Assembly: GCA_001822075.1 (NCBI GenBank)
Contig: MHPK01000002.1
Location: 75,872-139,871, forward strand
From: Candidatus Staskawiczbacteria bacterium RIFOXYB1_FULL_38_37
GTDB taxonomy: Bacteria > Patescibacteriota > Minisyncoccia > Minisyncoccales > Staskawiczbacteraceae
Direction: 5' to 3'
Length of the DNA: 64,000 nt
Shown: positions 1 through 64,000 of the stretch, one piece after another
Position numbering within the stretch: the stretch's first letter is position 1
How the letters are laid out: each line of letters begins with the position of its first letter
Made by a program: the position numbers and the translations under genes
The notes under the pieces: generated by a model
Seen by the model: only the letters and a program-made list of their open reading frames with translations
The model's database searches: none
Told to the model about the DNA's origin: nothing

Positions 1-1
1 T

Positions 2-292
2 TTCAATGTTATTTGTCACATAAAAATATTGCTAAGAAACGAGCCCCATGACGGCGACCACATTAAAGAATTTTCACGTCCGGAATTGTCAAAGTTATTA
101 AAAGATTATCTTTTGGTAGAAAAATATGGCTATACAAACTATTTTCCTTTAATGGCACCCTCTTTCTTAGAAAAGTTTATAAAATTTGGAAGCGCTAAAA
201 AATTTATGGAAACCACAGAGAAAATTTTATCTAAAATTCCCTTAATAAAAGAGCAAGGGTTAGTGTTTTATATTAAAGCAAAGAAGCTATGA
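2..292 (+). CDS. 3' part of a CDS running off the left edge (possible methyltransferase-like tail)
   Basis: Frame open from base 2 to stop 290-292; ATGA overlap with next gene; no diagnostic motif. Confidence 0.35.
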   Translation, partial: FNVICHIKILLRNEPHDGDHIKEFSRPELSKLLKDYLLVEKYGYTNYFPLMAPSFLEKFIKFGSAKKFMETTEKILSKIPLIKEQGLVFYIKAKKL

Positions 293-1068
293 ATTTAGAC
301 AGAGAAGCATTTATTGATAAAACAAAAAAAGATTACAAAAGATTTATTTCAAAAGAGAATAAAGAGGGTCTTGAAGAGTGGTGGAGGGAAACATTTAACC
401 AAGCTGCTAAAACAGGAAAAAAAGAACATGAAGTTTTATTACTTTCAGAATCTGGCCCAAAAAACCACCAAAGGTATTTTTCAGAGTATTTAAGAAAAAT
501 AAATTTTTCAGAAAGCGCCAAAGGTTTGGATGCCGGTTGCGGAATTGGAAGTTTTGCCTTTCTTTTAGAGCAAAAAGGAATTGAGGTGTTTGGTGTGGAT
601 TTTTCTGAGGAAATGATAGCTTTGGTAAAGAAAAACCCAAAATCAAAAAACATAGATTTTAGGATAGCCAATGTTTGCAACCTTCCATTCAAAGATAGTT
701 TCTTTGATATAGTGATTTGTATGAGCACCTTTCAAAGCATTTTGTATTCAGAAAAAGCCTTAAAAGAGCTTAAAAGAGTGTTAAAAAAGAAGGGCTTGAT
801 TATTATCACAACCCTTAACAAGTCTGCCATTAATTTTTGGTTTAAAAGAAATGACCCATTTTTAAGAAACCCCTACAGGTTTAAATCTTTAATGGAACAA
901 CAAGGATTTTCAGATTTTAAGTTAAGGGGCATTTATTCTTTTCCAAGCCGCTTTGATTTTCTAACAGACCTTATTTTAAAGCATAAAATTTTTAACTTTT
1001 TAAATTTATTTTTTCCTTTTTTCAGGATTTTTTCATCCAGTTTTTATATTGAAGCAATAAAAAAATGA
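289..1068 (+). CDS. class I SAM-dependent methyltransferase
   Basis: SAM-binding motif I LDAGCGIGSFAF, then VFGVDFSEEM and NLPFKDSFFDIV. Confidence 0.8.
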   Translation: MNLDREAFIDKTKKDYKRFISKENKEGLEEWWRETFNQAAKTGKKEHEVLLLSESGPKNHQRYFSEYLRKINFSESAKGLDAGCGIGSFAFLLEQKGIEVFGVDFSEEMIALVKKNPKSKNIDFRIANVCNLPFKDSFFDIVICMSTFQSILYSEKALKELKRVLKKKGLIIITTLNKSAINFWFKRNDPFLRNPYRFKSLMEQQGFSDFKLRGIYSFPSRFDFLTDLILKHKIFNFLNLFFPFFRIFSSSFYIEAIKK

Positions 1069-1673
1069 GTTCAAAAATCAAAAGATTATTCGATTTTTTT
1101 ATTTCATTAATAGCCTTAATTATAACAAGTCCTCTGTTTTTGATTATTGTTGTTGCAATTAAAATAGATTCAAAAGGACCAGTGTTTTTTATCCAAGAAA
1201 GGGTGGGGAAAAACGGGAAGCCGTTTAAATTTATAAAATTCAGGACAATGGTTGAAAATGCAGAATCAATGGGACTAAAAGAATCAGCTCATGAGAATGA
1301 CCCTCGCATAACAAGAATCGGTAAATTTTTAAGAGAATGGACAATTGATGAGGCGCCCCAATTTATAAATGTTTTAAAGGGAGATATGAGCTTGGTGGGC
1401 CCAAGGCCCTTGTCAGCTTATAATTCAGGAAACACGCCCGAAATGAAAACAATGTGGCAGAAAAGAATTTCAGTAAAACCAGGATTGGTTAGTTTGGTTG
1501 ATATGAAAGGCAGAAATTTGGTGCCTTGGGAAAAAAGGTTTGAGTATGACCTTTGGTATATAGATAACCAGTCTTTTTGGCTGGACTTGAAAATTTTAGT
1601 TTTAGGATTTTTTTCTGTGCTTTCTCGCAAAGGAGTTTACGGGGAAGAGGGGATGAACAAGCCAAACAATTGA
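1065..1673 (+). CDS. small bacterial sugar transferase (polyprenyl-phosphate sugar-1-phosphate transferase, WbaP/PglC-like)
   Basis: N-terminal hydrophobic helix, KFRTM and GPRP motifs; ATGA overlap with upstream gene. Confidence 0.85.
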   Translation: MSSKIKRLFDFFISLIALIITSPLFLIIVVAIKIDSKGPVFFIQERVGKNGKPFKFIKFRTMVENAESMGLKESAHENDPRITRIGKFLREWTIDEAPQFINVLKGDMSLVGPRPLSAYNSGNTPEMKTMWQKRISVKPGLVSLVDMKGRNLVPWEKRFEYDLWYIDNQSFWLDLKILVLGFFSVLSRKGVYGEEGMNKPNN

Positions 1674-1749
1674 CATATATTTTTTTTAGCGTATTATGAG
1701 GACAGCGTGTTTTACAATCAAAAATGGTCCGATGAATGGAGGTTATGAC

Positions 1750-2622
1750 ATGAGAATTCTTGCAATGCATGATTTTGCAGACGATTGTCTTCATCCAGAA
1801 GACGATAATGCATGGTTTGTTTCCGAGCAGGGCGTGTTTGCCCTTGTTGCAGACGGATGCTCAGAACCTTACTTTGGCAAGCAGTTTATGTATCCTGGCG
1901 GCCTTACGGGTGGCCAAAAGGTTGTGCGAACCATAAGGCAGGCTTTTTCTTCTGCCAATCCAGAGGATGACTTGGGAGATGTTGTTATCAGAGCCAACGA
2001 AGAAATTTGGAACATCCAGCAAAAGCATAGGGGCAATGAAGTCCATCGCGATGACCCTGCAACTCTTGCCAATGCCAGCTTTTCCTGCCTTAAGTTTGAC
2101 AGGAAAGCAAGAATAATGGAGGTTATTTGGGGGGCAGACGTTTTTACCATTTGGGTAACTAGGTCAGGCAAGGTGAACATTGTTGGCGGCGACAACAGAG
2201 ATGCTGAAATGGAGAGAGAGCGCCGTTACGTCGAGCTTGTGGCTGATGCCCATAGCGATCACGAAAAGGAGAAAGCAGCCCAAAAGCGCTACTGGCTTGA
2301 AGAATTTCCCCGTCTGAAAAGGAAACATGACAACGTTGAATATTCTATTCTTAACGGTTCTCTAGATGTTGCAACACACTGGCACAGGGAGGTTGTTAAG
2401 GAGCCAATTGACTTTATTGTGGTCGTGTCTGACGGCGCATGGATTCCCATGGAAGACTGGGGCAAGAACCCCGTGAAGGCGAAATATTTCGTGCAGTTGC
2501 TAAAGAATGGTGGCGGTTGGGATAGCGCCTTGCCTTGGATCCGTGAACAGCAGAATCACGGCCTGACCAATCAAAGAGTTAAGAGGCCCGAAGCTGCCGG
2601 CCTCGCCATTTTTGCCGAGTAA
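1750..2622 (+). CDS. divergent PP2C/SpoIIE-like (PPM-fold) domain protein
   Basis: ALVADGCSE and VVVSDGAW resemble PPM metal-binding Asp motifs; GGAGG 7 nt before ATG 1750; visibly higher G+C than flanks. Confidence 0.4.
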   Translation: MRILAMHDFADDCLHPEDDNAWFVSEQGVFALVADGCSEPYFGKQFMYPGGLTGGQKVVRTIRQAFSSANPEDDLGDVVIRANEEIWNIQQKHRGNEVHRDDPATLANASFSCLKFDRKARIMEVIWGADVFTIWVTRSGKVNIVGGDNRDAEMERERRYVELVADAHSDHEKEKAAQKRYWLEEFPRLKRKHDNVEYSILNGSLDVATHWHREVVKEPIDFIVVVSDGAWIPMEDWGKNPVKAKYFVQLLKNGGGWDSALPWIREQQNHGLTNQRVKRPEAAGLAIFAE

Positions 2623-2651
2623 AGGCAAAAAAATCTCCGAACAATCGGCGC

Positions 2652-2683
2652 AACCGCTTGTGGGCGACATGAGCGGTTTTTTT
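2652..2683 (+). terminator. rho-independent terminator
   Basis: AACCGCT / AGCGGTT stem followed by T-run. Confidence 0.6.
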
Positions 2684-2764
2684 ATGCAGGAGGTAACGTT
2701 GGGGGTTATGGGGCGTAACTGATCGTGATATTGATTTTGACTAAAAATCTGGTAATATAATAAA

Positions 2765-3460
2765 ATGATAGTTACAATACATCAACCCGAATACCTGCCT
2801 TATATTGGATTTTTTGAAAGGTTGGCTGAAACTGATATTTTTGTTATTTTAGACGATGTTGGTTACCAAAAAAACGGTTTTATAAATAGAAATAAAATTA
2901 AGGCAGAAAAAGGCCAAAAATGGATTACAGTTCCTGTTGTCGGCAGGTCTCCCAATTTAAAAATAAACGAGGTTTTAATAGATAACAGCCAGAGTTGGCA
3001 GGAAAGCATTCTAGATAAAATAAAATTCAACTATAAAAAATCGCCATATTTTGGGGATTATTATCCTTTTTTAGAAAACGCGCTGGACAAGAAGTGGGAC
3101 AAAATATGTGATTTGGATATTTATTTAATAGAAAACATAAGCAAGGATTTGGGGTTTAAATTTAAAATGATAAAGTCTTCTGATTTAAAAGTTGAGGGAA
3201 AGGGCACAGAAAGATTAATTAATATATGCAAAGAATTAAAAGCCAGCCAATATTTGTCCGGCCCCGGAACAGAAAAAGGGCACGGCGTAGAAAAACAGGA
3301 GTTTGAGAAGCATGGCATAAAGATAAAAATAAAAGAGTTTTCAAATCCAAAATATAAACAGCAATTTTCAGAGCAGGGATTTCTGCCTTATATGTCAATA
3401 ATTGATTTATTATTTAACGAAGGCCCAAATAGCCCAAAAATATTAATAAGCAATGAATAA
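2765..3460 (+). CDS. WbqC-family protein (glycan biosynthesis)
   Basis: N-terminus MIVTIHQPEYLPYIGFFERL is typical of WbqC-like proteins. Confidence 0.7.
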   Translation: MIVTIHQPEYLPYIGFFERLAETDIFVILDDVGYQKNGFINRNKIKAEKGQKWITVPVVGRSPNLKINEVLIDNSQSWQESILDKIKFNYKKSPYFGDYYPFLENALDKKWDKICDLDIYLIENISKDLGFKFKMIKSSDLKVEGKGTERLINICKELKASQYLSGPGTEKGHGVEKQEFEKHGIKIKIKEFSNPKYKQQFSEQGFLPYMSIIDLLFNEGPNSPKILISNE

Positions 3461-4133
3461 AATTTTAATTATAGCTCCGCATCCAGATGACGAAGTTTTG
3501 GGGTGCGGAGGGACAATTAAAAAACATATAAAATTTGGCGACGAGGCGTATTTGTGTTTGGTGACAAAGCCTTTGGTTGGAGAAAACGATTGGACAGCAG
3601 AATATGTTGAGAATAAAGATAAGGAAATAAAAGCCTCAAACGATTTTATGGGCTTTAAGCAAGTATTTTTTTTAGACTTGCCTGCTTTGCGGTTAGACAC
3701 AGTTCCCAAAAAAGATTTAAATGATAAAATTTCAAATGTTATTGAAAAAGTAAAGCCAGATGTTTTATATGCGCCGTTTTTTGGAGACATTAATCATGAC
3801 CACAGAATAGTTTTTGAGGCTTGTTTGGTAGCCTCAAGAATAAGACCTGACGTTATGGTAAATAAAATTTTAGCTTATGAAATTTCTCCCACAACAGAAC
3901 AGGGCGGAATATCAGGCCAAAAATCAGATGTTTTTTTGCCAAATTATTTTGAAGATATTTCAGATTATTTAGATGATAAGCTAAAGGCAATGGAGTGTTA
4001 TAAATCAGAGTTAAAAGAGCGCGAGCACCCAAGGTCTTTAAAGGGAATTGATGTTTTAGCTAAAAAGCGGGGTTCAGAATCCGGAGTTAAGGCAGCAGAA
4101 GCTTTCATGCTGATAAGAGAAATTAAGTTCTAA
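3453..4133 (+). CDS. PIG-L/LmbE-family N-acetylglucosaminyl deacetylase
   Basis: APHPDDEVLGCGGTI motif, later HxDH (INHDH). Confidence 0.85.
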   Translation: MNKILIIAPHPDDEVLGCGGTIKKHIKFGDEAYLCLVTKPLVGENDWTAEYVENKDKEIKASNDFMGFKQVFFLDLPALRLDTVPKKDLNDKISNVIEKVKPDVLYAPFFGDINHDHRIVFEACLVASRIRPDVMVNKILAYEISPTTEQGGISGQKSDVFLPNYFEDISDYLDDKLKAMECYKSELKEREHPRSLKGIDVLAKKRGSESGVKAAEAFMLIREIKF

Positions 4134-4140
4134 TAATTAT

Positions 4141-4539
4141 ATGGCAGGCAGATTTAAAAATTGGAAAAAACCAGTTATTAAAGAAATGAAGCTCACAAAA
4201 TACAGCTGGCTGGTTCAGCATGTCAAAAACCTTGATTTAGGCTACAAAACAGATATTGGCGCCTTTACCTATATAAACGCAAAGAACAAGGTTGTGATTG
4301 AAGATTATGCGCAAATAGGCTCTCATTGCTCAATTTATTCTTTTTCCTCCATAGGAGAAAAAAACGGAAAAGTTGTTTTAAAAAAGAATTGCAAAATAGG
4401 CGCGCATTCCACGGTTATGCCGGGAGTTACTGTGGGCGAGAATTCTATTATTGGAGCGCACAGTTTTGTGGACAAAAGCATGCCCAACAATGTTTTGGCT
4501 TTTGGGGTTCCGGCAAAAATAATTAAAAAACTTAATTAA
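4141..4539 (+). CDS. hexapeptide-repeat (left-handed beta-helix) acyl/acetyltransferase
   Basis: Repeated [LIV]-G-x4 hexapeptides (IGSHCSIYS, KIGAHSTVMPGVTVGENSIIGAHS). Confidence 0.75.
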   Translation: MAGRFKNWKKPVIKEMKLTKYSWLVQHVKNLDLGYKTDIGAFTYINAKNKVVIEDYAQIGSHCSIYSFSSIGEKNGKVVLKKNCKIGAHSTVMPGVTVGENSIIGAHSFVDKSMPNNVLAFGVPAKIIKKLN

Positions 4540-4544
4540 TTTTT

Positions 4545-5660
4545 ATGATTCCGCTTTCAAAAGCTGATATCACAAAAGCTGAAATAAATGGAGTTTTAAA
4601 GGTTTTAAAATCAAACCAGCTTTCTATTGGGCCAAAATTAACAGAGTTTGAAGAGGCAGTTGCCAAGTATGTTGGCGTAAAATATGCGGTTGCGGTAAAT
4701 TCTGGAACCAGCGCTTTGCATTTAATAATAAGAGCCATAGGAGTCAAAGAAGGAGATGAAGTAATCACCAGCCCGTTTTCTTTTATTGCTTCTGCTAACT
4801 GTATTTTATTTGAGGGAGCTAAGCCGGTTTTTGTTGATATTAAACCAGATACTCTTAATATCAATCCTAAGCTTGTTGATAAAGCCGTTACTTCCAAAAC
4901 CAAAGCTATTTTAGCGCCGGATATGTTTGCTCATCCTGCTAATTGGGGAGAATTGCAGAAAATTGCTAAAAAGCACGAACTTTTTTTAATTGAAGATTCA
5001 GCAGAATCTTTGGGCACTTTGTATAAAGGAAAAAAATGCGGCAGTTTCGGAGACGTTTCCATTTTTGCTTTTTCTCCCAATAAACAAATTACTACTGGGG
5101 AAGGGGGAATGATTTTGACAGATGATAAAAATTTTGCCGGCTTATGCCGCAGCATGGCTAGCCATGGCAGAAAGATTAAGGGCGGAAAATGGCTAGAACA
5201 TGTAAGATTGGGGTATAATTACAGATTAAATGAAATGAGTTGCGCTGTTGGTTTGTCTCAAGTTAAGAGAATAGAAACTATAATCAAAAAAAGAAGCAGT
5301 ATCGCTAATTTATATAATAAAAAACTAAAAGAGATTGATAATATAGAAGTTCCTTATGTGGCTAAAGATGTTAGGATAAACTGGTGGGTATATGTTATTA
5401 AATTAATAGGCGGGCTCGGCGACAAGAGAGATATAATTATGAGAAAACTTTTAAAAAGAGGCATAGGATGCAGAGATTATTTTCAGCCAATACATTTGCA
5501 GCCGTTTTACAAAGAATTATTCGGCTATAAAAAAGGAGATTTTCCGATTGCTGAAAACATCAGTAAAAGAACACTTGCCCTTCCTTTTTTCAGCGACTTG
5601 TCAGAGAAGGAAATTGATTTTGTTGTCAAAAATCTGAAAGAAGTGTTAAAAACAGTTTAA
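4545..5660 (+). CDS. DegT/DnrJ/EryC1/StrS-family sugar aminotransferase
   Basis: 371 aa; AVNSGTSALHL, PLP-lysine region FSPNKQITTGEGG, GYNYRLNEM. Confidence 0.9.
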   Translation: MIPLSKADITKAEINGVLKVLKSNQLSIGPKLTEFEEAVAKYVGVKYAVAVNSGTSALHLIIRAIGVKEGDEVITSPFSFIASANCILFEGAKPVFVDIKPDTLNINPKLVDKAVTSKTKAILAPDMFAHPANWGELQKIAKKHELFLIEDSAESLGTLYKGKKCGSFGDVSIFAFSPNKQITTGEGGMILTDDKNFAGLCRSMASHGRKIKGGKWLEHVRLGYNYRLNEMSCAVGLSQVKRIETIIKKRSSIANLYNKKLKEIDNIEVPYVAKDVRINWWVYVIKLIGGLGDKRDIIMRKLLKRGIGCRDYFQPIHLQPFYKELFGYKKGDFPIAENISKRTLALPFFSDLSEKEIDFVVKNLKEVLKTV

Positions 5661-5673
5661 ACTTGTTTTTTTG

Positions 5674-5706
5674 AATGCCCCCCCCTTTTAAGGGGTATTT
5701 TTTTGT
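5674..5706 (+). terminator. rho-independent terminator
   Basis: AATGCCCC / GGGGTATT stem plus T-run after the aminotransferase gene. Confidence 0.6.
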
Positions 5707-5729
5707 GATAGGATAAAATAAATACCGTT

Positions 5730-7430
5730 ATGAACGCAACTTTATTTAAAAAAAATATTTTTCTGTGCGCGGTTTTTTTTCTTTTTTCAGTTCAAGGAGC
5801 TTTTGCCGCCAATTTTTCAGATGTGGTTAACTTTAATGTTGAAGAAAGTTTTGACGCTTCAGGCAGAGAGCGCGTTGAAGCGACTTTGGTTAAAACAACA
5901 AACAAGCTTTATTTTTATGTAGAAAAGTCATGGTGGGATTCGCAACCCCATGCGAAACAGGATCAGATTTTGTCTAATTTAAATAATTTATCCCAAGAAT
6001 TTGATAATAAAATTTACCCTGTTTTAACTTCGGTTTTCGGCTCTGAATGGAAACCAGGGGTTGACGGAGACAGCAGAATAACAGTTTTGTTTGAAGCTAT
6101 GAACAGCAATGAGGGCGGTTATTTTCGCACAGCTGACGAATATATAAAACTGCAAATTCCAGCTTCAAATGAAAGAGAAATGGTTTATTTGGCATTAGAC
6201 AGGATAGACGACCCGAGGCTGAAAGTTTTTTTGGCCCACGAGTTTATGCACTTAATTACGTTTAACCAAAAAAATAAAATTTTTGGGGCAGATGAGGAAG
6301 TGTGGCTAAACGAGGCAAGAGCAGACTATTCTTCCACTATTTTAGGCTATGATGACGTTTATTCAGGGTCTAACTTGCAGCAAAGAGTAAAAGATTTTAT
6401 AGAAAACCCTTCAGATTCTATAACCGAATGGACGGGCACAAAATATGATTATGCCAACGTAAGCTTGTTTATGCATTATGTTTTAGACCATTACGGCATA
6501 ACTATTTTGTCTGACTCTTTGCAATCAAAATATGCAGGAATAGAAAGCATAAATTACGCCCTAAGAAAAACAGGATATAAAGAAAGTTTTTCTGAAATTT
6601 TTACAGATTGGACCGTAGCCTCTGTTCTTAATAATTGTTCGTTCAATTCAAAATATTGCTATTTAAATGAAAAGCTTAAAAATTTCAGAATATCTCCGGC
6701 GCTTAATTTTCTTCCGCTCACCGGAAACGTTTCTTTGTCTGTAAGCAATGTGACAAAAAATTGGCAGGGAAATTGGCTAAAATTTATAGGCGGCAACGGA
6801 GATTTGCAGCTGGATTTTTCCAGCATAAAGGGGCTTGAATTTTCAGTGCCTTATATAATAGAGGATTCAGCTTCAAGCCAGGCGTTAAAGTTTTTACAAC
6901 TAGATGAAAACCAAAAAGGCGGGATTAGCATAGAGAAGTTCGGCGCAGATTATAAATCGCTTATAATTTTGCCCTCTCTGCAGAGCAAATTATCAGGCTT
7001 TGATGGAGCCGAATTTACTTATCCCTTTACCTATAAAGTTTCTATTAAGGGGTCGGCTGAAACAGAAGACCAGGATTTAATCCAGCAGTTGTTAGATAAA
7101 ATAGCTTACTTAAAGTCTGAAATCGAAAGGCTCCAGCAGGGGAATGCAAATGGCCAAAATTTTTGTTCTGAACTGAACAATAACCTTTATTATGGCCTGT
7201 TAAACAATGAGCAGGTAAAATGCCTTCAATCATTTTTAAAGTCACAGGGGCCAGATATTTATTCTGCAGGATATGTAACAGGAAATTTTTTGGCCATGAC
7301 GAGATTAGCTGTAATAAGATTTCAGGAAAAGTATGCTTCAGAAATTTTAGCTCCTTTGGGCCTTTCTTCTGGCACAGGATTTGCGGGGCCCTCAACCAGG
7401 GCAAAAATAAACCAAATTTTGAGCTTGTGA
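5730..7430 (+). CDS. secreted HExxH metallopeptidase-like protein with C-terminal peptidoglycan-binding-like module
   Basis: Signal peptide (FLFSVQGAFA), HEFMH zinc motif; C-terminal FQEKYASEILAPLGL..TRAKINQIL module shared with the ORFs at 57406 and 59079. Confidence 0.55.
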   Translation: MNATLFKKNIFLCAVFFLFSVQGAFAANFSDVVNFNVEESFDASGRERVEATLVKTTNKLYFYVEKSWWDSQPHAKQDQILSNLNNLSQEFDNKIYPVLTSVFGSEWKPGVDGDSRITVLFEAMNSNEGGYFRTADEYIKLQIPASNEREMVYLALDRIDDPRLKVFLAHEFMHLITFNQKNKIFGADEEVWLNEARADYSSTILGYDDVYSGSNLQQRVKDFIENPSDSITEWTGTKYDYANVSLFMHYVLDHYGITILSDSLQSKYAGIESINYALRKTGYKESFSEIFTDWTVASVLNNCSFNSKYCYLNEKLKNFRISPALNFLPLTGNVSLSVSNVTKNWQGNWLKFIGGNGDLQLDFSSIKGLEFSVPYIIEDSASSQALKFLQLDENQKGGISIEKFGADYKSLIILPSLQSKLSGFDGAEFTYPFTYKVSIKGSAETEDQDLIQQLLDKIAYLKSEIERLQQGNANGQNFCSELNNNLYYGLLNNEQVKCLQSFLKSQGPDIYSAGYVTGNFLAMTRLAVIRFQEKYASEILAPLGLSSGTGFAGPSTRAKINQILSL

Positions 7431-7459
7431 TTTCAGATTACTATTTAAAATTAAAAGAG

Positions 7460-8398
7460 ATGTTGCCGGAGGCGCAGAGAAATGTTTTGATGAAGGAACA
7501 CACTAGCTATAAAATTGGCGGGCCAGCCAAATATTTTTTTATTGCAAGAGACAAGGAGGGTCTAATCTCTGCATTAGAAGTTGCAAAAGATTTGAATATT
7601 CCCGTATATGCGATAGGCGGGGGGAGCAATATTTTATTTTCCGATAAAGGATATAAGGGCTTGGTTGTAAAAATGAATATTGATGATACAATTTTTAACG
7701 GCAATATGGCAAAAGCTGGCGCTGGCGCAGGTTTGTCAAAATTGGCCTATTTGGCAGCTGACAAAGGGCTTTCCGGACTAGAGTGGTCCGCTGGTATTCC
7801 CAGCGCGACCGTTGGCGGAGCTATATATGGGAACGCTCAGGCTTTTGACGTTAAAATGTCAGATACAGTTAAAAACGTTGAGGCCTTAAATCTTAAAACC
7901 CTGAAAATGAAAACTTTTTCAAAAAAGCAATGCCAGTTTTCTTTGAAAAACAGCATTTTTAAAAAGAAGAAAAACCTTGTGGTTATTTCTGTTATTTTAG
8001 AATTTACAAAAAAAGATAAAAAAGAAATTAAAAAAACAATTGAGCAGTTTTTATCTTATAGAAAAAAAGGGCATCCGCTAAAATTTTTTTCGGCAGGGTC
8101 TGTATTTATTAATCCAGAGTTAGAAATAAAAGATAAAAAACTTTTGGAAAAATACCCCGAGTTTTTAAAGTTTAATGAGGCAGGAATTATACCAGCTGGA
8201 TTTTTAATACAGAAATCGGGCTTGGCTGGAAAAAAAATAGGAGATGCCAAAATTTCAGAACTGCATTGCAATTTTATAGTTAATTTGGGCAGAGCTAATG
8301 CAAAAGATGTTATTTCGCTAATAAAATTAGCTCAAAAAAAAGTAAAAAATAATTTTGGCATACATTTGGAAACAGAAATCCAATTTGTAGGTTTTTGA
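7460..8398 (+). CDS. murB: UDP-N-acetylenolpyruvoylglucosamine reductase
   Basis: YKIGGPAKYFF, AIGGGSNILF, GLEWSAGIPSATVGGAIYGNA; start trimmed from the track ORF (7220); GTG 7427 is an alternative. Confidence 0.85.
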   Translation: MLPEAQRNVLMKEHTSYKIGGPAKYFFIARDKEGLISALEVAKDLNIPVYAIGGGSNILFSDKGYKGLVVKMNIDDTIFNGNMAKAGAGAGLSKLAYLAADKGLSGLEWSAGIPSATVGGAIYGNAQAFDVKMSDTVKNVEALNLKTLKMKTFSKKQCQFSLKNSIFKKKKNLVVISVILEFTKKDKKEIKKTIEQFLSYRKKGHPLKFFSAGSVFINPELEIKDKKLLEKYPEFLKFNEAGIIPAGFLIQKSGLAGKKIGDAKISELHCNFIVNLGRANAKDVISLIKLAQKKVKNNFGIHLETEIQFVGF

Positions 8399-8401
8399 TA
8401 T

Positions 8402-8782
8402 ATGAGGATTACAATTAAAACTAAAAATATAATCTTATCTAATGAACTTTCACTTTTTATTGAAAGAAAAATAGGAGTTTTGAAGAAGTTTATTAACATT
8501 TTAAAACAAGATATTCCCGAAGGCAAAAAAACATTGGCAGAAGTTTTGGTAGAAGCAGAAAAAGAAACAATGCATCATAAAAAAGGAAAAGTTTTCAAAA
8601 GCAGAATAGAAATAACTTTGCCCGGCAAGAAATTAATGGCAGAAGCGAGAGGCGACAATTTAGAAGGCGCCATCGTTGATGTAAAAGAACAAATAAAAAA
8701 AGAGATTAATAAATATAAGTTTAAAAAAATCGACAAAAACCGCAGGAAGCAAAGAAAATTAAAAAAAGAATTTAAAATATAG
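8402..8782 (+). CDS. hpf: ribosome hibernation promoting factor / RaiA family
   Basis: MRITIKTKNI..LS..L..FIERKI..L.KF N-terminus and size typical of HPF/YfiA. Confidence 0.7.
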   Translation: MRITIKTKNIILSNELSLFIERKIGVLKKFINILKQDIPEGKKTLAEVLVEAEKETMHHKKGKVFKSRIEITLPGKKLMAEARGDNLEGAIVDVKEQIKKEINKYKFKKIDKNRRKQRKLKKEFKI

Positions 8783-8856
8783 ACTATTTTTTGTGTGTCT
8801 TGCAATATTTTTTTAAAATTATATTATTAAAAAATATAATTTTAAATTAACCACGC

Positions 8857-10029
8857 ATGGCAAAAACAAAAAGAAAATACGACTTTTTAATTTTCGGGGC
8901 AGGAGGCATGCAAGGAAAAATAGTCATTAAAGATTTGCTGAAAAAAAAATACAGGCTTTTTATTTCAGATATTTATCAAAACCACATAGACGCGCTTCAA
9001 GAAGAGTTTGACCTTCCTGACCACGAGATATTAGATTTAAGAAAAAAAAGAAAAATTTATTCTTTAATAAAAAAGGCGGATCCTTTTTGCGTGATTAACT
9101 GCGCAGAGGCAGATTGGAACGTGGATGTTTATAAAGCTTGCTTAAAAAATGGTTCGCATGTGATTGACCTTGGGTCTGATGACGGCGTTATGACAGAAAC
9201 CCAGCTGAAAATGGATGCTGATTTCAGGAAGAAAAAACTAATAGCTATTACTGGCTGCGGGTCCACGCCCGGCGTAAACAATATAATGCTAGATTATGCT
9301 GTCGGGCTTTTAGATTCTGTTCATACTGTTGAGGCGGGTTTTGCGTGGAATTCAAACATAAAAGAATTCGTTGTTCCTTTTTCAATGCCGAGCATTGCAG
9401 AAGAATTTACAGACAATGTCACTTACTTAAAAAATAATAAGTGGTTGAAAAAATTACCATTAGATACAGTTAAGGGCAAGCGCTACCAGGAAATTGGCAG
9501 AAACAAGTGTTTTTTGGTAAGGCATCCAGAGCCTTTTACTTTTCACTATTATTATAAAGACAAAGGGTTAAAAAATATCAAATTTTATGCTGGATTTCCA
9601 AGCCATTCTTTTTCAACAATTCATAATTTTATAAAGCTGGGTTTGGCTTCAAAAGAAAAAATTAAGATAAATGGATGTGAAATCCAGCCTATGAATTTTT
9701 TAGCGGAAACATTAAGGCGAGGAGCGAAGATGCCAGAAGGCTACGAAGAAAAAGAAGTTTTGTGGGTTGACGTAATAGGCAAGAAAGCAAATGAAAGAAA
9801 AGAGATATTTATGGAGTGTATTGCAGGCACTTTGCCAGGATGGGAATTTGCAGGCTGCAATGTTGATACAGGCATCCCGGCATCAATTATAGCCCAAATG
9901 ATAATTAAAAAGAGGATAAAAGCATGGGGCTCTTTTGCGCCAGAAGCCGTAGTTCCGCATGAAGAGTTTTTTAAGGCTTTGAGGGATAAAGACATGGATG
10001 TTTATATGAACGGACGTCTTATAAATTAA
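8857..10029 (+). CDS. saccharopine dehydrogenase-like NAD(P)-binding oxidoreductase
   Basis: N-terminal Rossmann motif FLIFGAGGMQGK, 390 aa. Confidence 0.6.
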   Translation: MAKTKRKYDFLIFGAGGMQGKIVIKDLLKKKYRLFISDIYQNHIDALQEEFDLPDHEILDLRKKRKIYSLIKKADPFCVINCAEADWNVDVYKACLKNGSHVIDLGSDDGVMTETQLKMDADFRKKKLIAITGCGSTPGVNNIMLDYAVGLLDSVHTVEAGFAWNSNIKEFVVPFSMPSIAEEFTDNVTYLKNNKWLKKLPLDTVKGKRYQEIGRNKCFLVRHPEPFTFHYYYKDKGLKNIKFYAGFPSHSFSTIHNFIKLGLASKEKIKINGCEIQPMNFLAETLRRGAKMPEGYEEKEVLWVDVIGKKANERKEIFMECIAGTLPGWEFAGCNVDTGIPASIIAQMIIKKRIKAWGSFAPEAVVPHEEFFKALRDKDMDVYMNGRLIN

Positions 10030-10034
10030 TGTAT

Positions 10035-10068
10035 AAAAAAACAACCCCGCCTAGGCGGGGTTGTTTTT
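10035..10068. terminator. bidirectional terminator between convergent genes
   Basis: A-run, CAACCCCGC / GCGGGGTTG stem, T-run. Confidence 0.85.
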
Positions 10069-10080
10069 AAGACTCAGTAA

Positions 10081-10257
10081 TTATCTGCTGAATCTTGGAG
10101 GCCTTTTCTTCTGCCAGCATTCGCGGCAGTAAATTGGCCTGTCAGGAGCTGGTTCAAAAGGAAGCTCTGAAATTTCTACTCCGCATTCGGAGCATTTCCA
10201 GTTTCCTTTGATCATCTCTCTTGGAGCAAAGCCCCTGTTTTGATTTCTGTCAAACAT
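10081..10257 (-). CDS. small CxxC-x17-CxxC zinc-ribbon protein (58 aa; below the ORF-track cutoff)
   Basis: Hand translation: MFDRNQNRGFAPREMIKGNWKCSECGVEISELPFEPAPDRPIYCRECWQKKRPPRFSR; two CxxC pairs, basic tail. Confidence 0.7.
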   Translation of the reverse strand: MFDRNQNRGFAPREMIKGNWKCSECGVEISELPFEPAPDRPIYCRECWQKKRPPRFSR

Positions 10258-10430
10258 TTTTTTTAAACTATTTACTAAATAAAGCGACCTTTCTAATAGT
10301 CGCCCTACTTATTTAATTAAGATACCTCGACTTATTAGTTAATTCTATTATACTCCTTATTTAAGCTATGTCAAGGTTGATAGGCACAGCGCTTATGGTA
10401 TGCTAAATTAATTAATAAATAAAAAATAAT

Positions 10431-11264
10431 ATGAATAAAAATATTTTAATTTCTATAGTAATAATACTTGCCGCAATAATTGTTATTTTAGGCGCTGTTT
10501 TATTATGGCCAGTTGAACTCAATCGTTCGCAGCTACAGCAAAGCTCTGATGTTAAAGTTTTTTCTTTAACTGCCGGGGAAAAAATTTCAAATCCATTTAT
10601 AGCAGAGGGGGAAGCCAAAGGAACATGGTTTTTTGAAGCAAGTTTTCCTATTAAAATTACAGACGAACAGGGAAATGTTTTAGGCGCATCTTTTGTTCAG
10701 GCTCAGTCAGATTGGATGACAGAGAATTTTGTTCCCTTTAGGGGAGAAATATCCTTTGTATCGCCAATTGCCCAAAAAGGATATTTAGTTTTGTCAAAAG
10801 ATAATCCGTCGGGATTGCCTGAAAATGACAAGGAAATTAAAATACCCGTAGAAATTCCAAAGACCGCAGAAACAATGAAAATAAAAGTTTATTTTAATAA
10901 CAATAAAATGGATCCGGAATTTTCATGCAATAAAGTTTTTCCAGTTGAAAGAGAAATACTAAAAACAGAGTCAACTGGTTCTGCTGCCTTGGCAGAGCTT
11001 TTCAAAGGGCCTACGGAGGACGAAAAAAATCAAGGGTTTTTTACCAGCATAAACGACGGAGTGCTGCTTCAAAGCTTAATGATTGGAATGGAAAGCGGCA
11101 CGGCATGGGCTGATTTTAATGAGCAATTAGAATATCAGGTTGGAGGTTCTTGCAGGGTGTCAGCTATAAGGGCGCAGATAGAGCAGACATTAAAACAGTT
11201 TTCAACAATAAAAAATGTTGTTATTTCAATAGACGGCAGAACAGAAGACATATTGCAGCCATAA
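10431..11264 (+). CDS. membrane-anchored protein with Ig-like (Gmad2-type) and GerMN-like domains
   Basis: N-terminal TM helix; ISNPFIAEGEAKGTWFFEASFPIKITDEQGN; C-terminal GSAALAELFKGPT..EDILQP pattern. Confidence 0.55.
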   Translation: MNKNILISIVIILAAIIVILGAVLLWPVELNRSQLQQSSDVKVFSLTAGEKISNPFIAEGEAKGTWFFEASFPIKITDEQGNVLGASFVQAQSDWMTENFVPFRGEISFVSPIAQKGYLVLSKDNPSGLPENDKEIKIPVEIPKTAETMKIKVYFNNNKMDPEFSCNKVFPVEREILKTESTGSAALAELFKGPTEDEKNQGFFTSINDGVLLQSLMIGMESGTAWADFNEQLEYQVGGSCRVSAIRAQIEQTLKQFSTIKNVVISIDGRTEDILQP

Positions 11265-11275
11265 CAATAAATATA

Positions 11276-12424
11276 ATGGATTTTAAGATATTAAAAAAGT
11301 CAAAATTGAGCCGCGCGAGATTGGGTTTTTTGGAAACAAGCCACGGAGTTGTTGAAACTCCGTGTTTGGTTCCTGTGGCAACGCAGGCTGTTGTAAAAAC
11401 TTTAGATTCAGAGGAGGCCCATGAAACAAAGTCGCAGATTTTAATTGCCAATACATTTCATTTGCATTTAAAGCCTGGCGAAAAAATTGTTGAAAAAGCC
11501 GGAGGGCTACATAAGTTTATGAACTGGAGAAAACCATTAATGACAGACTCTGGCGGATATCAAGTTTTTTCTTTAGGTTTTGGCAGAGATTATGAAGTGG
11601 GGAAAGTTTTAAAATTTTTCCCGGGAAAGAAGGGCGAAGCAATTAAAGAAGGCCAGCAGCCACAGCATATTAAAATAGGGCTTGATGGCGTAATATTTCG
11701 TTCTCCAATAAATGGAGACGAATTATTTTTGGGGCCTAAAGAATCAATTAAAATACAAGAAAAGCTGGGAGCTGATATTATTTTTGCTTTTGACGAATGC
11801 ACAGCCCCATTAGCTGATTTAAAATATGTTAAGAAATCTTTGGAAAGAACTCATAACTGGGCAAAAATTTGTTTAAAGGCGCGTTCAAAACGGACCAAGC
11901 AGGCTATGTTTGGCATTGTTCAGGGCTCAAGATTTAAAGCTTTAAGAGAAGAAAGCTCAAAATTTATTGATTCTTTAGGGTTTGAGGGTTATGGCATAGG
12001 CGGGGATTTAGGAACTAATAAACAAACAACAAAAAAAATTTTAGACTGGACAATGCCTAACTTAAATGAAAAAAAACCAAGGCATCTTTTGGGCATCGGG
12101 TATTTAGAAGACATGGAAATGATAATAAAATCAGGAGTTGATTTGTTTGACTGCACGGTTCCCACGCATTATGCGAGAAGAGGAATTGCTTTTACCAGCC
12201 AAGGAAAGTTAGATTTAAAAGATAAAAAGTTTTTTAAAAAAAATGAGGCATTAGATAAGGGGTGCGTTTGTAAAATTTGTTTAAATTATAAAAAAGATTA
12301 TATATCTCACCTGTTAAGGGCAGGGGAGATAACGGCATTAAAGCTTATTACATTTCATAACCTTTGGTATTTTAATACTTTCGTTGAAGAGTTGAGAACG
12401 AAAATTAAAAATGGTAAAATGTAA
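11276..12424 (+). CDS. tgt: queuine/guanine tRNA-ribosyltransferase
   Basis: TPCLVPVAT, MTDSGGYQVFSL, FAFDECT, zinc site CVCKIC..H; start trimmed from 11150. Confidence 0.9.
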   Translation: MDFKILKKSKLSRARLGFLETSHGVVETPCLVPVATQAVVKTLDSEEAHETKSQILIANTFHLHLKPGEKIVEKAGGLHKFMNWRKPLMTDSGGYQVFSLGFGRDYEVGKVLKFFPGKKGEAIKEGQQPQHIKIGLDGVIFRSPINGDELFLGPKESIKIQEKLGADIIFAFDECTAPLADLKYVKKSLERTHNWAKICLKARSKRTKQAMFGIVQGSRFKALREESSKFIDSLGFEGYGIGGDLGTNKQTTKKILDWTMPNLNEKKPRHLLGIGYLEDMEMIIKSGVDLFDCTVPTHYARRGIAFTSQGKLDLKDKKFFKKNEALDKGCVCKICLNYKKDYISHLLRAGEITALKLITFHNLWYFNTFVEELRTKIKNGKM

Positions 12425-12428
12425 ATAT

Positions 12429-12692
12429 ATGGGAGCAATAACAAGCAAAATAAAAGAGGAACAAGAGAGAATCAGGAAAGAGGCGATAGAAAAAACAATA
12501 GGCTATATTTTGGCCGCCTTTGGCTTGGTGGCAGGCCTTGCCTGGAACGAGGCGATAAAAGGCTTAATAGATACATTTTTTCCTTTAGATAAAAACGGGC
12601 TTGTTATAAAATTTGTTTATGCTATTTTAGTAACGGTTATCGTTGTTATTGCAACGATTATTTTTGTCAGAAAAGAAAATAAAGAGGTATAA
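12429..12692 (+). CDS. small membrane protein
   Basis: Two hydrophobic helices; ATG 12429 just after the tgt stop. Confidence 0.45.
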   Translation: MGAITSKIKEEQERIRKEAIEKTIGYILAAFGLVAGLAWNEAIKGLIDTFFPLDKNGLVIKFVYAILVTVIVVIATIIFVRKENKEV

Positions 12693-12771
12693 AATTTTAG
12701 TGTAATATAAATTATAGCAGGGAGCCCGATGCTCTGCTGTTTTTGTTTTAAGTTATCCACAGGGTGAAGGG

Positions 12772-12800
12772 TTGACGCGGATTCTTATTAGTAATACTAT
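12772..12800 (+). promoter_or_regulatory. sigma70-like promoter of Fur-like gene 1
   Basis: TTGACG - 17 nt - TACTAT; followed by ATTAGGAATAATTATTA, containing the palindrome AATAATTATT at 12810-12819. Confidence 0.5.
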
Positions 12801-12834
12801 TTAATTAGGAATAATTATTATCAATAAAATAAAC

Positions 12835-13233
12835 ATGAACGGAAAAAATATTGCAGAGGAAGAGCGCATGACATCTCAGAAAGAAATAGTTTTAGACTAT
12901 GTAAAAAATACAAAATGCCACCCTTCTGCCCAAAAAGTTTATACAGAAACAAAAAGATTGCTCCCGCGCATAAGCAAAGCCACTGTTTACAGAATTCTGA
13001 ATAATTTTAAAGATAAGGGAGAAATTCAAGAAATAGCCACAAAAAATATCACTTTTTTTGATGGGGATTTATCAAGCCACAGCCACTTTATATGTCAGGC
13101 ATGCGGAACTGTTTTTGATATTTTTGACGAATGCTCAAAATGCAATATTATAAAAAACAAAAAATTAAAGGTCGGAAAAATTAACAATTATAGAATTTAC
13201 TTTTATGGAATCTGCAAAAAGTGCAAAAAATAA
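12835..13233 (+). CDS. Fur-family transcriptional regulator (copy 1)
   Basis: Winged-helix region ISKATVYRILNNF, HSHFICQACG and CxxC pairs; alternative start at Met 12868. Confidence 0.8.
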   Translation: MNGKNIAEEERMTSQKEIVLDYVKNTKCHPSAQKVYTETKRLLPRISKATVYRILNNFKDKGEIQEIATKNITFFDGDLSSHSHFICQACGTVFDIFDECSKCNIIKNKKLKVGKINNYRIYFYGICKKCKK

Positions 13234-13516
13234 TAATTTTTGCCATGACTGCCAAAAAGAAATAGAGCTTGAGGGAGATGATATAAAAAATGGAGTTTTG
13301 CTTGTATATGACGATAACGGAGAAAAAATAAATATTTTAAAATGTAATGAGTGTTTTACTGAAAATAAGGCTTTGAATAATTTTAGAAAATGCGAGGTTT
13401 ATTCAAGGGTTGTAGGCTACATAAGGCCTGTTGAGCAGTGGCACAAAGGCAAAAAGCAGGAGTTTGGCGAAAGGCAGGAGTATATAATGCCCGAGAGCAA
13501 TTCTTTCTGCTGTTGA
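13205..13516 (+). CDS. free-standing NrdD C-terminal-like protein (Zn ribbon plus glycyl-radical-loop-like motif), copy 1
   Basis: CHDC..CNEC then CEVYSRVVGYIRPVEQWHKGKKQEFGERQEY, resembling the class III RNR C-terminus; overlaps the Fur-like gene by 29 nt. Confidence 0.55.
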   Translation: MESAKSAKNNNFCHDCQKEIELEGDDIKNGVLLVYDDNGEKINILKCNECFTENKALNNFRKCEVYSRVVGYIRPVEQWHKGKKQEFGERQEYIMPESNSFCC

Positions 13517-13526
13517 AAAGTAATAT

Positions 13527-13706
13527 ATGAAAAACATAAAAACTAGGAAAAATACAGAAAAAAAGAATATTCAGTGCGTTCTTTGCCATGCAAACTTTGA
13601 AGTATGGCTTGATAACCTAAAACCCGGTTCAGAAAGAGAAGAAAAACTGCGCGGACATCTTTTAAGTTATTGCCCGGCTTGCGCCAGAGAAGACAATCAA
13701 AATTAA
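13527..13706 (+). CDS. small zinc-ribbon protein (59 aa; below the ORF-track cutoff)
   Basis: Hand translation MKNIKTRKNTEKKNIQCVLCHANFEVWLDNLKPGSEREEKLRGHLLSYCPACAREDNQN; CxxC..CxxC. Confidence 0.4.
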   Translation: MKNIKTRKNTEKKNIQCVLCHANFEVWLDNLKPGSEREEKLRGHLLSYCPACAREDNQN

Positions 13707-13712
13707 TTTTAA

Positions 13713-13748
13713 TAATATTCTCGCATTTTTTGTAATGCGAGAATATTA
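13713..13748. promoter_or_regulatory. 15-bp perfect inverted repeat abutting the sod start codon
   Basis: TAATATTCTCGCATT-TTTTGT-AATGCGAGAATATTA ends 5 nt before ATG 13754; no T-run after it. Confidence 0.4.
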
Positions 13749-13753
13749 AATAT

Positions 13754-14353
13754 ATGGAAAAATATAAATTGCCAAACTTGCCGTATGGCTATAAAGATTT
13801 AGAGCCGTATATGTCAGAAGAAGTTTTAACTTTACACCATACGAAACACCATAAAGCATATGTTGAATCAGCCAATGCTTTATTGGATAAAATTAAGGAT
13901 GCTAGAGATAAAAATTCAGAATTGGATTTTAAGTCAGTTTTAAAATCTTTTTCTTTTAATGTAGCCGGCCACATTTTGCATGAGATATTTTGGAAAATTA
14001 TGGCCCCTGCTGAAGCTTCGGCAGGCAAGCCTAATGGCGAATTAGCAAAAATGATAGAAAAAGAATTCGGAAGTTTTGAACGGTTTAAAACAGAATTTTC
14101 AGAAACCGCAAAATCAGTTGAGGGTTCGGGCTGGGCTGTTTTAGCCCTCCACAAAGAACACGGGAATCTTAATATAATACAGATTGAAAAGCACAATGTT
14201 AACTTTTATCCGGAACAAAAAATTATTTTATGCCTGGATGTCTGGGAGCACGCATATTATTTGGATTATAAAAACGACAGAGCAAAATTTATTGAAAACT
14301 GGTGGAACATAGTTAATTGGGAAGAAGTAGAGAGCCGTTTTAAAAGTACGTAA
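13754..14353 (+). CDS. sod: Fe/Mn superoxide dismutase
   Basis: HHTKHHKAYV and DVWEHAYYLDYKNDR signatures. Confidence 0.95.
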   Translation: MEKYKLPNLPYGYKDLEPYMSEEVLTLHHTKHHKAYVESANALLDKIKDARDKNSELDFKSVLKSFSFNVAGHILHEIFWKIMAPAEASAGKPNGELAKMIEKEFGSFERFKTEFSETAKSVEGSGWAVLALHKEHGNLNIIQIEKHNVNFYPEQKIILCLDVWEHAYYLDYKNDRAKFIENWWNIVNWEEVESRFKST

Positions 14354-14372
14354 TCAACAATCATCAACTAGT

Positions 14373-14405
14373 AAACGCCCCAGACAGTGTCTGGGGCGTT
14401 TGTTT
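14373..14405 (+). terminator. rho-independent terminator
   Basis: 13-bp stem AAACGCCCCAGAC / GTCTGGGGCGTTT plus T-rich tail. Confidence 0.85.
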
Positions 14406-14457
14406 GTCTACTTTAAATTAATTTGATTTTTATGATAAAAAGTATAAGATTATTTGA

Positions 14458-14910
14458 ATGAAAGAGTTTTACGTTATATGCGATAATATAAGGAGTTTGG
14501 AGAATATCGGGTCAATTTTTAGAACTGCCGATGCTTTGGGTGTTTTAAAGATTTTTCTGTGCGGGATTTCGGGAAAGCCGCCTCATCATAAAATTTCTAA
14601 AACAGCTTTGGGAGCCGAAAAAACAATTGCTTTTGAATATTACAAACAGATAGGACGCTTGATAGACAAGCTTAAAAAAGATAAAATAAGTATAATAGCA
14701 TTAGAGCAGTCAAAAGATGCAATTTCTTGCCTGAAATTCAAGCCAAGGTTTCCTTTAGCCTTAATATTGGGAAACGAAGTAAAAGGAATTTCAAAAGCTA
14801 TATTGAAAAAGTGCGATAAGGTTATAGAACTGCCTATGGCAGGAAAAAAAGAGTCGTTAAATGTTTCAGTGGCCTTTGGGGTCGCAGGCTACCACATTAT
14901 TAATTTTTAA
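14458..14910 (+). CDS. SpoU/TrmH-family RNA 2'-O-methyltransferase
   Basis: NIGSIFRTADA, LILGNEVKGIS, ELPMAGKKESLNVSVA motifs. Confidence 0.8.
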   Translation: MKEFYVICDNIRSLENIGSIFRTADALGVLKIFLCGISGKPPHHKISKTALGAEKTIAFEYYKQIGRLIDKLKKDKISIIALEQSKDAISCLKFKPRFPLALILGNEVKGISKAILKKCDKVIELPMAGKKESLNVSVAFGVAGYHIINF

Positions 14911-14926
14911 TTTAAAGTTTAAAAAA

Positions 14927-15178
14927 ATGACAGAAAAAGATTTACAAGAAATTACGCAATTTTTACAATGGATGGAAAACCCATGGATAATATCACTGTT
15001 TATTGCTTTAACCATATGGGCTCTTGTCTGGAAGGGAATTGCTTTGTGGAAGGCCGCTGAAAATGGAAGCAAGCCGTGGTTTGTGGCGCTTTTAATTGTA
15101 AACACCCTTGGCATTTTGGAAATAATCTATATTTTTTATTTCAGCAAGAAAAAAAGTTTATTAGAAGAACGGGGTTGA
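14927..15178 (+). CDS. small two-helix membrane protein
   Basis: Start trimmed to ATG 14927; two hydrophobic helices. Confidence 0.45.
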   Translation: MTEKDLQEITQFLQWMENPWIISLFIALTIWALVWKGIALWKAAENGSKPWFVALLIVNTLGILEIIYIFYFSKKKSLLEERG

Positions 15179-15241
15179 CACGACTTTTTGATTTTGGTAA
15201 GATAAGCCCGACAAGATTAGTCGGTTTTTTAATTCTCTAAA

Positions 15242-15634
15242 ATGATAAAAATTTCTAAAAAATCACAATACGGATTAAGGGCAATGGTTTGTTTGGCAAA
15301 ACATTATAGAAAAAAAGAAGTGTGCTCGACAAAATTAATCTCTGAAATTGAAGGGATTCCTTTTGATTTTTTAGAAAAAATAATTTCGCAATTAGAAAGA
15401 GCCAAGCTGGTCAAAGGAAAAAAAGGAGTTCAGGGCGGATATATTCTTTCAATGCCCCCTAAAAAAATTAGCGTTAATGATGTGGTGTCTGTTTTGGAAG
15501 AAAACAAAAAACCGGTTAATTGCGCGCTATGCGCAAGAATTAAAAAATGTTCTGCAAAAAACGTATGGTCAAAACTCAATGATTCTTTAAACAAAACATT
15601 AAATTCAATAAAATTATCAGATTTAATAAAATGA
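15242..15634 (+). CDS. Rrf2-family transcriptional regulator (IscR-like)
   Basis: MIKISKKSQYGLRAMVCLA N-terminus; three C-terminal Cys (CALCARIKKC); precedes the Fe-S genes. Confidence 0.85.
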   Translation: MIKISKKSQYGLRAMVCLAKHYRKKEVCSTKLISEIEGIPFDFLEKIISQLERAKLVKGKKGVQGGYILSMPPKKISVNDVVSVLEENKKPVNCALCARIKKCSAKNVWSKLNDSLNKTLNSIKLSDLIK

Positions 15635-16929
15635 AAAAAATATATTTAGATTATGCGGCCACAACTCCTGTTGATAAAAGGGTTCAAAAAGCCATGATGC
15701 CCTATTTTGGCAGCCTGCCTGCCTCAAGGCAGGAAAAATTTGGCAACACAATGTCTTTGCACTCTTTTGGCCAGGAAGCAAAATTGGCTCTTGAAAACAG
15801 CAGGGCTGTTTTGGCCGATTTAATAAACGCCAAACCCAACGAAATAATTTTTACCAGCTCTGCCACAGAAAGCAACAACACGGCTTTAAAAGGAATTGCT
15901 TTTGCTTCGGCCCGCCGCAGCCCTGCCTTGCTGGCAGGCAGGCTTGGCGAAGGCGGCCATATTATAATTTCTCCCATTGAGCATCCCTGTATAATGGAGT
16001 CTTCAAAATGGTTAAAATCTAATGGGTTTGAAATAACTAAAATTCCGGTTGATAAATATGGAATGGTAAACCCGGAAGATGTCAGAAAAGCTATTACCGA
16101 CAAAACTATTTTGGTTTCTGTAATACACGCTTCAAATGAAATAGGCACGATTGAGCCTATTGAAGAAATCGGAAAAATTTGTCGAGAAGAAAAAATATAT
16201 TTTCATACTGATGCTTCGCAATCATTCGGCAAAATTCCAATTGATGTTAAAAAAATGAATATTGATTTGCTTACTGCTTCTTCCCATAAAATTTACGGTC
16301 CCAAGGGAGCAGGCCTTTTATATATAAGAGAGGGAATAAAACTTGCGCCATTATTGCACGGCGGCGGGCAGGAAAACGGATTAAGGTCGTCAACATCCAA
16401 TGTCTCCGCAATAGTCGGTTTTGCCAAAGCTGCAGAAATTTGCCAGAAGGAAATGAGGAAACCCGACAAAAGCCGAAGGCATTTTGACGGGTCCTCCACA
16501 ATTTTGCCAAAGACGAATTTGGGCGGGGAACAAAAAAGACAGGAAAAATTAAGGGATTATTTAATTAAAAATTTGTTAAAAATTAAAGGCAGTTATCTAA
16601 ACGGTCCGCCTCCAGCGAGGCAAAGCCATTCCGCGCAAAGGCTGGCAAACAATGTTAATGCAAGGTTTGATTTTATTGAAGGCGAGGCTTTAATAATACA
16701 GTTGGATATGCGAGGCATCGCTTGCTCAACTGGTTCCGCTTGCTCTTCAGCTTCACTTGAGCCAAGCCACGTTTTGTTGGCAATTGGATTGAGGCCTGAG
16801 CAAGCCCATGGGTCTTTAAGAATTTCTTTAGGCAGGCAGACAACCAAAAAAGACATTGATTATCTTTTGAAAGTTCTGCCAAAAATCATAAAACAATTAA
16901 GAGACATTTCACCATATGGCAAAAAATAA
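15631..16929 (+). CDS. cysteine desulfurase (NifS/IscS type) carrying in-frame G+C-rich insertions
   Basis: YLDYAATTP, SSHKIYGPKG (PLP-Lys), STGSACSS active-site loop; extra segments at about 15714-15733, 15908-15958, 16459-16530 and 16600-16640. Confidence 0.9.
   Translation: MKKIYLDYAATTPVDKRVQKAMMPYFGSLPASRQEKFGNTMSLHSFGQEAKLALENSRAVLADLINAKPNEIIFTSSATESNNTALKGIAFASARRSPALLAGRLGEGGHIIISPIEHPCIMESSKWLKSNGFEITKIPVDKYGMVNPEDVRKAITDKTILVSVIHASNEIGTIEPIEEIGKICREEKIYFHTDASQSFGKIPIDVKKMNIDLLTASSHKIYGPKGAGLLYIREGIKLAPLLHGGGQENGLRSSTSNVSAIVGFAKAAEICQKEMRKPDKSRRHFDGSSTILPKTNLGGEQKRQEKLRDYLIKNLLKIKGSYLNGPPPARQSHSAQRLANNVNARFDFIEGEALIIQLDMRGIACSTGSACSSASLEPSHVLLAIGLRPEQAHGSLRISLGRQTTKKDIDYLLKVLPKIIKQLRDISPYGKK
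16459..16530 (+). repeat. 72-bp G+C-rich double-hairpin element, copy A (inside the cysteine desulfurase gene)
   Basis: AAACCCGACAAAAGCCGAAGGCATTTTGACGGG... ; all 5 differences from copy B are A or T in this copy. Confidence 0.9.
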
Positions 16930-17419
16930 TAATGTTTGCGGGGGTCTGTATACGTCAAAAGTTATGGAAACTTTTAAAAACCCCCACAACTTTGGAAAAA
17001 TTAAAAATCCAGACGGCACAGGAAAAGTCGGAAATATTGTATGCGGTGACGTAATGCACCTTTATATTAAAGTAGGCCGCAACAAGAAAAATCAGGACAT
17101 TATAAAAGACGTAAGGTTTGAAACTTTTGGCTGCGTGGCAGCCATTTCAACCAGCAGCATTATTACTGATATGGCAAAAGGAAAAACAATAAACAGGGCT
17201 TTGAAAATTACAAAAGATAATGTTATTAAATCTTTAGGAGGTTTGCCTAAAATAAAATACCACTGCTCTGTTTTGGCTGTTGATGCTTTGACAGAAGCTA
17301 TTTTTGACTATTTAACAAAAAATAAAATGCCTATTTCAGAAGAGTTTAAAAAAAGACACGAAATTATTAAAAAATCAGAAGAAATAATAAATGAAAGATA
17401 CAAGAAGTGGGAAAACTAA
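16916..17419 (+). CDS. Fe-S cluster scaffold protein (IscU/NifU N-terminal type)
   Basis: GNIVCGDVM, FETFGCVAAISTSS, YHCSVLAVDAL cysteine motifs. Confidence 0.85.
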   Translation: MAKNNNVCGGLYTSKVMETFKNPHNFGKIKNPDGTGKVGNIVCGDVMHLYIKVGRNKKNQDIIKDVRFETFGCVAAISTSSIITDMAKGKTINRALKITKDNVIKSLGGLPKIKYHCSVLAVDALTEAIFDYLTKNKMPISEEFKKRHEIIKKSEEIINERYKKWEN

Positions 17420-18437
17420 AAAGGTTTTTGTGGCAATGTCGGGGGGAGTAGACAGCTCGGTTTCAGCTGCCTTGTTAAAGCAAGCTGGGTTTGATGTATC
17501 GGGGGTTTATATGCGCCAGTGGAGCCCTAAAGTTTTAGGGCAGGAATGCATTTGGCGAGGAGAGCGTCAAGATGCTATGAGAGTGGCTCAAAAGCTTGGC
17601 ATTAAATTTTTGACTTGGGATTTTTCAAAAGAATATGAAAAAGAGGTGGGTAAATATATGATTAACTCTTATAAAAATGGCGTTACCCCAAACCCCGATG
17701 TTATGTGCAACAAAATTATAAAATTCGGATTATTCTTCGACAAAGCCATAAAATCCGGAGCTGATTTTATTGCAACGGGCCACTACGCAAAAATAAAAAA
17801 TAGCAAACTTTTAGAAGCAAAAGATAAAAACAAAGACCAAACATATTTTTTATGGACTCTAAATAAAAATCAGCTTTCAAAAATTTTGTTTCCGGTGGGC
17901 GGCATCACAAAGCCAGAAGTCAGAAAATTGGCTAAAAAATTCAAACTGCACATAGCTGGAAAAAAAGACAGCCAGGGAATTTGCTTTATAGGGCCGCTTG
18001 ATATGAAAAATTTTTTGAAATCATATATCAAGCCTAAAAAAGGGCAGATATTATCTTTGAGCGGAGAACCAATCGCTGAACATGACGGAGTATATTATTA
18101 CACAATAGGCCAGAGGCATGGATTAGATATTAAAAACGGCAAAGGCCCTTATTTTGTTATAAAAAAAGATGTTAAAAAAAACATAATATATGTTGGCAAA
18201 GAAAAGGATTTGCTTTCAAAAAGGGCAGTAATAAAAAACATTCACTGGATTGAAAAGCCCAAAGGGTTTCCGGTTCAGCTTTCAGCCAAAATGCGTTATC
18301 GCGCGCCATTAGCGAAAGCAAAACTTTTTAAAAACAGAGAGTTAATTTTTCAAAAACCCCAGAGGGCTATAGCCCCTGGGCAATCGGCTGTTTTTTATAA
18401 GGCGAATAATGTGCTGGGCGGAGGAATTATAGAATAA
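17391..18437 (+). CDS. mnmA: tRNA 2-thiouridine(34) synthase
   Basis: VAMSGGVDSSV PP-loop, NPDVMCN, KDQTYFL, SQGICFIG. Confidence 0.9.
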   Translation: MKDTRSGKTKKVFVAMSGGVDSSVSAALLKQAGFDVSGVYMRQWSPKVLGQECIWRGERQDAMRVAQKLGIKFLTWDFSKEYEKEVGKYMINSYKNGVTPNPDVMCNKIIKFGLFFDKAIKSGADFIATGHYAKIKNSKLLEAKDKNKDQTYFLWTLNKNQLSKILFPVGGITKPEVRKLAKKFKLHIAGKKDSQGICFIGPLDMKNFLKSYIKPKKGQILSLSGEPIAEHDGVYYYTIGQRHGLDIKNGKGPYFVIKKDVKKNIIYVGKEKDLLSKRAVIKNIHWIEKPKGFPVQLSAKMRYRAPLAKAKLFKNRELIFQKPQRAIAPGQSAVFYKANNVLGGGIIE

Positions 18438-18452
18438 AAATTTCTTCAGCTA

Positions 18453-18480
18453 TTGACAAGGTTTTTTATTTTGCTACAAT
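18453..18480 (+). promoter_or_regulatory. sigma70-like promoter of the copper operon
   Basis: TTGACA - 16 nt - TACAAT. Confidence 0.6.
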
Positions 18481-18482
18481 AG

Positions 18483-18503
18483 ACCTATACCATAGGTATA
18501 GGT
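18483..18503. promoter_or_regulatory. candidate CsoR operator (perfect palindrome)
   Basis: ACCTATACC-ATA-GGTATAGGT immediately after the -10, upstream of an operon encoding a CsoR-family repressor. Confidence 0.55.
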
Positions 18504-18524
18504 GTTAACGCAATTTTATCAATT

Positions 18525-18881
18525 ATGAAAAAACATATTTATATAATTTTATTTTCAATTATTTTTACTGTTATTTTTCTGCCGGTGTTTTCTGCTTTTG
18601 CCCATGGGATAATGGGTTATGGCGATGACGACTATGGCATAATGGGCTACGGAATGATGGGATATGGGATTTTGCCCTTCGGCTGGATAGGATTTATTTT
18701 GATGGCTTTTTTCTGGGTTTTGATTGCGGTTATTATTTTTGCTGTTGCGAGGTGGGTTGTCAGCGCCTTAAGCCACAAAGACGAAAGCCGCAATTCAGCG
18801 CTGGATATTTTGAAAGAAAGATATGCTAAAGGCGAAATTAATAAAGAGGAATTTGAAGATAAAAAAAGAGATTTGTCATAA
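18525..18881 (+). CDS. membrane protein with Met/Gly-rich repeats and C-terminal SHOCT-like motif
   Basis: GIMGYG repeats, TM helix, LDILKERYAKGEINKEEFEDKKRDL. Confidence 0.55.
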   Translation: MKKHIYIILFSIIFTVIFLPVFSAFAHGIMGYGDDDYGIMGYGMMGYGILPFGWIGFILMAFFWVLIAVIIFAVARWVVSALSHKDESRNSALDILKERYAKGEINKEEFEDKKRDLS

Positions 18882-18944
18882 ATATCAAAAGGTCAGAGCA
18901 AAAAATAAAAAATCAATAATAATAATTTTTAATAACTACCTTAT

Positions 18945-19217
18945 ATGACAATTAACAAACAAAAATCTTTGATAAATTTTAAGAAAGCCCACAGCCTTTT
19001 GGCTAAAATTGCAGATATGACAGAAAAAAACGATTACTGCATTGATATTATGCAGCAAAATTTGGCTGCAATAGGGCTTTTGAGGTCAGCCCACGAAATG
19101 CTGATGGAAAATCATTTAAACTCGTGTTTCAAGACAGCCATGGCATCAAAAAATGAAAAGAAGAAAAAAGAAATGACGGACGAGATATTAAAAGTCACAA
19201 AATTATTTAATAAATAA
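18945..19217 (+). CDS. csoR: CsoR/RcnR-family metal-sensing repressor
   Basis: 90-aa helical protein; CIDIMQQ..AHE..H..C pattern of the DUF156 family. Confidence 0.75.
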   Translation: MTINKQKSLINFKKAHSLLAKIADMTEKNDYCIDIMQQNLAAIGLLRSAHEMLMENHLNSCFKTAMASKNEKKKKEMTDEILKVTKLFNK

Positions 19218-19234
19218 TAACCAATATTAAACTT

Positions 19235-20749
19235 ATGAATAAAGAACATATATATAAGGTTGAGGGCATGCACTGCGCTTCATGCGAAATTTTAATTGAA
19301 AAAAAGCTTTTGGATTTGCAGAATATCAAATCGGTTGACGCTTCAACCGCCAAAGGAGAGGTTATTATAGAATATGAAGGCGGCAGGCCGAATCCTGAAA
19401 GATTGAGCAGAATTTTCAAAGAGGAAAATTATATCTTTTCTGATAAATCTGTTGATGCAAAGATAATTTCTTCTGAAAAGAAAACTAATGCAACTTTAGT
19501 CGCCTTTAACATAGCCATTTTCATAATTATCGCCTTTTTATTGCTGCAGAAAATGGGCATTGCTAATTTTATCAGCCTGGACTCAACGTCATCTTTATTC
19601 GCATTTCTGGGATTTGGGTTCTTGGCCGGAATGTCCAGTTGCGCGGCGCTGGTTGGCGGAATTGTTTTATCAATGTCAAAGCAATGGAATAATCTTTATT
19701 CAGAAGACCAGTCAGCTTCAAAAAAGCTTCAGCCTCATATAATGTTTAATACAGGAAGAGTTATTTCTTATATCGTTTTAGGCGGAGTTTTGGGAATGAT
19801 AGGGAGCCGGCTGCAAATTTCTCCTCAATTCACGGCATTTTTAATTGTTGCTGTTTCTCTGTTAATGGTTGCTTTAGGCTTGCAGATGCTCGGGGTAAAA
19901 GCATTTAGAAAGTTCCAAGTTTCAGCTCCAAAAACAGCAACAAGATATATTGCCGATGAAAATAATTTTCAGGGAAAGCATATGCCGTTTATTATGGGAG
20001 CTTTAACCTTCTTTTTGCCCTGCGGATTTACAATAACCGCGCAAAGTTTGGCCCTGCTTTCCGGAAATGTTTTTCAGGGCGCATTAATAATGGGAGCATT
20101 TGCTTTAGGAACAGTTCCTTCGCTTTTATTTATCGGATTGTCTAGCGTGAAATTTTCTTCAAAACCTCATTTAGCAGAAAGATTCTCAAAGGTTGCAGGA
20201 TTTTTAGTCATATTTTTTGCATTATTCAATATATCCTACCAAGCAAATGTTTTAGGATTTACCGGATTCAGCAATATTGTTGGCCAAAGCCAGACACAAA
20301 ATGTTGTTGATGAAAAAGACTTGCCTCCGATTGTTGGCGGCAAGCAGGTTATAAAAATGACAGCTTACAGCTCAAAAGATGTTCCAAATTATTTTAAAGT
20401 AAGGGTGGGGGTTCCTGTAAGATGGGAAATAACCGCAGACAGTTCGGCCGGAGGATGCAATAGCTCAATTATTTCTGGCAGTTTGTTTTCGGGAGCGATT
20501 CCTTTAACTCCGGGACAAATTTCAATAAAAGAATTTACTCCGCAGAAGACAGGTAAATTTAGATTCAGCTGCCAAATGGGCATGATTTCAGGGATTATAG
20601 AGGTTGTAAATGTCAGTAATGCGAGCAGTAATTCGGGGATAGAGACGGCTTCTGCCGCCTCCAGCGCAGCTAATGATCAAGTTGTTCCATCGGGGGCAAG
20701 CGGGTGTGGCTGTGGCGGAGGTGGCGGTAACGCCTGCGGGGCAAAATAG
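19235..20749 (+). CDS. fusion protein: HMA metal-binding domain, TauE/DsbD-like permease, cupredoxin-like domain and Cys/Gly tail
   Basis: GMHCASCE; about 6 TM helices; C-terminal VRVGVPVRWEITA..FRFSCQMGMISG; tail GCGCGGGGGNACG. Confidence 0.6.
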   Translation: MNKEHIYKVEGMHCASCEILIEKKLLDLQNIKSVDASTAKGEVIIEYEGGRPNPERLSRIFKEENYIFSDKSVDAKIISSEKKTNATLVAFNIAIFIIIAFLLLQKMGIANFISLDSTSSLFAFLGFGFLAGMSSCAALVGGIVLSMSKQWNNLYSEDQSASKKLQPHIMFNTGRVISYIVLGGVLGMIGSRLQISPQFTAFLIVAVSLLMVALGLQMLGVKAFRKFQVSAPKTATRYIADENNFQGKHMPFIMGALTFFLPCGFTITAQSLALLSGNVFQGALIMGAFALGTVPSLLFIGLSSVKFSSKPHLAERFSKVAGFLVIFFALFNISYQANVLGFTGFSNIVGQSQTQNVVDEKDLPPIVGGKQVIKMTAYSSKDVPNYFKVRVGVPVRWEITADSSAGGCNSSIISGSLFSGAIPLTPGQISIKEFTPQKTGKFRFSCQMGMISGIIEVVNVSNASSNSGIETASAASSAANDQVVPSGASGCGCGGGGGNACGAK

Positions 20750-20755
20750 TAAAAT

Positions 20756-20956
20756 ATGACAAAGATTACATCAAAAACTATACTAAAAGAAATATTGGAG
20801 AAGAAAAGAGGCGCAGAAATTTTAATGAAAAATAACGTGCCTTGTTTGTCTTGCCCCATGGCTTCATTTGAAATTGATAAACTGAAAATTGGCGAAGTTT
20901 GTAAAATGTATGGATTAAATTTGGAAAAAATATTAAAAGAGCTGAATAGAAAATGA
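20756..20956 (+). CDS. DUF1858-like small redox/disulfide domain protein
   Basis: 66 aa; PCLSCP motif; overlaps the copA start. Confidence 0.5.
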
Positions 20957-23256
20957 ATCAAAAAATAACTTTAAAAATTCAGGGAATGGACTGCGCTTCA
21001 TGCGCGGCTGTTATTGAACATAGTTTAAAAAAAACAAAAGGAGTTGTTTCGGCTTCCGTTAATTTTGCAACAGAAAAAGCGTATTTAGAATTTGATTCTG
21101 AAAAGACAAATACAGATGGTCTTAAAAAAATTGTTAAAGATTTAGGTTATAAGGCATTAGATGAAGATGAAGATAATGCTTCAACTGATGTTAAAACCGA
21201 TGACCATTCCGACCATCATAAAACAGAAAAAGACCTGCCTGCCGGCAGGCAGGACAGTGAAATTAAAAAGTTAAAACTTCGTTTTGTTTTATCATTGGTT
21301 TTTAGTTTGCCGGTTATTTATATGGTTATGGGCGGCATGTTGGGATTTCCAATGCCTGAAGTTTTTGAAAAATATGGTATTTTAATACAGGCGATTTTAT
21401 CAACAGCCGTGATTTTAGCTTCTTTTAATATTTGGCAATCCGGATTTAAAAAACTTTTGCGATTGGCTCCCAATATGGACTCTTTAATTCTTATTGGCAC
21501 AGCCACTGCTTATTTTTATAGTTTAGTAAATGCAGAATTTTTGCTGGCAGGAAGAGAAATAAGCATGGAAAATTTTTATTTTGAATCAGCCGCTTTTATT
21601 TTAGTTTTTATTTCTTTAGGCAAATATTTAGAAGCAGTTACAAAGGGAAAGACTTCGGCGGCGATTAAAAGTTTAATCGGATTGCAGCCTAAATTTGCGA
21701 TAATTATAAAAGACGGCAGGGAGCTGGAAGTTCCTATTTCCGAAGTGGCGGCAGGAGATATAATTTTGGTAAAGCCCGGTCAGAAGATTCCTGTTGACGG
21801 AATTGTGATTGACGGCTATTCCGGTGTTGATGAAAAAGCAATTACAGGAGAATCAATCCCGGTTGAAAAGAAAAAGGGAGACGAAGTTATCGGGGCCACA
21901 ATAAATAAAACCGGAGTTTTGCAATTTAAAGCAACAAGAGTTGGTAAAAATACCATGCTGGCCCAAATAATAAAAATAGTGGAAGAGGCTATGGGCTCTA
22001 AAGCGCCGATACAGCTGTTAGCAGATAAAGTTTCATTTTATTTTGTTCCGGCTGTGATAGCAATCGCTTTAATTTCTGGATTAGTTTGGTTTTTAGCCTT
22101 AGGCCAAGTTCCTATGGCTCTTACAATTTTTGTGGCGGTTTTAATTATTGCTTGTCCATGCGCATTGGGATTGGCAACTCCAACAGCAGTTATGATGGGC
22201 GCGGGCTTGGCCGCAGAAAGAGGAATTTTAATTAAATCCAGCAAGGCGTTAGAAATCGCCAAAGATGTGAATATGGTTGTTTTTGATAAAACTGGCACCC
22301 TAACAAAGGGCGAGCCGGTTGTTACGGAAATTATTTCTGTTGATAAAAAAATAAATGAAAAAATTATACTGGAAATTGCAGCTTCTCTGGAAAAAAATTC
22401 TGAACATCCCTTGGCTCAGGCAATTGTCAACAAAGCCAAGGAGGAAAAGCTTGCCCTGAGTAAAGTCGAAGGGTTTCAGGCAGTTCCAGGCAAGGGAGTG
22501 GAAGCAATGCTGAAAGCTGAAGCCACCTTCGCCAAGGCTTCGGCGAGCCAAAGAAAGATTTTGTTGGGGACAAGAATGCTTATGAAGGATAGCAAAATTT
22601 CTGCTGATTTTATTGAAGATAAAATGATAATCCTTGAAGACCAGGGAAAAACAGCCATGATTTTGGCTGTCGGTAAAAAAATTGTCGGGATTATTGCTGT
22701 TGCAGATGTTTTGAAAGAAAATTCCAAAGAAGCAGTTGATATTTTGCATAAAATGGGAAAACAAGTGGCGATTATTACAGGAGACAACAGAAGAGTTGGA
22801 GAGGCAATTGCCAAGCAATTAGGGATTGACAGGGTTTTAGCCGAAGTTTTACCGCAAGGAAAATCTGATGAAATAAAAAAATTGCAGAATGAAGGAAATA
22901 TCGTGGCAATGGTTGGAGACGGCATAAATGATGCTCCGGCTTTAGCTCAGGCAGATTTGGGCATTGCTTTGGGCTCTGGAACTGATGTGGCAATGGAAAC
23001 CGGAGAAATTGTTTTAATAAAAGACGACTTAAGAGATGTTGTAAAATCAATGGATTTGAGCAAATATACTTTGAATAAAATAAAACAAAATTTATTTTGG
23101 GCGTTTTTTTATAATATAGTTGGAATTCCAATTGCGGCTGGCGCCTTATATCCTCTCACTGGTTGGCTTTTAAATCCGTCTATCGCGGCAGGAGCTATGG
23201 CTTTTTCATCAGTCAGCGTTGTGCTGAACGCTTTGTCTATGAAAAGATATAAATAA
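20953..23256 (+). CDS. copA: copper-translocating P1B-type ATPase
   Basis: [26 protein letters not shown]; in-frame palindrome at 21234-21253. Confidence 0.95.
21234..21253. repeat. perfect 20-bp palindrome CCTGCCTGCCGGCAGGCAGG inside copA
   Basis: Read directly; encodes LPAGRQ. Confidence 0.9.
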
Positions 23257-23325
23257 AACTCACTGGTCAAGGATTGATTTTATATAATTTTTAGTGTTTA
23301 ATAAATATATCTTAATTTGAAAATA

Positions 23326-23721
23326 ATGGATAAAACAGCAATACTTATTGTAGTTATAGTGATATTAGCGGCAGCCGGATTTTGGGCATGGCAGTCCGGT
23401 TTTTTTACAGACACTTTTAAGCAAATTCCTATTTCCGAGGGAATAATTTTGTTTTATAGAGAGGATTGTTCTCATTGTAAAAATGTTGAAGATTTTGTAA
23501 CCCAGAATAATATAGAAGAAAAAGTTGAATTTACCCGGCTTGAAGTTTTGAAAAGCGCAGATAATCAGAATATTTTGGCTCAAGTTGTAGGCAAATGTAA
23601 ATTAAATCCAAAGGAAGTTGGAGTTCCATTTTTATGGGATGGACAAAATTGTTTAATAGGAGATACGGATATTATAAACTTTTTTTCAAAATACATAACA
23701 AGCAATGAAGAAAGCAAATAA
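23326..23721 (+). CDS. membrane-anchored thioredoxin/glutaredoxin-fold protein
   Basis: TM helix then FYREDCSHCKNVE (CxxC). Confidence 0.55.
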   Translation: MDKTAILIVVIVILAAAGFWAWQSGFFTDTFKQIPISEGIILFYREDCSHCKNVEDFVTQNNIEEKVEFTRLEVLKSADNQNILAQVVGKCKLNPKEVGVPFLWDGQNCLIGDTDIINFFSKYITSNEESK

Positions 23722-24217
23722 AATTTTAATTTTTTTAAGCTTTTCGACTATGGCATTAAGCGCAGCAAAAATTGCAAATGCCGTATGCCCGGTTTGCGTT
23801 GTGGCTGTGGGAGCAGGACTTGGTTTTTCAAGGTGGATTGGAATTGATGACGCAATTTCTTCTATGTGGATTGGCGCCTTGCTGGTTTCTTTAAGCATTT
23901 GGACAATAATTTGGCTTGATAAAAAGGGATGGGGATTCAAATATAAAAAAATTATTGTTCCTGCCGCCTATTATCTGCTTACGTTTCTGCCTCTTTGGTA
24001 CTATGGCATAATAGGCCATCCTTTTAATATAATTTTTGGCATTGATAAAATAACGTTCGGCATAATTTTTGGCACAGCAGTTTTTCTGGCAACCGTATGG
24101 TTTCATAATTATTTAAAGCAAAAAAATAACGGCAAATCTTTTTTTCCTTATCAGAAAGTTGTTTTGCCGGTTGTAATTTTATTAATTTTTAGCACAATAT
24201 TATGGACAATAATATAG
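23705..24217 (+). CDS. integral membrane protein with CPVC motif
   Basis: Signal/TM segments; AVCPVCVVAVGAG. Confidence 0.45.
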   Translation: MKKANKILIFLSFSTMALSAAKIANAVCPVCVVAVGAGLGFSRWIGIDDAISSMWIGALLVSLSIWTIIWLDKKGWGFKYKKIIVPAAYYLLTFLPLWYYGIIGHPFNIIFGIDKITFGIIFGTAVFLATVWFHNYLKQKNNGKSFFPYQKVVLPVVILLIFSTILWTII

Positions 24218-24720
24218 ATAATTTTATAAAAAAAGTCCAGGCAAGCAAAAAGCAGGAGCTTGATTTGTCTTCTGACGAGGATTTGTCAATTGCCATAATG
24301 AATTTAATTTCCATTGAAGAACATTTTTTCTTTACCGGGGCAAAAACAGGAAAGCCAGAATATTTTGATTTGCTAAAACAGGCGCGGGAAATGCGAAAAG
24401 AATTATTAAAAAGAATTATAAAAGATTATGAGGGCGAGGTTTGGTGCATTTCAAAACACTTGCTGTCTGCCTCAATGAGGTTAATGGAAGTGGGAACCAA
24501 GGCCTTAGGGCAAGGCAACAATAAAGACGCAGAAGAAATGTTTAAAAAAGCATACGAGCTTTACTCATTATTTTGGGGCATAAATTTAAAATTAGTTGAC
24601 TTGGGCGACGTAAAAAAAATTGACGAAAACCAGATTGATAAAAAAGATGAAGACAAAAAAGGTATAATGGCAAAACTGGGAAAAATGGTTCAGTATGTAA
24701 TTGATTGCTGCAAAGAGTAA
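24202..24720 (+). CDS. hypothetical helical protein
   Basis: 172-aa ORF overlapping the upstream gene end; no recognisable motif. Confidence 0.4.
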   Translation: MDNNIDNFIKKVQASKKQELDLSSDEDLSIAIMNLISIEEHFFFTGAKTGKPEYFDLLKQAREMRKELLKRIIKDYEGEVWCISKHLLSASMRLMEVGTKALGQGNNKDAEEMFKKAYELYSLFWGINLKLVDLGDVKKIDENQIDKKDEDKKGIMAKLGKMVQYVIDCCKE

Positions 24721-24734
24721 TCAGTTATAACATA

Positions 24735-24761
24735 AAAAAGCCGGGATATGCCCGGCTTTTT
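24735..24761 (+). terminator. rho-independent terminator of the copper operon
   Basis: AAAAAGCCGGG-ATATG-CCCGGCTTTTT. Confidence 0.85.
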
Positions 24762-24799
24762 ATTTGTTTTGCATAAAAGTTTGTCTGAGTATAAAACTA

Positions 24800-24828
24800 T
24801 TGACAATGTTTGTGTTAGGTGATATAAT
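24800..24828 (+). promoter_or_regulatory. sigma70-like promoter of the G+C-rich island
   Basis: TTGACA - 17 nt - TATAAT. Confidence 0.6.
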
Positions 24829-24952
24829 TGAAATATTATAATCGCACTTTTAAAAATTATTGTTTGGCTGTATCTTTGAAGGAATTTTTTGTTTTTTCAA
24901 AGATGCAGCCAATTTCAGAGTTGCAGAAACTATAGCATGGGAGAGAAAATCC

Positions 24953-25426
24953 ATGCCAGGGACGAATGTGTGGAGCGTGGTTTTTACTGTTGCAGCTGCG
25001 ATCATTATGGTGCTTTTGATAGCGCCAATGGTCAACATGTGGCGCAGGTATGTTCAAAACGCCGATAAGGCGATTGAGAAAGGGGTTGAACCTCCTTCTT
25101 GGACAGGGCCTGCAGTGATGACCATTGTGGCCATTGGCATTTATGCCCTTGCGATAACGCTGGGGTGGAATGCCATGGTTAACACGACTGCAAGCACCGA
25201 GGTTAAGCAGAAGAATCCGGCAGCGGTTCAAGAACAGAAGAAAGTTCAAGAATCGCAAGTGCCGAGTTCAGAAGAGCTTAACAAAGCTCGCGCAGAACAG
25301 AAGGAAACCCAGCAAGTTAAGCCTCACAAGGAAGCTCTTGATTCGTTTGACGAGTCAATGAAGCGCGAGGCAGAAAAAATCAGGCAGAGGTCGCTGAACG
25401 AGCCAGCCTCGCCGGAAAAAAAGTAG
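24953..25426 (+). CDS. two-helix membrane protein with charged C-terminal tail
   Basis: GGGAGAG 7 nt before ATG 24953; two TM helices; Lys/Glu/Gln-rich tail. Confidence 0.5.
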   Translation: MPGTNVWSVVFTVAAAIIMVLLIAPMVNMWRRYVQNADKAIEKGVEPPSWTGPAVMTIVAIGIYALAITLGWNAMVNTTASTEVKQKNPAAVQEQKKVQESQVPSSEELNKARAEQKETQQVKPHKEALDSFDESMKREAEKIRQRSLNEPASPEKK

Positions 25427-25483
25427 CGTTTTGGATTGTTTGTTTTACCAATTTTCTGCAAGATGCGAAGGGAGAAAGTAGCT

Positions 25484-26485
25484 ATGTTCAAGAAGCTGAT
25501 GGTTTTGTGTGTTGCGCTTTCCTTTGCCTGCATGGCTGGCTGTAACGCCAATGTGCCGGCTGGAAAGCTGGGACGTGTCAAGACAGCGAGCGGGTGGTCC
25601 AACGAGATTCTCAAGCCCGGCCTGCACAATTGTTGGGGCAGGGATCAGATGTATCTCATTGACGGCACTAACCTCACCAGCAAGGAGTCGTTGAATATTC
25701 TTGTTGGCGGAAAGGTCAACCTGAAGCTTGATGTCACTATCAGATGCAAGGCCAACACGGCAGAGGACGAGGCCTTAAAGGCCGCTCTTGAAAGCGTGCC
25801 GGCAGTAAAGGGCGAAGATGGATCGCTCGAGATTTCAAGCAAGAGTATGTACGAGACCTTCATTCAGATGAAGGCTCTAGCAATTCCGAGAGCGATCTAC
25901 GAGGTTCAGCCAGATATTCAAACAGCGGTTGCCAACAGCCCGAAACTGGCTATGGAAGTCCGCAAACAGATTATGGAGGCGGCGCAAGGCACGCCCTTAG
26001 TTGTTGAGGACGCTCAAATCACCAATTATGATTGGCCGCCGTCAATTACGGAGGCCCAGAATGATTTGGTGAAGATCCAGCTCAAAGAGGCCTCTGCGGA
26101 AGCGCAGGTTAAAGCTGATTTGAAGAAAGCCGAGGGCGACCTCAAAGTTAAAGAAGCCGAAAAGCTTGTTCAACTCAAAGAGGCCGAAGCGATAAGCGAG
26201 TCGATTGGTATCATCAAAGAGAAACTCGCCGGTTCGCCCGAGTATTTGATGTGGCATCAGATCAAGGTGATGGGGCAAGCGGCCATGGGGCCGAACAATT
26301 GTTTCATCTTGTATCCGTATTCTACGGACTCGGGCCAGGTGCGCGGCATGCTCAACAATGCTAACTTGGTGCAGATGCTAAAGCCGGATGGACCACATCC
26401 TGAGCTGAAAGAAAATCCCTCGCCGATTACAGAAATCGACGGGCTCGGGAATCTTTCTCCGAAGGCCGAGAAAGCCGAGAAATAG
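25484..26485 (+). CDS. SPFH (band-7/stomatin/prohibitin-like) domain lipoprotein
   Basis: Lipobox FACMAG-C, GGGAG SD; SPFH-like beta region then long charged coiled-coil (AEAQVKADLKKAEGDLKVKEAEK). Confidence 0.6.
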   Translation: MFKKLMVLCVALSFACMAGCNANVPAGKLGRVKTASGWSNEILKPGLHNCWGRDQMYLIDGTNLTSKESLNILVGGKVNLKLDVTIRCKANTAEDEALKAALESVPAVKGEDGSLEISSKSMYETFIQMKALAIPRAIYEVQPDIQTAVANSPKLAMEVRKQIMEAAQGTPLVVEDAQITNYDWPPSITEAQNDLVKIQLKEASAEAQVKADLKKAEGDLKVKEAEKLVQLKEAEAISESIGIIKEKLAGSPEYLMWHQIKVMGQAAMGPNNCFILYPYSTDSGQVRGMLNNANLVQMLKPDGPHPELKENPSPITEIDGLGNLSPKAEKAEK

Positions 26486-26516
26486 AGTAGAACGCCAGTC
26501 GGCAGTTCTGCTAGGT

Positions 26517-26558
26517 CCAGCTTTTTCCACTTTGGAAAAAGCTGGGCTCTTTTTTTAC
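26517..26558 (+). terminator. rho-independent terminator
   Basis: CCAGCTTTTTCCA / TGGAAAAAGCTGG stem then T-run. Confidence 0.8.
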
Positions 26559-26614
26559 AATTTTTTATTTATTTGACTTTGTTTTATAATAGAGCCAAAA
26601 TTAGATAATAATAA

Positions 26615-26636
26615 AATACGTATTACAATACGTATT
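26615..26636. promoter_or_regulatory. two tandem copies of the palindrome AATACGTATT
   Basis: 26615-26624 and 26627-26636, ending 8 nt before the AbrB-like start. Confidence 0.45.
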
Positions 26637-26644
26637 AAAAAATT

Positions 26645-26821
26645 ATGACAACAAGAAAATTAGAAGATAAAAATATACGCAAACTGACTCGCGTTGGGCA
26701 AACAAGTTTAGCGGTTACAATTCCCGTTGAAATAGTGGGAAAGCTGGGCTGGAAAGAGCGGCAGAAAGTTGTTGTGCGCCAGTCGGGAAAGAAAATCATT
26801 ATTGAGGACTGGAAGAAATAA
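26645..26821 (+). CDS. AbrB/MazE/SpoVT-type DNA-binding protein (58 aa; below the ORF-track cutoff)
   Basis: Hand translation MTTRKLEDKNIRKLTRVGQTSLAVTIPVEIVGKLGWKERQKVVVRQSGKKIIIEDWKK; swapped-hairpin pattern. Confidence 0.65.
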   Translation: MTTRKLEDKNIRKLTRVGQTSLAVTIPVEIVGKLGWKERQKVVVRQSGKKIIIEDWKK

Positions 26822-26977
26822 TTTATAAGCACGATTAAAAACAAATTAACTCAGAGATTATCAAAGGGTTTTTTTGTTTGTGTTGATTTTTTGGGCAATG
26901 CGTGGTAAAAAGATTTTAGAGTCTTTGACAATTCGTTAACCCCTATTTCGTTAACCACTGTAATGAGGAGTGGAAAA

Positions 26978-27673
26978 ATGTTATACGAAAGGTTTACTGA
27001 CCAGGCGCGGAAAGTTATGTTGCTTGCCAACCAAGAGGCGCAGAGGTTTAATCACGAATTTATTGGTTCAGAACATGTTTTGCTTGGCCTTATTAAAGAG
27101 GGTTCGGGCGTGGCAGCTATTGTTTTGAAAAATTTGGGTATTAGTTTGGAAAGAGCGCACATGGAAGTAGAAAGAATAGTTCCGGAAGGACCTGATATGG
27201 TTACTATGGGCCAGCTTCCCCAAACACCGAGAGTAAAAAAAGTTATTGAATATGCAATGGATGAAGCCCTGAAATTGGGCCACGATTATATTGGCACAGA
27301 ACATATTCTTTTGGGCCTTTTGCGCGAGACAGACAGCGTGGCAGCTACTGTTTTGAAAAATTTGGGGGTAGATGCGGGTTTTATTCTTGAAAGCGCGACT
27401 GAAACAGGTTTTATCCTTGAAAAAATAAGGGAAAATGTTTTGGAACTTTTGGGAATATGCCAAGCAAAGCCCTCGGAAAAAAATGAGCTTCCGCTTAAAT
27501 GCACATCCTTTGTCATTTTAGGCGAAGAAGTTCCTCGCCGAGATATACTGGCGGCAACAAAAAATCCGCAAATAGAAAAATTTCTTGGAGCCTGCGATGA
27601 AATTATAGAACTTTCTATAACTTCAACTGCTCAAGGCACGTGCGTCAATGTTTTCCATAAAAACAAAAAATAG
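26978..27673 (+). CDS. stand-alone Clp N-terminal (double Clp-R repeat) domain protein with unknown C-terminal region
   Basis: MLYERFTDQARKV..EFIGSEHVLLGL and DYIGTEHILLGLL repeats; no AAA+ motifs follow. Confidence 0.7.
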   Translation: MLYERFTDQARKVMLLANQEAQRFNHEFIGSEHVLLGLIKEGSGVAAIVLKNLGISLERAHMEVERIVPEGPDMVTMGQLPQTPRVKKVIEYAMDEALKLGHDYIGTEHILLGLLRETDSVAATVLKNLGVDAGFILESATETGFILEKIRENVLELLGICQAKPSEKNELPLKCTSFVILGEEVPRRDILAATKNPQIEKFLGACDEIIELSITSTAQGTCVNVFHKNKK

Positions 27674-27781
27674 AAGTCCAGAGGCCCGCAGGTACAAACC
27701 TAAGGGCTTTTTTGTTGCTATGGTTGCTATAATATGATGGGCAAGGTATAATATAATAATAAAAAATTAAATAACCAAAAT

Positions 27782-28558
27782 ATGTCAAATTCAAAATTTT
27801 GCGATTTAAGAGGCAAGGTGGCAATTGTTACCGGAGCCGGAAAAGGAATGGGCGAGGCAGATTCAATAAAGCTTGCAAATGCCGGAGCTAAAGTTGTTTT
27901 AGTTGATATTTCAAAAGATGATTGCGAAAAGGTTGCCGACGAAATTAAAAAAAATAATGGCGAAGCAATTGTTGTAAAATGCGATGTAAGTAAAAAATCA
28001 GAAGTTGAAAATGTTGTAAAAGAAGCTTTATATGCTTTTGGTAAAATTGATATTCTGGTAAATAATGCCGGGATTTTTCCCTTTGAGCCGTTTTTAGAAA
28101 TGGCGGAAGAAAATTTTGAGAAAGTGATTGATGTAAACTTAAAAGGATATTTTTTAATGGCTCAGGCCTGCGCTAAGGAAATGGTAAAACAAAAATCAGG
28201 AGTTATTGTAAATATATCATCTATTGCAATGGGACAGGTTGGAGTTGGGTTTGCGGGGTTAACGCATTATTGCGCGTCAAAGGGCGGAATTATTGCGATG
28301 TCGCAAGCTATGGCTTTGGAATTGGCTCCTTTTGGAATAAGAGTAAATTGCATTGCCCCGGGAGCTATTGATACTCCGGGAGCCAGCGCAATAAAAATGG
28401 ATGCAAAAGCTATGGAGGCGATGTTAGCTCCCATTCCAATGAAAAGAAAAGGAAAATCAGAGGAAATTGCCAATGCAGTTTTGTTTTTAGTGTCAGATGA
28501 ATCTTCTTATATGACAGGAAGCACTATGGTGGTAGACGGAGGTTGGGTTGCCGGATAA
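27782..28558 (+). CDS. short-chain dehydrogenase/reductase (FabG-like)
   Basis: TGAGKGMG, NNAG, catalytic YCASK. Confidence 0.9.
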   Translation: MSNSKFCDLRGKVAIVTGAGKGMGEADSIKLANAGAKVVLVDISKDDCEKVADEIKKNNGEAIVVKCDVSKKSEVENVVKEALYAFGKIDILVNNAGIFPFEPFLEMAEENFEKVIDVNLKGYFLMAQACAKEMVKQKSGVIVNISSIAMGQVGVGFAGLTHYCASKGGIIAMSQAMALELAPFGIRVNCIAPGAIDTPGASAIKMDAKAMEAMLAPIPMKRKGKSEEIANAVLFLVSDESSYMTGSTMVVDGGWVAG

Positions 28559-28569
28559 TCAAAAAATCA

Positions 28570-28597
28570 TTGACAAGCCCTTTTGATGGGCTAAAAT
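28570..28597 (+). promoter_or_regulatory. sigma70-like promoter
   Basis: TTGACA - 16 nt - TAAAAT. Confidence 0.55.
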
Positions 28598-28603
28598 GGG
28601 GTA

Positions 28604-28761
28604 ATACTTGAAAACAATTAAATCCGAAGCACGAAATTCTAAATCCGAAACAAATTCAAATTTCTAAAGCCCAAACCCCAAAACATGTTTTGAGCATTGG
28701 AAAATTGGAAGTTAGATATTGTTTCGAATTTCGATATTCGAATTTCGAGTTTCTAAAAGTT
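28604..28761 (+). repeat. long imperfect leader hairpin (AAATCCGAA-type arm versus TTCGAATTTCGA-type arm)
   Basis: CA-rich left arm 28620-28688 and TG-rich right arm 28689-28755; CGAAATTC / GAATTTCG complementarity. Confidence 0.5.
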
Positions 28762-28923
28762 ATGCCAGAAGGTTATTGCGTAAAATGCAAAACAAAAAGA
28801 GAAATGAAAGACGCAAAAGAGGTTGAGATGAACGGCAAGGGCGGAAAAAAGAGGTCAGCTATGAAAGGAGTGTGCCCCGTGTGCGGAACAGGAATGTACA
28901 AGATATTAGGGCTGAAAAAATAG
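28762..28923 (+). CDS. small zinc-ribbon protein
   Basis: MPEGYCVKCKTK..GVCPVCGTGMYKILG; start trimmed from 28690. Confidence 0.55.
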   Translation: MPEGYCVKCKTKREMKDAKEVEMNGKGGKKRSAMKGVCPVCGTGMYKILGLKK

Positions 28924-28934
28924 TTTTTTATTTA

Positions 28935-28967
28935 AAAACGCCGGTTGATTGCAGACAGGCGTTTTTT
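28935..28967 (+). terminator. rho-independent terminator
   Basis: AAAACGCC / GGCGTTTT stem plus T-run. Confidence 0.8.
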
Positions 28968-28972
28968 CTTAT

Positions 28973-29842
28973 ATGAAAAATAGATATATTTTGTTGTTTG
29001 CAGGGTTTTTGCTTTTGCTGAACGTTTTTTGCTGGCAAGAGGTTTTTATTTTAGTTCAAAGCCAAAATTTGTCTGTTTATTTTTTAGATGTGAGGCAGGG
29101 CGATTCAATTTTTATTGAAACTCCGCAAATGCACCAGATTTTAATTGATGGCGGTCCGGATTCGTCTGCATTAAGAGAATTGTCTTCTTTTATGCCTTTT
29201 TTTGACAGGACAATTGATTTAGTTATTTTAACGCACCCCGAAAAAGACCACATGCAAGGCTTAATAGACATTTTGCAAAGGTATAAAGCAGATTATATTT
29301 TATGGACAGGAATAAAAAAAAACGCGTCAGAGCATTCAGCTTGGCTGGATATTTTGCAAGAACAAAAAAATATGGGAGCTAAAATAATAATTGCAGAATC
29401 GGGCCAAAGGATAGTTGCAGGAAACGTTTCAATTGATACGTTGCATCCTCTAACAAATTTAGAAAACCAAGAGCCAAAATCTACCAATAACACTTCTGTT
29501 GTATCTCGTTTAATTTTTGAAGAAAACTCTTTTCTTTTTACAGGAGATATTTCAAGCAGTTTAGAAAAAAAGCTAGTTGTCCAAAATGTTAATTTAAGGT
29601 CAAATGTTTTAAAAATTGCCCACCACGGATCTAAGTATTCAACTTCTGAAGAATTTTTACAAAGTGTTAGTCCAAAAATTGCTGTAATCTCTGTTGGCAA
29701 AAATTCTTACGGACATCCCACACCCGAGGTTTTGCAAAAATTGGAAAATTTTGGTATACATATATTGAGAACAGACAAAGACGGGACAATAAGAATAGAG
29801 AGCGACGGCAATAGCATTAAAATTTTAAATAACAAATTTTAA
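28973..29842 (+). CDS. ComEC-C-terminal-like metallo-beta-lactamase-fold hydrolase
   Basis: TM helix, VYFLDVRQGDSIFIE..ILIDGG, THPEKDHMQG, AHHGSKYS. Confidence 0.75.
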   Translation: MKNRYILLFAGFLLLLNVFCWQEVFILVQSQNLSVYFLDVRQGDSIFIETPQMHQILIDGGPDSSALRELSSFMPFFDRTIDLVILTHPEKDHMQGLIDILQRYKADYILWTGIKKNASEHSAWLDILQEQKNMGAKIIIAESGQRIVAGNVSIDTLHPLTNLENQEPKSTNNTSVVSRLIFEENSFLFTGDISSSLEKKLVVQNVNLRSNVLKIAHHGSKYSTSEEFLQSVSPKIAVISVGKNSYGHPTPEVLQKLENFGIHILRTDKDGTIRIESDGNSIKILNNKF

Positions 29843-29865
29843 ATTTTAATTGAAAGACCTAATTT

Positions 29866-29928
29866 TAAATTTTAAAATTTAAACATTTAGATTTCATTTA
29901 AAATTTAGAATTTAAAATTAAAAATTAT
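29866..29928 (+). repeat. 63-nt AT-only element, copy 1 (identical to 32769-32831)
   Basis: Base-by-base identical; ends 3 nt before ATG 29932. Confidence 0.9.
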
Positions 29929-29931
29929 AGT

Positions 29932-31035
29932 ATGAAAGATTTAGATTTTCCGTTATTTAAAACAAAGCAAGAGCCATACAAAAAGTTTAATTTAACTGAC
30001 CAAAAACAACGTCAGGAATATTTTGAGTACAAAGCAGGCGAGGAAATCAAAAAATTAAGGGAGTATTTAAAAGAAAACACTTTTATTGCATATTTAATGG
30101 GTAAAAAATCTTCTGGCAAAGGAACTTACGCTAAAATGTTGGCTGAGGTTGTAGACAAGGACAAAATTGCTCATTTTTCAATTGGGGACATGGTGAGGTC
30201 TTTTGACGAAGTTATAAAAGACCCGGAAAAAAGAAAGGGAATTAAAGAATATTTGGGAAAAAATTACAGGGGTTTTATGCCTTTAGAAAAAATAATGGAA
30301 TCTTGGGACAACCGGAGCACAAAAACTCTTTTGCCGTCAGAATTGATTTTAGCTTTGATAAAAAGAGAAATAGCAAAATTAGGCAGAAAAGCAATTTTTA
30401 TAGATGGATTTCCGCGCGATGTTGACCAGGTTTCTTATTCTTTGTTTTTCCGCGACTTGATAAATTACAGGGAAGACCCCGATGTGTTTGTTTTAATAGA
30501 CGTGCCAAGCTCTGTAATTGACGAGCGCATAAAATATAGGGTTGTCTGCCCTGCCTGCAACACTTCAAGGAATTTAAAGCTTTTGGCAACAAAGGTAGTT
30601 GAGTATGATAAAAAAGAAAAAAAATTCCATTTGCTTTGCGACAATTCTGCATGCCCGTCGCTAAAAACCGGAAAACCAGCCAGAATGGTTACAAAAGAGG
30701 GAGATGAACAGGGTATTGGCCCCATAAAAGAAAGGCTGGATAAAGACGAGATGCTGATAAAAGAAGCTTATAAATTACAGGGGATTCCAAAAGTGCTTTT
30801 AAGAAACTCAATCCCGGTTAATAAAGCAAAAGATTTTGCAGATGATTATGAAATAACTCCCGAGTATGTTTATAAATTTGATGAAAAAGAAAATCCGCCT
30901 GCTGGCGGAAAAGTTGAAATTTTAGAAAAGCCGTGGGAAATAAAAGACGACGAGGGAGTTTTATCAAACTCATTGATGCCTCCTCCAGTTGTTGTTTCTT
31001 TAATAAGGCAATTAGTGTCTGCGCTAAACATTTAA
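29932..31035 (+). CDS. adenylate-kinase-family protein with N- and C-terminal extensions
   Basis: P-loop GKKSSGKGT, FIDGFPRDVDQV, zinc-lid-like CPACN..C..C. Confidence 0.55.
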   Translation: MKDLDFPLFKTKQEPYKKFNLTDQKQRQEYFEYKAGEEIKKLREYLKENTFIAYLMGKKSSGKGTYAKMLAEVVDKDKIAHFSIGDMVRSFDEVIKDPEKRKGIKEYLGKNYRGFMPLEKIMESWDNRSTKTLLPSELILALIKREIAKLGRKAIFIDGFPRDVDQVSYSLFFRDLINYREDPDVFVLIDVPSSVIDERIKYRVVCPACNTSRNLKLLATKVVEYDKKEKKFHLLCDNSACPSLKTGKPARMVTKEGDEQGIGPIKERLDKDEMLIKEAYKLQGIPKVLLRNSIPVNKAKDFADDYEITPEYVYKFDEKENPPAGGKVEILEKPWEIKDDEGVLSNSLMPPPVVVSLIRQLVSALNI

Positions 31036-31072
31036 ATCTTGACCTTGTTGTTTGGGGTATTATAATAAAGAT

Positions 31073-31229
31073 AGCTCTGATGTTGAAATAGATTCTACAC
31101 GAACTTTTTATAGGGAGCCCAATTATTTGTTGCGGCCGTGGCCGCAACGTGAGGGCACCCACTTTAATTTTGCTAGAATCTTACCTAATATCAGAGCAAC
31201 TAAAAAACGCTTAGCAAGGCGTTTTTTAG
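31073..31229 (+). ncRNA. candidate small structured RNA of unknown class
   Basis: TTGACC-16-TATAAT at 31039-31066; closing helices GCUCUGAU/AUCAGAGC and AGAUUCUA/UAGAAUCU; apical GUUGCGGCC/GGCCGCAAC stem; ends at the terminator. Confidence 0.3.
31202..31227. terminator. bidirectional terminator
   Basis: AAAAAACGC-TTAGCAAG-GCGTTTTTT. Confidence 0.8.
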
Positions 31230-31235
31230 TTGGAT

Positions 31236-31306
31236 TCGGGGAAGGGAGAATCGAACTCCCGCCGCACGCACCCCATGCGTGAATCCTGCCATTGGACCAT
31301 TCCCCG
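31236..31306 (-). tRNA. tRNA-Pro (GGG)
   Basis: Hand-folded cloverleaf: CGGGGAA/TTCCCCG acceptor, anticodon loop AUGGGGU, T-arm GGGAG-UUCGAUU-CUCCC. Confidence 0.9.
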
Positions 31307-31323
31307 CCTCGCTTTTCATCGCG

Positions 31324-31509
31324 CTATACCCTTGAGAGCCTTTTAATACACTTGGCGCATGCTAAAACTCTTTTGCCAGACGCTAATCTAACCCACTGCA
31401 AATTCGGGTACTTTCTTTTTTTGGAAGTAGGATTGTATTTTCCCCTCAATTTAACAAGAGTCCTTCCCATTGAAGATTTTTTCTTGCAGATTGCGCAAAC
31501 TTTCTCCAT
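31324..31509 (-). CDS. rpmB: 50S ribosomal protein L28
   Basis: MEKVCAICKKKSSMGRTLV..NPTSKKRKYPNLQ..CAKCIK; start trimmed from 31539. Confidence 0.8.
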   Translation of the reverse strand: MEKVCAICKKKSSMGRTLVKLRGKYNPTSKKRKYPNLQWVRLASGKRVLACAKCIKRLSRV

Positions 31510-31573
31510 AAAACATAAAACACAAAACATAAAACACAAAACAAGTTTGTTATGTGTTCCATGTTATGTGCTG
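31507..31573 (-). repeat. CA-arm/TG-arm imperfect hairpin with the rpmB start codon at its 3' foot
   Basis: Minus strand reads CACATAACATGGAACACATAACAAAC-TT-GTTTTGTGTTTTATGTTTTGTGTTTTATGTTTTATG. Confidence 0.5.
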
Positions 31574-31645
31574 TAATTATTTTTTATTTTATCACATCTT
31601 TGTATTTTTTACAAGACGTGTTATGATAGATAAAAAAGATAATAT

Positions 31646-32287
31646 ATGTTTACAGCAACGGTTATCACAATTTTTTCTCTGATTGTTTTATTATTTTCTG
31701 TGATAATCCATGAATTAGCTCACGGCTATGTGGCTTTCTCTTTGGGCGACCCTACAGCAAAATATGCGGGCAGGCTTACCTTAAACCCCTTAAAACACTT
31801 AGACCCTTTGGGCTCTGTTATTGTCCCGCTTTTGTTGTTGTTTGCCACAGCCGGTCAGGGCCCGATTTTTGGCTGGGCAAAGCCAGTTCCCATAAACCCG
31901 TATAATTTCAAAGACCAGAAATGGGGTTCTTTAAAAGTTGCAGTTTCAGGCCCTGCCGCAAATTTTGCAATTGCAATATTTTTTGGCTTGTTAACAAGAA
32001 TGATAAATTTGCCTGCCACAGTTCCCTTTATCGAACTGATTGGAATTATAACAATATATAATTTTTTGTGGGCAATATTTAATTTGGTGCCAATACCTCC
32101 GCTTGACGGCTCATGGATTCTTTTCAGATTTTTGCCATTAGGTTCTGAAAAAGTGAAGATATTCTTGCAGCAATACGGGCTTTTTATTTTGATATTTTTT
32201 ATATTTTTCGGCGGACTTTCATGGCTGGTGCAACTTTCTCAAATACTATACAGCCTGGTTGTGGGGGCACCATTTTTGTTTATTTAA
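31646..32287 (+). CDS. site-2 protease family (M50) membrane metalloprotease
   Basis: HELAHG motif in the first TM region, LNPLKHLDP, multiple TM helices. Confidence 0.8.
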   Translation: MFTATVITIFSLIVLLFSVIIHELAHGYVAFSLGDPTAKYAGRLTLNPLKHLDPLGSVIVPLLLLFATAGQGPIFGWAKPVPINPYNFKDQKWGSLKVAVSGPAANFAIAIFFGLLTRMINLPATVPFIELIGIITIYNFLWAIFNLVPIPPLDGSWILFRFLPLGSEKVKIFLQQYGLFILIFFIFFGGLSWLVQLSQILYSLVVGAPFLFI

Positions 32288-32294
32288 AAAATTA

Positions 32295-32323
32295 TTGACA
32301 ATAAGAAAATTATTTGCTAACAT
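32295..32323 (+). promoter_or_regulatory. str-operon promoter
   Basis: TTGACA - 17 nt - TAACAT. Confidence 0.55.
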
Positions 32324-32360
32324 TGTACTTACATAAGCGCTTTGCGCTTTTTCAATTGAT

Positions 32361-32771
32361 ATGCCTACAATACACCAATTAATCAAAAAACCAAGAAGGA
32401 ATAAAAAAAAAGCAAAGAAGACTGTTGCCTTGCAGTTTGGTTTTAACGTGCTTAAAAACAGAACGTCTTATTATCCTTCTCCATTCAAAAGGGGAGTATG
32501 CGTAAAAGTTTTTACCCAAACTCCTAAAAAGCCGAACTCAGCTGTAAGAAAGGTGGCCAGAGTAAAGCTTTCAAACGGCATGGAAGTTACAGCCTACATA
32601 CCAGGAGAAGGCCATAATTTGCAAGAGCACTCTATTGTTTTAATAAGGGGCGGAAGGGTTAAAGATTTGCCTGGAGTAAGGTATCATATTGTAAGAGGGG
32701 TTTTAGATACCGCCGGAGTTGAAAACAGAAAACAAACAAGAAGCAAATACGGAACTAAACGCGCGAAATAA
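32361..32771 (+). CDS. rpsL: 30S ribosomal protein S12
   Basis: [31 protein letters not shown]. Confidence 0.97.
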
Positions 32772-32831
32772 ATTTTAAAATTTAAACATTTAGATTTCAT
32801 TTAAAATTTAGAATTTAAAATTAAAAATTAT
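32769..32831 (+). repeat. 63-nt AT-only element, copy 2
   Basis: Identical to 29866-29928; overlaps the rpsL stop and ends 2 nt before ATG 32834. Confidence 0.9.
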
Positions 32832-32833
32832 CG

Positions 32834-33304
32834 ATGAGGAGAGCATATAAAAAACACAAAATAGCCCCCGACAGACTTTATAACGATGTTTTAGTTTCTC
32901 AGTTTATAAACAAAGTTATGGAAAGGGGAAAAAAAACAGTTGCGCAAAAAATTGTGTATTCAGCTTTTGATATTATAAAAGAAAAAACCAAAAAAGAGCC
33001 GATTGAGGTTTTTAAGCTGGCAATTGAAAATGCTTCTCCAATTTTGGAAGTAAAGCCAAAAAGAATTGGGGGAGCCACTTATCAAGTGCCAATGGAAGTA
33101 AGGGGAGAAAGAAGGCTGGCTCTAGCAATCAGGTGGATTTTAGAGGGAGCCAGAAGCAAAAAAGGAAAACCAATGTCAGAAAAATTAGCTGAAGAGTTGA
33201 TTGATGTTTCAAACAACCAAGGAAACGCAATAAGAAAGAAAAACGACACCCACAGAATGGCAGAAGCCAACAAGGCCTTTGCCCACTTCGCCAGGTCCCG
33301 CTAA
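32834..33304 (+). CDS. rpsG: 30S ribosomal protein S7
   Basis: Position after rpsL; [29 protein letters not shown]. Confidence 0.97.
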
Positions 33305-33320
33305 TCACATATAAGTTTAA

Positions 33321-33349
33321 TTGACTGTTAAGCAATTTTTTGGTATTAT
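33321..33349 (+). promoter_or_regulatory. promoter in front of hicBA
   Basis: TTGACT - 17 nt - TATTAT. Confidence 0.5.
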
Positions 33350-33374
33350 TGAAGTGTAAATATATAATATAAAT

Positions 33375-33596
33375 ATGACACACAAGTTAACTATTGTTAT
33401 AAATAAGGAAAAGAAAGGATATGTTGCCACATCTGTTGATTTGGGCGTGGTTAGCCAAGGAAAAACAATTGAAGAAGCTCAAAATAACTTGAAAGAAGCA
33501 GTTGAACTTTATTTGGAAGATAATCCTAGGGCCAAATCAGAGTTGAGAGGAGCGTCGGCCCCATTAGTGACAACTCTTGAGCTGAAATATACATAA
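33375..33596 (+). CDS. hicB: HicB-like (UPF0150) antitoxin
   Basis: 73 aa; KGYVATSVDLGVVSQGKTIEEAQNNLKEAVELYLE. Confidence 0.7.
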   Translation: MTHKLTIVINKEKKGYVATSVDLGVVSQGKTIEEAQNNLKEAVELYLEDNPRAKSELRGASAPLVTTLELKYT

Positions 33597-33820
33597 TGGC
33601 CAAACCTCTTTCCGCAAAATTGGTTATAAAGGTTTTGTGCAAGGAGTTTGGTTTTTATTTTGTATCTCAGAAAGGCAGCCATGTAAAATTAGCCAGGAAA
33701 GAAAAAGGGAGAGAAATAATAACAGTTGTGCCGCTTAAAAAGGAATTATTGGAAGGTACCTTAAAAGGAGTTTTAAAACTCGCAAAAGTGGAAGAAAAAG
33801 AATTCAGAAAAAAAATATAA
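33596..33820 (+). CDS. hicA: HicA-like mRNA interferase toxin
   Basis: 74 aa; QKGSHVKL motif; TAATG overlap with hicB. Confidence 0.7.
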   Translation: MAKPLSAKLVIKVLCKEFGFYFVSQKGSHVKLARKEKGREIITVVPLKKELLEGTLKGVLKLAKVEEKEFRKKI

Positions 33821-33912
33821 AAAAAGACCCCGAGTCCTTCTTCTGGTCAAGTTAATGAGTGTTAACCTGCCGGCCGGAAAGTAGGCCTGAAGAGTTTGAG
33901 AAATTGAAAATT

Positions 33913-35985
33913 ATGAGACAACATCCTTTAGATAAACTTAGAAACATTGGGATTATTGCCCACATTGACGCAGGAAAAACAACTTTTTCCGAGCGGCTTT
34001 TGTTTTATACAGGAGTTTCCCACAAAATAGGAGAAGTGCACGAGGGAGAAGCTGTTATGGACTGGATGGTCCAGGAAAGGGAAAGGGGAATTACAATTAC
34101 TTCAGCTGCCACAACAATGTATTGGAAAGACCACCAGATAAACTTGATTGATACTCCCGGCCACATTGACTTTACAGCAGAAGTGCAGAGGTCTTTGCGT
34201 GTTTTAGACGGAGCTGTTGTTGTTTTTGACGGAGTAGCAGGCGTTGAGCCCCAGTCTGAAACCGTGTGGCGCCAGGCAGACAAATACAAAGTTCCAAGAA
34301 TGTGCTTTATAAACAAGCTCGACAGAATGGGAGCTTCTTTTGAAAAAAGCTTTAATTCAATTTTAAAAAAGCTCACGAAAAATGCGGTAGCTGTGCAAAT
34401 TCCAATAGGCCTTGAAGAAAAGCTGGAAGGAGTAATTGATTTAATAAAAATGAAAGCAATTTATTTTGAAAGCGAAAAAGGCATGCAAGTTGCAGAAAAA
34501 GAAATTCCGGAAGATTTTAAAAAAGAAGCTGAAGTCTGGCGCCACAAAATGGTAGAAAAAATTGCAGGAGAAGATGATTCTTTGACAGAAAAATTTTTAG
34601 AAGGCAAGGATATTCCAGCGCAAGAGCTTAAAAAAGTTTTAAGAAAAGCCGTATTAGATTACAAATTAATTCCTGTTTTGTGCGGGTCAGCTCTAAAAAA
34701 CAAAGGAGTTCAGCCCGTTTTAGACGCTGTTGTTGAATATCTGCCCTCGCCTCTGGAGGTTCCTTCTCAGCAGGGAACTGACCCTAAAACAGCAGCTGTA
34801 ATAGAAAAAAAGTCATCTGATGAAGAGCCGTTTGCAGCTTTGGTTTTTAAAGTTGCAACAGATCCTTATGTTGGAACTTTAACCTTTTTTAGGGTATATT
34901 CTGGAGTTTTGAGAAAGGGCTCTTATGTTTTGAACGCAAACACAGGCGAGCAGGAAAGAATTGCCAGAATTTTAAGAATGCACGCTGACTCGCGCCAGGA
35001 GCTTGATATTTTGTATGCAGGAGAAATAGGAGCTACCGTGGGTTTGAAAGCCACAAGCACGGGACATACTTTGTGCGACAAAGAGCGCCCTGTTGTTTTA
35101 GAAAAAATTGTTTTTCCGGAGCCTGTTATTTCAATTCGCGTGGAGCCAAAAACAAAAGCTGACCAGGAAAAGCTTATTATGTCTATTAGAAAACTTACAG
35201 ATGAAGACCCGACCTTCAGAATTAAAGAAGATTTAGAAACCGGCGAAACTATTATTTCCGGAATGGGCGAATTGCATTTAGATATTATAGCTGACAGATT
35301 AAGAAGAGAATTTAATGTTGAGGCAAATTATGGCAGGCCCCAGGTGGCTTATAAAGAAACAATCACAGGAGAAGCAGAAGCCGAAGAAAAATATGTCAGA
35401 CAGTCTGGAGGAAAAGGACAATACGGACACGTGCTGTTAAGAGTTAAGCCGAAAGAAAGGGGAGCTGGCTTTGAATTTATTGATGAAATTAAAGGAGGCG
35501 CCATTCCAAAAGAATTTATTAAGCCGGTTGAAAAAGGAGTTGTGGAGGCAATGGACAAAGGAATTGTTGCGGGCTATCCTATGGTTGATGTTGAAGTTAC
35601 TCTTTACGATGGAAGCTATCACGATGTTGACTCGTCTGAATTTGCCTTTAAAATTGCAGGGTCTATGGCTTTTCAGGCAGCAGCTAAAAGAGCAAAGCCT
35701 GTTATTTTAGAGCCGATAATGAAAATAGAAGTTGTTACTCCGCCTGATTTTTTCGGGCAGGTTATTTCTGATTTAAGTTCAAGAAGAGGAAAAATTGAAG
35801 AAACCTCAGAAAGGCTTGAAATGAAAGTTATTGATGCTTTGGTTCCTTTGTCTGAAATGTTTGGATATGTTACAGCATTAAGGTCTTTAACAGAAGGCAG
35901 GGCATCTTCAACAATGGAATTTAACAGCTACGAACAAGTTCCTTCAAACATTGCCCAAGAAATTATTGACGGAAAAAGGCAGTAA
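33913..35985 (+). CDS. fusA: elongation factor G
   Basis: [21 protein letters not shown]; start trimmed from 33859. Confidence 0.97.
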
Positions 35986-35992
35986 AAAAAGA

Positions 35993-36025
35993 GCGCCACG
36001 GTAAAACATAGTTTTGCCGAGGCGC
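35993..36025 (-). terminator. terminator of the antisense micro-operon (hairpin shared with the fusA 3' end)
   Basis: GCGCCACGGTAAAAC-ATA-GTTTTGCCGAGGCGC; the U-run follows only on the minus strand. Confidence 0.7.
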
Positions 36026-36033
36026 ATGATGTA

Positions 36034-36309
36034 TTATGCCCAGCCGCCGTAATCGGTGGAATGGGCAGAGTCCACGTTTCCGCCGTGCGGATTTGTGATT
36101 GCGCTTAGTGCAACATGGTCCAGTTGATTAACTGGTTTTTGCTCTGCCGGCTCTTCGGGAATTTCCCGTTTCAGATAAGCCCTTCTGCATAAAGGTAAGC
36201 TGACAACGCTTACCAATTCCCAGCCCCTTTCAGAAAGGACAGACAGCGTTATACTTTCGTTTGATGTATCTCCCTTAATGTCAATTACAGTAATTTGCCA
36301 CTTTTTCAT
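36034..36309 (-). CDS. small soluble protein, DUF4177-like
   Basis: MKKWQITVIDIKG..ERGWELVSVV; AAGGAG SD; ATGA overlap with the upstream mini-ORF. Confidence 0.5.
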   Translation of the reverse strand: MKKWQITVIDIKGDTSNESITLSVLSERGWELVSVVSLPLCRRAYLKREIPEEPAEQKPVNQLDHVALSAITNPHGGNVDSAHSTDYGGWA

Positions 36310-36416
36310 GACTTTTTCTCCTTTGTTACTGGTTGAAGGCACAAAAGCAAAAAGAGAAATGCTATCAAAAACAAGATGATAGCAATGTTCCCGATGACTT
36401 TAACAGCGGACTTCAT
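36306..36416 (-). CDS. 36-aa single-TM peptide (not in the ORF track)
   Basis: Hand translation MKSAVKVIGNIAIILFLIAFLFLLLCLQPVTKEKKS; AAGGAGAA SD; ATGA overlaps on both sides. Confidence 0.45.
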   Translation of the reverse strand: MKSAVKVIGNIAIILFLIAFLFLLLCLQPVTKEKKS

Positions 36417-36517
36417 AGGCGGTTCTCCTTATCCTTCTTCTTCGGAATTTGGCCTTGAAAAAATAAGAAGATAGCTATCGCTCCTACGAACAGGACGAAG
36501 ATTACATCAAATGACAT
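36413..36517 (-). CDS. 34-aa single-TM peptide (not in the ORF track)
   Basis: Hand translation MSFDVIFVLFVGAIAIFLFFQGQIPKKKDKENRL; TAGGAGAA SD. Confidence 0.45.
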   Translation of the reverse strand: MSFDVIFVLFVGAIAIFLFFQGQIPKKKDKENRL

Positions 36518-36578
36518 AGCAGTTTCTCCTATTTTAGGGACAGTAAATTGTCAAAAAGCAAAAACGAACGATGTTGTT

Positions 36579-36607
36579 TTTATATCATTTAAAAACCAAT
36601 AAGTCAA
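36579..36607 (-). promoter_or_regulatory. promoter of the antisense micro-operon
   Basis: Minus strand TTGACT - 17 nt - TATAAA with TG-extended -10 (TGATATAAA). Confidence 0.5.
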
Positions 36608-36646
36608 TGCCATTGCATAAAATTTTGATATTTGTTAATATAAAAC

Positions 36647-36675
36647 TTGACTATTGTAAAAAAATAGAATACAAT
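36647..36675 (+). promoter_or_regulatory. promoter in front of tuf
   Basis: TTGACT - 17 nt - TACAAT. Confidence 0.6.
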
Positions 36676-36739
36676 AAAAACACTAATAAATAATCTAATA
36701 CGCTGGCGCCTGGCAAATGGCGCGGCGGAAAAATAAAAA

Positions 36740-37936
36740 ATGTCAGCAGAAAAATTTGAGAGGTCAAAACCTCACGTAAACATTGGCACCATTGGCCACG
36801 TTGACCATGGAAAAACCACTTTGTCAGCCGCAATTATGAAAATTTCAAAATTGCGCGGTTTTATGGCGTCAGACAAAAACGTTGACCAGATTGACGCTTC
36901 TCCCGAAGAAAAGAAAAGGGGAGTCACAATTTCTATTACGCATTTGGAATGCGAAACTCCAAAAAGACACTATGCTTTAATTGACTGCCCGGGCCACGCA
37001 GACTACATTAAAAACATGATTACGGGAGCAGCTCAAATGGACGGCGGAATTTTGCTTGTGTCAGCTCCAGACGGGCCTATGCCCCAGACAAGAGAGCATA
37101 TTCTTTTGGCAAGGCAGGTAGGTTTACCTTCATTGGTTGTATTTATGAACAAATGCGACATGGTTGACGACCCTGAAATTTTAGACCTTGTTGAATCTGA
37201 AGTAAGGGAATTGTTAAAGAAAAACAAATACCCGGGCGACGAAACTCCAATTATAAGAGGTTCAGCTTTGAAAGCTTTGGACGCAACATCTGTTGATGAT
37301 GCGGCCGCCAAGCCAATTGTTGAATTGCTTGATGCAGTAGACAACTATGTTCCAGAGCCTGAAAGAGATTTAGACAAGCCATTTTCAATGGCAATTGAAG
37401 ACGTATTTTCAATTGAAGGAAGAGGAACAGTAGCCACAGGCAGAATCAGTAGAGGAATAATAAAAGCAAACGATGAAGTTGAAATTGTGGGAATAAGGCC
37501 TACACAAAAAACAATTGCAGTGTCTGTTGAAATGTTCCAAAAATCTTTGGATCAGGGGCAGGCAGGCGACAACGTTGGAATTTTGTTAAGAGGCTTGAAA
37601 AAAGAAGATGTTGAAAGAGGCCAGGTAATCTGCAAGCCAGGTTCAATTTCTCCTCACACTGAATTTGAGGCAGAAGTTTATGTTTTGACAAAAGAGGAAG
37701 GCGGAAGGCATACTCCATTCTTTTCAGGGTATAAGCCGCAGCTTTATATTGGAACCTCTGACATAACAGGAGACGTAACTTTAGCTGAAGGAACTGAAAT
37801 GGTTATGCCTGGAGACACAGCCAACTTAAAAATTAAATTGATAGCCCCTGTAGCTTTAGAGGAAAACCAAAGGTTTGCAATCAGGGAGGGCGGAAAAACA
37901 GTTGGCGCTGGAGTAGTAACAAAGATAGCCAAGTAA
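36740..37936 (+). CDS. tuf: elongation factor Tu
   Basis: [28 protein letters not shown]. Confidence 0.98.
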
Positions 37937-37958
37937 TTAAGGAAAAGTCTGTAATCAA

Positions 37959-38366
37959 ATGCCCGTTAAAAAATCAACTGCTACAAAGAAAAAAGCCAGC
38001 CTGCCTGCCGGCAGGCAGGCAAAAAAGGCAGCAAAAACAGAACAAAAGCCTGCTGAGCAGGCTTTGCCAAAGCTTCGCATAAAATTGCGCGCCTATGACC
38101 ACAAAATAATTGATAACTCAGCTCGCCAGATAATTGACATTGCAAACAGATACGGAGTTGAGGTTATAGGGCCTGTTCCTCTGCCAACAGAGGTGCTAAA
38201 GTTCACTGTAAACAGGTCAAGCTTTGTGCATAAAAACGCAAGAGAGCAGTTTGAAATGCGGGTGCACAAAAGGGTTATAGACATTTTGAATCCCAGCCAA
38301 GAAATAGTAGAAGCCCTGAGAGATTTAAATCTTCCTTCAGGTGTTGACATTACGGTTAAAATATAA
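37959..38366 (+). CDS. rpsJ: 30S ribosomal protein S10 with an apparent 38-aa N-terminal extension
   Basis: Core LRIKLRAYDHKIID..; the extension contains the palindrome at 37999-38020; a later non-ATG start cannot be excluded. Confidence 0.85.
   Translation: MPVKKSTATKKKASLPAGRQAKKAAKTEQKPAEQALPKLRIKLRAYDHKIIDNSARQIIDIANRYGVEVIGPVPLPTEVLKFTVNRSSFVHKNAREQFEMRVHKRVIDILNPSQEIVEALRDLNLPSGVDITVKI
37999..38020. repeat. perfect 22-bp palindrome GCCTGCCTGCCGGCAGGCAGGC in the rpsJ 5' region
   Basis: Read directly; encodes LPAGRQ in the same frame as in copA. Confidence 0.9.
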
Positions 38367-38456
38367 TAACATATAAAATAACAAAAAAAACGAGCGATAG
38401 TTAACTTTTATGGATATTTTTAACCAATAAAATATTCGTAATAACAACATTGCCAG

Positions 38457-38482
38457 AAAAATCGGGCAATTGCCCGATTTTT
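38457..38482 (+). terminator. perfect 26-nt palindrome, terminator/attenuator-like, between rpsJ and rplC
   Basis: AAAAATCGGGCAATTGCCCGATTTTT. Confidence 0.55.
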
Positions 38483-38502
38483 CATTATCAATAATATCAA
38501 TA

Positions 38503-39099
38503 ATGAAGTTTATATTAGGTAAAAAAATTGGAATGTCTCAAATGTTTGATAAAGACGGAAATTTAGTTCCGGTCAGCTTAATATCCGCCGGACCCTGTTA
38601 TTTGCTGCAGCAAAAGAATAAAGAAAAAGATGGATATGACGCTTTGCAGATTGGTTTTGAAAAAATAGAAAAAAAATCGAAAATAAAAAAAACAATGAAA
38701 GGCAAAGAATACAGATATATTCGCGAAATCCGAAATCCGAAATCCGAAATCCGAAATATTGGTGACGAGGTAAATGTGTCTGAATTTCAAGAAGGAGATT
38801 TTGTGAAGGTTTCTGGCATGTCTAAAGGAAAAGGTTTTCAGGGCGGAGTAAAAAGGCATGGGTTTTCAGGCAGGAACGCCACTCACGGAGTAAAGCACGA
38901 ACACAGAACATTAGGTTCTACGGGCAGAAGGTTTCCCCAACATGTGCAAAAAGGAAGAAAAATGCCAGGCCGCATGGGATACGAAAAAGTAAACGTAAAA
39001 AATTTAGAAATAATCAAGGTTGATAAAGAAAATAATTTATTAGTAATAAGAGGGGCGGTTCCGGGAGTAAAGGGAGCATTGCTGGAAATTAGAGCATAA
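38503..39099 (+). CDS. rplC: 50S ribosomal protein L3
   Basis: GKKIGMSQMFD, GKGFQGGVKRHGF; contains a (GAAATCC)n repeat. Confidence 0.95.
   Translation: MKFILGKKIGMSQMFDKDGNLVPVSLISAGPCYLLQQKNKEKDGYDALQIGFEKIEKKSKIKKTMKGKEYRYIREIRNPKSEIRNIGDEVNVSEFQEGDFVKVSGMSKGKGFQGGVKRHGFSGRNATHGVKHEHRTLGSTGRRFPQHVQKGRKMPGRMGYEKVNVKNLEIIKVDKENNLLVIRGAVPGVKGALLEIRA
38725..38757 (+). repeat. tandem heptanucleotide (GAAATCC) x about 4.7 inside rplC
   Basis: Read directly; encodes EIRNPKSEIRN. Confidence 0.9.
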
Positions 39100-39118
39100 A
39101 TATGAAAATTGATTTGTA

Positions 39119-39147
39119 CCCGACAAAAGCTAAAACATTTTGACGGG
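39119..39147 (+). repeat. hairpin CCCGACAAAAGC-TAAAA-CATTTTGACGGG (half copy of the 72-bp element)
   Basis: Both 12-nt arms identical to those at 16462-16491 and 39871-39900. Confidence 0.8.
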
Positions 39148-39163
39148 CAAGCAACTAAAAGAA

Positions 39164-39793
39164 ATGAAATATCCTGTTTATAATATTGATGGGAAAGAAA
39201 TTGAAAGCACAAATTTACCCAAAAAGATATTTGAGGTTGCTTTTAACGCTGATTTGGTGCATCAAGTTGCTGTTTCTCAAATGGCAAATAAAAGGCAGAT
39301 TTCAGCTCACGCAAAAACCAGGGCGGAAGTAAGGGGCGGAGGCAGAAAGCCATGGCGCCAGAAAGGAACAGGAAGAGCAAGGCACGGTTCAAGCCGTTCG
39401 CCAATCTGGAGAGGGGGCGGAATAACTTTTGGGCCAAGAAATGACAAAGTGTATGCAAAAAATCTGCCCAAAAAAATGAGAAGAAAAGCTTTGTTTATGG
39501 CGCTTTCAGAAAAAGCCAGAAACAGCCAATTAATTATTTTAGATAAAATAGAATTAGAAAAAGGAAAAACAAAAGAAATGGCAAAAATTATTTCAGCTCT
39601 TCCTTGCAAAAATCAAAGCTGTTTGCTTGCTTTGCCAAATCACGACAAGAAAATATTTTTAGCTTCAAGAAACATTAAAAAAACAAATATTGAAGACGCA
39701 AGAAATTTAAATGTGCTCGACGTGCTGAATTCAAAGTATTTATTAATAATAAAAGAAAGCATTAAAACAATCGAAAAAACTTTTGTAAAATAA
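39164..39793 (+). CDS. rplD: 50S ribosomal protein L4
   Basis: KTRAEVRGGGRKPWRQKGTGRAR. Confidence 0.95.
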   Translation: MKYPVYNIDGKEIESTNLPKKIFEVAFNADLVHQVAVSQMANKRQISAHAKTRAEVRGGGRKPWRQKGTGRARHGSSRSPIWRGGGITFGPRNDKVYAKNLPKKMRRKALFMALSEKARNSQLIILDKIELEKGKTKEMAKIISALPCKNQSCLLALPNHDKKIFLASRNIKKTNIEDARNLNVLDVLNSKYLLIIKESIKTIEKTFVK

Positions 39794-39795
39794 CT

Positions 39796-40269
39796 ATGGC
39801 TTTATTTGATTTTTTAAAAAGAAAAAAAGAGATAGAAAAGTCCAAAGAAGTCAGGAAGACCGCAAAAAAACCCGACAAAAGCCGAAGGCATTTTGACGGG
39901 CCCGCCACAATTTCGCCGAAGGCGAATTTGGGCGGGGAAGAAAAGCCAGAAACCGTTGTCCAAAAGCCAGTTGCAAGACCAAAAAAGAACGTTAAATTTT
40001 CATATGAGGCCATAACAAAGCCGCACATATCAGAAAAAGCCACATATTTGGCAGAAAAAAATCAATATATTTTTGTAGTTCCCGTTTCCTATAATAAAAA
40101 AGAAATTAAAAATTCTGTAGAAGGGATTTACAATGTGGATGTGCTGTCTGTCAACAAAGTTAAAATTCCAGCAAAAAAAAGAAGGATAGGCGCTACGCAG
40201 GGGTTTAAAAAAGGATTTGTGAAAGCAATAGTAAAAATAAAGGAAGGTCAAAAAATAGAGGTTTTGTAA
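39796..40269 (+). CDS. rplW: 50S ribosomal protein L23 with a long N-terminal extension
   Basis: Core ITKPHISEKATYL..; the roughly 65-aa extension contains the repeat at 39868-39939. Confidence 0.85.
   Translation: MALFDFLKRKKEIEKSKEVRKTAKKPDKSRRHFDGPATISPKANLGGEEKPETVVQKPVARPKKNVKFSYEAITKPHISEKATYLAEKNQYIFVVPVSYNKKEIKNSVEGIYNVDVLSVNKVKIPAKKRRIGATQGFKKGFVKAIVKIKEGQKIEVL
39868..39939 (+). repeat. 72-bp G+C-rich double-hairpin element, copy B
   Basis: 67/72 identical to 16459-16530, same reading frame. Confidence 0.9.
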
Positions 40270-40273
40270 TATT

Positions 40274-41101
40274 ATGAAAGTATATAAGCCAACAACTCCA
40301 TCTCGCAGAGGCATGACAGGCATAGACTTTTCCGAGCTTTCTAATAAAAGGCCAGAAAAGAGCCTTTTGAAATATGTGAAAAGGCAGCAAGGCAGGTCAG
40401 CGTCTTCTGGCAGAATAACAACAAGGCACAAGGGAGGAGGAGTAAAAAAGCTTTACAGAATAATTGAATTTTCACAAACAAAAAAAGACATTCCAGCAAA
40501 AGTGATAGCTTTAGAATACGACCCAAATAGAACAGCATTCATTGCTTTAATTGAATATAAAAATAACGGAAAGCAATACATTATAGCTCCTCAAGGGTTG
40601 AAAATTGATGATGAGGTTGTTTTTTCAGATGCTGGATTTTTAAATCCAGGCAACAGAATGAAATTAAAAAATATTTTAGTGGGAACCATGGTTTATAATG
40701 TTGAGTTAGAACCCGAAAAAGGCGGAAAAATAGTAAGATCGGCTGGCAGTTCGGCCCAAGTTTTAGCTCATGACGGGGATTACACAAATTTGAAAATGCC
40801 TTCTGGAGAAATAAGAAAATTCAGAGGTGAGTGCTTTGCATCAATTGGCATGGTTTCAAATCCAGAAAACAGGTTTTATAATACAGGAAAAGCAGGCAGG
40901 AACAGAAAAAGAGGAATAAGGCCCACAGTAAGGGGTTCCGCTATGAATCCAGTTGACCATCCTCACGGAGGTGGCGAGGGCAGGCAGCCGATTGGATTAA
41001 AGCATCCAAAGACTCCTTGGGGGAAGCCGGCCTTGGGAGTAAAAACAAGAAAAAGGAACAAGTGGTCAAATAAATTAATAATTCAAAGAAGGAAGAAATA
41101 A
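40274..41101 (+). CDS. rplB: 50S ribosomal protein L2
   Basis: GRNRKRGIRPTVRGSAMNPVDHPHGGGEG. Confidence 0.97.
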   Translation: MKVYKPTTPSRRGMTGIDFSELSNKRPEKSLLKYVKRQQGRSASSGRITTRHKGGGVKKLYRIIEFSQTKKDIPAKVIALEYDPNRTAFIALIEYKNNGKQYIIAPQGLKIDDEVVFSDAGFLNPGNRMKLKNILVGTMVYNVELEPEKGGKIVRSAGSSAQVLAHDGDYTNLKMPSGEIRKFRGECFASIGMVSNPENRFYNTGKAGRNRKRGIRPTVRGSAMNPVDHPHGGGEGRQPIGLKHPKTPWGKPALGVKTRKRNKWSNKLIIQRRKK

Positions 41102-41107
41102 ATCATC

Positions 41108-41437
41108 ATGTCAAGAAGTTTAAAAAAAGGACCATATATAGATGAAAAGCTTTTGAAAAAGATTTTGAATTTGAGAGCAGGCCAAAAAACCATTATAAAA
41201 ACATGGGCAAGGAGTTCTTCAATTGCGCCGGAAATGGTGGGCCACACCTTTGGAGTGCATAACGGAAAGGAGTTCGTGCCGGTTTATGTTTCAGAAGATA
41301 TGGTGGGCCACAAGCTTGGCGAGTTTGCGCCTACGACAAAATTCGTAAGGCACGGAGGCAAGATGCAAAGGGAATTGGAAGCGGGGGCTGAACAAAAAGA
41401 AGCTGCAAAAATAGAAGCAGAAAAGCCAAAACAATAA
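41108..41437 (+). CDS. rpsS: 30S ribosomal protein S19
   Basis: [23 protein letters not shown]. Confidence 0.95.
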
Positions 41438-41449
41438 AGATTTAATAAT

Positions 41450-41902
41450 ATGGAAGTAAAAGTAAAATTAAACAATTTAAGAGTAGCTCCGCGCAAGTCA
41501 AGGCTTGTCGCAGATTTAGTAAGGGGAAAAACTTTATTTGAGGCAAGGACTATTCTTTCTTTTACAACAAATAAATCAGCAAGAAATTTGTTAAAGCTTT
41601 TAAATTCAGCTGCAGCTTCCGCAAAAAACGATTTTAAGATTGATGAAAACACTTTATCTATTGCCAAGATTTGCGTTGATGAAGGCCCGAAATTGAAGAG
41701 GTGGCACCCTATGTCGCGCGGAAGGGCATACCCTATAATAAAACGCACTTCAAACATAACTTTAGTTCTTGGAGAAATTAACAAGACAGAGAAAAAAGCA
41801 GGCAAAAAAATCTTAAATTCTAAATCCAAAATCAAAAACAAATCCCAATCGCCAAAAACTAATCTTAAAAAAAGCCGTCGTGTTTTAAAAACTAAAAATT
41901 AG
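41450..41902 (+). CDS. rplV: 50S ribosomal protein L22 with a low-complexity basic C-terminal tail
   Basis: RVAPRKSRLVADLVRGK; tail encoded by CA-rich low-complexity DNA 41808-41905. Confidence 0.9.
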   Translation: MEVKVKLNNLRVAPRKSRLVADLVRGKTLFEARTILSFTTNKSARNLLKLLNSAAASAKNDFKIDENTLSIAKICVDEGPKLKRWHPMSRGRAYPIIKRTSNITLVLGEINKTEKKAGKKILNSKSKIKNKSQSPKTNLKKSRRVLKTKN

Positions 41903-41915
41903 AAATTTCACAGAT

Positions 41916-42584
41916 ATGTCACACAAGGTTCATCCAAAAGCATATAGAATAAAAGGAATAGAAGATTGGAATATCAGGGGTTTTTATGGTAAAAAAATGC
42001 CACGTTATCTTGCGGAAGATTTTTTGATAAAAGATTTTTTAAGAAAAAAATTAAAGGAAGCTTCTGTGGCTAATATAGAAATAGAACATTCAGCCAACAA
42101 ATTAAATATAATTATTTATACTGCAAGGCCAGGACTTATAATCGGCAGAGGCGGAGAAGGAATTGAATTGTTGAAATTGGAAATAGAAAAGAAAGTTAGA
42201 AAAAAAAATACAAAAAAACAAGCCAAAGCTGAGGGCGAAAGGGAAATTAAAATAGAAATTAAGGAAGTAAAAAATCCATGGATAAGCGCCTCTTTGGTAG
42301 CTCAAATGGCTGCCCAGCAAATAGAAAAAAGAATACCTTTCAGGCAAGTTTTGAAAAAGTCTATAGATAGAGTTATTACTAACAGAGAGGTCAAGGGAAT
42401 AAGAATGGAAGTTGCAGGAAGGCTTAATGGCATTGAGATTGCAAGAAGAGAGTGGCTTGCCCAAGGCAGGCTTCCCAGAAGCACATTAAGAGCTGACATT
42501 GATTATGCACAGGACGAAGCTTTTTGCACTTATGGAAAAATAGGAATAAAGGTCTGGATATATAAAGGAGATAAATTTGATTAA
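41916..42584 (+). CDS. rpsC: 30S ribosomal protein S3
   Basis: MSHKVHPKAYRI, RPGLIIGRGGEGIE, GRLNGIEIAR. Confidence 0.95.
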   Translation: MSHKVHPKAYRIKGIEDWNIRGFYGKKMPRYLAEDFLIKDFLRKKLKEASVANIEIEHSANKLNIIIYTARPGLIIGRGGEGIELLKLEIEKKVRKKNTKKQAKAEGEREIKIEIKEVKNPWISASLVAQMAAQQIEKRIPFRQVLKKSIDRVITNREVKGIRMEVAGRLNGIEIARREWLAQGRLPRSTLRADIDYAQDEAFCTYGKIGIKVWIYKGDKFD

Positions 42585-42594
42585 TTTATAAAAT

Positions 42595-43017
42595 ATGGCT
42601 ATATTAATGCCCAAAAAAGTAAAGCACAGAAAATGGCACAAAGGAAGAGGAAGATCCCGGGTTTCTATAGAAACAAGGGCAACCGAATTGAACTTCGGCA
42701 GCTTTGGGTTAAAATCTTTGGGAACAAAATGGATAACAGCCCGCCAGCTTGAATCTGCAAGGCGCCATATCATAAGATATATGAAAAAAGGAGGAAAACT
42801 TTGGGTAAGAATTTTTCCGGACAAGCCCGTTACTTTTAAAGGAGCTGAAGTCGGCATGGGCGGCGGGAAGGGAGGCGTTGACCATTATGTTTACCCTATA
42901 AAGCCAGGCAGAATGATTTTTGAGATAGACGGATTAAAAGAGGAAATTGCCAAAGAAGCGCTTGAAGGGGCTGCAAAAAAATTGCCTATTAAGACAAAAT
43001 TTGTAAAAAGACAATAA
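42595..43017 (+). CDS. rplP: 50S ribosomal protein L16
   Basis: MPKKVKHRKWHKGR, RIFPDKPVT.K..EV.MG.GKG. Confidence 0.95.
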   Translation: MAILMPKKVKHRKWHKGRGRSRVSIETRATELNFGSFGLKSLGTKWITARQLESARRHIIRYMKKGGKLWVRIFPDKPVTFKGAEVGMGGGKGGVDHYVYPIKPGRMIFEIDGLKEEIAKEALEGAAKKLPIKTKFVKRQ

Positions 43018-43022
43018 ATATC

Positions 43023-43211
43023 ATGAAAGCTGAAGAATTAAGAAAAAAAGATAAAAAGGAGCTTGAAAAAACAGTTAGCGACCTTAGGAAAAGACTGGGC
43101 GACCTCAGGTTTAAATTTTCGTCCAACAAGCTAAAAAATGTCAAAGAAATAAGCAATACAAAAAAAGAAGTGGCAAGAATATTAACAATATTAAGCGAAT
43201 ATGGCAAATAA
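43023..43211 (+). CDS. rpmC: 50S ribosomal protein L29
   Basis: 62 aa; [19 protein letters not shown]; position. Confidence 0.9.
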
Positions 43212-43434
43212 AAAATTACAAGGCATTGTGGTTTCAGATAAGATGGAAAAAACAGTTGTAGTGCAGGTTGAAAGGATAAAAGAACACCCCAAATACAAGA
43301 GGAGATATAAAATCCACAAAAAATATAAGGCGCACGACCAAGCCAACCAATACCATGTTGGAGACAAGGTTGTAATACAAGAAACAAAACCCATTTCAAA
43401 AGATAAAAGGTGGAAAGTTATAGAAAAAATTTAA
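43201..43434 (+). CDS. rpsQ: 30S ribosomal protein S17
   Basis: [19 protein letters not shown]...HPKY.KR. Confidence 0.93.
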
Positions 43435-43443
43435 TAAATTACC

Positions 43444-43812
43444 ATGATACAAACAAGGTCAATGTTAAAAGTGGCAGACAATACTGGAGCTAAAATTATC
43501 CAGGTGATTAATGTGCCCGGAGGAACCCGCAAAAGATACGCTCAGCTGGGAGACATTGTGGTGGCTGCTGTAAAAAAAGCAGAACCCAGAAAGATTGTTA
43601 AAAAGCATGACAAAGTAAAGGCTGTAATTATAAGGCAGAAAAAAGAATATAAGAGAGCTGACGGCTCATACATAAGGTTTGACGACAATGCAGCTGTGAT
43701 TTTAGGAGACGGCAAATTGCCAAAAGGCGGAAGAGTTTTTGGGCCGACAGCAAGAGAAGTAAAAGAAAAAGGTTTTGATAAAATAGCTATGATGGCGTCA
43801 GAACTTTTATAA
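43444..43812 (+). CDS. rplN: 50S ribosomal protein L14
   Basis: MIQTRSMLKVADNTGAK. Confidence 0.97.
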   Translation: MIQTRSMLKVADNTGAKIIQVINVPGGTRKRYAQLGDIVVAAVKKAEPRKIVKKHDKVKAVIIRQKKEYKRADGSYIRFDDNAAVILGDGKLPKGGRVFGPTAREVKEKGFDKIAMMASELL

Positions 43813-43816
43813 AAAA

Positions 43817-44122
43817 ATGAAAGTAAAAAAAGGCGATACAATTTTAGTAATATCAGGCAAAGACAAGGGCAAGGTAGCTAAGATATTAAAATCTCTCCCA
43901 AGAGAGCGGAAGGTTTTAGTTGATGGGGTTAATTTAAAGAAAAAGCACGTTAGGCCGAAAAGAGAAGGAGAAAAAGGCCAGGTAGTGCAGGTGCCGGCTC
44001 CATTGGAGGTTTCTAATATAAAAATAGTATGTCCAAAATGCGGAAAGCCCGTCAGAATAGGCTATAAAGTCGAAAAAGACATTAAATCAAGAATTTGTAA
44101 AAAATGCGGCCAGGCTATTTAA
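43817..44122 (+). CDS. rplX: 50S ribosomal protein L24 (with C-terminal CxxC..CxxC ribbon)
   Basis: MKVKKGDTILVISGKDKGK; CPKCG..CKKCG. Confidence 0.9.
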   Translation: MKVKKGDTILVISGKDKGKVAKILKSLPRERKVLVDGVNLKKKHVRPKREGEKGQVVQVPAPLEVSNIKIVCPKCGKPVRIGYKVEKDIKSRICKKCGQAI

Positions 44123-44137
44123 GCTTCTTATTGAATT

Positions 44138-44692
44138 ATGAAAAAATTAGCAGAAACATATAAAAAAGAAGTAATTCCTGCTATGATGGAGAAATTCGGA
44201 TACAAGAATCCGATGGCTGTTCCTTCTATTAAAAAAGTTGTTGTAAACAGCTCTTTTGGAAAAAGTATCGCAGGAAAAACAGGCGGAGAAAGAACAAAAA
44301 TACAAGATTTGATAATGCAAGACATTGCCCTTATAACAGGCCAAAAGCCAAAACTGGTGAAGTCAAAAAAATCAATAGCAGGCTTTAAGCTAAGAGAGGG
44401 CTTAGAAATTGCGGCTGTTTCAACTTTAAGAAAAAAAAGAATGTGGGACTTTTTAGAAAGGTTTATATATTTGTCTTTGCCAAGGTCCCGCGACTTTAAA
44501 GGAATCGACCAAAAATCAATAGACAGCCATGGAAATTTGAACTTAGGCTTCAAAGAGCACATTTCTTTCCCAGAGATTTTTACAGAAAAAGAAAAAACTA
44601 TTTTTGGGCTTGAGATTACAATATCTGTTAACGCAAAAAGCAAAGAACAAGGATTAGAATTATATAAATTATTAGGATTTCCAATTAAATAA
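44138..44692 (+). CDS. rplE: 50S ribosomal protein L5
   Basis: NPMAVPSIKKVVVN, RMWDFLERFI, LPRSRDFKG. Confidence 0.95.
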   Translation: MKKLAETYKKEVIPAMMEKFGYKNPMAVPSIKKVVVNSSFGKSIAGKTGGERTKIQDLIMQDIALITGQKPKLVKSKKSIAGFKLREGLEIAAVSTLRKKRMWDFLERFIYLSLPRSRDFKGIDQKSIDSHGNLNLGFKEHISFPEIFTEKEKTIFGLEITISVNAKSKEQGLELYKLLGFPIK

Positions 44693-44695
44693 GTT

Positions 44696-44881
44696 ATGGC
44701 AAAAACATCCCAAGAAGTAAAAGCAAAAAGAAAACCGAAATATTCCACCAGAAATGTGAGGCGCTGTTTTAAATGCGGAAGAAGAAGGGGGTTTATGAGA
44801 AAATTCGGGCTTTGCAGAATATGTTTTAGAGAATTGGCAAACAAAGGAGAAATACCGGGAATTAAAAAATCAAGTTGGTAA
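44696..44881 (+). CDS. rpsN: 30S ribosomal protein S14, zinc-binding (type Z)
   Basis: 61 aa; [20 protein letters not shown]. Confidence 0.93.
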
Positions 44882-44901
44882 TATAACCTAAAACCAAAAA
44901 A

Positions 44902-45291
44902 ATGACAGATCCAATAACAGATATGTTAAATCAAATAAAAAATGCCCAGGCTGTTGAAAAGCCGGAAGTTTTGATTCCTCTTTCAAATATAAAATATGAA
45001 ATTGCCAGAATTTTGTCTGAACGGCATTTTATTGGGGAAATCAAAAAATCTGTAAAAGGAAAGCATAAAATTATAAAAATAGCCTTGAAATACGAAAATG
45101 GAAGCCCTAAAATATCAGGATTAAAAAGAGTTTCAAAGCCAGGCCAAAAGATTTATGAAAAATCTTCTGAGATTAAGAGGGTGCATGGAGGATTTGGAAT
45201 ATCAATAATCTCAACATCAAAGGGGCTTATGACAAACATAGAAGCAAGAAAACAGAAGTTAGGAGGAGAAGTAATATGCGAAGTCTGGTAG
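44902..45291 (+). CDS. rpsH: 30S ribosomal protein S8
   Basis: MTDPITDMLNQIKNA; C-terminal GGEVICEVW. Confidence 0.95.
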   Translation: MTDPITDMLNQIKNAQAVEKPEVLIPLSNIKYEIARILSERHFIGEIKKSVKGKHKIIKIALKYENGSPKISGLKRVSKPGQKIYEKSSEIKRVHGGFGISIISTSKGLMTNIEARKQKLGGEVICEVW

Positions 45292-45331
45292 AACAAATTT
45301 TAAAAATTAAAAATTACAAAATTAAAAACTC

Positions 45332-45880
45332 ATGTCAAGGATAGGCAAAAAACCAATTAAAATTCCAGAAGGCCTGAAAATAGAAATTTCAGAATCCGAG
45401 GTAAAAATTAAAGGCCCTAAAGGAGAGTTAAGCCAAAAAATCCACCCTGAAATAAAAATTGAAACAAAAGATGGAGAGGTTTTTGTTTTACCTAAAAATA
45501 ATCAATTTACTAAAAAGGGGCGCGGATTATGGGGCTTATACAGGGCGCTTTTAGCCAACATGGTAGAGGGATGCAGCAAAGGATTTGAGAAAAAGCTTGA
45601 AATAGAGGGGGTTGGATTTAAGGCTGCAGTTGAAGGAGATAATTTGATTTTAAACCTTGGATTTGTGAATCCGGTCAAGATTAAAAAGCCAGAAGACATT
45701 AGTTTTTTAGTTGAAAAAAACGTAGTAACAGTTTCTGGCATAGACAAGCAAAAAGTGGGAGAAATGGCTGCTATAATAAGAAAAGCCAAAAAAGTTGAGC
45801 CCTATAAAGGCAAGGGAATAAGATATCAAGGCGAAAAGGTCAGGAGAAAAGAAGGTAAAAAAGTTGTGGCATCAAAATAA
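45332..45880 (+). CDS. rplF: 50S ribosomal protein L6
   Basis: MSRIGKKPIKIPEG, EPYKGKGIRY.GE. Confidence 0.95.
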   Translation: MSRIGKKPIKIPEGLKIEISESEVKIKGPKGELSQKIHPEIKIETKDGEVFVLPKNNQFTKKGRGLWGLYRALLANMVEGCSKGFEKKLEIEGVGFKAAVEGDNLILNLGFVNPVKIKKPEDISFLVEKNVVTVSGIDKQKVGEMAAIIRKAKKVEPYKGKGIRYQGEKVRRKEGKKVVASK

Positions 45881-45884
45881 ACTT

Positions 45885-46235
45885 ATGTCAGTAAAACAAG
45901 AAAAAAGAGCAAGAAGGCAAAAAAAGATAAGGTCAAAAATTCACGGCACAAAAGAAAGGCCAAGGCTTTGTGTTTTTAGGTCTCAAAACCATATTTACGC
46001 ACGGCTTATAGATGATGCAGAATCTAAGGTTTTATTGTCTGTGTCAGATATGGAAATAAAATCAGCTAAAAAATCAGCTAAGTCAGAAAGCGCAAAAGAG
46101 GTTGGGAAATTAATTGCTAAAAAGGCGCTTGAGAAAAAAATTGAAAAAGTTGTTTTTGACAGGGCTGGGTTTGTTTTTCACGGCAGGATAAAAGCATTGG
46201 CCGAAGGCGCCCGCGAAGGAGGATTAAAATTTTAA
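45885..46235 (+). CDS. rplR: 50S ribosomal protein L18
   Basis: RPRLCVFRSQNHIYA, FDRAGFVFHGRIKALAEGAREGGL. Confidence 0.93.
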   Translation: MSVKQEKRARRQKKIRSKIHGTKERPRLCVFRSQNHIYARLIDDAESKVLLSVSDMEIKSAKKSAKSESAKEVGKLIAKKALEKKIEKVVFDRAGFVFHGRIKALAEGAREGGLKF

Positions 46236-46250
46236 AATAATAATAAAAAA

Positions 46251-46805
46251 ATGGCAGAAGAAATAAAACAAAAAGACACATCAGCTGAGCCCGCGAAAGA
46301 AGGCGGTTTTCAGAGACGTCCGAGAAGGCCTGGTTTTGGCAGAGCCGGAGTTGGAAGGGCTGCTGCAAGAGACGAATTTGAATCAAAACTTTTGGATTTA
46401 GCCAGAGTGACAAGGGTTACGGGCGGCGGAAAACGTTTGAGGTTCAGGGCAGTGGTTATAGCTGGCAACAAAAAAGGGAAAGTTGGAATTGGCATAGATA
46501 AAGGAAGAGACGTTTCTCAGGCAATAGAAAAAGCCACAAGAATGGCTAAAAAGAATTTGATAGAAGTTGTAATTGTGAATGAAACCATTCCCCATGAAGT
46601 TCAAGCAAAATCAGGACCTGCAAGATTGCTTTTAAAGCCCCAAAAAAAGGGAAGAGGTTTGGTTGCAGGGGGAGCTGTAAGAACTATCTGCGAGTTAGCC
46701 GGCATTAAAAATATTTCTTCAAAAATTTTATCTGGTTCAAAAAATAAGTTAAATAATGCAAGAGTCACGATGGAGGCTTTCAAAAAACTTAAAGAAAAAA
46801 AATAA
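46251..46805 (+). CDS. rpsE: 30S ribosomal protein S5
   Basis: VTRVTGGGKRLRFRAVV, GNKKGKVG.G.DK. Confidence 0.95.
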   Translation: MAEEIKQKDTSAEPAKEGGFQRRPRRPGFGRAGVGRAAARDEFESKLLDLARVTRVTGGGKRLRFRAVVIAGNKKGKVGIGIDKGRDVSQAIEKATRMAKKNLIEVVIVNETIPHEVQAKSGPARLLLKPQKKGRGLVAGGAVRTICELAGIKNISSKILSGSKNKLNNARVTMEAFKKLKEKK

Positions 46806-46806
46806 T

Positions 46807-47238
46807 ATGCAGATACACCAATTAGCGCCAAAACATAAAAATAGGAGCAAAAAAAGAATCGGCAGGGGCGGGAAGAAAGGCACATATTCTGGCAAAGGCA
46901 TAAAAGGCCAGAAATCGAGAGCCGGCAGAAAAGTGGTTCCTATAATAAGGGAATTAATCAAAAAATATCCGAAGCTAAAGGGATACAGGAGAGTTGCTTT
47001 AAAAGATTATAAGGCAGTCGTTAACCTTGATACTTTAGAAAAAATTTCAAAAGACGGGGATATAATCAGCCCCCAGAATTTGATTAAAAAGGGAATTATC
47101 CGTATTATAAAAGGCAAGAAGCCGAGAGTTAAAATACTTGGCAGCGGAAAATTGACAAAAAAGGTGGTTATAGAGAATTGCGATATTTCAAAGTCTGCAA
47201 AAGAAGCTGTAGAAAAGGCGGGTGGCACAATACGATAA
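46807..47238 (+). CDS. rplO: 50S ribosomal protein L15
   Basis: MQIHQLAPKHKNRSKKRIGRGGKKGTYSGKG; follows rpsE directly (no L30 gene). Confidence 0.93.
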   Translation: MQIHQLAPKHKNRSKKRIGRGGKKGTYSGKGIKGQKSRAGRKVVPIIRELIKKYPKLKGYRRVALKDYKAVVNLDTLEKISKDGDIISPQNLIKKGIIRIIKGKKPRVKILGSGKLTKKVVIENCDISKSAKEAVEKAGGTIR

Positions 47239-47275
47239 TTTAAAATTTTAAATTTAAAATTAAAAATTTCCGTTG

Positions 47276-48553
47276 ATGTGGTACGATAAAATATTATTTT
47301 TCTTCAAAAATAAAGAGCTTAGGAATAAATTTTTATTTGTTCTTTTTTTGCTTGTAGTTTCCAGGGTGGCAGCAAACATACCTATACCCGGAATCGGAGT
47401 TGAAAATTTAAAGAAATTTTTTGACCAAAACCAAGTTTTCGGTCTTTTAAATATATTTACAGGAGGGGCTTTGAGCAATTTTTCAGTAGCATTGCTTGGT
47501 TTGGGGCCTTATATTACAGCTACAATTATTTTGCAGCTGCTTACAATGATTTTTCCAGCCCTGGAAAGATTATACAAAGAAGAAGGGGAAGCGGGTAGAA
47601 AAAAATTCAACCAATATGCAAGGCTGTTCACAATTCCCTTGGCAGCTTTTGAGGGATATGGAATGCTGATGGTGTTTCAAAGGCAGGGCGTAATTTCAGC
47701 TTTTTCTTTGCCTATTTTGATAAGCTCTATTATAACTATCACAGCTGGAGCTATGTTTTTGATGTGGCTTGGAGAAATTATTTCTGAACAGGGGCTGGGA
47801 AACGGTATTTCGCTTTTAATTTTTGCCGGAATAGTCGCCCATGTTCCAATTAATATTTTTCAGACGTTTGCGGCATGGGACCCATCAAAAATCCCTTCTT
47901 ACTTGGTGTTTGCAATTTCGTCTATAATTATAATAGCTGGAGTTGTTTTGATTACAGAAGCTCGCAGAAATATTCCGGTTTCTTACGCAAAGAGGGTCAG
48001 GGGCATGAAAATGTATGGCGGAACTTCAACATACCTTCCTTTAAGCGTAAATCCGGCTGGAGTTATGCCTATAATTTTTGCGCTTTCCATACTTTTATTC
48101 CCAAGCATAATAGCCAGTTATTTTGGAACTTTTTCAGGAATTGTTGGAAGCGCGGCCACAGCTATCGGGTTATTTTTTAATAATCCATGGGTGAACGGAA
48201 TATTTTATTTTTTGCTGGTGATACTTTTTACTTACTTTTATACAGCGGTAACATTTGACCCTAAAACAATTTCTGACAATCTGCAAAAAATGGGAGGATT
48301 CGTTCCTGGCGTAAGGCCAGGCAGGCCGACATTAGAATTTTTAAAGCATATTTTAAACAGGGTTTTGTTTACAGGAGCTATATTTTTAGGCTTGATAGCT
48401 GTTTTGCCTTCAGTTGTGGCTGGGGCCACAGGAGTTACCGGCTTTACCTTTTTGATTGGCGGCACTTCTTTGCTGATTATTGTAAGCGTTGTTTTAGACA
48501 CAATGCGCCAGGTTAACGCCCAGCTCCAAATGAGAGAATACGAAACCTTTTAA
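47276..48553 (+). CDS. secY: preprotein translocase subunit SecY
   Basis: 10-TM pattern, IPIPGI, GLGPYITATIILQLL, GNGISLLIFAGI. Confidence 0.95.
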   Translation: MWYDKILFFFKNKELRNKFLFVLFLLVVSRVAANIPIPGIGVENLKKFFDQNQVFGLLNIFTGGALSNFSVALLGLGPYITATIILQLLTMIFPALERLYKEEGEAGRKKFNQYARLFTIPLAAFEGYGMLMVFQRQGVISAFSLPILISSIITITAGAMFLMWLGEIISEQGLGNGISLLIFAGIVAHVPINIFQTFAAWDPSKIPSYLVFAISSIIIIAGVVLITEARRNIPVSYAKRVRGMKMYGGTSTYLPLSVNPAGVMPIIFALSILLFPSIIASYFGTFSGIVGSAATAIGLFFNNPWVNGIFYFLLVILFTYFYTAVTFDPKTISDNLQKMGGFVPGVRPGRPTLEFLKHILNRVLFTGAIFLGLIAVLPSVVAGATGVTGFTFLIGGTSLLIIVSVVLDTMRQVNAQLQMREYETF

Positions 48554-48555
48554 AT

Positions 48556-48630
48556 CACATAATACATAACATAGAACACATAACAACTACGTTTTCGTTT
48601 TGTTTCATGTTTTATGTTTCATGTTCTATG
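48556..48630 (+). repeat. CA-arm/TG-arm imperfect hairpin with the adk start codon at its 3' foot
   Basis: CACATAATACATAACATAGAACACATAACAAC-TAC-GTTTTCGTTTTGTTTCATGTTTTATGTTTCATGTTCTATG. Confidence 0.5.
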
Positions 48631-49320
48631 CAAAAACAAGTTATTATTTTATTTGGACAGCCGGGAGCCGGCAAAGGCACGCAAGCAGAAATTCTGTCGG
48701 ATAAAACCGGATATTATCATTTTGAATCAAGTAAAGTTATTGAGGCTTGTTTTGAAAACGAAAATCCGGAGAAAGTTTTTGAAATTGAGGGCAATTCCTA
48801 TAAAGTTGACGATGAAAGAAAACGATGGGAGGCAGGATTATTAAACAGTCCGCCTTTCGTCGTTTTTTTAATGGCTGAAAAAATAAAAGATTTGGCAGAA
48901 GACGGAAAATCAATTATTTTTTCGGGTTCTCCCAGAACCGTGTATGAAGCAGAAAGGGAAATACCTCTTTTAAAAGAATTATACGGAAAAAAAAATATAC
49001 ATTTTATAATGCTTGAGATAACCGCTGAAACTACAATTTTTAGAAATTCGCACAGAAGAATTTGCGAGCTGATACGTCATTCAATATTGTTTTCTCCGGA
49101 AACAGAAAAACTGACAAAATGCCCGTTGGACGGATCAGACCTTGTAAAAAGAAAAGGACTTGATGATTTAGAAACAATAAAAAAACGTATAGAAATTTAT
49201 AAAGAGCAGACATATCCTGTTTTGGAAATTATTGAAAAACAAGGCTTAAAATTGCAGAAAGTAAACGGCGAACAATCTGTCGCAGATGTTCATAAAGACG
49301 TTTTTAAATCTTTAGAATGA
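48628..49320 (+). CDS. adk: adenylate kinase
   Basis: GQPGAGKGTQ P-loop, FSGSPRT; position after secY. Confidence 0.85.
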   Translation: MQKQVIILFGQPGAGKGTQAEILSDKTGYYHFESSKVIEACFENENPEKVFEIEGNSYKVDDERKRWEAGLLNSPPFVVFLMAEKIKDLAEDGKSIIFSGSPRTVYEAEREIPLLKELYGKKNIHFIMLEITAETTIFRNSHRRICELIRHSILFSPETEKLTKCPLDGSDLVKRKGLDDLETIKKRIEIYKEQTYPVLEIIEKQGLKLQKVNGEQSVADVHKDVFKSLE

Positions 49321-50063
49321 TTATTATAAAAACCGAGGATGAAATTAAAATAATGGCAGAGGCGGGAAAAATCTTGGCTAATGTTTTGAAAGAAATTGAA
49401 AGGCTCGTAAAGCCGGGAATTGCCACCATTGAATTAGACAGGGCGGCTGAAGCCCTTATTTTATTGCGCAAAGCAAAGCCGGGATTTAAAGGATACGATG
49501 GGTTTCCCTATTCTTTGTGCGTTTCTGTAAATGAGAATGTTGTGCACGGCTTGCCTTCAGAATATATTTTAAAAGAAGGAGATGCAGTAAGCCTGGACCT
49601 TGGAGTCCTGTATAGGGGGTATTATTCTGATATGGCCGCGACTGTCCCTGTTGGTAAAGTTTCATTTGAAGCCAAAAGGCTTATTCAAGCTGCAAAAAAA
49701 GCTTTAAAGCGCGGAATTAAAAAAGCAAAAGCTGGCAATACAGTAGGCGACATAGGAAATACCATACAAAGATATATTGAAAGCCAGGGCTACGGAGTTA
49801 TCAGAGATTTATGCGGCCACGGAATCGGCAAAGATTTACACGAAGACCCCAAAATTCCTAATTTTGGCAAAAGGGGAGAGGGCGACAAATTAGTTGAAGG
49901 AATGGTAATTTGCATAGAGCCTATGCTGTCTCAGGGCAACTGGCAATTAAAAAAATCAGAAGACGGATATGGATATTCAACAAAAGACGGCTTGCTTTCA
50001 GCCCATTTTGAACATACAATAGCAATTACCAAAAAAGGCCCCGTTGTTTTAACTGAATTATAA
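49317..50063 (+). CDS. map: type I methionine aminopeptidase
   Basis: VHGLPS, DLG..Y.GYYSD, GHGIG, ICIEPM, FEHT. Confidence 0.95.
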   Translation: MIIIKTEDEIKIMAEAGKILANVLKEIERLVKPGIATIELDRAAEALILLRKAKPGFKGYDGFPYSLCVSVNENVVHGLPSEYILKEGDAVSLDLGVLYRGYYSDMAATVPVGKVSFEAKRLIQAAKKALKRGIKKAKAGNTVGDIGNTIQRYIESQGYGVIRDLCGHGIGKDLHEDPKIPNFGKRGEGDKLVEGMVICIEPMLSQGNWQLKKSEDGYGYSTKDGLLSAHFEHTIAITKKGPVVLTEL

Positions 50064-50104
50064 AATATGTTAAAATAAAAAAATTTAATTAAAATATTTA
50101 GCAT

Positions 50105-50821
50105 ATGAAAAATTTAATTGCAGGCAATTGGAAATTAAATCCAACAAATCAAAAAGAGGCAAAAGAGATTTTTGATGAAATTAAGGCAGGAATAAAAAAT
50201 GCAACTGCGGAAGTTGTTGTTTGTCCGCCGTTTGTGTACCTCGCCCTCCGTAGCTTCAGCGAAGGAGGGTTCGCCTTGGGCGCTCAGAATTTATTTTGGG
50301 AAGAAAAGGGCGCTTTCACCGGAGAAATTTCCGGAGCAATGTTAAAAGACATAGGGGCAGAATATGTGATAATCGGCCATTCAGAGCGCAGAAAATATTT
50401 TTCAGAAACAGATGAAATTATAAACCAAAAAATAAAAAAAGCATTAGATGCCGGCTTAAAAATTATTTTTTGCGTAGGGGAAACAGAAGAAGAAAAAACA
50501 GGCGGCAAAAGAGAAGAAGTTTTACAAAGGCAGATTCAGGAAGGATTAAAAGATGTTTTAGATATTGATAACATAAACGTTGCTTATGAGCCAGTATGGG
50601 CTATTGGAACTGGAAATAATTGTTCGGTTGAGGAGACAAAAGAATCAATAGAATTTATAAGAAAATTTGTAAAAAAAGACACTAGAGTTCTTTATGGCGG
50701 AAGCGTAAAAAGCGAAAATTCAGGAGTTTATATTAAAGAAGCCGGGAGCAATGGTTTGTTAGTTGGCGGAGCGTCGCTTGACGGAAAAGAATTTATTAAA
50801 ATTATCCAGTCAGCAGAGTAA
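50105..50821 (+). CDS. tpiA: triosephosphate isomerase
   Basis: AGNWKLN, IIGHSERR, AYEPVWAIGTG, GGASL. Confidence 0.95.
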   Translation: MKNLIAGNWKLNPTNQKEAKEIFDEIKAGIKNATAEVVVCPPFVYLALRSFSEGGFALGAQNLFWEEKGAFTGEISGAMLKDIGAEYVIIGHSERRKYFSETDEIINQKIKKALDAGLKIIFCVGETEEEKTGGKREEVLQRQIQEGLKDVLDIDNINVAYEPVWAIGTGNNCSVEETKESIEFIRKFVKKDTRVLYGGSVKSENSGVYIKEAGSNGLLVGGASLDGKEFIKIIQSAE

Positions 50822-50841
50822 AAAGTTATTAAAAATAAAAA

Positions 50842-50870
50842 ACAGTCACGCCAAGGCGGGACTGTTTTTT
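50842..50870 (+). terminator. rho-independent terminator after tpiA
   Basis: ACAGTCACGCC-AA-GGCGGGACTGT plus T6. Confidence 0.8.
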
Positions 50871-50874
50871 ATTT

Positions 50875-51272
50875 GTCCTAATAAGACCGTAAGCCGAATT
50901 CTGTTTTATGCAACCATCTGTCTTGGCTTAGAATTACTCCTAAGCTCTGGCGAACTACTTTGCTCCCTCATCAAGCTTTAAAATTCATAAATGAATTTTC
51001 CAGGCTTTACCCTGAGCTTGTCGAAGGGTTTGTTCTTGCGCCCAATAAGGATTTAGCCGTTTCATTTTTACATTGCTGTAAAATTATCCCATGAAGGGAT
51101 GCTGAACCTTTCGGTCCAAGCCGTTTCTGTTCGCACCTCGTCCGCCCGCAACTGCGTAGCTGTTGGCGGAGACGGCTGTTAGCCGCTATTATTTTATCCC
51201 GCCATAGGCGGGAGGGTGTTCGGACTTTCCTCTCTTCATTAAATAAAGAGCGATTGCTCGTCTTATTAGGAC
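50875..51272 (-). ncRNA. rnpB: RNase P RNA (bacterial type)
   Basis: Minus strand has GAGGAAAGUCCGAACACC (CR-I), 3' ACAGAAUUCGGCUUACGGUCUUAUUAGGAC pairing with 5' GUCCUAAUAAGACGAGC (P1); about 398 nt. Confidence 0.85.
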
Positions 51273-51278
51273 ATTTTT

Positions 51279-51306
51279 ATTATAGTAAATATGGGCTCTT
51301 TGTCAA
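51279..51306 (-). promoter_or_regulatory. rnpB promoter
   Basis: Minus strand TTGACA - 16 nt - TATAAT, 6 nt before the P1 5' end. Confidence 0.65.
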
Positions 51307-51369
51307 GAGTTGGAAGAACAGCAAAAAAATAGTAATATAAATATATTGTTTAACAAATTTAATTGATAG

Positions 51370-53016
51370 ATGATACAAAGATTTCTTAACTCGCAGGCAA
51401 AATCAATCAGTTCGGCATCTTTAATTTTAGCAGCTTCTTATTTGGCAAGCGCTTTTTTAGGTTTGTTCAGAGACAGGCTTTTGGCAGGAACTTTTGGAGC
51501 AGGAAATGAGCTCGATGTTTATTACACAGCTTTTACTGTGCCAGATTTTATCGCCTTAATTTTAATTTTTGGGGCAATTTCAGCGGCTGTAATTCCAATT
51601 TTCAGTTCATACATAATAAAATCAAAAGAGCAGGCATGGGAATATGTTTCAGCTTTATTTAACATTTTTTTGGGGTTTTTAATTTTAGTTTGCATTGTTT
51701 TAATAATTTTTACTCCGCTTATAATTTCTTTAGTGGCTCCCGGATTTTCAGGAGATAAAAAAGAAATGGCAGTTTTACTAATGCGCATTATGTTTTTGAG
51801 CCCTATTATTCTAGGCGCCTCAAACATGATAAGCGGAATTTTGCAGGTATTTCACAGGTTTTTGGTAACAGCTTTGGCTCCTGTAATGTATAACTTGGGA
51901 ATTATCACAGGCATTTTATTTTTTGTGCCAAAGTTCGGCATATCGGGGCTTGCGTGGGGAGTAGTTTTGGGAGGAGTTTTACATTTGGCAATTCAAGTGC
52001 CCGCCTTTATTTTTTCTGGGTTTAAATATAAGTTAAATTTTAATTTCAGGCACGAGGGCGTGATAAAAACAATAAAGCTGATGGCGCCAAGGTCATTGGG
52101 TTTGGCTGCCGGCCAGTTAAACACAATTGTTATTACAGCAATTGCCTCAACCTTAATGGCAGGCTCAATTGCTGTTTTTAATTTAGCAAACAATTTGTCA
52201 GCCATTTTGGTAAACACCGTTGCTCTTTCTCTTTCAACTGCAATTTTTCCTTCAATGTCTATGGCATTTTTGCAGGCAGAAGAGGAAAAGTTTTTGCAAA
52301 AATTTTCCAATGTTTTCAGGCAGACTCTTTTTTTAATAATTCCAATAAGTATTTTAATTTTAATTTTACGAGCTCAGATTGTAAGGGTAATTTTAGGAGC
52401 TGGAAAATTCGGCTGGGTAGACACAAAACTTACCATTGCCTGCCTTGGCATATTCAGCGCAAGCTTATTTGCACAGGGCCTTATTTTTATACTTTCTAAA
52501 ACATTTTATGCTTCCCATAATACAAAAATTCCTGCTATCATAAGCGGATTAACAGTGGCTTTTAATATTATTTTTAGCTTAATTCTTGTCTGGCTTATAA
52601 ATTTTTCTGTTGGATTTTCTCTTTTTGTGCAAATGTTTTTCAGATTAGAGGGTGTAAAAAATCTTGACGTTGTCTGCCTGGCTTTGTCATATTCTGTAAG
52701 CGTGATATTGCAGGTTTCTCTGCTTTTATATATGCTTTATAAAAAATTTCCAAATCTAAAAGTTAAAGAGATTTCCGATTCTCTGCAAAAAATAATTATT
52801 GCATCTGTAATTATGGCGCTTTCAACATTTTTAATAAGGCAGCTGCTTGGCTCTTCTGTAAGTTTGCAAACCTTTTGGGGCATATTTTTTCAGTTAGTTT
52901 TATCCGGCATTGCTGGAATTGCAATTTATACCGCAGCAACATTCTATTTAAAATCCCAGGAACTAAAAACAATATCAGACTCATTCCTTAAAAAATTCCT
53001 TTACCCTGACAAATAG
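51370..53016 (+). CDS. murJ: lipid II flippase MurJ (MviN family)
   Basis: 548 aa, about 14 TM helices; N-terminal FGAGNELDVYYTAF pattern. Confidence 0.85.
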   Translation: MIQRFLNSQAKSISSASLILAASYLASAFLGLFRDRLLAGTFGAGNELDVYYTAFTVPDFIALILIFGAISAAVIPIFSSYIIKSKEQAWEYVSALFNIFLGFLILVCIVLIIFTPLIISLVAPGFSGDKKEMAVLLMRIMFLSPIILGASNMISGILQVFHRFLVTALAPVMYNLGIITGILFFVPKFGISGLAWGVVLGGVLHLAIQVPAFIFSGFKYKLNFNFRHEGVIKTIKLMAPRSLGLAAGQLNTIVITAIASTLMAGSIAVFNLANNLSAILVNTVALSLSTAIFPSMSMAFLQAEEEKFLQKFSNVFRQTLFLIIPISILILILRAQIVRVILGAGKFGWVDTKLTIACLGIFSASLFAQGLIFILSKTFYASHNTKIPAIISGLTVAFNIIFSLILVWLINFSVGFSLFVQMFFRLEGVKNLDVVCLALSYSVSVILQVSLLLYMLYKKFPNLKVKEISDSLQKIIIASVIMALSTFLIRQLLGSSVSLQTFWGIFFQLVLSGIAGIAIYTAATFYLKSQELKTISDSFLKKFLYPDK

Positions 53017-53018
53017 AC

Positions 53019-53046
53019 GAATAACTCAACAGCCGTTGAGTTATTC
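53019..53046 (+). repeat. 28-bp hairpin direct repeat, left copy
   Basis: GAATAACTCAACAGCCGTTGAGTTATTC, identical to 55369-55396. Confidence 0.9.
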
Positions 53047-53050
53047 AAAC

Positions 53051-53071
53051 CAGCCCAAAAGGGCTGTTTTT
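53051..53071 (+). terminator. rho-independent terminator
   Basis: CAGCCC-AAAA-GGGCTG plus T5. Confidence 0.8.
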
Positions 53072-53127
53072 GTTTTGACTACTCTATGGTAAAATTATAT
53101 GATTAGTTAATAAGCCCATAAATAAGT

Positions 53128-54264
53128 ATGAAAAAACAACTTGGACAATTTTTTACAACGAAAGCAGATGCCGTTCTTTTGGGTTTTGAAAATTTTGTCA
53201 AAAATAAATATGTTGTTGACCCCTTTGCCGGCAATAAAGATTTGATAAATTGGGCGAAAAAAAATAATTGCAAAGAGGTTGTTGGTTTTGATTATGATAA
53301 AAATTATATTGATAATAAAGAAGTTTTTTTGAACGATTCGATAAATCAGGCGCAGAAATATAGATTTGTTTGTACTAATCCGCCATATCTGCATAAGAAC
53401 AAGGCAGACAAAACAACTAAAGATAAATTTTTTAATGGATTTAATTCAAAATTTGAGGATTTATATCAAATATCAATTAATTCAGTTTTAAATAGCGAAG
53501 AAGGTATTTTAATTGTCCCCTTAAATTTTCTTTGCGCTGAAAATTCAAAAAAAATTAGGGATTTATTTTTTGATAAATTTGAAATTATAAAATTGAATAT
53601 TTTTTCTTCTCAAATTTTTAAAGATACAACCTATAATGTAGTGTCATTTTATTTTAAAGAAAAGAAAGATGATTCCTCTAAAAATAAAATTTCAGCCACA
53701 ATTTTTCCAGATAATAAAAATATTACATTTACAATTCAAAAAGAATTTAATTGGCAATTAGGAGGGGATTTTATTAATAGAATAAAAAATACGAAAAATT
53801 ATCTCGGAATTTTTCGCCTTACAGAGGATTATTTAAAATCCGGTGAGTATGAAGTGGAAATGGCGTTGCAAAACATAAAAGATAGAAAAATTTTTCATAT
53901 TAGCTCTGGGATTAAAGAGAAACTGAAAAAAAATATTTTGTTTCTTAGGGCAATAGACAGCAAGAGTGGCAAAAAAATTCAAATAGAAGATATAAGGGAC
54001 TATGGTATCGCGGGGCTTGCAGGAAAAAATACTTCGCGAAATATGGCCCACTTAATTTTTGATAAAGATATCCCGATAAACGAGCAAGTAGGGCTGATGA
54101 CGCAATTTAATAAAGAATTGAATGAAAACAGAGATAAATATTTTTCGTATTTTTTAACAAATTTCAGGGATAATAATAGAAAAAGAATTTCTTTTGACTT
54201 AGTTTATAAATTTTTAAATTATATTTATCATGAAAAAAAGTCTAAACAACCAACACTATTTTAA
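53128..54264 (+). CDS. N6-adenine DNA methyltransferase (gamma-class order of motifs)
   Basis: LGQFFT, VVDPFAGNKDL (motif I-like), CTNPPYL (motif IV). Confidence 0.75.
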   Translation: MKKQLGQFFTTKADAVLLGFENFVKNKYVVDPFAGNKDLINWAKKNNCKEVVGFDYDKNYIDNKEVFLNDSINQAQKYRFVCTNPPYLHKNKADKTTKDKFFNGFNSKFEDLYQISINSVLNSEEGILIVPLNFLCAENSKKIRDLFFDKFEIIKLNIFSSQIFKDTTYNVVSFYFKEKKDDSSKNKISATIFPDNKNITFTIQKEFNWQLGGDFINRIKNTKNYLGIFRLTEDYLKSGEYEVEMALQNIKDRKIFHISSGIKEKLKKNILFLRAIDSKSGKKIQIEDIRDYGIAGLAGKNTSRNMAHLIFDKDIPINEQVGLMTQFNKELNENRDKYFSYFLTNFRDNNRKRISFDLVYKFLNYIYHEKKSKQPTLF

Positions 54265-55141
54265 AATATCTATGGAAAATCCAGAAGGCATTTTAGATGA
54301 ATTTTATGTTTTTGACGAAAAACACCCTCAATTGGAAAAGTATGTTTCTAATACAAAAGATATTAAAAATCTTTTGATTACGATAAAGACATTAAAAGAA
54401 CGGGGAGAAGATAAAGCAACTACTAAAAAATATTTGATAGAACTTTCTAATATCCTAAATAAATTTTCTAATTGTTCAGAGTTCGGTTGTTTTATAAATG
54501 CTTGTGATAGTTTTTTAGATTTTGCAAAAACTGATTTAAATTTACTCGGGAAAATAGCGGACAAATATTTTGAGAAAAGAATTTTGAATGAATCAATCCC
54601 CGAAGAGTGGATACAGGCGATACTAGACTCAAATTCGTCTAGAAAAAAAAGCAAATGCGGAGAAGAAAAACTAATATATATCTTAAAACATAATGGTTTT
54701 CAGGAAATTAAAAAATGGAACGATTTTTTCAAAAAAGAAAAATGTGTCGCTAAATTTTCTAAAAATTTTAGCGTTAAAAATATTAGAAGAAAATTGAATA
54801 TTAAATTATCTACTAAAAAGCAGAATAAAAATTTAGATTTAATTATCAAAAGCGGGGACAAAATCTTTATGTGTGAAGCAAAGCATTTAAACACTTCTGG
54901 GGGAGGACAAGATAAGCAGATATCAGAATTAATTGAGATAGTTAATTTAAGAGAAAATAATAAAAATATTTATTATATAGCCTTTTTAGATGGCATTTAT
55001 TCTAATGTTCTCTTAAATAGCGCTGATGGAGGAAGTAAATTAAAGCAACAACAAAACGAGATTAAAAAATATTTGTCCATTAATTATAATAATTTTTGGG
55101 TAAATACAGCAGGATTTAAACAGTTGGCTTCTGATATGTAA
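54230..55141 (+). CDS. putative type II restriction endonuclease (PD-(D/E)xK-like)
   Basis: Overlaps the methyltransferase gene end; LDLIIKSGDKIFMCEAKH fits D..(E/C)xK; alternative start ATG 54272. Confidence 0.5.
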   Translation: MKKSLNNQHYFKISMENPEGILDEFYVFDEKHPQLEKYVSNTKDIKNLLITIKTLKERGEDKATTKKYLIELSNILNKFSNCSEFGCFINACDSFLDFAKTDLNLLGKIADKYFEKRILNESIPEEWIQAILDSNSSRKKSKCGEEKLIYILKHNGFQEIKKWNDFFKKEKCVAKFSKNFSVKNIRRKLNIKLSTKKQNKNLDLIIKSGDKIFMCEAKHLNTSGGGQDKQISELIEIVNLRENNKNIYYIAFLDGIYSNVLLNSADGGSKLKQQQNEIKKYLSINYNNFWVNTAGFKQLASDM

Positions 55142-55163
55142 AAATTAATTGAGAAATAAAAAT

Positions 55164-55370
55164 ATGGTTAGTTTAGTCATTATTTTAGCCGTTGCTGTTA
55201 TTGCAGTTTTTGTTATTAGCGGGATTGTTTGGGCTGTGCGGAAAGATTCAAAAGATGAGAAAAAAGAGAAAACAATGCCAGCGCTGGTGCAAAGGCAGGC
55301 GGCGGAAAAACAGGGAGTTTTAAAACAGGTGGGTGATATTGGGCAGGGAGTTTATTATACAAAAACATGA
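55164..55370 (+). CDS. small single-TM protein
   Basis: MVSLVIILAVAVIAVFVISGIVWAV then charged tail; stop lies inside the right repeat. Confidence 0.4.
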   Translation: MVSLVIILAVAVIAVFVISGIVWAVRKDSKDEKKEKTMPALVQRQAAEKQGVLKQVGDIGQGVYYTKT

Positions 55371-55396
55371 ATAACTCAACAGCCGTTGAGTTATTC
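55369..55396 (+). repeat. 28-bp hairpin direct repeat, right copy
   Basis: Identical to 53019-53046. Confidence 0.9.
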
Positions 55397-55400
55397 GGTA

Positions 55401-55424
55401 AAAGCCCTATTTTAGGGTTTTTTG
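55401..55424 (+). terminator. rho-independent terminator
   Basis: AAAGCCCTA-TTT-TAGGGTTTT plus T-run. Confidence 0.7.
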
Positions 55425-55490
55425 CTTGTCCTGAGGAACTTGAAGGAATTGAAAAAAGAGGGTTTTTTTGGTAAGATTACATTAAATTCT

Positions 55491-57338
55491 ATGCAAGAAA
55501 ATATCAGGAATTTTTCTATCATTGCTCACATTGACCACGGCAAGTCCACATTGGCTGACCGGCTTTTGGAGTTGACGGGCACAATAGACCCTAAAAAAAT
55601 GATGCCTCAATTTTTAGATTCAATGGATTTGGAAAGAGAAAAAGGAATTACCATAAAACTAAAAGCCATCAGAATGGAACTAGACCCATTGAAAATTGAA
55701 AATTTAAAATTGAAAATTCCAGTTCAGAACTATGTTCTGAATCTGGTGGATACTCCCGGCCACGTTGATTTTTCTTATGAGGTTTCAAGGTCTATGGAAG
55801 CTGTTGAAGGAGCTGTTTTATTGGTTGACGCAACGCAGGGAATTCAGGCGCAAACTTTGGCAAATTTGGAACTGGCAAAACAACAGAACTTGAAAATTAT
55901 TCCTGTAATAAATAAAATTGATTCGCCCATAGCAAAAGTTGAAGAGTCAGTTGAAGAGCTGTCAAATCTTTTGGATATTTTGCCCGATGAAATTATAAAA
56001 ATTTCTGCAAAAGACGGCACAAATGTTGCGCAAGTTTTAGAAACTATTATACGAGAAGTACCTGGACCCGCCCAAAGCCCTGCGGGCATTGAGGCGGGTG
56101 AACGCCCCTTCAGGGCGCTCATTTTTGATTCAGAGTACGATTCTTTCAAAGGCGTAATTGCTTTTGTGCGCGTTATTGACGGTGAAATTTCAAACGGAGA
56201 AAAAATTGAATTAATGGCAACAGACGCGCCAGCTGAAATAAAAGAGCTTGGTTATTTAAATCCTGATTTTTCTCCAAAAGAAAAATTAACGGCGGGCGAT
56301 ATAGGATATATTGCAACAGGAATTAAGGAGCCTGGCAAAGTTACAGCGGGTGATACCATTATCAAACAGCAATCTTTGGCAACAAAAGGCAGTATTAAAC
56401 CTTTACCAGGATACCAAGAGCCAAAGCCAATGGTGTTTGCTTCATTGTACCCCGAAAATCCCGATGACTTCGGCGATTTAAAAGTTGCCTTGTCAAAATT
56501 AAAATTAAATGACCCTGCATTGATTTTTGAGCAGGAAATGAAAGAGGCTTTGGGAAGGGGGTTTAATTGCGGGTTTTTGGGCACCTTGCATATTGAAATT
56601 ATTTCAGAAAGATTGCAAAGAGAATTTGGCTTAAACCTGGTAATTTCAACGCCGTCTGTTGTCTATAAAATAATAGACAATAAAGACAAAGAAATTTTGA
56701 TTTATTCAGCTTCTGATTGGCCCGACCAGTCAAAAATAAAAAGCTCCGAAGAGCCATGGGTGTCATTAGAAGTTATAGCTCCGTCTAGCCAAATAGGAAA
56801 GCTGATGGAAATTCTAAAAAGTTTGAAAGGCAATTATGTGGACACAAATTATTTGAGCCCCGAAAGAGCTGTCATAATTTTTGAAACTCCTTTGCGGGGA
56901 ATTATTGCCAATCTATACGACAAAATAAAAACAGCCAGCCAGGGGTATGCTTCAATGAATTATAAAATTTTAGGATATAGGCCGGCAAAATTAGTAAAAA
57001 TGGAAATTTTAATTGCAGGGCATAAAGAAGAGGCGCTTTCAAAAATTGTGGCAGAAGAAGAAGCTTATTTTGAGGGTAAAAAAGTTGTTGAAAAATTAAA
57101 AGATGTTTTGCCAAAGCAAATGTTTTCTGTTGCCTTGCAGGCGGCTGTCGGAGGAAAAATTATTGCCAGAGAAACAATTAGGGCTTATATGAAAGATGTT
57201 GCGGGATATCTTTACGGGGGAGATATAACTAGAAAAAATAAATTGCGCGAAAAACAAAAAAAGGGCAAAAAGCTTATGAAGCAAAAAGGCCAGATAAATG
57301 TGCCAACAAAAGCATTTTTAGAAGTATTCAGGGCTTAG
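55491..57338 (+). CDS. lepA: translation elongation factor 4
   Basis: IIAHIDHGKSTLADRLL, DTPGHVDF, NKID; C-terminal LepA-specific region; start trimmed from 55422. Confidence 0.95.
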   Translation: MQENIRNFSIIAHIDHGKSTLADRLLELTGTIDPKKMMPQFLDSMDLEREKGITIKLKAIRMELDPLKIENLKLKIPVQNYVLNLVDTPGHVDFSYEVSRSMEAVEGAVLLVDATQGIQAQTLANLELAKQQNLKIIPVINKIDSPIAKVEESVEELSNLLDILPDEIIKISAKDGTNVAQVLETIIREVPGPAQSPAGIEAGERPFRALIFDSEYDSFKGVIAFVRVIDGEISNGEKIELMATDAPAEIKELGYLNPDFSPKEKLTAGDIGYIATGIKEPGKVTAGDTIIKQQSLATKGSIKPLPGYQEPKPMVFASLYPENPDDFGDLKVALSKLKLNDPALIFEQEMKEALGRGFNCGFLGTLHIEIISERLQREFGLNLVISTPSVVYKIIDNKDKEILIYSASDWPDQSKIKSSEEPWVSLEVIAPSSQIGKLMEILKSLKGNYVDTNYLSPERAVIIFETPLRGIIANLYDKIKTASQGYASMNYKILGYRPAKLVKMEILIAGHKEEALSKIVAEEEAYFEGKKVVEKLKDVLPKQMFSVALQAAVGGKIIARETIRAYMKDVAGYLYGGDITRKNKLREKQKKGKKLMKQKGQINVPTKAFLEVFRA

Positions 57339-57405
57339 CCCATACTTATCCACAGGCTTTACTATAGCCGTTAGTATATAATTATATAATATAAAAATTT
57401 ATCAT

Positions 57406-59025
57406 ATGAAAATTAAATCATTTGCAATAATATCAGCATTATTTTTAGTTTTATTAATAATTCCAGGTGCCAGTTATGCGCAGACTTGGTGCCATACTTT
57501 TAATAAAAATTTAGGCGTTGCAGATTCTGGCTCAATTGATGTGGCATATCTTCATGTCGCTCTTTTATCAGAGGGCATTTCATATGGAAATGACGGTCTT
57601 ATTGCTTATTCAGATGGAACGATTGCCGGCGTAATCGTATTTCAGGAAAAATATGCTTCTGAAATTTTAGCTCCATGGGGCCTCACAAAAGGCACAGGAT
57701 ATGTTGGCACAACAACAAGGGCAAAACTAAACCAGCTTTATGGATGTTCAAGCTCTTCGGGCAATTCAGGGACACCCACTTGCGCTGTAAACTGGCAGTG
57801 CACAAATTGGGGCAATTGCTACAGCAACCAGCAAATAAGAGTTTGCACTGACTACAATTTCTGCGGCACAACTTCTGGCAAGCCAGTTGAAACCCAATCC
57901 TGCGCTTCTTCAACCTGCGCTCCAAGTTGGCAGTGCACGGGTTGGAGCGCATGTTCTGGCGGCCAGCAAACTAAAACTTGCACAGATTATAACTTCTGCG
58001 GCACAACTTCTGGCAAGCCGGCAACAACGCAGTTTTGTTCTTCTACTAATACAAATAACACAAACAATACAAACACTTGCCAGGCGACCTGCATAACTCA
58101 GACAGATGGAGTTTATGCCATTGACTGCTATGGAAATCCGACAAAGTGCAGTTCAACTCAAATTTGCGAAAAAACTTTTGACACAAGCTATAACTATTCA
58201 AGCGGGTATGTGCAGACTATACAAACTTTAACAGGGGCCCACTGCGCATACAGCAGTAGCAGCAACACAAATAATACAAGTTGCACGCCAAATTGGCAGT
58301 GCGCTGGTTGGGGCGCATGCTATAACGGTTATCAAACACAAACTTGCACAGATTACAACTTCTGCGGCACAACATATAACAAACCTGCAACAAGCCGGAG
58401 TTGTTGTACCGAAGATTGGGAGTGCGGTAATTGGTCAGCTTGCGCTAACAACCAACAAACGCGTACCTGCGCAGATTTAAATAGTTGCGGAATTGCAACT
58501 AAAACTGAAAGCCAGTATTGTTGTGTTGAAAATTGGGACTGCGGTGACTGGAGTAGCTGCAACAATGAACAACAGACAAAAACCTGCGTAGATTTAAATA
58601 ATTGCGGCACAACTTTAAATAAGCCCGCAACCTCGCAATATTGTTGCGAGCCCAATTGGTTTTGCAGTCTCTGGGGAGTTTGTTCAGCTTATGGCCAGCA
58701 AACAAGAACCTGCGCCGATTCAAATAGTTGCGGAACTCCAGAAGGCAAGCCAGAAACAACGCGATCTTGCGCCTGCGTTGAAAAATGGCAATGCGGAGCT
58801 TTTAGTGCTTGCTACAATAGTCAGCAGACGCGCTTTTGCTATGATGCAAATCACTGCGGAACTACAACAAACAAACCCTATACTAAGCAGTCATGCACCT
58901 CAACTTGCAGTCCAAATTATGTATGCAGCCAACAGCCCGCCTGCAAAAACAGCCAGATACAGAGCTACTGCTATGATTTAAATGCGTGCTTTAGCCAGTC
59001 TGAATTTAGAATCTGCGCATTTTAA
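57406..59025 (+). CDS. secreted protein: peptidoglycan-binding-like module plus about 8 six-Cys repeats
   Basis: Signal peptide; FQEKYASEILAPWGL; repeats C-x3-W-x-C-x2-W-x2-C-x4-5-Q-x-(R/K)-x-C-x-D-x-N-x-CGT. Confidence 0.7.
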   Translation: MKIKSFAIISALFLVLLIIPGASYAQTWCHTFNKNLGVADSGSIDVAYLHVALLSEGISYGNDGLIAYSDGTIAGVIVFQEKYASEILAPWGLTKGTGYVGTTTRAKLNQLYGCSSSSGNSGTPTCAVNWQCTNWGNCYSNQQIRVCTDYNFCGTTSGKPVETQSCASSTCAPSWQCTGWSACSGGQQTKTCTDYNFCGTTSGKPATTQFCSSTNTNNTNNTNTCQATCITQTDGVYAIDCYGNPTKCSSTQICEKTFDTSYNYSSGYVQTIQTLTGAHCAYSSSSNTNNTSCTPNWQCAGWGACYNGYQTQTCTDYNFCGTTYNKPATSRSCCTEDWECGNWSACANNQQTRTCADLNSCGIATKTESQYCCVENWDCGDWSSCNNEQQTKTCVDLNNCGTTLNKPATSQYCCEPNWFCSLWGVCSAYGQQTRTCADSNSCGTPEGKPETTRSCACVEKWQCGAFSACYNSQQTRFCYDANHCGTTTNKPYTKQSCTSTCSPNYVCSQQPACKNSQIQSYCYDLNACFSQSEFRICAF

Positions 59026-59078
59026 AATTATTCCGTTCAAAATTATAATTTTTAAAAGTATTAATAGATTTTAATTTT

Positions 59079-61013
59079 ATGAAAATAAAAATATTTTTAA
59101 TAGCAGTTTTGTTTTTATCTTTGCTGATAATTCCCGGAGTAATTTTGGCGCAAGAGTGGTGTCACACCTTTAAGGTTGGTTTAAGAAAAGGCGACCAAAG
59201 CCAGGAAGTTTCTGAACTACAAAGAGCTTTGATGAAAGAAGGACTTTTATTTATTCCCCAGCCCACTGGCTTTTTTTGGAATGCTACATTTGACGCTGTT
59301 GTTGCTTTTCAGGAAAAATATGCTTCTGAAATTTTAGCTCCTTGGGGATTAACTCGCGGGAATGGCGTGGTGAGCTTTAAAACAAGAGAAAAATTAAATC
59401 AACTCTATGGATGTTCAACAATTTCCACCTGTACTCCGAGTTGGCAATGCGCAGATTGGAATATGTGTTCAAACAATCAGCAGACCCGAACCTGCGCAGA
59501 TTCTAATAATTGCGGAACAACGGCAAACAAACCCATAACAACTCAGTCGTGTTCTTCAACTTGCACTCCAAACTGGCAATGTTCAGATTGGAGCGCGTGC
59601 GTTACAGGCGGCCGGCAGACCCGAGCCTGTACTGATTCTAATAATTGCGGAACAACTCAACCAGAAACAGCTAGGTTTTGCCCTTGTACTCCGGATTGGG
59701 AATGTATCCAATGGAGCCCCTGTTGGAATGGCGAGAGAGCCCGCGCATGTCACGATAAAAATAATTGCGGTGATAACACAAACAGACCCGAGATAAGACA
59801 ATCCTGCGCGTATACTTGTGAGCCAAATTGGTCTTGCACAGATTGGAGTAATTGTATTCCTACTGGTTTAACGAGCGGTATAAAATATAGAAATTGTGTA
59901 GATGAGGGCAATTGCGGAACAACCGCAAATAAACCTTTAACAACGCAAGTTTGTTCTACTGGAGCTCCTGCTCCAGTTCCTGAATGCACATCAGCCGATT
60001 GGTCTTGCACAGACTGGTCAGATTGTTCTGTTTCCGGCGCTGTTCCTTTGAGCAGCACCCAGACTTTGACTGGCACTCAAACCCGCACCTGTAGTAGAAA
60101 ATCAGGTAATAATTGTTATGGTGGCAATCCCGCAACAAGCCAGTCTTGCACCGTGGAAGTAGAGGTTCCAACACCAACTCCAACCCCGACGCCTACGCCA
60201 ACACCAACTCCAACCCCGACCCCGACTCCGATTGAACCAACGCCGACCCCGACCCCGACTCCAACGCCAATAGGGATAGCTCCTACACCAGGATGTACCA
60301 TGTCTGCTCAACCTACTATAGGTTGGAGTAGTTGCGTTTGTGGCGAGAAATATAAAACAAATTATGTCGTTCAATATTGTCCTGATGGAACAACTGAAAG
60401 CCTCAGCGAGACAATGCAAGAAGCTCAATGCGGTTATAAAGTAGGAACGAAAACATATTGCTATGAAGGTTCAAAAGATCCCCAAAATAATAGCAAGAGT
60501 AAGGAAGTGTGCGCTGTTAATAATTGGAATGGTACGTTAGGAGATACTTGGCTGATCGGCTACAAAGATCAAGGAGCTCAGTGTGTTGTTAAAAACGGAG
60601 TGATAGGCGGTACATGTGGTTATAATTGTTATTTTAGTGGAGGAGAACAAATACATTATCCAGACACAAAGCCTCATTGCAGTTCAGAGTGTAAACAAGA
60701 TAATAATGGAAGACTATGGGCCGTCAATGAGGGGGGTAATGTGTCACCACATTCAAGGGTAAATTGCGGATATGTATCAAGCGGAGCTAAATGTACACTT
60801 CAAGATGGCACTTATTGTAAAAAAGCTGTCTGTTTGAGTAATCTTGCCACCGCTCCTAAGCCATCTGGCGGCAGTTCGGGGTCGTCTCTAACACCTCTTA
60901 ATTCTACTCCAACTCCAACACCGATCCGGACCCTGACTCCAACTCTTGACGATATCCAAAATCAGCTGGCATCTATTGCGAGTGTAATTTATAATTTATT
61001 GAATCCTCAATAA
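59079..61013 (+). CDS. secreted paralogue: peptidoglycan-binding-like module, about 5 six-Cys repeats, (PT)n linker and Cys-rich C-terminal domain
   Basis: Same N-terminal architecture; PT-rich linker encoded at 60167-60270. Confidence 0.7.
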   Translation: MKIKIFLIAVLFLSLLIIPGVILAQEWCHTFKVGLRKGDQSQEVSELQRALMKEGLLFIPQPTGFFWNATFDAVVAFQEKYASEILAPWGLTRGNGVVSFKTREKLNQLYGCSTISTCTPSWQCADWNMCSNNQQTRTCADSNNCGTTANKPITTQSCSSTCTPNWQCSDWSACVTGGRQTRACTDSNNCGTTQPETARFCPCTPDWECIQWSPCWNGERARACHDKNNCGDNTNRPEIRQSCAYTCEPNWSCTDWSNCIPTGLTSGIKYRNCVDEGNCGTTANKPLTTQVCSTGAPAPVPECTSADWSCTDWSDCSVSGAVPLSSTQTLTGTQTRTCSRKSGNNCYGGNPATSQSCTVEVEVPTPTPTPTPTPTPTPTPTPTPIEPTPTPTPTPTPIGIAPTPGCTMSAQPTIGWSSCVCGEKYKTNYVVQYCPDGTTESLSETMQEAQCGYKVGTKTYCYEGSKDPQNNSKSKEVCAVNNWNGTLGDTWLIGYKDQGAQCVVKNGVIGGTCGYNCYFSGGEQIHYPDTKPHCSSECKQDNNGRLWAVNEGGNVSPHSRVNCGYVSSGAKCTLQDGTYCKKAVCLSNLATAPKPSGGSSGSSLTPLNSTPTPTPIRTLTPTLDDIQNQLASIASVIYNLLNPQ

Positions 61014-61044
61014 AAATTTATTAAATTTTTGCGCAAAACATATC

Positions 61045-61072
61045 AAGCAGCCTCGCCATGGAGGGGCTGCTT
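61045..61072 (+). terminator. hairpin terminator
   Basis: AAGCAGCC / GGCTGCTT stem, short T-run. Confidence 0.6.
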
Positions 61073-61084
61073 TGATTGGCTGGC

Positions 61085-61112
61085 TTGATTATAATGATTT
61101 TTATGTTAAAAT
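61085..61112 (+). promoter_or_regulatory. promoter of the tRNA array
   Basis: TTGATT - 16 nt - TAAAAT. Confidence 0.45.
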
Positions 61113-61143
61113 GTAGAGTATATCGTTTAAATCGATATATCAT

Positions 61144-61498
61144 CGCGCCTTGGAGGAGTAGTACCTCGACAGTCTCATATTGTAGCCTCGTGCGATTCGA
61201 GGCAAAATGTGACCCCGAGCGGTAACGCTCGGCGGAAAAATTCCTTAAATTGCTGGAAACCCTGCAAGCATCCTAAAATACTACTATGCGTAGTAGCATG
61301 GTAGTGATAATTTTTAGGCGATGCAGACAATCAGCAGCCAAATCCACGAAAGTGGAGAGGTTCAGAGACTATAATAGGAATTACCAATTCGTGTGCCTGC
61401 CGGTAGGCAGGAATTGGTAAGTGGTATAGTCCATTCCTTTTAGCGATAAAAGGTAAAAAAAGAAGCTGTAGGCCCTGGTGCAATTCCAGGAGGCGCAA
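61144..61498 (+). tRNA. intron-containing tRNA (CAU), initiator-like; exons 61144-61178 and 61463-61498
   Basis: Cloverleaf forms only after removing 61179-61462; C1xA72 mismatch, A11:U24, U8, U33, anticodon CAU. Confidence 0.7.
61179..61462 (+). ncRNA. group I intron in the anticodon loop (no ORF)
   Basis: Core elements AAAUUGCUGGAAACCC, GCAGCCAAAUCC, GUUCAGAGACUAUA, GGUAUAGUCC; 5' exon ends in U, intron ends in G. Confidence 0.75.
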
Positions 61499-61511
61499 CA
61501 TTTTTAAATCG

Positions 61512-61585
61512 GCCGGGGTAGCTCAGTTGGTAAGAGCGTTGCACTCATAACGCAAAGGTCGGGAGTTCGAATCTCCCCCTCGGCA
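61512..61585 (+). tRNA. tRNA-Met or tRNA-Ile2 (CAU), elongator type
   Basis: GCCGGGG/CCTCGGC acceptor, loop CUCAUAA, T-arm GGGAG-UUCGAAU-CUCCC; CCA not encoded. Confidence 0.9.
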
Positions 61586-61589
61586 CAAT

Positions 61590-61665
61590 GCGGGCGTAGT
61601 CCAGCCTGGTTTAAGACGCCTCCCTGTCACGGAGGAGATCAGGGGTTCAAATCCCCTCGCCCGCG
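61590..61665 (+). tRNA. tRNA-Asp (GUC)
   Basis: GCGGGCG/CGCCCGC acceptor, loop CUGUCAC, T-arm AGGGG-UUCAAAU-CCCCU. Confidence 0.9.
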
Positions 61666-61734
61666 CATGAAGCTTTCAATACGAGAGACCTGATTTCCCG
61701 ACTGAGAATTTTTCTCCCGTTTTTGGTTATTCAC

Positions 61735-61763
61735 TTGACAGACTTCTGGATTAGGAATATTAT
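61735..61763 (+). promoter_or_regulatory. promoter of Fur-like gene 2
   Basis: TTGACA - 17 nt - TATTAT, overlapped by ATTAGGAATATTATTA (the same motif as upstream of copy 1). Confidence 0.5.
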
Positions 61764-61809
61764 TAAAATAATAATTAAACTCAAATAGGAATCACTACTA
61801 AACTTATAG

Positions 61810-62172
61810 ATGATTACATCACAGAGAAAAATTATCTCGGATTATCTAAAAAATGTTGCTTCTCATCCTTCGGCCGAGAAAATTTATCTTGAAGTCAGGA
61901 AGATATTGCCGAGAATAAGCAAAGGGACAGTTTACAGAAACTTGAAGACCCTAAAAGAGAATGGAGAAATTCAGGAGATTTCTATAGGCGAATCGCGTTA
62001 TGACGGCAACATTTCCTCGCACGCTCATTATATCTGTCAAAAGTGCGGCAGGATATTTGATATTTTTGAAGACTGCCGGAATTGTAAAATCCTAAAGCAT
62101 AAAAGAACAAAGGTCGGGAAAATAAATCAATATCAAATTAATTTCTACGGTATCTGCAAAAAATGTGGATAA
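61810..62172 (+). CDS. Fur-family transcriptional regulator (copy 2)
   Basis: Clearly paralogous to 12835-13233 when aligned by eye over the whole length: ISKGTVYRNLKTL, HAHYICQKCG, FYGICKKCG. Confidence 0.8.
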   Translation: MITSQRKIISDYLKNVASHPSAEKIYLEVRKILPRISKGTVYRNLKTLKENGEIQEISIGESRYDGNISSHAHYICQKCGRIFDIFEDCRNCKILKHKRTKVGKINQYQINFYGICKKCG

Positions 62173-62461
62173 CCAAAATAAAACCATGCAAGAAACAAAT
62201 AATATCTGCCACGACTGTGGCGCAAACATAAAAATCAACGGGGAGGAAATAGAGAACGGTGTGTGTTTAATTTATGAGAACGTCAGCGAGAAAATAGGTA
62301 TTTTAAAATGCAATGATTGCTACGCGAAAGATTCTGCTTTGAGAAATTTTCAAGAGTGCGAGGTTTATTCAAGAGTAGTCGGCTACCTGAGGCCGGTTGA
62401 ACAATGGAACAGAGGTAAAAAAACAGAGTATTCAGAGAGAAAAGAATATGTCGTTAAGTAA
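62165..62461 (+). CDS. free-standing NrdD C-terminal-like protein, copy 2
   Basis: CHDC..CNDC then CEVYSRVVGYLRPVEQWNRGKKTEYSERKEY; overlaps the Fur-like gene end; alternative start Met 62186. Confidence 0.55.
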   Translation: MDNQNKTMQETNNICHDCGANIKINGEEIENGVCLIYENVSEKIGILKCNDCYAKDSALRNFQECEVYSRVVGYLRPVEQWNRGKKTEYSERKEYVVK

Positions 62462-62485
62462 AACTAATTAAATAATTAAAATATC

Positions 62486-62911
62486 GTGAACAAAAAAATT
62501 ATTATTCCAGCAATTATTATTGGTATCTTTGCGGTAGCAGCTGTAATTGCGTTTAATAAAACCGACCAGACCGCTGAAAATCCAGTTGTGGCAGAAAACA
62601 AAGAATCAACGGTGAAGGAATTTACCATGACCTCTTTTTATGAAATTGTCGACGACCAGCCAAAACCGCAATACTCTCTCAAAGAAATTAATGTTAATAA
62701 AGGAGATTTAGTAAGGATTAAAATCACTGTAACCAAAGGTATGCATGATTTTAAAATTGACGAGTTTAATGTATTTGCGGACACCAAAGAACTCAACAAA
62801 GAATATGTGGTTGAATTTGTAGCCGATAAAGCTGGGGAGTTTATTTATTATTGCACTAAACCAGGACATCGGGCAAACGGACATTGGGGAACCCTGATAG
62901 TAACCGAATAA
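62486..62911 (+). CDS. membrane-anchored cupredoxin-fold protein
   Basis: TM helix; GMHDF and YYCTKPGHRANGHWG ligand-like pattern; GTG start. Confidence 0.65.
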   Translation: MNKKIIIPAIIIGIFAVAAVIAFNKTDQTAENPVVAENKESTVKEFTMTSFYEIVDDQPKPQYSLKEINVNKGDLVRIKITVTKGMHDFKIDEFNVFADTKELNKEYVVEFVADKAGEFIYYCTKPGHRANGHWGTLIVTE

Positions 62912-62914
62912 ATA

Positions 62915-64000
62915 ATGACTTTATGGTTTCAATCACCCGAATTATTTTATAGTTTAGGCAGATGGGCAGGATTTACTGGTTTTATATGCTTGTCCCTTCT
63001 TATCTTCTCTGGTGATACTGCTAAGTTTTTTGATAGATATTTTGGCTTAAACAGAATTATTATATTTCAAAGAAAGTTTTCGCTTTTTATCGCGGTTTTT
63101 GTTTTTTTGCATCCATTATTTTTTGTTCTTTCGGACAGTTCATTTATAAGATATTTGATCATTCCCGACTTTACAGCATTCCCCTTTGCAGCAGGAGCCA
63201 TATCTTTTTATATTTTTATAGTTGTTATGATTGCTTCTAAAATATATAAAAAAATCTCTTATGTAGTTTGGCAGTACATCCATATTCTCATTTATACGTT
63301 ATTCTTTTTCAGTTTATATCACGTTGTAAATTGGGGCTCTAGCAGTAATATTATTTTTTATAAAATAATATACGGAATTTTACTGCTTGCTGTAAGCGTT
63401 GGGATAATTTACAGAACGCAGTATAAAATAAGAAAAAGACATGCGGGCAAGTTCTATGTTAAAGAGATAAAAATAGAAACGAAAGACGTTTTTACATTAG
63501 CGCTAAATCCGGATAAAAAATTTACATTCAAGGCTGGGCAATTCTGTTTTCTAAGATTGAACAAAAATAAATTACACTCCAGGCATCCATTTACCATATC
63601 AAGCTCTCCTTACGAACAAGATTTGCGTTTTACTATTAAAAATACGGGAAGATTCACGAAGACAGCATTTGAACTGGAAAAAGGGGAAGAAGTTATCATA
63701 GACGGGCCCTTCGGCATTTTTACCTTAAAAGACAGCGACAAAGATGTTGTTTTCATTGCCGGAGGAGTCGGGGTTGCCCCATTTTTGAGCATGATAAGAG
63801 ACAATTTATTTGATAAAAAAGATAAAGATATTCTTTTGCTTTATGGCGCAAAGACAAAGGAGGAAATAATATCCAAAGAAGAATTAGACAGCATTAAAGA
63901 GCAACATTTTAGGAAAATATATGTGTTAAGCAATGAGGCCGTTTCTCAGGAAGGATATGAGAATGGTTATATTGATAAGGCCTTGGCTGAGAAGTATGTT
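62915..64000 (+). CDS. ferric-reductase/NOX-like flavocytochrome (FRD membrane domain plus FAD and NAD(P)H domains), 3'-truncated by the window edge
   Basis: Hand translation: TM His residues (LHPLFF, YIHILIY, LYHVVN), RHPFTISS FAD motif, VVFIAGGVGVAPF NAD(P)H motif; absent from the ORF track because it has no stop in the window. Confidence 0.75.
   Translation, partial: MTLWFQSPELFYSLGRWAGFTGFICLSLLIFSGDTAKFFDRYFGLNRIIIFQRKFSLFIAVFVFLHPLFFVLSDSSFIRYLIIPDFTAFPFAAGAISFYIFIVVMIASKIYKKISYVVWQYIHILIYTLFFFSLYHVVNWGSSSNIIFYKIIYGILLLAVSVGIIYRTQYKIRKRHAGKFYVKEIKIETKDVFTLALNPDKKFTFKAGQFCFLRLNKNKLHSRHPFTISSSPYEQDLRFTIKNTGRFTKTAFELEKGEEVIIDGPFGIFTLKDSDKDVVFIAGGVGVAPFLSMIRDNLFDKKDKDILLLYGAKTKEEIISKEELDSIKEQHFRKIYVLSNEAVSQEGYENGYIDKALAEKYV

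Follow-up and report, generated by a model that had tools for sequence, protein, structure and literature searches.

The segment at positions 61144–61498 of the window (i.e., the whole 64,000-nucleotide stretch of DNA analysed here) is very probably the Staskawiczbacteria initiator tRNA gene, split between U36 and A37 by an ORF-less group I ribozyme of 284 nt, which belongs to a family of selfish elements and is predicted to splice. The window intron is not alone: it represents a widespread variety, for the most part undescribed so far, of a well-known kind of element.

When 61144–61178 (35 nt) and 61463–61498 (36 nt) are joined, they form a cloverleaf of 71 nt, with C1xA72, U8, a D-stem GAGG/CCUC that includes A11:U24, an anticodon stem ACAGU/GCUGU and a T-stem CCUGG/CCAGG, and with a D-loop of 7 nt (AGUAGUA), the anticodon loop CUCAUAA, the T-loop UGCAAUU and A73. 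The first exon (61144–61178, + strand), as delimited by ARAGORN with introns allowed and by orthologs, supplies the acceptor 5' strand, the D-arm, the anticodon-stem 5' strand and C32–U36; the second (61463–61498, + strand) supplies A37, A38, the anticodon-stem 3' strand, the variable loop AGGC, the T-arm, the acceptor 3' strand and A73, and does not encode CCA. In its default mode ARAGORN overlooks the split gene and reports only the downstream tRNA-Met(CAU) and tRNA-Asp; with introns allowed it recovers the gene unaided as 'i(36,284)', and once the 284 nt are removed from 61144–61498 it returns tRNA-Met(cat). [quoted passage not shown]

The junction is set by uninterrupted orthologs (CTCAT|AAGCTG), which place the final intron nucleotide, omega-G, at 61462 (+ strand), and a G stands at the intron 3' end, directly before A37, in 43 of 43 copies delimited by ARAGORN. 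Two other placements were considered and rejected: a splice site at 61453, the 3' boundary of the Rfam match, would leave UAAAAAAAG inside the tRNA, and the orthologs together with the omega-G rule point to 61462; a junction shifted by one base (CATA|...GA|AGC) satisfies neither U(-1) nor omega-G.

The window has a G+C content of about 36% and carries almost every gene on one strand, with genes for EF-G, EF-Tu, SecY, Adk, Map, Tpi, RNase P RNA, MurJ, a restriction-modification pair, LepA and Fur. Its LepA has 24 relatives in GTDB genomes at 73–87% identity, none of them identical and most from Candidatus Staskawiczbacteria or other Patescibacteria (CPR), with the Staskawiczbacteria MAGs at 85–87%. 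A trio of tRNA(CAU), tRNA(CAU) and tRNA-Asp lies downstream of lepA in 15 related GTDB genomes, and its first member is uninterrupted in 13 of these and intron-split in two: L003, with a 282-nt intron at the same point, and L018, whose family intron was overlooked by ARAGORN and found by profile. In the window, the conserved cluster continues with the second, uninterrupted tRNA(CAU) already noted in the original prediction, an elongator Met or Ile2 with a conventional G1:C72 that is found at 61512–61586 (+ strand), 13 nt past A73, and then with tRNA-Asp(GUC) at 61590–61666 (+ strand), both recognized by ARAGORN, Rfam and orthologs. A putative promoter, TTGATT-16-TG-TAAAAT, lies about 30 nt upstream of the cluster (61085–61112, + strand; 9/12 in a consensus scan, with an extended -10 TG).

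The intervening 284 nt (61179–61462, + strand) are recognized as a group I intron by the Rfam model RF00028 (Intron_gpI), by the ARAGORN call and by the family alignment. The Rfam match covers 61177–61453 (+ strand) and the full model (1–253) with 66.0 bits, above the gathering threshold of 50, and E = 1.6e-14, and ends 9 nt before the true intron 3' end. The group I identity first suggested from core blocks is confirmed by this match, and those same blocks align to P3/P4, P4'/P6, P7 and P7' of the model. All helices lie on the + strand. The 5' strand of P1 consists of U33, C34, A35 and U36 (61175–61178), so that the anticodon itself lies inside P1, with U36 as the -1 splice-site U; it pairs with the internal guide sequence GUGA (61209–61212), which forms the P1 3' strand according to the pair counts. 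A P1 extension hairpin, GCCUCG/CGAGGC (61185–61203; alignment and fold), occurs in the Staskawiczbacteria-type subfamily only. P2 (61213–61235) comprises 2 bp, a bulge and 7 bp closed by a GNRA loop, GUAA (61222–61225), and is 99.1% paired across the family, with seven of its nine pairs changed on both sides. The 5' strand of P3, UUCCU (61241–61245), pairs with AGGAA (61376–61380), with all five pairs doubly changed and 100% paired, and that of P4, UGCUGG (61251–61256), which aligns to P4 of RF00028, pairs with UCAGCA (61331–61336) and is invariant and likewise 100% paired. P5, CUGCA/UGCAG, together with a window-specific extension, spans 61262–61326 (minimum-energy fold and alignments), the extension itself (61267–61321) being made up of P5a, CCUAAAA/UUUUAGG, and a 10-bp hairpin (61279–61306). 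P6/P6a (61338–61360) carries a GAAA loop, and its second P6 pair changes from C:G to G:C in six sequences. The 5' strand of P7, GACUAUA (61367–61373), whose partner is UAUAGUC (61425–61431), forms a pseudoknot with P3, as given by RF00028 and the pair counts, and leads straight into P3', with P7.1/P7.2 absent. P8, UACCAAUUC / GAAUUGGUA (61382–61419), has a long distal extension and three of four tested pairs changed on both sides, and P9, CCUUUUA/UAAAAGG (61436–61453), closed by the GNRA loop GCGA (61443–61446), has six of seven. A P10 helix, in which the 3' exon (AAG/AAC) would pair with bases on the 5' side of GUGA, was considered and taken as absent, at most one pair being possible. No credible ORF was found in the family introns: the only frames, of 41–85 codons, run across the conserved core on both strands and appear spurious, and a homing-endonuclease ORF was rejected on this account.

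The fold is borne out by energetics and by comparison. The pre-tRNA folds with z = -9.8 relative to shuffled sequences, and its minimum-energy fold contains the anticodon stem along with P1, P2, P4, P5, P6, P7, P8 and P9. In an alignment of 37 unique introns with an explicit structure for P1, P2, P3, P4, P5, P6/6a, P7 (as a pseudoknot), P8 and P9, in which the pairs were counted, 98.6% of the paired cells are complementary, as against 31–44% when the partners are slid, and 28 of the 50 pairs have changed on both sides, with such changes in each of P2, P3, P5, P6, P8 and P9. The covariation score is 0.461 versus 0.163 in shuffles, a value reached by 0 of 500 shuffles. P4 never varies and is uninformative in this respect, and P7 is invariant because the pattern used for the search required it. 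The splice-site wobble U36.G is present in 37 of 37 introns, and P1 itself shows compensation in L113 and L135, where U33-A becomes C33-G (loop CCCAU, guide GUGG). Between the window and L003 introns the core blocks are identical, and the differences in the P1 extension, P2, P5, P6 and P8 are compensated. As read from these sequences, strong purifying selection has preserved the ribozyme fold in many lineages.

The splicing chemistry is established for the Anabaena tRNA-Leu and Azoarcus tRNA-Ile introns, and for the window intron we infer it, as well as the role of the anticodon stem, by analogy. The cluster would be transcribed from the putative promoter, and P1 would form between U33-C34-A35-U36 and the guide GUGA, with the U36.G wobble marking the splice site. 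Free guanosine, bound in P7, would attack after U36; omega-G would then occupy the guanosine site of P7, and the freed 3'-OH of U36 would attack before A37, so that the exons are joined as CUCAU|AA. Since no P10 pairing is available, the anticodon stem would hold both exons together, as in the Anabaena tRNA-Leu intron, and RNase P and CCA addition would finish the tRNA. Translation initiation would depend on self-splicing, as the original prediction had it, if this is the sole initiator gene of the genome, a condition that concerns more than the 64-kb scope of the window.

The window copy does stand apart in one respect: in it alone, an unrelated hairpin with a U-run after it takes the place of the P5abc-like module of the family. 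The exons of the window and of the family member L100 are identical and the 3' halves of the two introns nearly so, whereas the 5' halves have strongly diverged, a mosaic that suggests recombination between intron alleles. Given the replaced module, the activity of the window intron could be impaired. One might go further and regard the window copy as a crippled or dispensable allele, with the ribozyme inactivated by the P5 replacement and the cell supplied by another initiator gene: the module it lacks is common to most members, including the exon-identical L100, the hairpin with its U-run resembles an intrinsic terminator, and the part of the genome visible here is this window only. Yet nothing is damaged in any of the core helices, in the joining segments, the U.G wobble, omega-G or the two GNRA caps, and a P5 extension is not obligatory, being wholly absent in at least eight family members (L034, L049, L057, L072, L096, L107, L113 and L135). 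Nor is there any exon decay, the exons being those of L100 and exon 1 being identical to that of the uninterrupted ortholog in L004, in which exon 2 differs in the T-stem only; moreover, one terminator-like match is about what shuffles lead one to expect (0.8), and tRNA genes in small CPR genomes are probably to be expected in single copy. An inactive, dispensable allele is accordingly unlikely, and an intron that is predicted to splice remains the preferred reading.

Metagenome and viral contigs were scanned with a P7-core pattern, GTTCAGAGACTATA N{25,55} GTATAGTCC, which gave at least 119 metagenome and at least 120 viral loci; with so many matches the pattern proved generic rather than a lineage-specific probe, and the matches were sorted by ARAGORN and a profile HMM. 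Among the matches listed, ARAGORN finds 41 metagenome loci in which an insert of 200–444 nt follows position 36 of a tRNA(CAU), and the family profile adds 13 metagenome loci and L018, all flanked by initiator exons, while none of the 120 viral loci listed is a tRNA(CAU) case. In all, no fewer than 54 metagenome contigs and two GTDB genomes have the same intron at the same site. The metagenome set was chosen for intron presence and is uninformative on frequency; the 15 GTDB relatives were not so chosen. Carriers are dispersed over the LepA tree: the window is nearest to L004, which is without the intron, L080 with it groups with L023 without it, and L003 with it stands beside L016 without it, while the deeper branches, where they can be scored, are all intron-positive, most of them coming from the intron-selected metagenome set. 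This distribution is consistent with an old intron that was repeatedly and precisely lost, and possibly regained by recombination. As judged from the sequences at hand, the family occupies the 36/37 site of initiator tRNAs, mostly of CPR type, and is common rather than singular. Since it carries no homing endonuclease and is patchy among close relatives, the intron is best seen as a tolerated selfish element and not as an essential part of the tRNA.

A more purposeful role might be imagined in which the intron is kept as a useful, guanosine-dependent gate that ties the supply of mature initiator to the nucleotide or Mg2+ state of the cell. RNA-based regulation by tRNA introns in Patescibacteria has been suggested by Nakagawa et al. 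(PMC13011429), the strong purifying selection on the fold extends over many lineages, no other tRNA offers as much leverage as the host, and all the deep LepA-tree branches that were scored carry the intron. Set against this, the intron is absent from 13 of the 15 GTDB relatives, including the nearest neighbour L004, and a selfish intron, too, can be tolerated in an essential gene only if its fold is kept; a gate of this kind is quite improbable. The same may be said, if a shade less firmly, of the proposal that an undescribed ORF-less lineage at the initiator 36/37 site is kept throughout the CPR as an RNA-only, guanosine-dependent throttle on translation initiation. If it were true, organisms with very few protein regulators would be exerting such control through a sole initiator that has been re-engineered (A18/G55 elbow, au/GC/ug stem).

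The identity of the host as an initiator was examined in 56 tRNA sequences, 37 of them unique, made up of orthologs and metagenome copies. Position 1:72 is CxA, AxA, GxA, AxG, CxU, U-A or U.G, with C1xA72 in the window, and is G:C or C:G in none of the 56, while the remaining six acceptor pairs are always paired. A11:U24, A73 and G30:C40 are invariant in all 56; elongator tRNAs have Y11:R24 in the D-stem. E. coli Fmt recognizes G2:C71, C3:G70 and A73 as determinants for formylation, and all of these are present in the window acceptor, CGCGCCU/AGGCGCA followed by A73. The host tRNAs form a continuum from textbook tRNA-fMet to the window form, with L107, L034 and L071 at the textbook end (anticodon stem GGG/CCC, a normal D-loop and the T-loop UUCAAAU). 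With 1:72 never G:C or C:G, A11:U24 invariant and this gradation into canonical tRNA-fMet, the initiator identity originally proposed is upheld.

The oddities recorded in the original prediction are real in the window (two of the initiator G:C pairs and the D-loop GG are missing, and the T-loop reads UGCAAUU), and they turn out to be lineage-wide traits conserved in the orthologs: the D-arm GGAGGAGUAGUACCUC, the T-loop UGCAAUU and the anticodon loop CUCAUAA are common to every ortholog. The lack of GG in the D-loop goes together with the odd T-loop, and this elbow covariation is perfect, A18 occurring with G55 in 41 sequences (27 unique) and G18 with U55 in 15 (10 unique). The orthologs also show compensatory differences in the acceptor, anticodon and T stems, and one of the uninterrupted ones scores 49.9 bits with the Rfam tRNA model. 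With the same tRNA in synteny in the 15 related genomes, the oddities conserved and the stem changes compensatory, the alternative of a decayed pseudogene, which had been named at the outset, falls away.

Bacterial initiators have three consecutive G:C pairs (29:41, 30:40 and 31:39), where the window tRNA has A:U, G:C and U.G. The absent G:C pairs weaken its membership among the initiators and do not exclude it, natural exceptions being on record (PMC5389676). Of the three pairs, G30:C40 is the only one that proved essential in E. coli, where it also suffices by itself, and natural initiators of the au/GC/gu type are documented (PMC5389676). The rule-breaking initiators of mycoplasmas and alpha-proteobacteria (au/GC/GC and au/GC/gu) share A29:U41, G30:C40 and a wobble third pair with the window (PMC5389676); in the window, however, the third pair is U31.G39 (Y:R) where the natural au/GC/gu initiators have G31.U39, so that the three successive pairs are not all purine:pyrimidine, and its elbow is remodelled (A18/G55), unlike theirs. 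That the host might instead be an elongator tRNA-Met or a tRNA-Ile2(CAU), in parallel to the classical Ile2 36/37 introns of the Azoarcus type, would agree with the two missing stem pairs and with the classical Ile2(CAU) site given in bioRxiv 10.1101/2020.01.27.920355 and PMC13011429 (Table S5), but is highly unlikely in the face of a 1:72 position that is never G:C or C:G in 56 sequences in which the other acceptor pairs are all kept, the invariant A11:U24, the grading of the host set into fully canonical tRNA-fMet, the different tRNA(CAU) with a conventional G1:C72 that adjoins it and the sufficiency of G30:C40 and existence of au/GC/gu initiators noted above.

The initiator intron may now be placed among the known tRNA introns. 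In bioRxiv 10.1101/2020.01.27.920355, four classical classes are given, all of them IC3: Leu 34/35, Arg 36/37, fMet 33/34 and Ile2 36/37. The classical fMet.2Ug intron (IC3, 33/34), found in cyanobacteria and also in Bacteroidota, resembles the window family in its sporadic occurrence and in that the mature initiator needs splicing (PMC13011429; bioRxiv 10.1101/2020.01.27.920355). It differs in its site, U33|C34 as against U36|A37, in its hosts, which are canonical tRNA-fMet, unlike the window host, and in that a PD-(D/E)XK endonuclease ORF is present in some of the copies from cyanobacteria, whereas none was found in the window family. The two Bacteroidota fMet 33/34 examples score 10.0–10.5 bits against the window-family profile, and the introns labelled IC3 score at most 14 bits each, versus 124–218+ bits within the family.

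A closer parallel in site is offered by the Ile2.5Ug and Arg.5Ug introns (Azoarcus/Agrobacterium type), which likewise interrupt the tRNA after the third anticodon base; in Ile2.5Ug the anticodon is also CAU, and this gives the same CAU/GUG P1 with a U36.G wobble as in the window family. Azoarcus-type introns also resemble the window family in their small size, their lack of an ORF and the GNRA loops that close P2 and P9. Their hosts, however, are Ile2 or Arg and not the initiator, and the profile matches are weak for Bacteroidota Arg 36/37 (IC3, 14.0 bits) and Ile2 36/37 (IA1, 12.4 bits), while an Azoarcus intron sequence gave no match to the family profile. The Azoarcus intron is not known to have a P5abc-like extension, whereas most members of the window family have one.

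Within the Patescibacteria, Nakagawa et al. (2026) found 22 intron-bearing tRNAs in 95 complete genomes, namely Asn and Asp at 35/36, Microgenomatia Met(CAU) at 33/34, and Phe, Tyr and Thr, with no IC members and no CAU tRNA split at 36/37 among the 22 cases (PMC13011429). These Patescibacteria tRNA introns, those of Asn and Asp (35/36) being of subgroup IA, are elements of the same kind in the same phylum and are mostly ORF-less. An Asn 35/36 intron is the best match to the family profile in the labelled set, at 42.7 bits over the core only, with the P7 block GGUUCAGAGACUA in common; it nonetheless has P7.1/P7.2 between P7 and P3', which the window family lacks, and differs in site and host. 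An actinobacterial IB2 intron follows with 30.3 bits. The subgroup is thus ambiguous by profile, the best matches being the 'IA' of Patescibacteria (core only) and IB2, with IC3 weak. From such comparisons, the window family is one that would work like known tRNA introns, with a P1 exactly as in Ile2(CAU) 36/37, and that lies outside the classical fMet class and the published Patescibacteria classes. No description of an initiator-tRNA intron at 36/37 was found in the text of the literature; the Williams 2020 table of 17 new classes may list it as 'fMet.5Ug', the class perhaps being there already since the pipeline and its 2017 data probably included the L003 genome.

These observations bear on how CPR genomes are read. 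Because default tRNA finders overlook the split gene, intron-bearing CPR genomes will seem to be without an initiator tRNA, and both their annotation and the estimates of their completeness are distorted. Where the most consequential tRNA is concerned, the catalogue of tRNA introns in bacteria still has gaps, seeing that this intron is unlisted in the 95-genome survey and yet present in at least 54 metagenome contigs. The host tRNAs, for their part, amount to a natural series of initiator variants in which only G30:C40 is kept and G18/U55 is swapped for A18/G55, and this series could inform us on the true requirements of the ribosome, IF3, Fmt and TruB in reduced translation systems.

The group I intron interrupting the initiator-type tRNA(CAU) gene of the window has a close counterpart at L100, another member of the family of ORF-less introns inserted between tRNA positions 36 and 37. 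When window 61179-61360 is compared with L100:1384-1600, the exons are identical and the P7-P3'-P8-P7'-P9 halves of the two introns almost so, whereas identity falls to only about one half, by estimate from the alignment, in the P1 extension, P2, P6 and the extension of P5. The intron is a mosaic, a pattern suggestive of recombination between intron alleles. In the P5 region, a window-specific extension (61267-61321) occupies the place of the P5abc-like module of the family, and within it a 10-bp hairpin (61279-61306) followed by AUAAUUUUUA was flagged as terminator-like. Since the U-run after this hairpin also pairs with 61271-61277 to form P5a, a terminator function is doubtful. Departures from the family plan are also seen elsewhere: the longest member, at 444 nt (L040:1772-2287), carries an additional ~190 nt between P9 and the omega-G, with no credible ORF in the intron, this extra sequence included; and L072:7818-8072 bears a structured insertion of ~50 nt within the 5' strand of P4, between UUG and CUGG, which is absent from every other member in the family alignment.

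Introns akin to this family are also hosted by a protein-coding gene. The family profile recovered five of them at 105-118 bits, all on the minus strand (L027:4563-4772, L085:3756-3966, L088:1225-1431, L133:11469-11666 and L129:715-923, the last locus being read from its flanks only). At the four other loci, in silico removal of 257-271 nt restores a dnaK/Hsp70 frame, 620-637 aa long at three of them (L027, L085, L133) and 401 aa long at L088, and in each of these four the 5' exon ends in U and the intron in G. The insertion site lies within the N-terminal motif, at IGI|DLGTT. The exact P7/P7' core, GTTCAGAGACTATA...GTATAGTCC, is common to at least 120 viral contigs from IMG/VR (L146-L265), some of which (L151, L185, L204) carry several introns, while the metagenome locus L101:8953-9581 has two copies of the core ~370 nt apart. 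No tRNA(CAU) host was found for the core among the viral matches listed or at L101.

Upstream of the tRNA cluster, the window encodes a bacterial type A RNase P RNA (50874-51269, minus strand) that barely passes the Rfam threshold (104.5 bits against 100), with several helices unmatched to the model; it appears to be a CPR version that has diverged or been reduced. Between murJ and lepA lies a pair of ORFs of low GC (~0.31; 53128-55141, plus strand) with weak matches to an N6-DNA-methylase and to DpnII/Tsp45I restriction enzymes; they probably represent a type II restriction-modification island that was inserted here. Directly upstream of the cluster, a stretch of raised GC (0.43-0.44; 57406-61013, plus strand) holds two large ORFs, the first of 539 aa with no Pfam match and the second of 644 aa with only a weak peptidoglycan-binding match and a Thr/Pro-rich repeat at its end.

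Within the cluster, the second, uninterrupted tRNA(CAU) (window 61512-61586) shows, in the form A relatives among L001-L023, conservation of an A31xC39 mismatch where the anticodon stem begins at its base; the same slot in other Staskawiczbacteria (L002, L004, L011, L017) is filled by a different tRNA(CAU) of 73-75 nt, form B. Each form would be either an elongator Met or an Ile2 tRNA. The anticodon stem of the interrupted initiator-type tRNA (61170-61174/61465-61469) reads A29:U41/G30:C40/U31.G39. Natural initiator variants on record include au/GC/gu, with G31.U39 (PMC5389676); the third pair of the window is the reverse of this (Y:R), so that the three pairs no longer form an unbroken purine:pyrimidine series. 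All three G:C pairs are kept in just three of the host tRNAs seen (L034, L107, L071).

Across all 56 initiator-type tRNAs of L001-L135, position 18 of the D-loop covaries perfectly with position 55 of the T-loop (window D-loop, 61157-61163; T-loop, 61479-61485): G18 co-occurs with U55 in 15 sequences (10 unique) and A18 with G55 in 41 (27 unique), the latter type combining a D-loop AGNAGUA with a T-loop UGCRAUU or UGCAAAU and lacking the U55 for TruB. Judged from this covariation, an A18/G55 contact seems to take the place of the near-universal G18-Psi55 elbow contact.

Follow-up and report, generated by a model that had tools for sequence, protein, structure and literature searches.

[quoted passage not shown] Glycyl radical enzymes are all destroyed by oxygen in one and the same way. 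The reading we favour, with a confidence slightly better than even, is that the small protein, here called the tail, serves under PerR control as a spare part for class III ribonucleotide reductase that oxygen has cleaved, in the manner of GrcA/YfiD. According to a 2026 review, pyruvate formate-lyase is the one enzyme for which glycyl-radical spare parts are known (GrcA/YfiD and Y06I of phage T4). An earlier note on this DNA was concerned with the two gene pairs and a promoter motif common to them; the NrdD-tail identity goes beyond that question and is the more interesting part of the locus. In the following, the window denotes the whole 64-kb stretch of DNA that was analysed. The host of both operons is a tiny groundwater bacterium.

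The four open reading frames of the two pairs, all on the forward strand, are present at the coordinates given in the earlier note: 12835..13233 (regulator, 132 aa) and 13205..13516 (tail, 103 aa, C-terminus ...NSFCC) for copy 1, and 61810..62172 (regulator, 120 aa) and 62165..62461 (tail) for copy 2. Their paralogy was borne out, the regulators being identical at 69 of 119 positions (58%, E 1e-54) and the tails at 51 of 86 (59%, E 1e-41). The layout of regulator plus tail is also common to both copies, but an identical overlapping junction is not. In copy 1 the overlap is 29 nt and the tail ATG falls within the Fur YGIC codons, whereas in copy 2 an overlap of 8 nt is obtained only with GTG 62165 as start (98 aa), and none with ATG 62186 (91 aa). 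The closest relative of copy 2, L008, has no overlap, like the ATG 62186 start. The copy-1 operon continues with a 59-aa CxxC...CxxC reading frame from the ORF list (13527..13706, forward strand), which has equally placed homologues in L001 and L017 and no Pfam match. Its last gene is the sod that had been placed downstream, a Fe/Mn superoxide dismutase (SOD) by Pfam and NCBIfam (13754..14353, forward strand), followed by a terminator-like hairpin at 14370-14404.

Pfam recognises the tail as NRDD (43.7 bits, gathering threshold (GA) 26.2), and at E values up to 0.01 NRDD was the only match, with no PFL-type Gly_radical (InterPro IPR011140). The match covers only positions 505-562 of the 562 in the model, and the ten-stranded NrdD barrel with its finger-loop cysteine is absent from the tail proteins (98-103 aa). 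Both tails consist of a CHDC...CxxC zinc ribbon followed by an invariant SRVVGY motif; in copy 2 the ribbon cysteines are C15, C18, C49 and C52, and the candidate radical glycine is G73. Across 69 tail sequences 22 residues are invariant, among them G73, the four cysteines and the motif CEVYSRVVGYLRPV..W..GK..E...R. The glycine motif is identical to that of Patescibacteria NrdD C-termini and aligns to the glycine loop of Thermotoga maritima NrdD. With the glycyl-radical domain of NrdD (phage T4 G580; T. maritima 4coi/4u3e) the tail shares SRVVGYLRPV..W..GK and a preceding four-Cys metal site; unlike NrdD, it has neither catalytic barrel nor ATP-cone. The geometry of the Cys4 site, a putative zinc site, differs from that of the cis site, being CHDC...CxxC with a 30-residue spacer in the tail and CPxHG...CPxC in Patescibacteria NrdD.

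Structural searches gave less. In the PDB a profile of the tail family reached T. maritima NrdD weakly (E 0.12). A single tail sequence matched only MoaE there, which was rejected as spurious. AlphaFold2 modelled the tail with moderate confidence (pLDDT 72), and a Foldseek search of the PDB with this model gave nothing at E <= 0.001; on its own and extended, the radical domain probably differs too much from its conformation buried in the enzyme for such a comparison. By its sequence, the second gene of each pair codes for a free-standing glycyl-radical domain that goes back to the C-terminal end of class III NrdD.

GrcA/YfiD of E. coli and T4 Y06I are likewise small stand-alone C-terminal glycyl-radical domains of a large enzyme, encoded away from the parent enzyme, linked to oxygen stress and found also in phages. 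They are, however, spare parts for pyruvate formate-lyase, whereas the tail derives from NrdD; to judge from this derivation, it is a GrcA/YfiD analogue of independent origin and not a member of that family. Furthermore, where those proteins have a disordered segment, the N-terminal half of the tail is a Cys4 zinc ribbon; its gene belongs to a PerR-type operon, and in some genomes the tail is the sole glycine domain available to NrdD. We found no description of a stand-alone NrdD-tail family in a literature search, no dedicated model in NCBIfam and no family for it in PHROGs.

The locus opens onto a large family: stand-alone radical domains derived from NrdD, conserved and easy to recognise, which form 467 clusters at 50% identity. 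Its members may be stress-regulated (PerR-like or Rrf2), embedded between nrdD and nrdG, part of a two-piece enzyme, or phage-encoded. In Patescibacteria the tails lie behind PerR-like genes together with SOD, SOR (desulfoferrodoxin), rubrerythrin or hemerythrin, in agreement with the redox or oxygen-handling context proposed for both copies, and regulator and tail genes overlap or abut in nearly all of these loci. Three Patescibacteria tails with the architecture of the window copies (type A) have no Fur neighbour (L016, L018, L019). Desulfobacterota tails stand beside Rrf2 and rubrerythrin, all three genes being together in the deltaproteobacterial MAG L048; rubrerythrin adjoins the tail also in L016 and L044, and some tails are orphans. 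Judged by these neighbourhoods, the linkage to oxidative stress recurs under different regulators. About 60 of 80 matches in IMG/VR are stand-alone tails, and on sampled contigs phage genes were confirmed. The family also bears on the question why a phage that infects anaerobes should carry a tail gene. Finally, about ten loci have a family member between nrdD and nrdG, and in related loci nrdG is found directly 3' of nrdD-tail (E. coli NrdG was the search seed; two matches were verified by Pfam). One of these tails, that of L024, is like window copy 2 of type-A architecture, with 55% identity between them; it is the only type-A tail found beside nrdD, and the NrdD that it accompanies is complete.

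That the small reading frames are non-functional remnants of a degraded nrdD is extremely improbable. A match confined to the last 58 or so positions of the NRDD model would be expected of such a relic, but the tails have an N-terminal CHDC zinc ribbon of their own that is absent from NrdD, and the 22 invariant residues, the number of clusters, the conserved operon position and the phage copies argue against decay. In comparison with L008, dN/dS is 0.11 for the copy-2 repressor and 0.32 for the copy-2 tail, values which indicate that both genes are under purifying selection. The conservation data already contradict a relic.

Evidence of what a tail can do comes from five genomes (L027, L028, L038, L039 and L047) in which the NrdD beside a tail gene has no SRVVGY motif. 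These NrdD bodies are 76-85% identical to complete NrdD and keep MCCRL and GGGLFG in all five cases and NLEATPAE in four. In L027, the single body put to Pfam, the NrdD match runs only to position 536 of 562, and the tail beside it spans 510-562. A sequencing frameshift was rejected as the cause, the five assemblies having differing in-frame degenerate ends; in each, a stop codon and an intergenic gap precede a new reading frame with its own zinc ribbon. Since the NrdDs of these genomes lack the glycine motif, the adjacent small protein must, on this comparison, supply it in trans, and family members at such loci must be presumed to act in trans for NrdD. A precedent for a separate C-terminal piece is the split class II reductase NrdJa/NrdJb of Pseudomonas aeruginosa, where the zinc-finger part is a polypeptide of its own; that piece carries no radical, whereas the tail would bear the radical cofactor.

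With five natural two-piece systems in related lineages, the window genome might be thought to have another, its NrdD lacking the glycine domain and the tail being the constitutive radical subunit of class III reductase. We hold this to be decidedly unlikely. The two-piece systems keep their tail inside the nrdD-nrdG operon and it is of a different architecture (type B), whereas the window has two type-A copies, each placed with SOD or NOX under a stress promoter that is controlled by a repressor, and for an essential anaerobic subunit such an arrangement would be strange. The complete NrdD beside the type-A tail of L024 points in the same direction.

Both window regulators match Pfam FUR (PF01475) with 84.9 and 75.2 bits (GA 23.1), and their best relative in the PDB is Bacillus subtilis PerR (2fe3, E 1e-19). 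The regulatory metal ligands H37, D85, H91, H93 and D104 are all aligned and conserved; an Asp at the last of these, rather than the Glu of Fur, is diagnostic of PerR. The cysteines of the structural zinc site (C76, C79, C115 and C118) align with C96, C99, C136 and C139 of B. subtilis PerR and are invariant in 13 relatives. The B. subtilis sequence used for the ligand alignment agrees with the HMMER alignment to 2fe3. The NCBIfam PerR equivalog cut-off is missed (best score 102.1 bits, cut-off 180), with PerR models still the top matches. The Fur-like assignment of the earlier note can accordingly be narrowed: the regulator is, as far as its sequence tells, a PerR-like member of the Fur family. 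In common with B. subtilis PerR it has the fold of Fur, the Cys4 site for structural zinc and the complete set of five regulatory ligands; its gene is likewise the first of an oxidative-stress operon and is preceded by an operator in the form of an AT-rich inverted repeat. It differs in being shorter (120-132 aa), in falling below the equivalog cut-offs, in its translational coupling to the tail gene, and in an extra third CxxC in the dimerisation domain of most members (DCRNC in copy 2).

The last two differences invite another explanation, that the tail is a partner of the PerR-like repressor and not just cargo of its operon. Regulator and tail genes are overlapping or adjacent in nearly all Patescibacteria loci, the two were duplicated and kept jointly in the window genome, and the third CxxC is present in most of the PerR-like proteins. 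We consider it unlikely, and just as unlikely its specific form, in which an oxygen-labile glycyl radical or the Cys4 zinc site reports oxygen or oxidants and modulates the repressor, for example by binding. The family occurs also without any Fur gene (in nrdD-nrdG loci, with Rrf2 and rubrerythrin, as orphans and in phages), even among type-A Patescibacteria tails, and sensing by a radical would need NrdG as well. In a stricter version, which we think very unlikely, repressor and tail would together form an oxygen sensor: the tail would be radicalised in anoxia and cleaved irreversibly by oxygen at the radical glycine, and that cleavage, or loss of the intact tail, would alter repressor activity. 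A protein radical would then do the sensing in a transcriptional switch, and elsewhere the family would provide NrdD with a radical domain in trans or as a spare.

The motif strings described in the earlier note were found exactly at 12804-12820 and 61750-61765. The motif is indeed present at both promoters, but ATTAGGAATA at 61750 is not the positional homologue of the exact copy at 12804: in an alignment anchored on the -35 element it corresponds to ATTAGTAATA of copy 1 (12787). Aligned freely with MAFFT, the upstream regions were misplaced against each other; that alignment was discarded, the -35 anchor being required. Exact ATTAGGAATA occurs twice in the 64-kb window, both times at these promoters, against 0.38 expected. 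This window-only statistic is modest, because 7 of 100 shuffles reach two and the form with one mismatch is not enriched in the window (10 against 9.6 expected). It is conservation in other genomes that lends the motif strong support.

All of the following elements are on the forward strand. The copy-1 promoter (12772..12800) is TTGACG and TACTAT with a 17-nt spacer and includes ATTAGTAATA (12787-12796); its operator TTAATTAGGAATAATTATTATCAA, with the core palindrome AATAATTATT, lies immediately 3' of the -10 element (12801..12824) and is kept in L001, L002, L005, L011, L012, L014, L017, L020 and L022. The copy-2 promoter (61735..61763), read also on the parent contig, is TTGACA and TATTAT with a 17-nt spacer, matching at 11 of 12 positions. 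Its operator box 1 (61750..61775), assigned by reading the sequence, overlaps the -10 element with ATTAGGAATA and runs into a perfect 7-3-7 palindrome, ATTATTA-AAA-TAATAAT (61759-61775); L008 and L009 keep this box while the spacer between -35 and -10 has diverged. Box 2, AAATAGGAATCACTACTAAA (61783..61802), is kept in L008. In all, ten other genomes keep both the position and the sequence of an AT-rich, promoter-overlapping operator in front of their Fur-tail operons, with encoded proteins that are just 55-70% identical. With a matrix built without the window sites, 12803 ranks first in the window at 21.4 bits, above all shuffles (maxima: mean 14.9, highest 19.4 bits); box 2 is the third-best match at 13.7 bits and by itself not significant. 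The Fur/PerR-type autoregulatory box that had been suggested is therefore supported, as a candidate. Its core ATAAT-T-ATTAA resembles the Fur/PerR 7-1-7 box of the B. subtilis consensus; to judge by the NrdR consensus, the operator is probably not an NrdR box. We know of no transcription factor with a known binding site in Patescibacteria; the phylum would gain a candidate operator and a regulon of SOD, SOR, rubrerythrin, class I ribonucleotide reductase and a NOX-like protein with cupredoxin.

Further upstream, copy 1 has TTATCCACA, a DnaA-box consensus (12753..12761), and copy 2 has TTATTCACT (61727..61735), which abuts the -35 element and is one mismatch from the conserved DnaA-box-like GTTATCCACA; in the close relative L008 the element is exact. 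The TTATCCACA element was found at 9 of 11 Fur-tail, 3 of 3 nrdA and 10 of 52 nrdD promoters (expected 0.15, 0.04 and 0.68). The PerR-type operator was not found at the nrdD promoters, and an Rfam search of both loci gave no cis-regulatory RNA.

In L011, L012 and L014 a class I nrdA is divergent from the Fur-tail operon and has the same promoter architecture; in some genomes this aerobic reductase is adjacent and apparently co-regulated. Searches for nrdD and nrdG were negative throughout the window and the 10 kb beyond it, and likewise up to 6 kb from every Fur-linked tail. Many tails end in CC or CxC, which full-length NrdDs do not. These observations would fit a tail that works with class I reductase, or one that acts through its C-terminus as a zinc-ribbon/thiol redox protein. 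Either is very improbable: the whole SRVVGYxRPVxxW is invariant and identical to that of working NrdDs, which would make little sense if NrdG and NrdD were not its partners, window copy 2 has no CC ending, and no mechanism is known by which a glycyl radical would serve a class I enzyme.

If the tail is a spare part for NrdD, both modules would be autoregulated oxidative-stress operons. A PerR-type, metal-dependent and peroxide-sensitive repressor would probably bind the AT-rich operator over the -10 element and the transcription start, and oxidants entering the cell would lift the repression. Oxygen would meanwhile cleave the NrdD backbone at the radical glycine and destroy the enzyme. The tail, co-produced with SOD (copy 1) or with cupredoxin, NOX-like protein and hemerythrin (copy 2), would receive its radical from the activase NrdG and dock on the damaged NrdD body, restoring dNTP synthesis. 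The sequences show the domain identities, the conserved pairing, operon contexts and operator, the presence of the family in nrdD-nrdG operons, and natural NrdDs without a glycine motif; repressor binding, oxidant response, radical installation, and docking or rescue are steps that we infer. The reading is supported because the tail keeps all that a glycyl-radical domain needs, because its family sits in nrdD-nrdG loci and beside five NrdDs without SRVVGY, because the stress linkage recurs and the phage copies parallel T4 Y06I, because PerR ligands and promoter-overlapping operator are conserved, because TTATCCACA is common to Fur-tail, nrdA and nrdD promoters, and because the copy-2 genes are under purifying selection and the family is large.

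Several points count against it. The Fur-linked tails have no nrdD or nrdG nearby; among the 120 matches listed, of at least 8000 to a Patescibacteria NrdD profile, none could be paired with a Fur-tail contig, a result that does not speak against co-occurrence in one genome. Some Fur-tail operons adjoin class I reductase, and those genomes might be without NrdD. The evidence for function in trans comes from type B, the window tails being type A. Cis and trans tails within one genome co-vary only weakly (0.83 identity vs 0.76), the nrdD promoters have no PerR-type operator, and the structural model is of moderate confidence without a significant match. Translational coupling in most loci and the paired duplication could also mean that regulator and tail function together. 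Whether NrdD has a repair part is directly testable with defined proteins, and it bears on DNA synthesis in ultra-small, supposedly anaerobic Patescibacteria across oxic/anoxic boundaries.

The genes behind the copy-2 tail agree with the cupredoxin and NADPH-oxidase-like protein proposed in the earlier note. The 141-aa cupredoxin-like protein (62486..62911, forward strand; kept in L008) scores just under the Pfam GA (20.7 against 21.2) and matches the cupredoxin domain of a Cu nitrite reductase, 6tfd (E 2.4e-10); in this alignment the copper ligands His, Cys and His are kept and the axial Met is replaced by His. Its hydrophobic N-terminal stretch may be read as a membrane anchor. The NOX-like flavocytochrome (62915..64000, forward strand) is cut by the window end and has 403 aa on the parent contig, with Ferric_reduct, FAD_binding_8 and NAD_binding_1 all above GA in one chain. 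In the PDB it comes closest to chains 8qq7/8qt6 (E about 1e-27 over residues 94-401), a prokaryotic NADPH oxidase of the SpNOX type. The two share a length of about 400 aa and a ferric-reductase transmembrane domain with FAD and NAD(P)H domains; unlike SpNOX, the window gene lies between those for the cupredoxin and, on the parent contig, a DUF438-hemerythrin, under a PerR-type promoter.

The four genes proposed in the earlier note were recovered at 12835-13233 and 13205-13516 (copy 1) and at 61810-62172 and 62165-62461 (copy 2). The two pairs are paralogous as suggested, with 58% identity between the Fur-like proteins (E 1e-54) and 59% between the second proteins (E 1e-41). The first protein of each pair belongs to Pfam FUR (84.9 and 75.2 bits, gathering score 23.1); the second, here called the tail, corresponds to the extreme C-terminus of Pfam NRDD (HMM positions 505-562 of 562, 43.7 and 41.5 bits, gathering score 26.2). 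Gene order is the same in both copies, but the supposedly identical overlapping junction is not: in copy 1 the genes overlap by 29 nt, the tail ATG sitting within the Fur YGIC codons, whereas copy 2 has an overlap of 8 nt only with GTG 62165 as start. The alternative start ATG 62186 gives no overlap, as in L008, the closest relative of copy 2. We consider the tail a candidate glycyl-radical domain that would serve class III RNR in trans or as a spare part, on the same principle as GrcA, the spare part of pyruvate formate-lyase (PFL), but of independent origin.

A word-indexed search with the tail gave 460 clusters at 90% identity, of which the best 120 all have 88-122 amino acids, NRDD as the sole domain and a patescibacterial origin wherever the source is named. 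An exhaustive profile search returned 467 clusters at 50% identity (E <= 1e-10), the best 150 being 42-211 amino acids long. Among 69 aligned members 22 residues are invariant, including C15, D17 and C18 of a CHDC motif, C49 and C52, and a block with C65, E66, Y68, S69, R70, V72, G73, Y74, R76, P77, W81, K85, E88 and R92. The same block forms the C-terminus of full-length Patescibacteria NrdD, and the RIVGYL glycine loop of T. maritima NrdD aligns with it weakly (E 0.12). Based on these cysteines and the NrdD-identical block, the tail is predicted to combine a zinc ribbon with an entire NrdD-type glycyl-radical loop, without the catalytic barrel. The predicted tail structure gave no significant structural match. 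The distance from one CxxC pair to the other defines three subtypes. Type A (30 residues) comprises every Fur-linked tail, both window copies and some tails from phages; type B (20-23 residues) comprises most tails linked to nrdD; and type C (32-40 residues) includes those of Desulfobacterota and archaeal MAGs along with many from phages. Many stand-alone tails in alignment A2 end in CC, CxC or CxxC, recalling the pairs of redox cysteines at the C-terminus of class I/II RNR; copy 1 (13205-13516) ends in NSFCC, and no such ending occurs in the copy 2 tail or in full-length NrdDs.

In a scan of one genome per species, a tail gene was found between nrdD and the activase gene nrdG in about ten loci. 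Here nrdG was called by seed search, with Radical_SAM and Fer4_12 confirmed in two cases. NrdD carries its own SRVVGY in six loci (L024, L031, L033, L035, L041, L043) and lacks it in five (L027, L028, L038, L039, L047; sources include Parcubacteria/Moranbacteria and MAGs labelled 'Bdellovibrionales'). The five bodies lacking it have 76-85% identity to a complete NrdD, keep MCCRL, GGGLFG and the zinc site in all five cases and NLEATPAE in four, and end in differing short degenerate sequences; each is followed by a separate tail gene of about 90 codons before nrdG. In L027 the Pfam match of the body ends at 536 of 562, and the adjoining tail spans 510-562. These five loci encode natural two-piece class III RNRs, in which nothing but the tail could carry the radical glycine. 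We take this, seen with type B tails, as strong indirect evidence of a trans role for the family. The tail of L024, located between a complete nrdD and nrdG, is type A-like and has 55% identity to copy 2, making it about as close as the two window copies are to each other.

Spare parts of this kind are known only for PFL according to both Andorfer et al. 2021 (PMC8683613) and a 2026 review, and the tail family makes an explicitly open question testable. RNR-family surveys (PMC9669993) describe split class II enzymes and contain neither a split class III enzyme nor a stand-alone radical domain. In the literature searched, which mostly excluded subscription journals so that an earlier mention is possible, we found no description of the tail family or of split class III RNRs.

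The nearest solved relative of the Fur-like protein is B. subtilis PerR (2fe3, E 1e-19). Both window copies and 11 relatives retain, at aligned positions, the structural cysteines and all five regulatory ligands (H37, D85, H91, H93 and D104 in B. subtilis numbering). The PerR models of NCBIfam rank first yet score under their equivalog cut-offs (102 versus 180 bits); therefore, we use the name PerR-like. B. subtilis PerR lacks the third CxxC that most tail-linked PerR-like proteins have. This pair lies in the dimerisation domain (DCRNC at 62074-62085, ECSKC at 13126-13140) and is absent in L020-L022.

Both operons have sigma-70-type promoters, TTGACG-17-TACTAT at 12772 for copy 1 and TTGACA-17-TATTAT at 61735 for copy 2. 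The shared motif ATTAGGAATA occurs in exact form twice in the 64 kb, solely at these two promoters. The expected count is 0.38 and two were reached in 7 of 100 shuffles, so that the window count taken alone is modest support. We regard phylogenetic footprinting as decisive. Fur-tail operons in ten other genomes, with proteins of only 55-70% identity, share one upstream layout: GTTATCCACA(G), 0-13 nt, TTGAC (-35), 9 nt, wTTAGTAATAaAAT including the -10, and CTAATTAGGAATAATTATTAATAA. A matrix built from the non-window sites alone ranks window position 12803 first with 21.4 bits, compared with a mean maximum of 14.9 (sd 1.8, highest 19.4) on 50 local shuffles. In copy 2, ATTAGGAATA overlaps the -10 and is positionally homologous to ATTAGTAATA (12787) of copy 1, not to the exact copy at 12804 with which it had been paired. 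Downstream of it come a perfect 7-3-7 palindrome (61759-61775) and another AAATAGGAAT box at 61783. L008 and L009, two relatives of copy 2, keep this variant layout, while the -35/-10 spacer and all sequence preceding GTTAT have diverged.

The operator core ATAAT-T-ATTAA resembles the Fur/PerR 7-1-7 box. Together with the footprinting and the matrix ranking, this supports a putative PerR-type autoregulatory operator at both promoters, as far as sequence can show. The observation of the earlier note was confirmed, and its interpretation gained support from protein, promoter and neighbourhood comparisons. The matches ranked second and fourth (18915-18934 on the minus strand, 16.8 bits; 20918-20937 on the plus strand, 13.0 bits) are AT-rich, inside the shuffle range and not significant. 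They lie upstream of an HMA/DsbD-like gene (19235) and a Cu-type P-type ATPase (20953), which are possible regulon members. In L001, L011 and L012 an extra 50-70 nt with an inverted repeat (in L011, GAGACTTGGCA...TGCCAAGTCTC) separates operator and Fur start codon; this insertion is absent from the window.

The upstream element GTTATCCACA matches the DnaA-box consensus. The fetched loci, 896 kb in total, contain 62 copies of TTATCCAC[AT], of which 23 lie in the 200 nt preceding a Fur-tail, nrdA or nrdD gene; these regions make up 1.4% of the sequence. The element is present in 9 of 11 such windows for Fur-tail operons (0.15 matches expected), 3 of 3 for class I nrdA (0.04 expected) and 10 of 52 for nrdD (0.68 expected). 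The Fur-tail operon thus has regulatory DNA in common with genuine RNR genes. Furthermore, the whole layout of the Fur-tail operon (GTTATCCACAG, TTGAC, AT-rich box) is found at the class I nrdA promoters of L011 (2627, minus strand), L012 (4681, minus) and L014 (5575, minus), which suggests one regulon that probably includes this aerobic RNR. These nrdA genes lie divergent from or beside a Fur-tail-SOD operon, accompanied by nrdB in L012 and L014. The PerR-type operator was not seen at nrdD promoters. Within the window, the DnaA-box consensus TTATCCACA is rare, with three sites against 0.45 expected (12753-12761, 57346-57354 and 62164-62172, the last on the minus strand), and in related genomes (loci L001-L095) its enrichment ahead of Fur-tail, nrdA and nrdD genes exceeds 25-fold. 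The site at 57346 precedes a promoter-like TTTACT...TATAAT before ORF 57406-59025, and that at 62164, kept in L008, lies within the overlap of Fur stop codon and tail start.

Downstream of copy 1, the sod gene stated earlier is present; it encodes an Fe/Mn SOD and is followed by a terminator-like hairpin. Ahead of it lies a conserved 59-residue CxxC...CxxC ORF (13527-13706) that has no Pfam family and whose homologues in L001 and L017 occupy the corresponding place. The conserved synteny of copy 1 is TGT, DUF5654, Fur, tail, small ORF, SOD, SpoU, DUF5652, Rrf2 and cysteine desulfurase. Copy 2 is followed by the expected cupredoxin-like and NADPH-oxidase-like genes. The cupredoxin-like protein (141 amino acids, hydrophobic N-terminus) scores slightly under the Pfam cupredoxin thresholds and aligns to the extra cupredoxin domain of copper nitrite reductase 6tfd (E 2.4e-10) with His, Cys and His ligands present and His in place of the axial Met. 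The second protein is by Pfam a ferric-reductase/FAD/NAD flavocytochrome; its gene is cut by the window end and encodes 403 amino acids on the parent contig. Its nearest solved relatives are the chains 8qq7 and 8qt6 of about 400 residues (E about 1e-27), which we take to be SpNOX. On the parent contig the order is Fur, tail, cupredoxin, NOX-like, DUF438-hemerythrin, DsrE-like and a 120-residue ORF, after which the next strong promoter is found. Such a pair, a transmembrane flavocytochrome driven by cytoplasmic NAD(P)H and a cupredoxin outside the cytoplasm, may pass electrons outward to an external acceptor, e.g. O2 or a metal, as part of oxygen defence. The copy 2 module looks accessory, as its flanks differ among L008, L009 and the window. 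Against L008 its dS is uneven, at 0.66 in the Fur gene and 0.18-0.23 in the genes for tail and cupredoxin, which together with the differing flanks suggests recombination or mobility.

The redox context noted for the two copies extends to their relatives. Downstream genes in L001-L015 encode SOD, an EncFtn/rubrerythrin-like protein with SOD, or desulfoferrodoxin, and copy 2 relatives carry cupredoxin-like, NOX-like and DUF438-hemerythrin genes. Outside Patescibacteria oxidative-stress genes again adjoin the tail with a different regulator: a deltaproteobacterial MAG (L048) has Rrf2, tail, rubrerythrin and flavin reductase-rubredoxin in order. Rubrerythrin also adjoins the tail in L016 and L044, and hemerythrin in L019. 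Of the best 80 IMG/VR matches, about 60 are tails that stand alone, and NrdD, NrdG and Fur are all absent within 5 kb of them. The sampled contigs are genuine phage, with the tail gene amid tail sheath, tail tube and tape-measure genes in L117 (4863-5303) and phage replication genes in L119 and L132. Such contigs, lacking nrdD and nrdG near the tail gene, number in the dozens among loci L100-L137.

In all closest-homologue loci (L001-L015, seven distinct contexts) the tail directly follows a FUR gene. This tight coupling and the joint duplication in the window leave room for regulator and tail acting as a sensor pair; and it speaks against a spare part that class I RNR adjoins some Fur-tail operons and that no nrdD or nrdG is found in the window, 10 kb beyond, or within 6 kb of any Fur-linked tail. 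On balance we lean towards a PerR-controlled spare part for oxygen-cleaved NrdD. Under anoxia, a metallated PerR-like dimer would occupy the operator and keep the operon low. Oxidants would inactivate the repressor, and the derepressed cell would make more repressor and tail, with SOD from copy 1 and the cupredoxin, NOX-like and hemerythrin set from copy 2. It is established that oxygen cuts the NrdD of T4 and that of E. coli at the radical glycine. After such a cut, NrdG would radicalise a fresh tail, which would dock in place of the lost NrdD segment like GrcA on PFL.

Additionally, a group I catalytic intron was detected at 61177-61453 on the plus strand (Rfam RF00028, 66 bits, GA 50, E 2.4e-16), with exons at about 61144-61176 and 61454-61500 in an ORF-free stretch before tRNA-Met and tRNA-Asp. 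In-silico removal of the intron reveals a tRNA missed by ARAGORN; since the 5' exon reads ...CTCAT|A, its anticodon is most likely CAU. This fits the intron-split tRNA genes recently reported in Patescibacteria (PMC13011429). A low-GC (0.27) pair of N6 DNA methylase-like and DpnII-like genes at 53128-55141 is probably a restriction-modification system. Near related loci (L002/L003 8863-9937, L002 1-2049, L005 11052-12303, L077, L060, L138 and L179) we observed a reverse transcriptase accompanied by a bAvd-like gene, resembling a diversity-generating retroelement, as well as LAGLIDADG/intein insertions in GARS and NifU and very long NrdD ORFs of 1026-1692 amino acids, which probably contain inteins.
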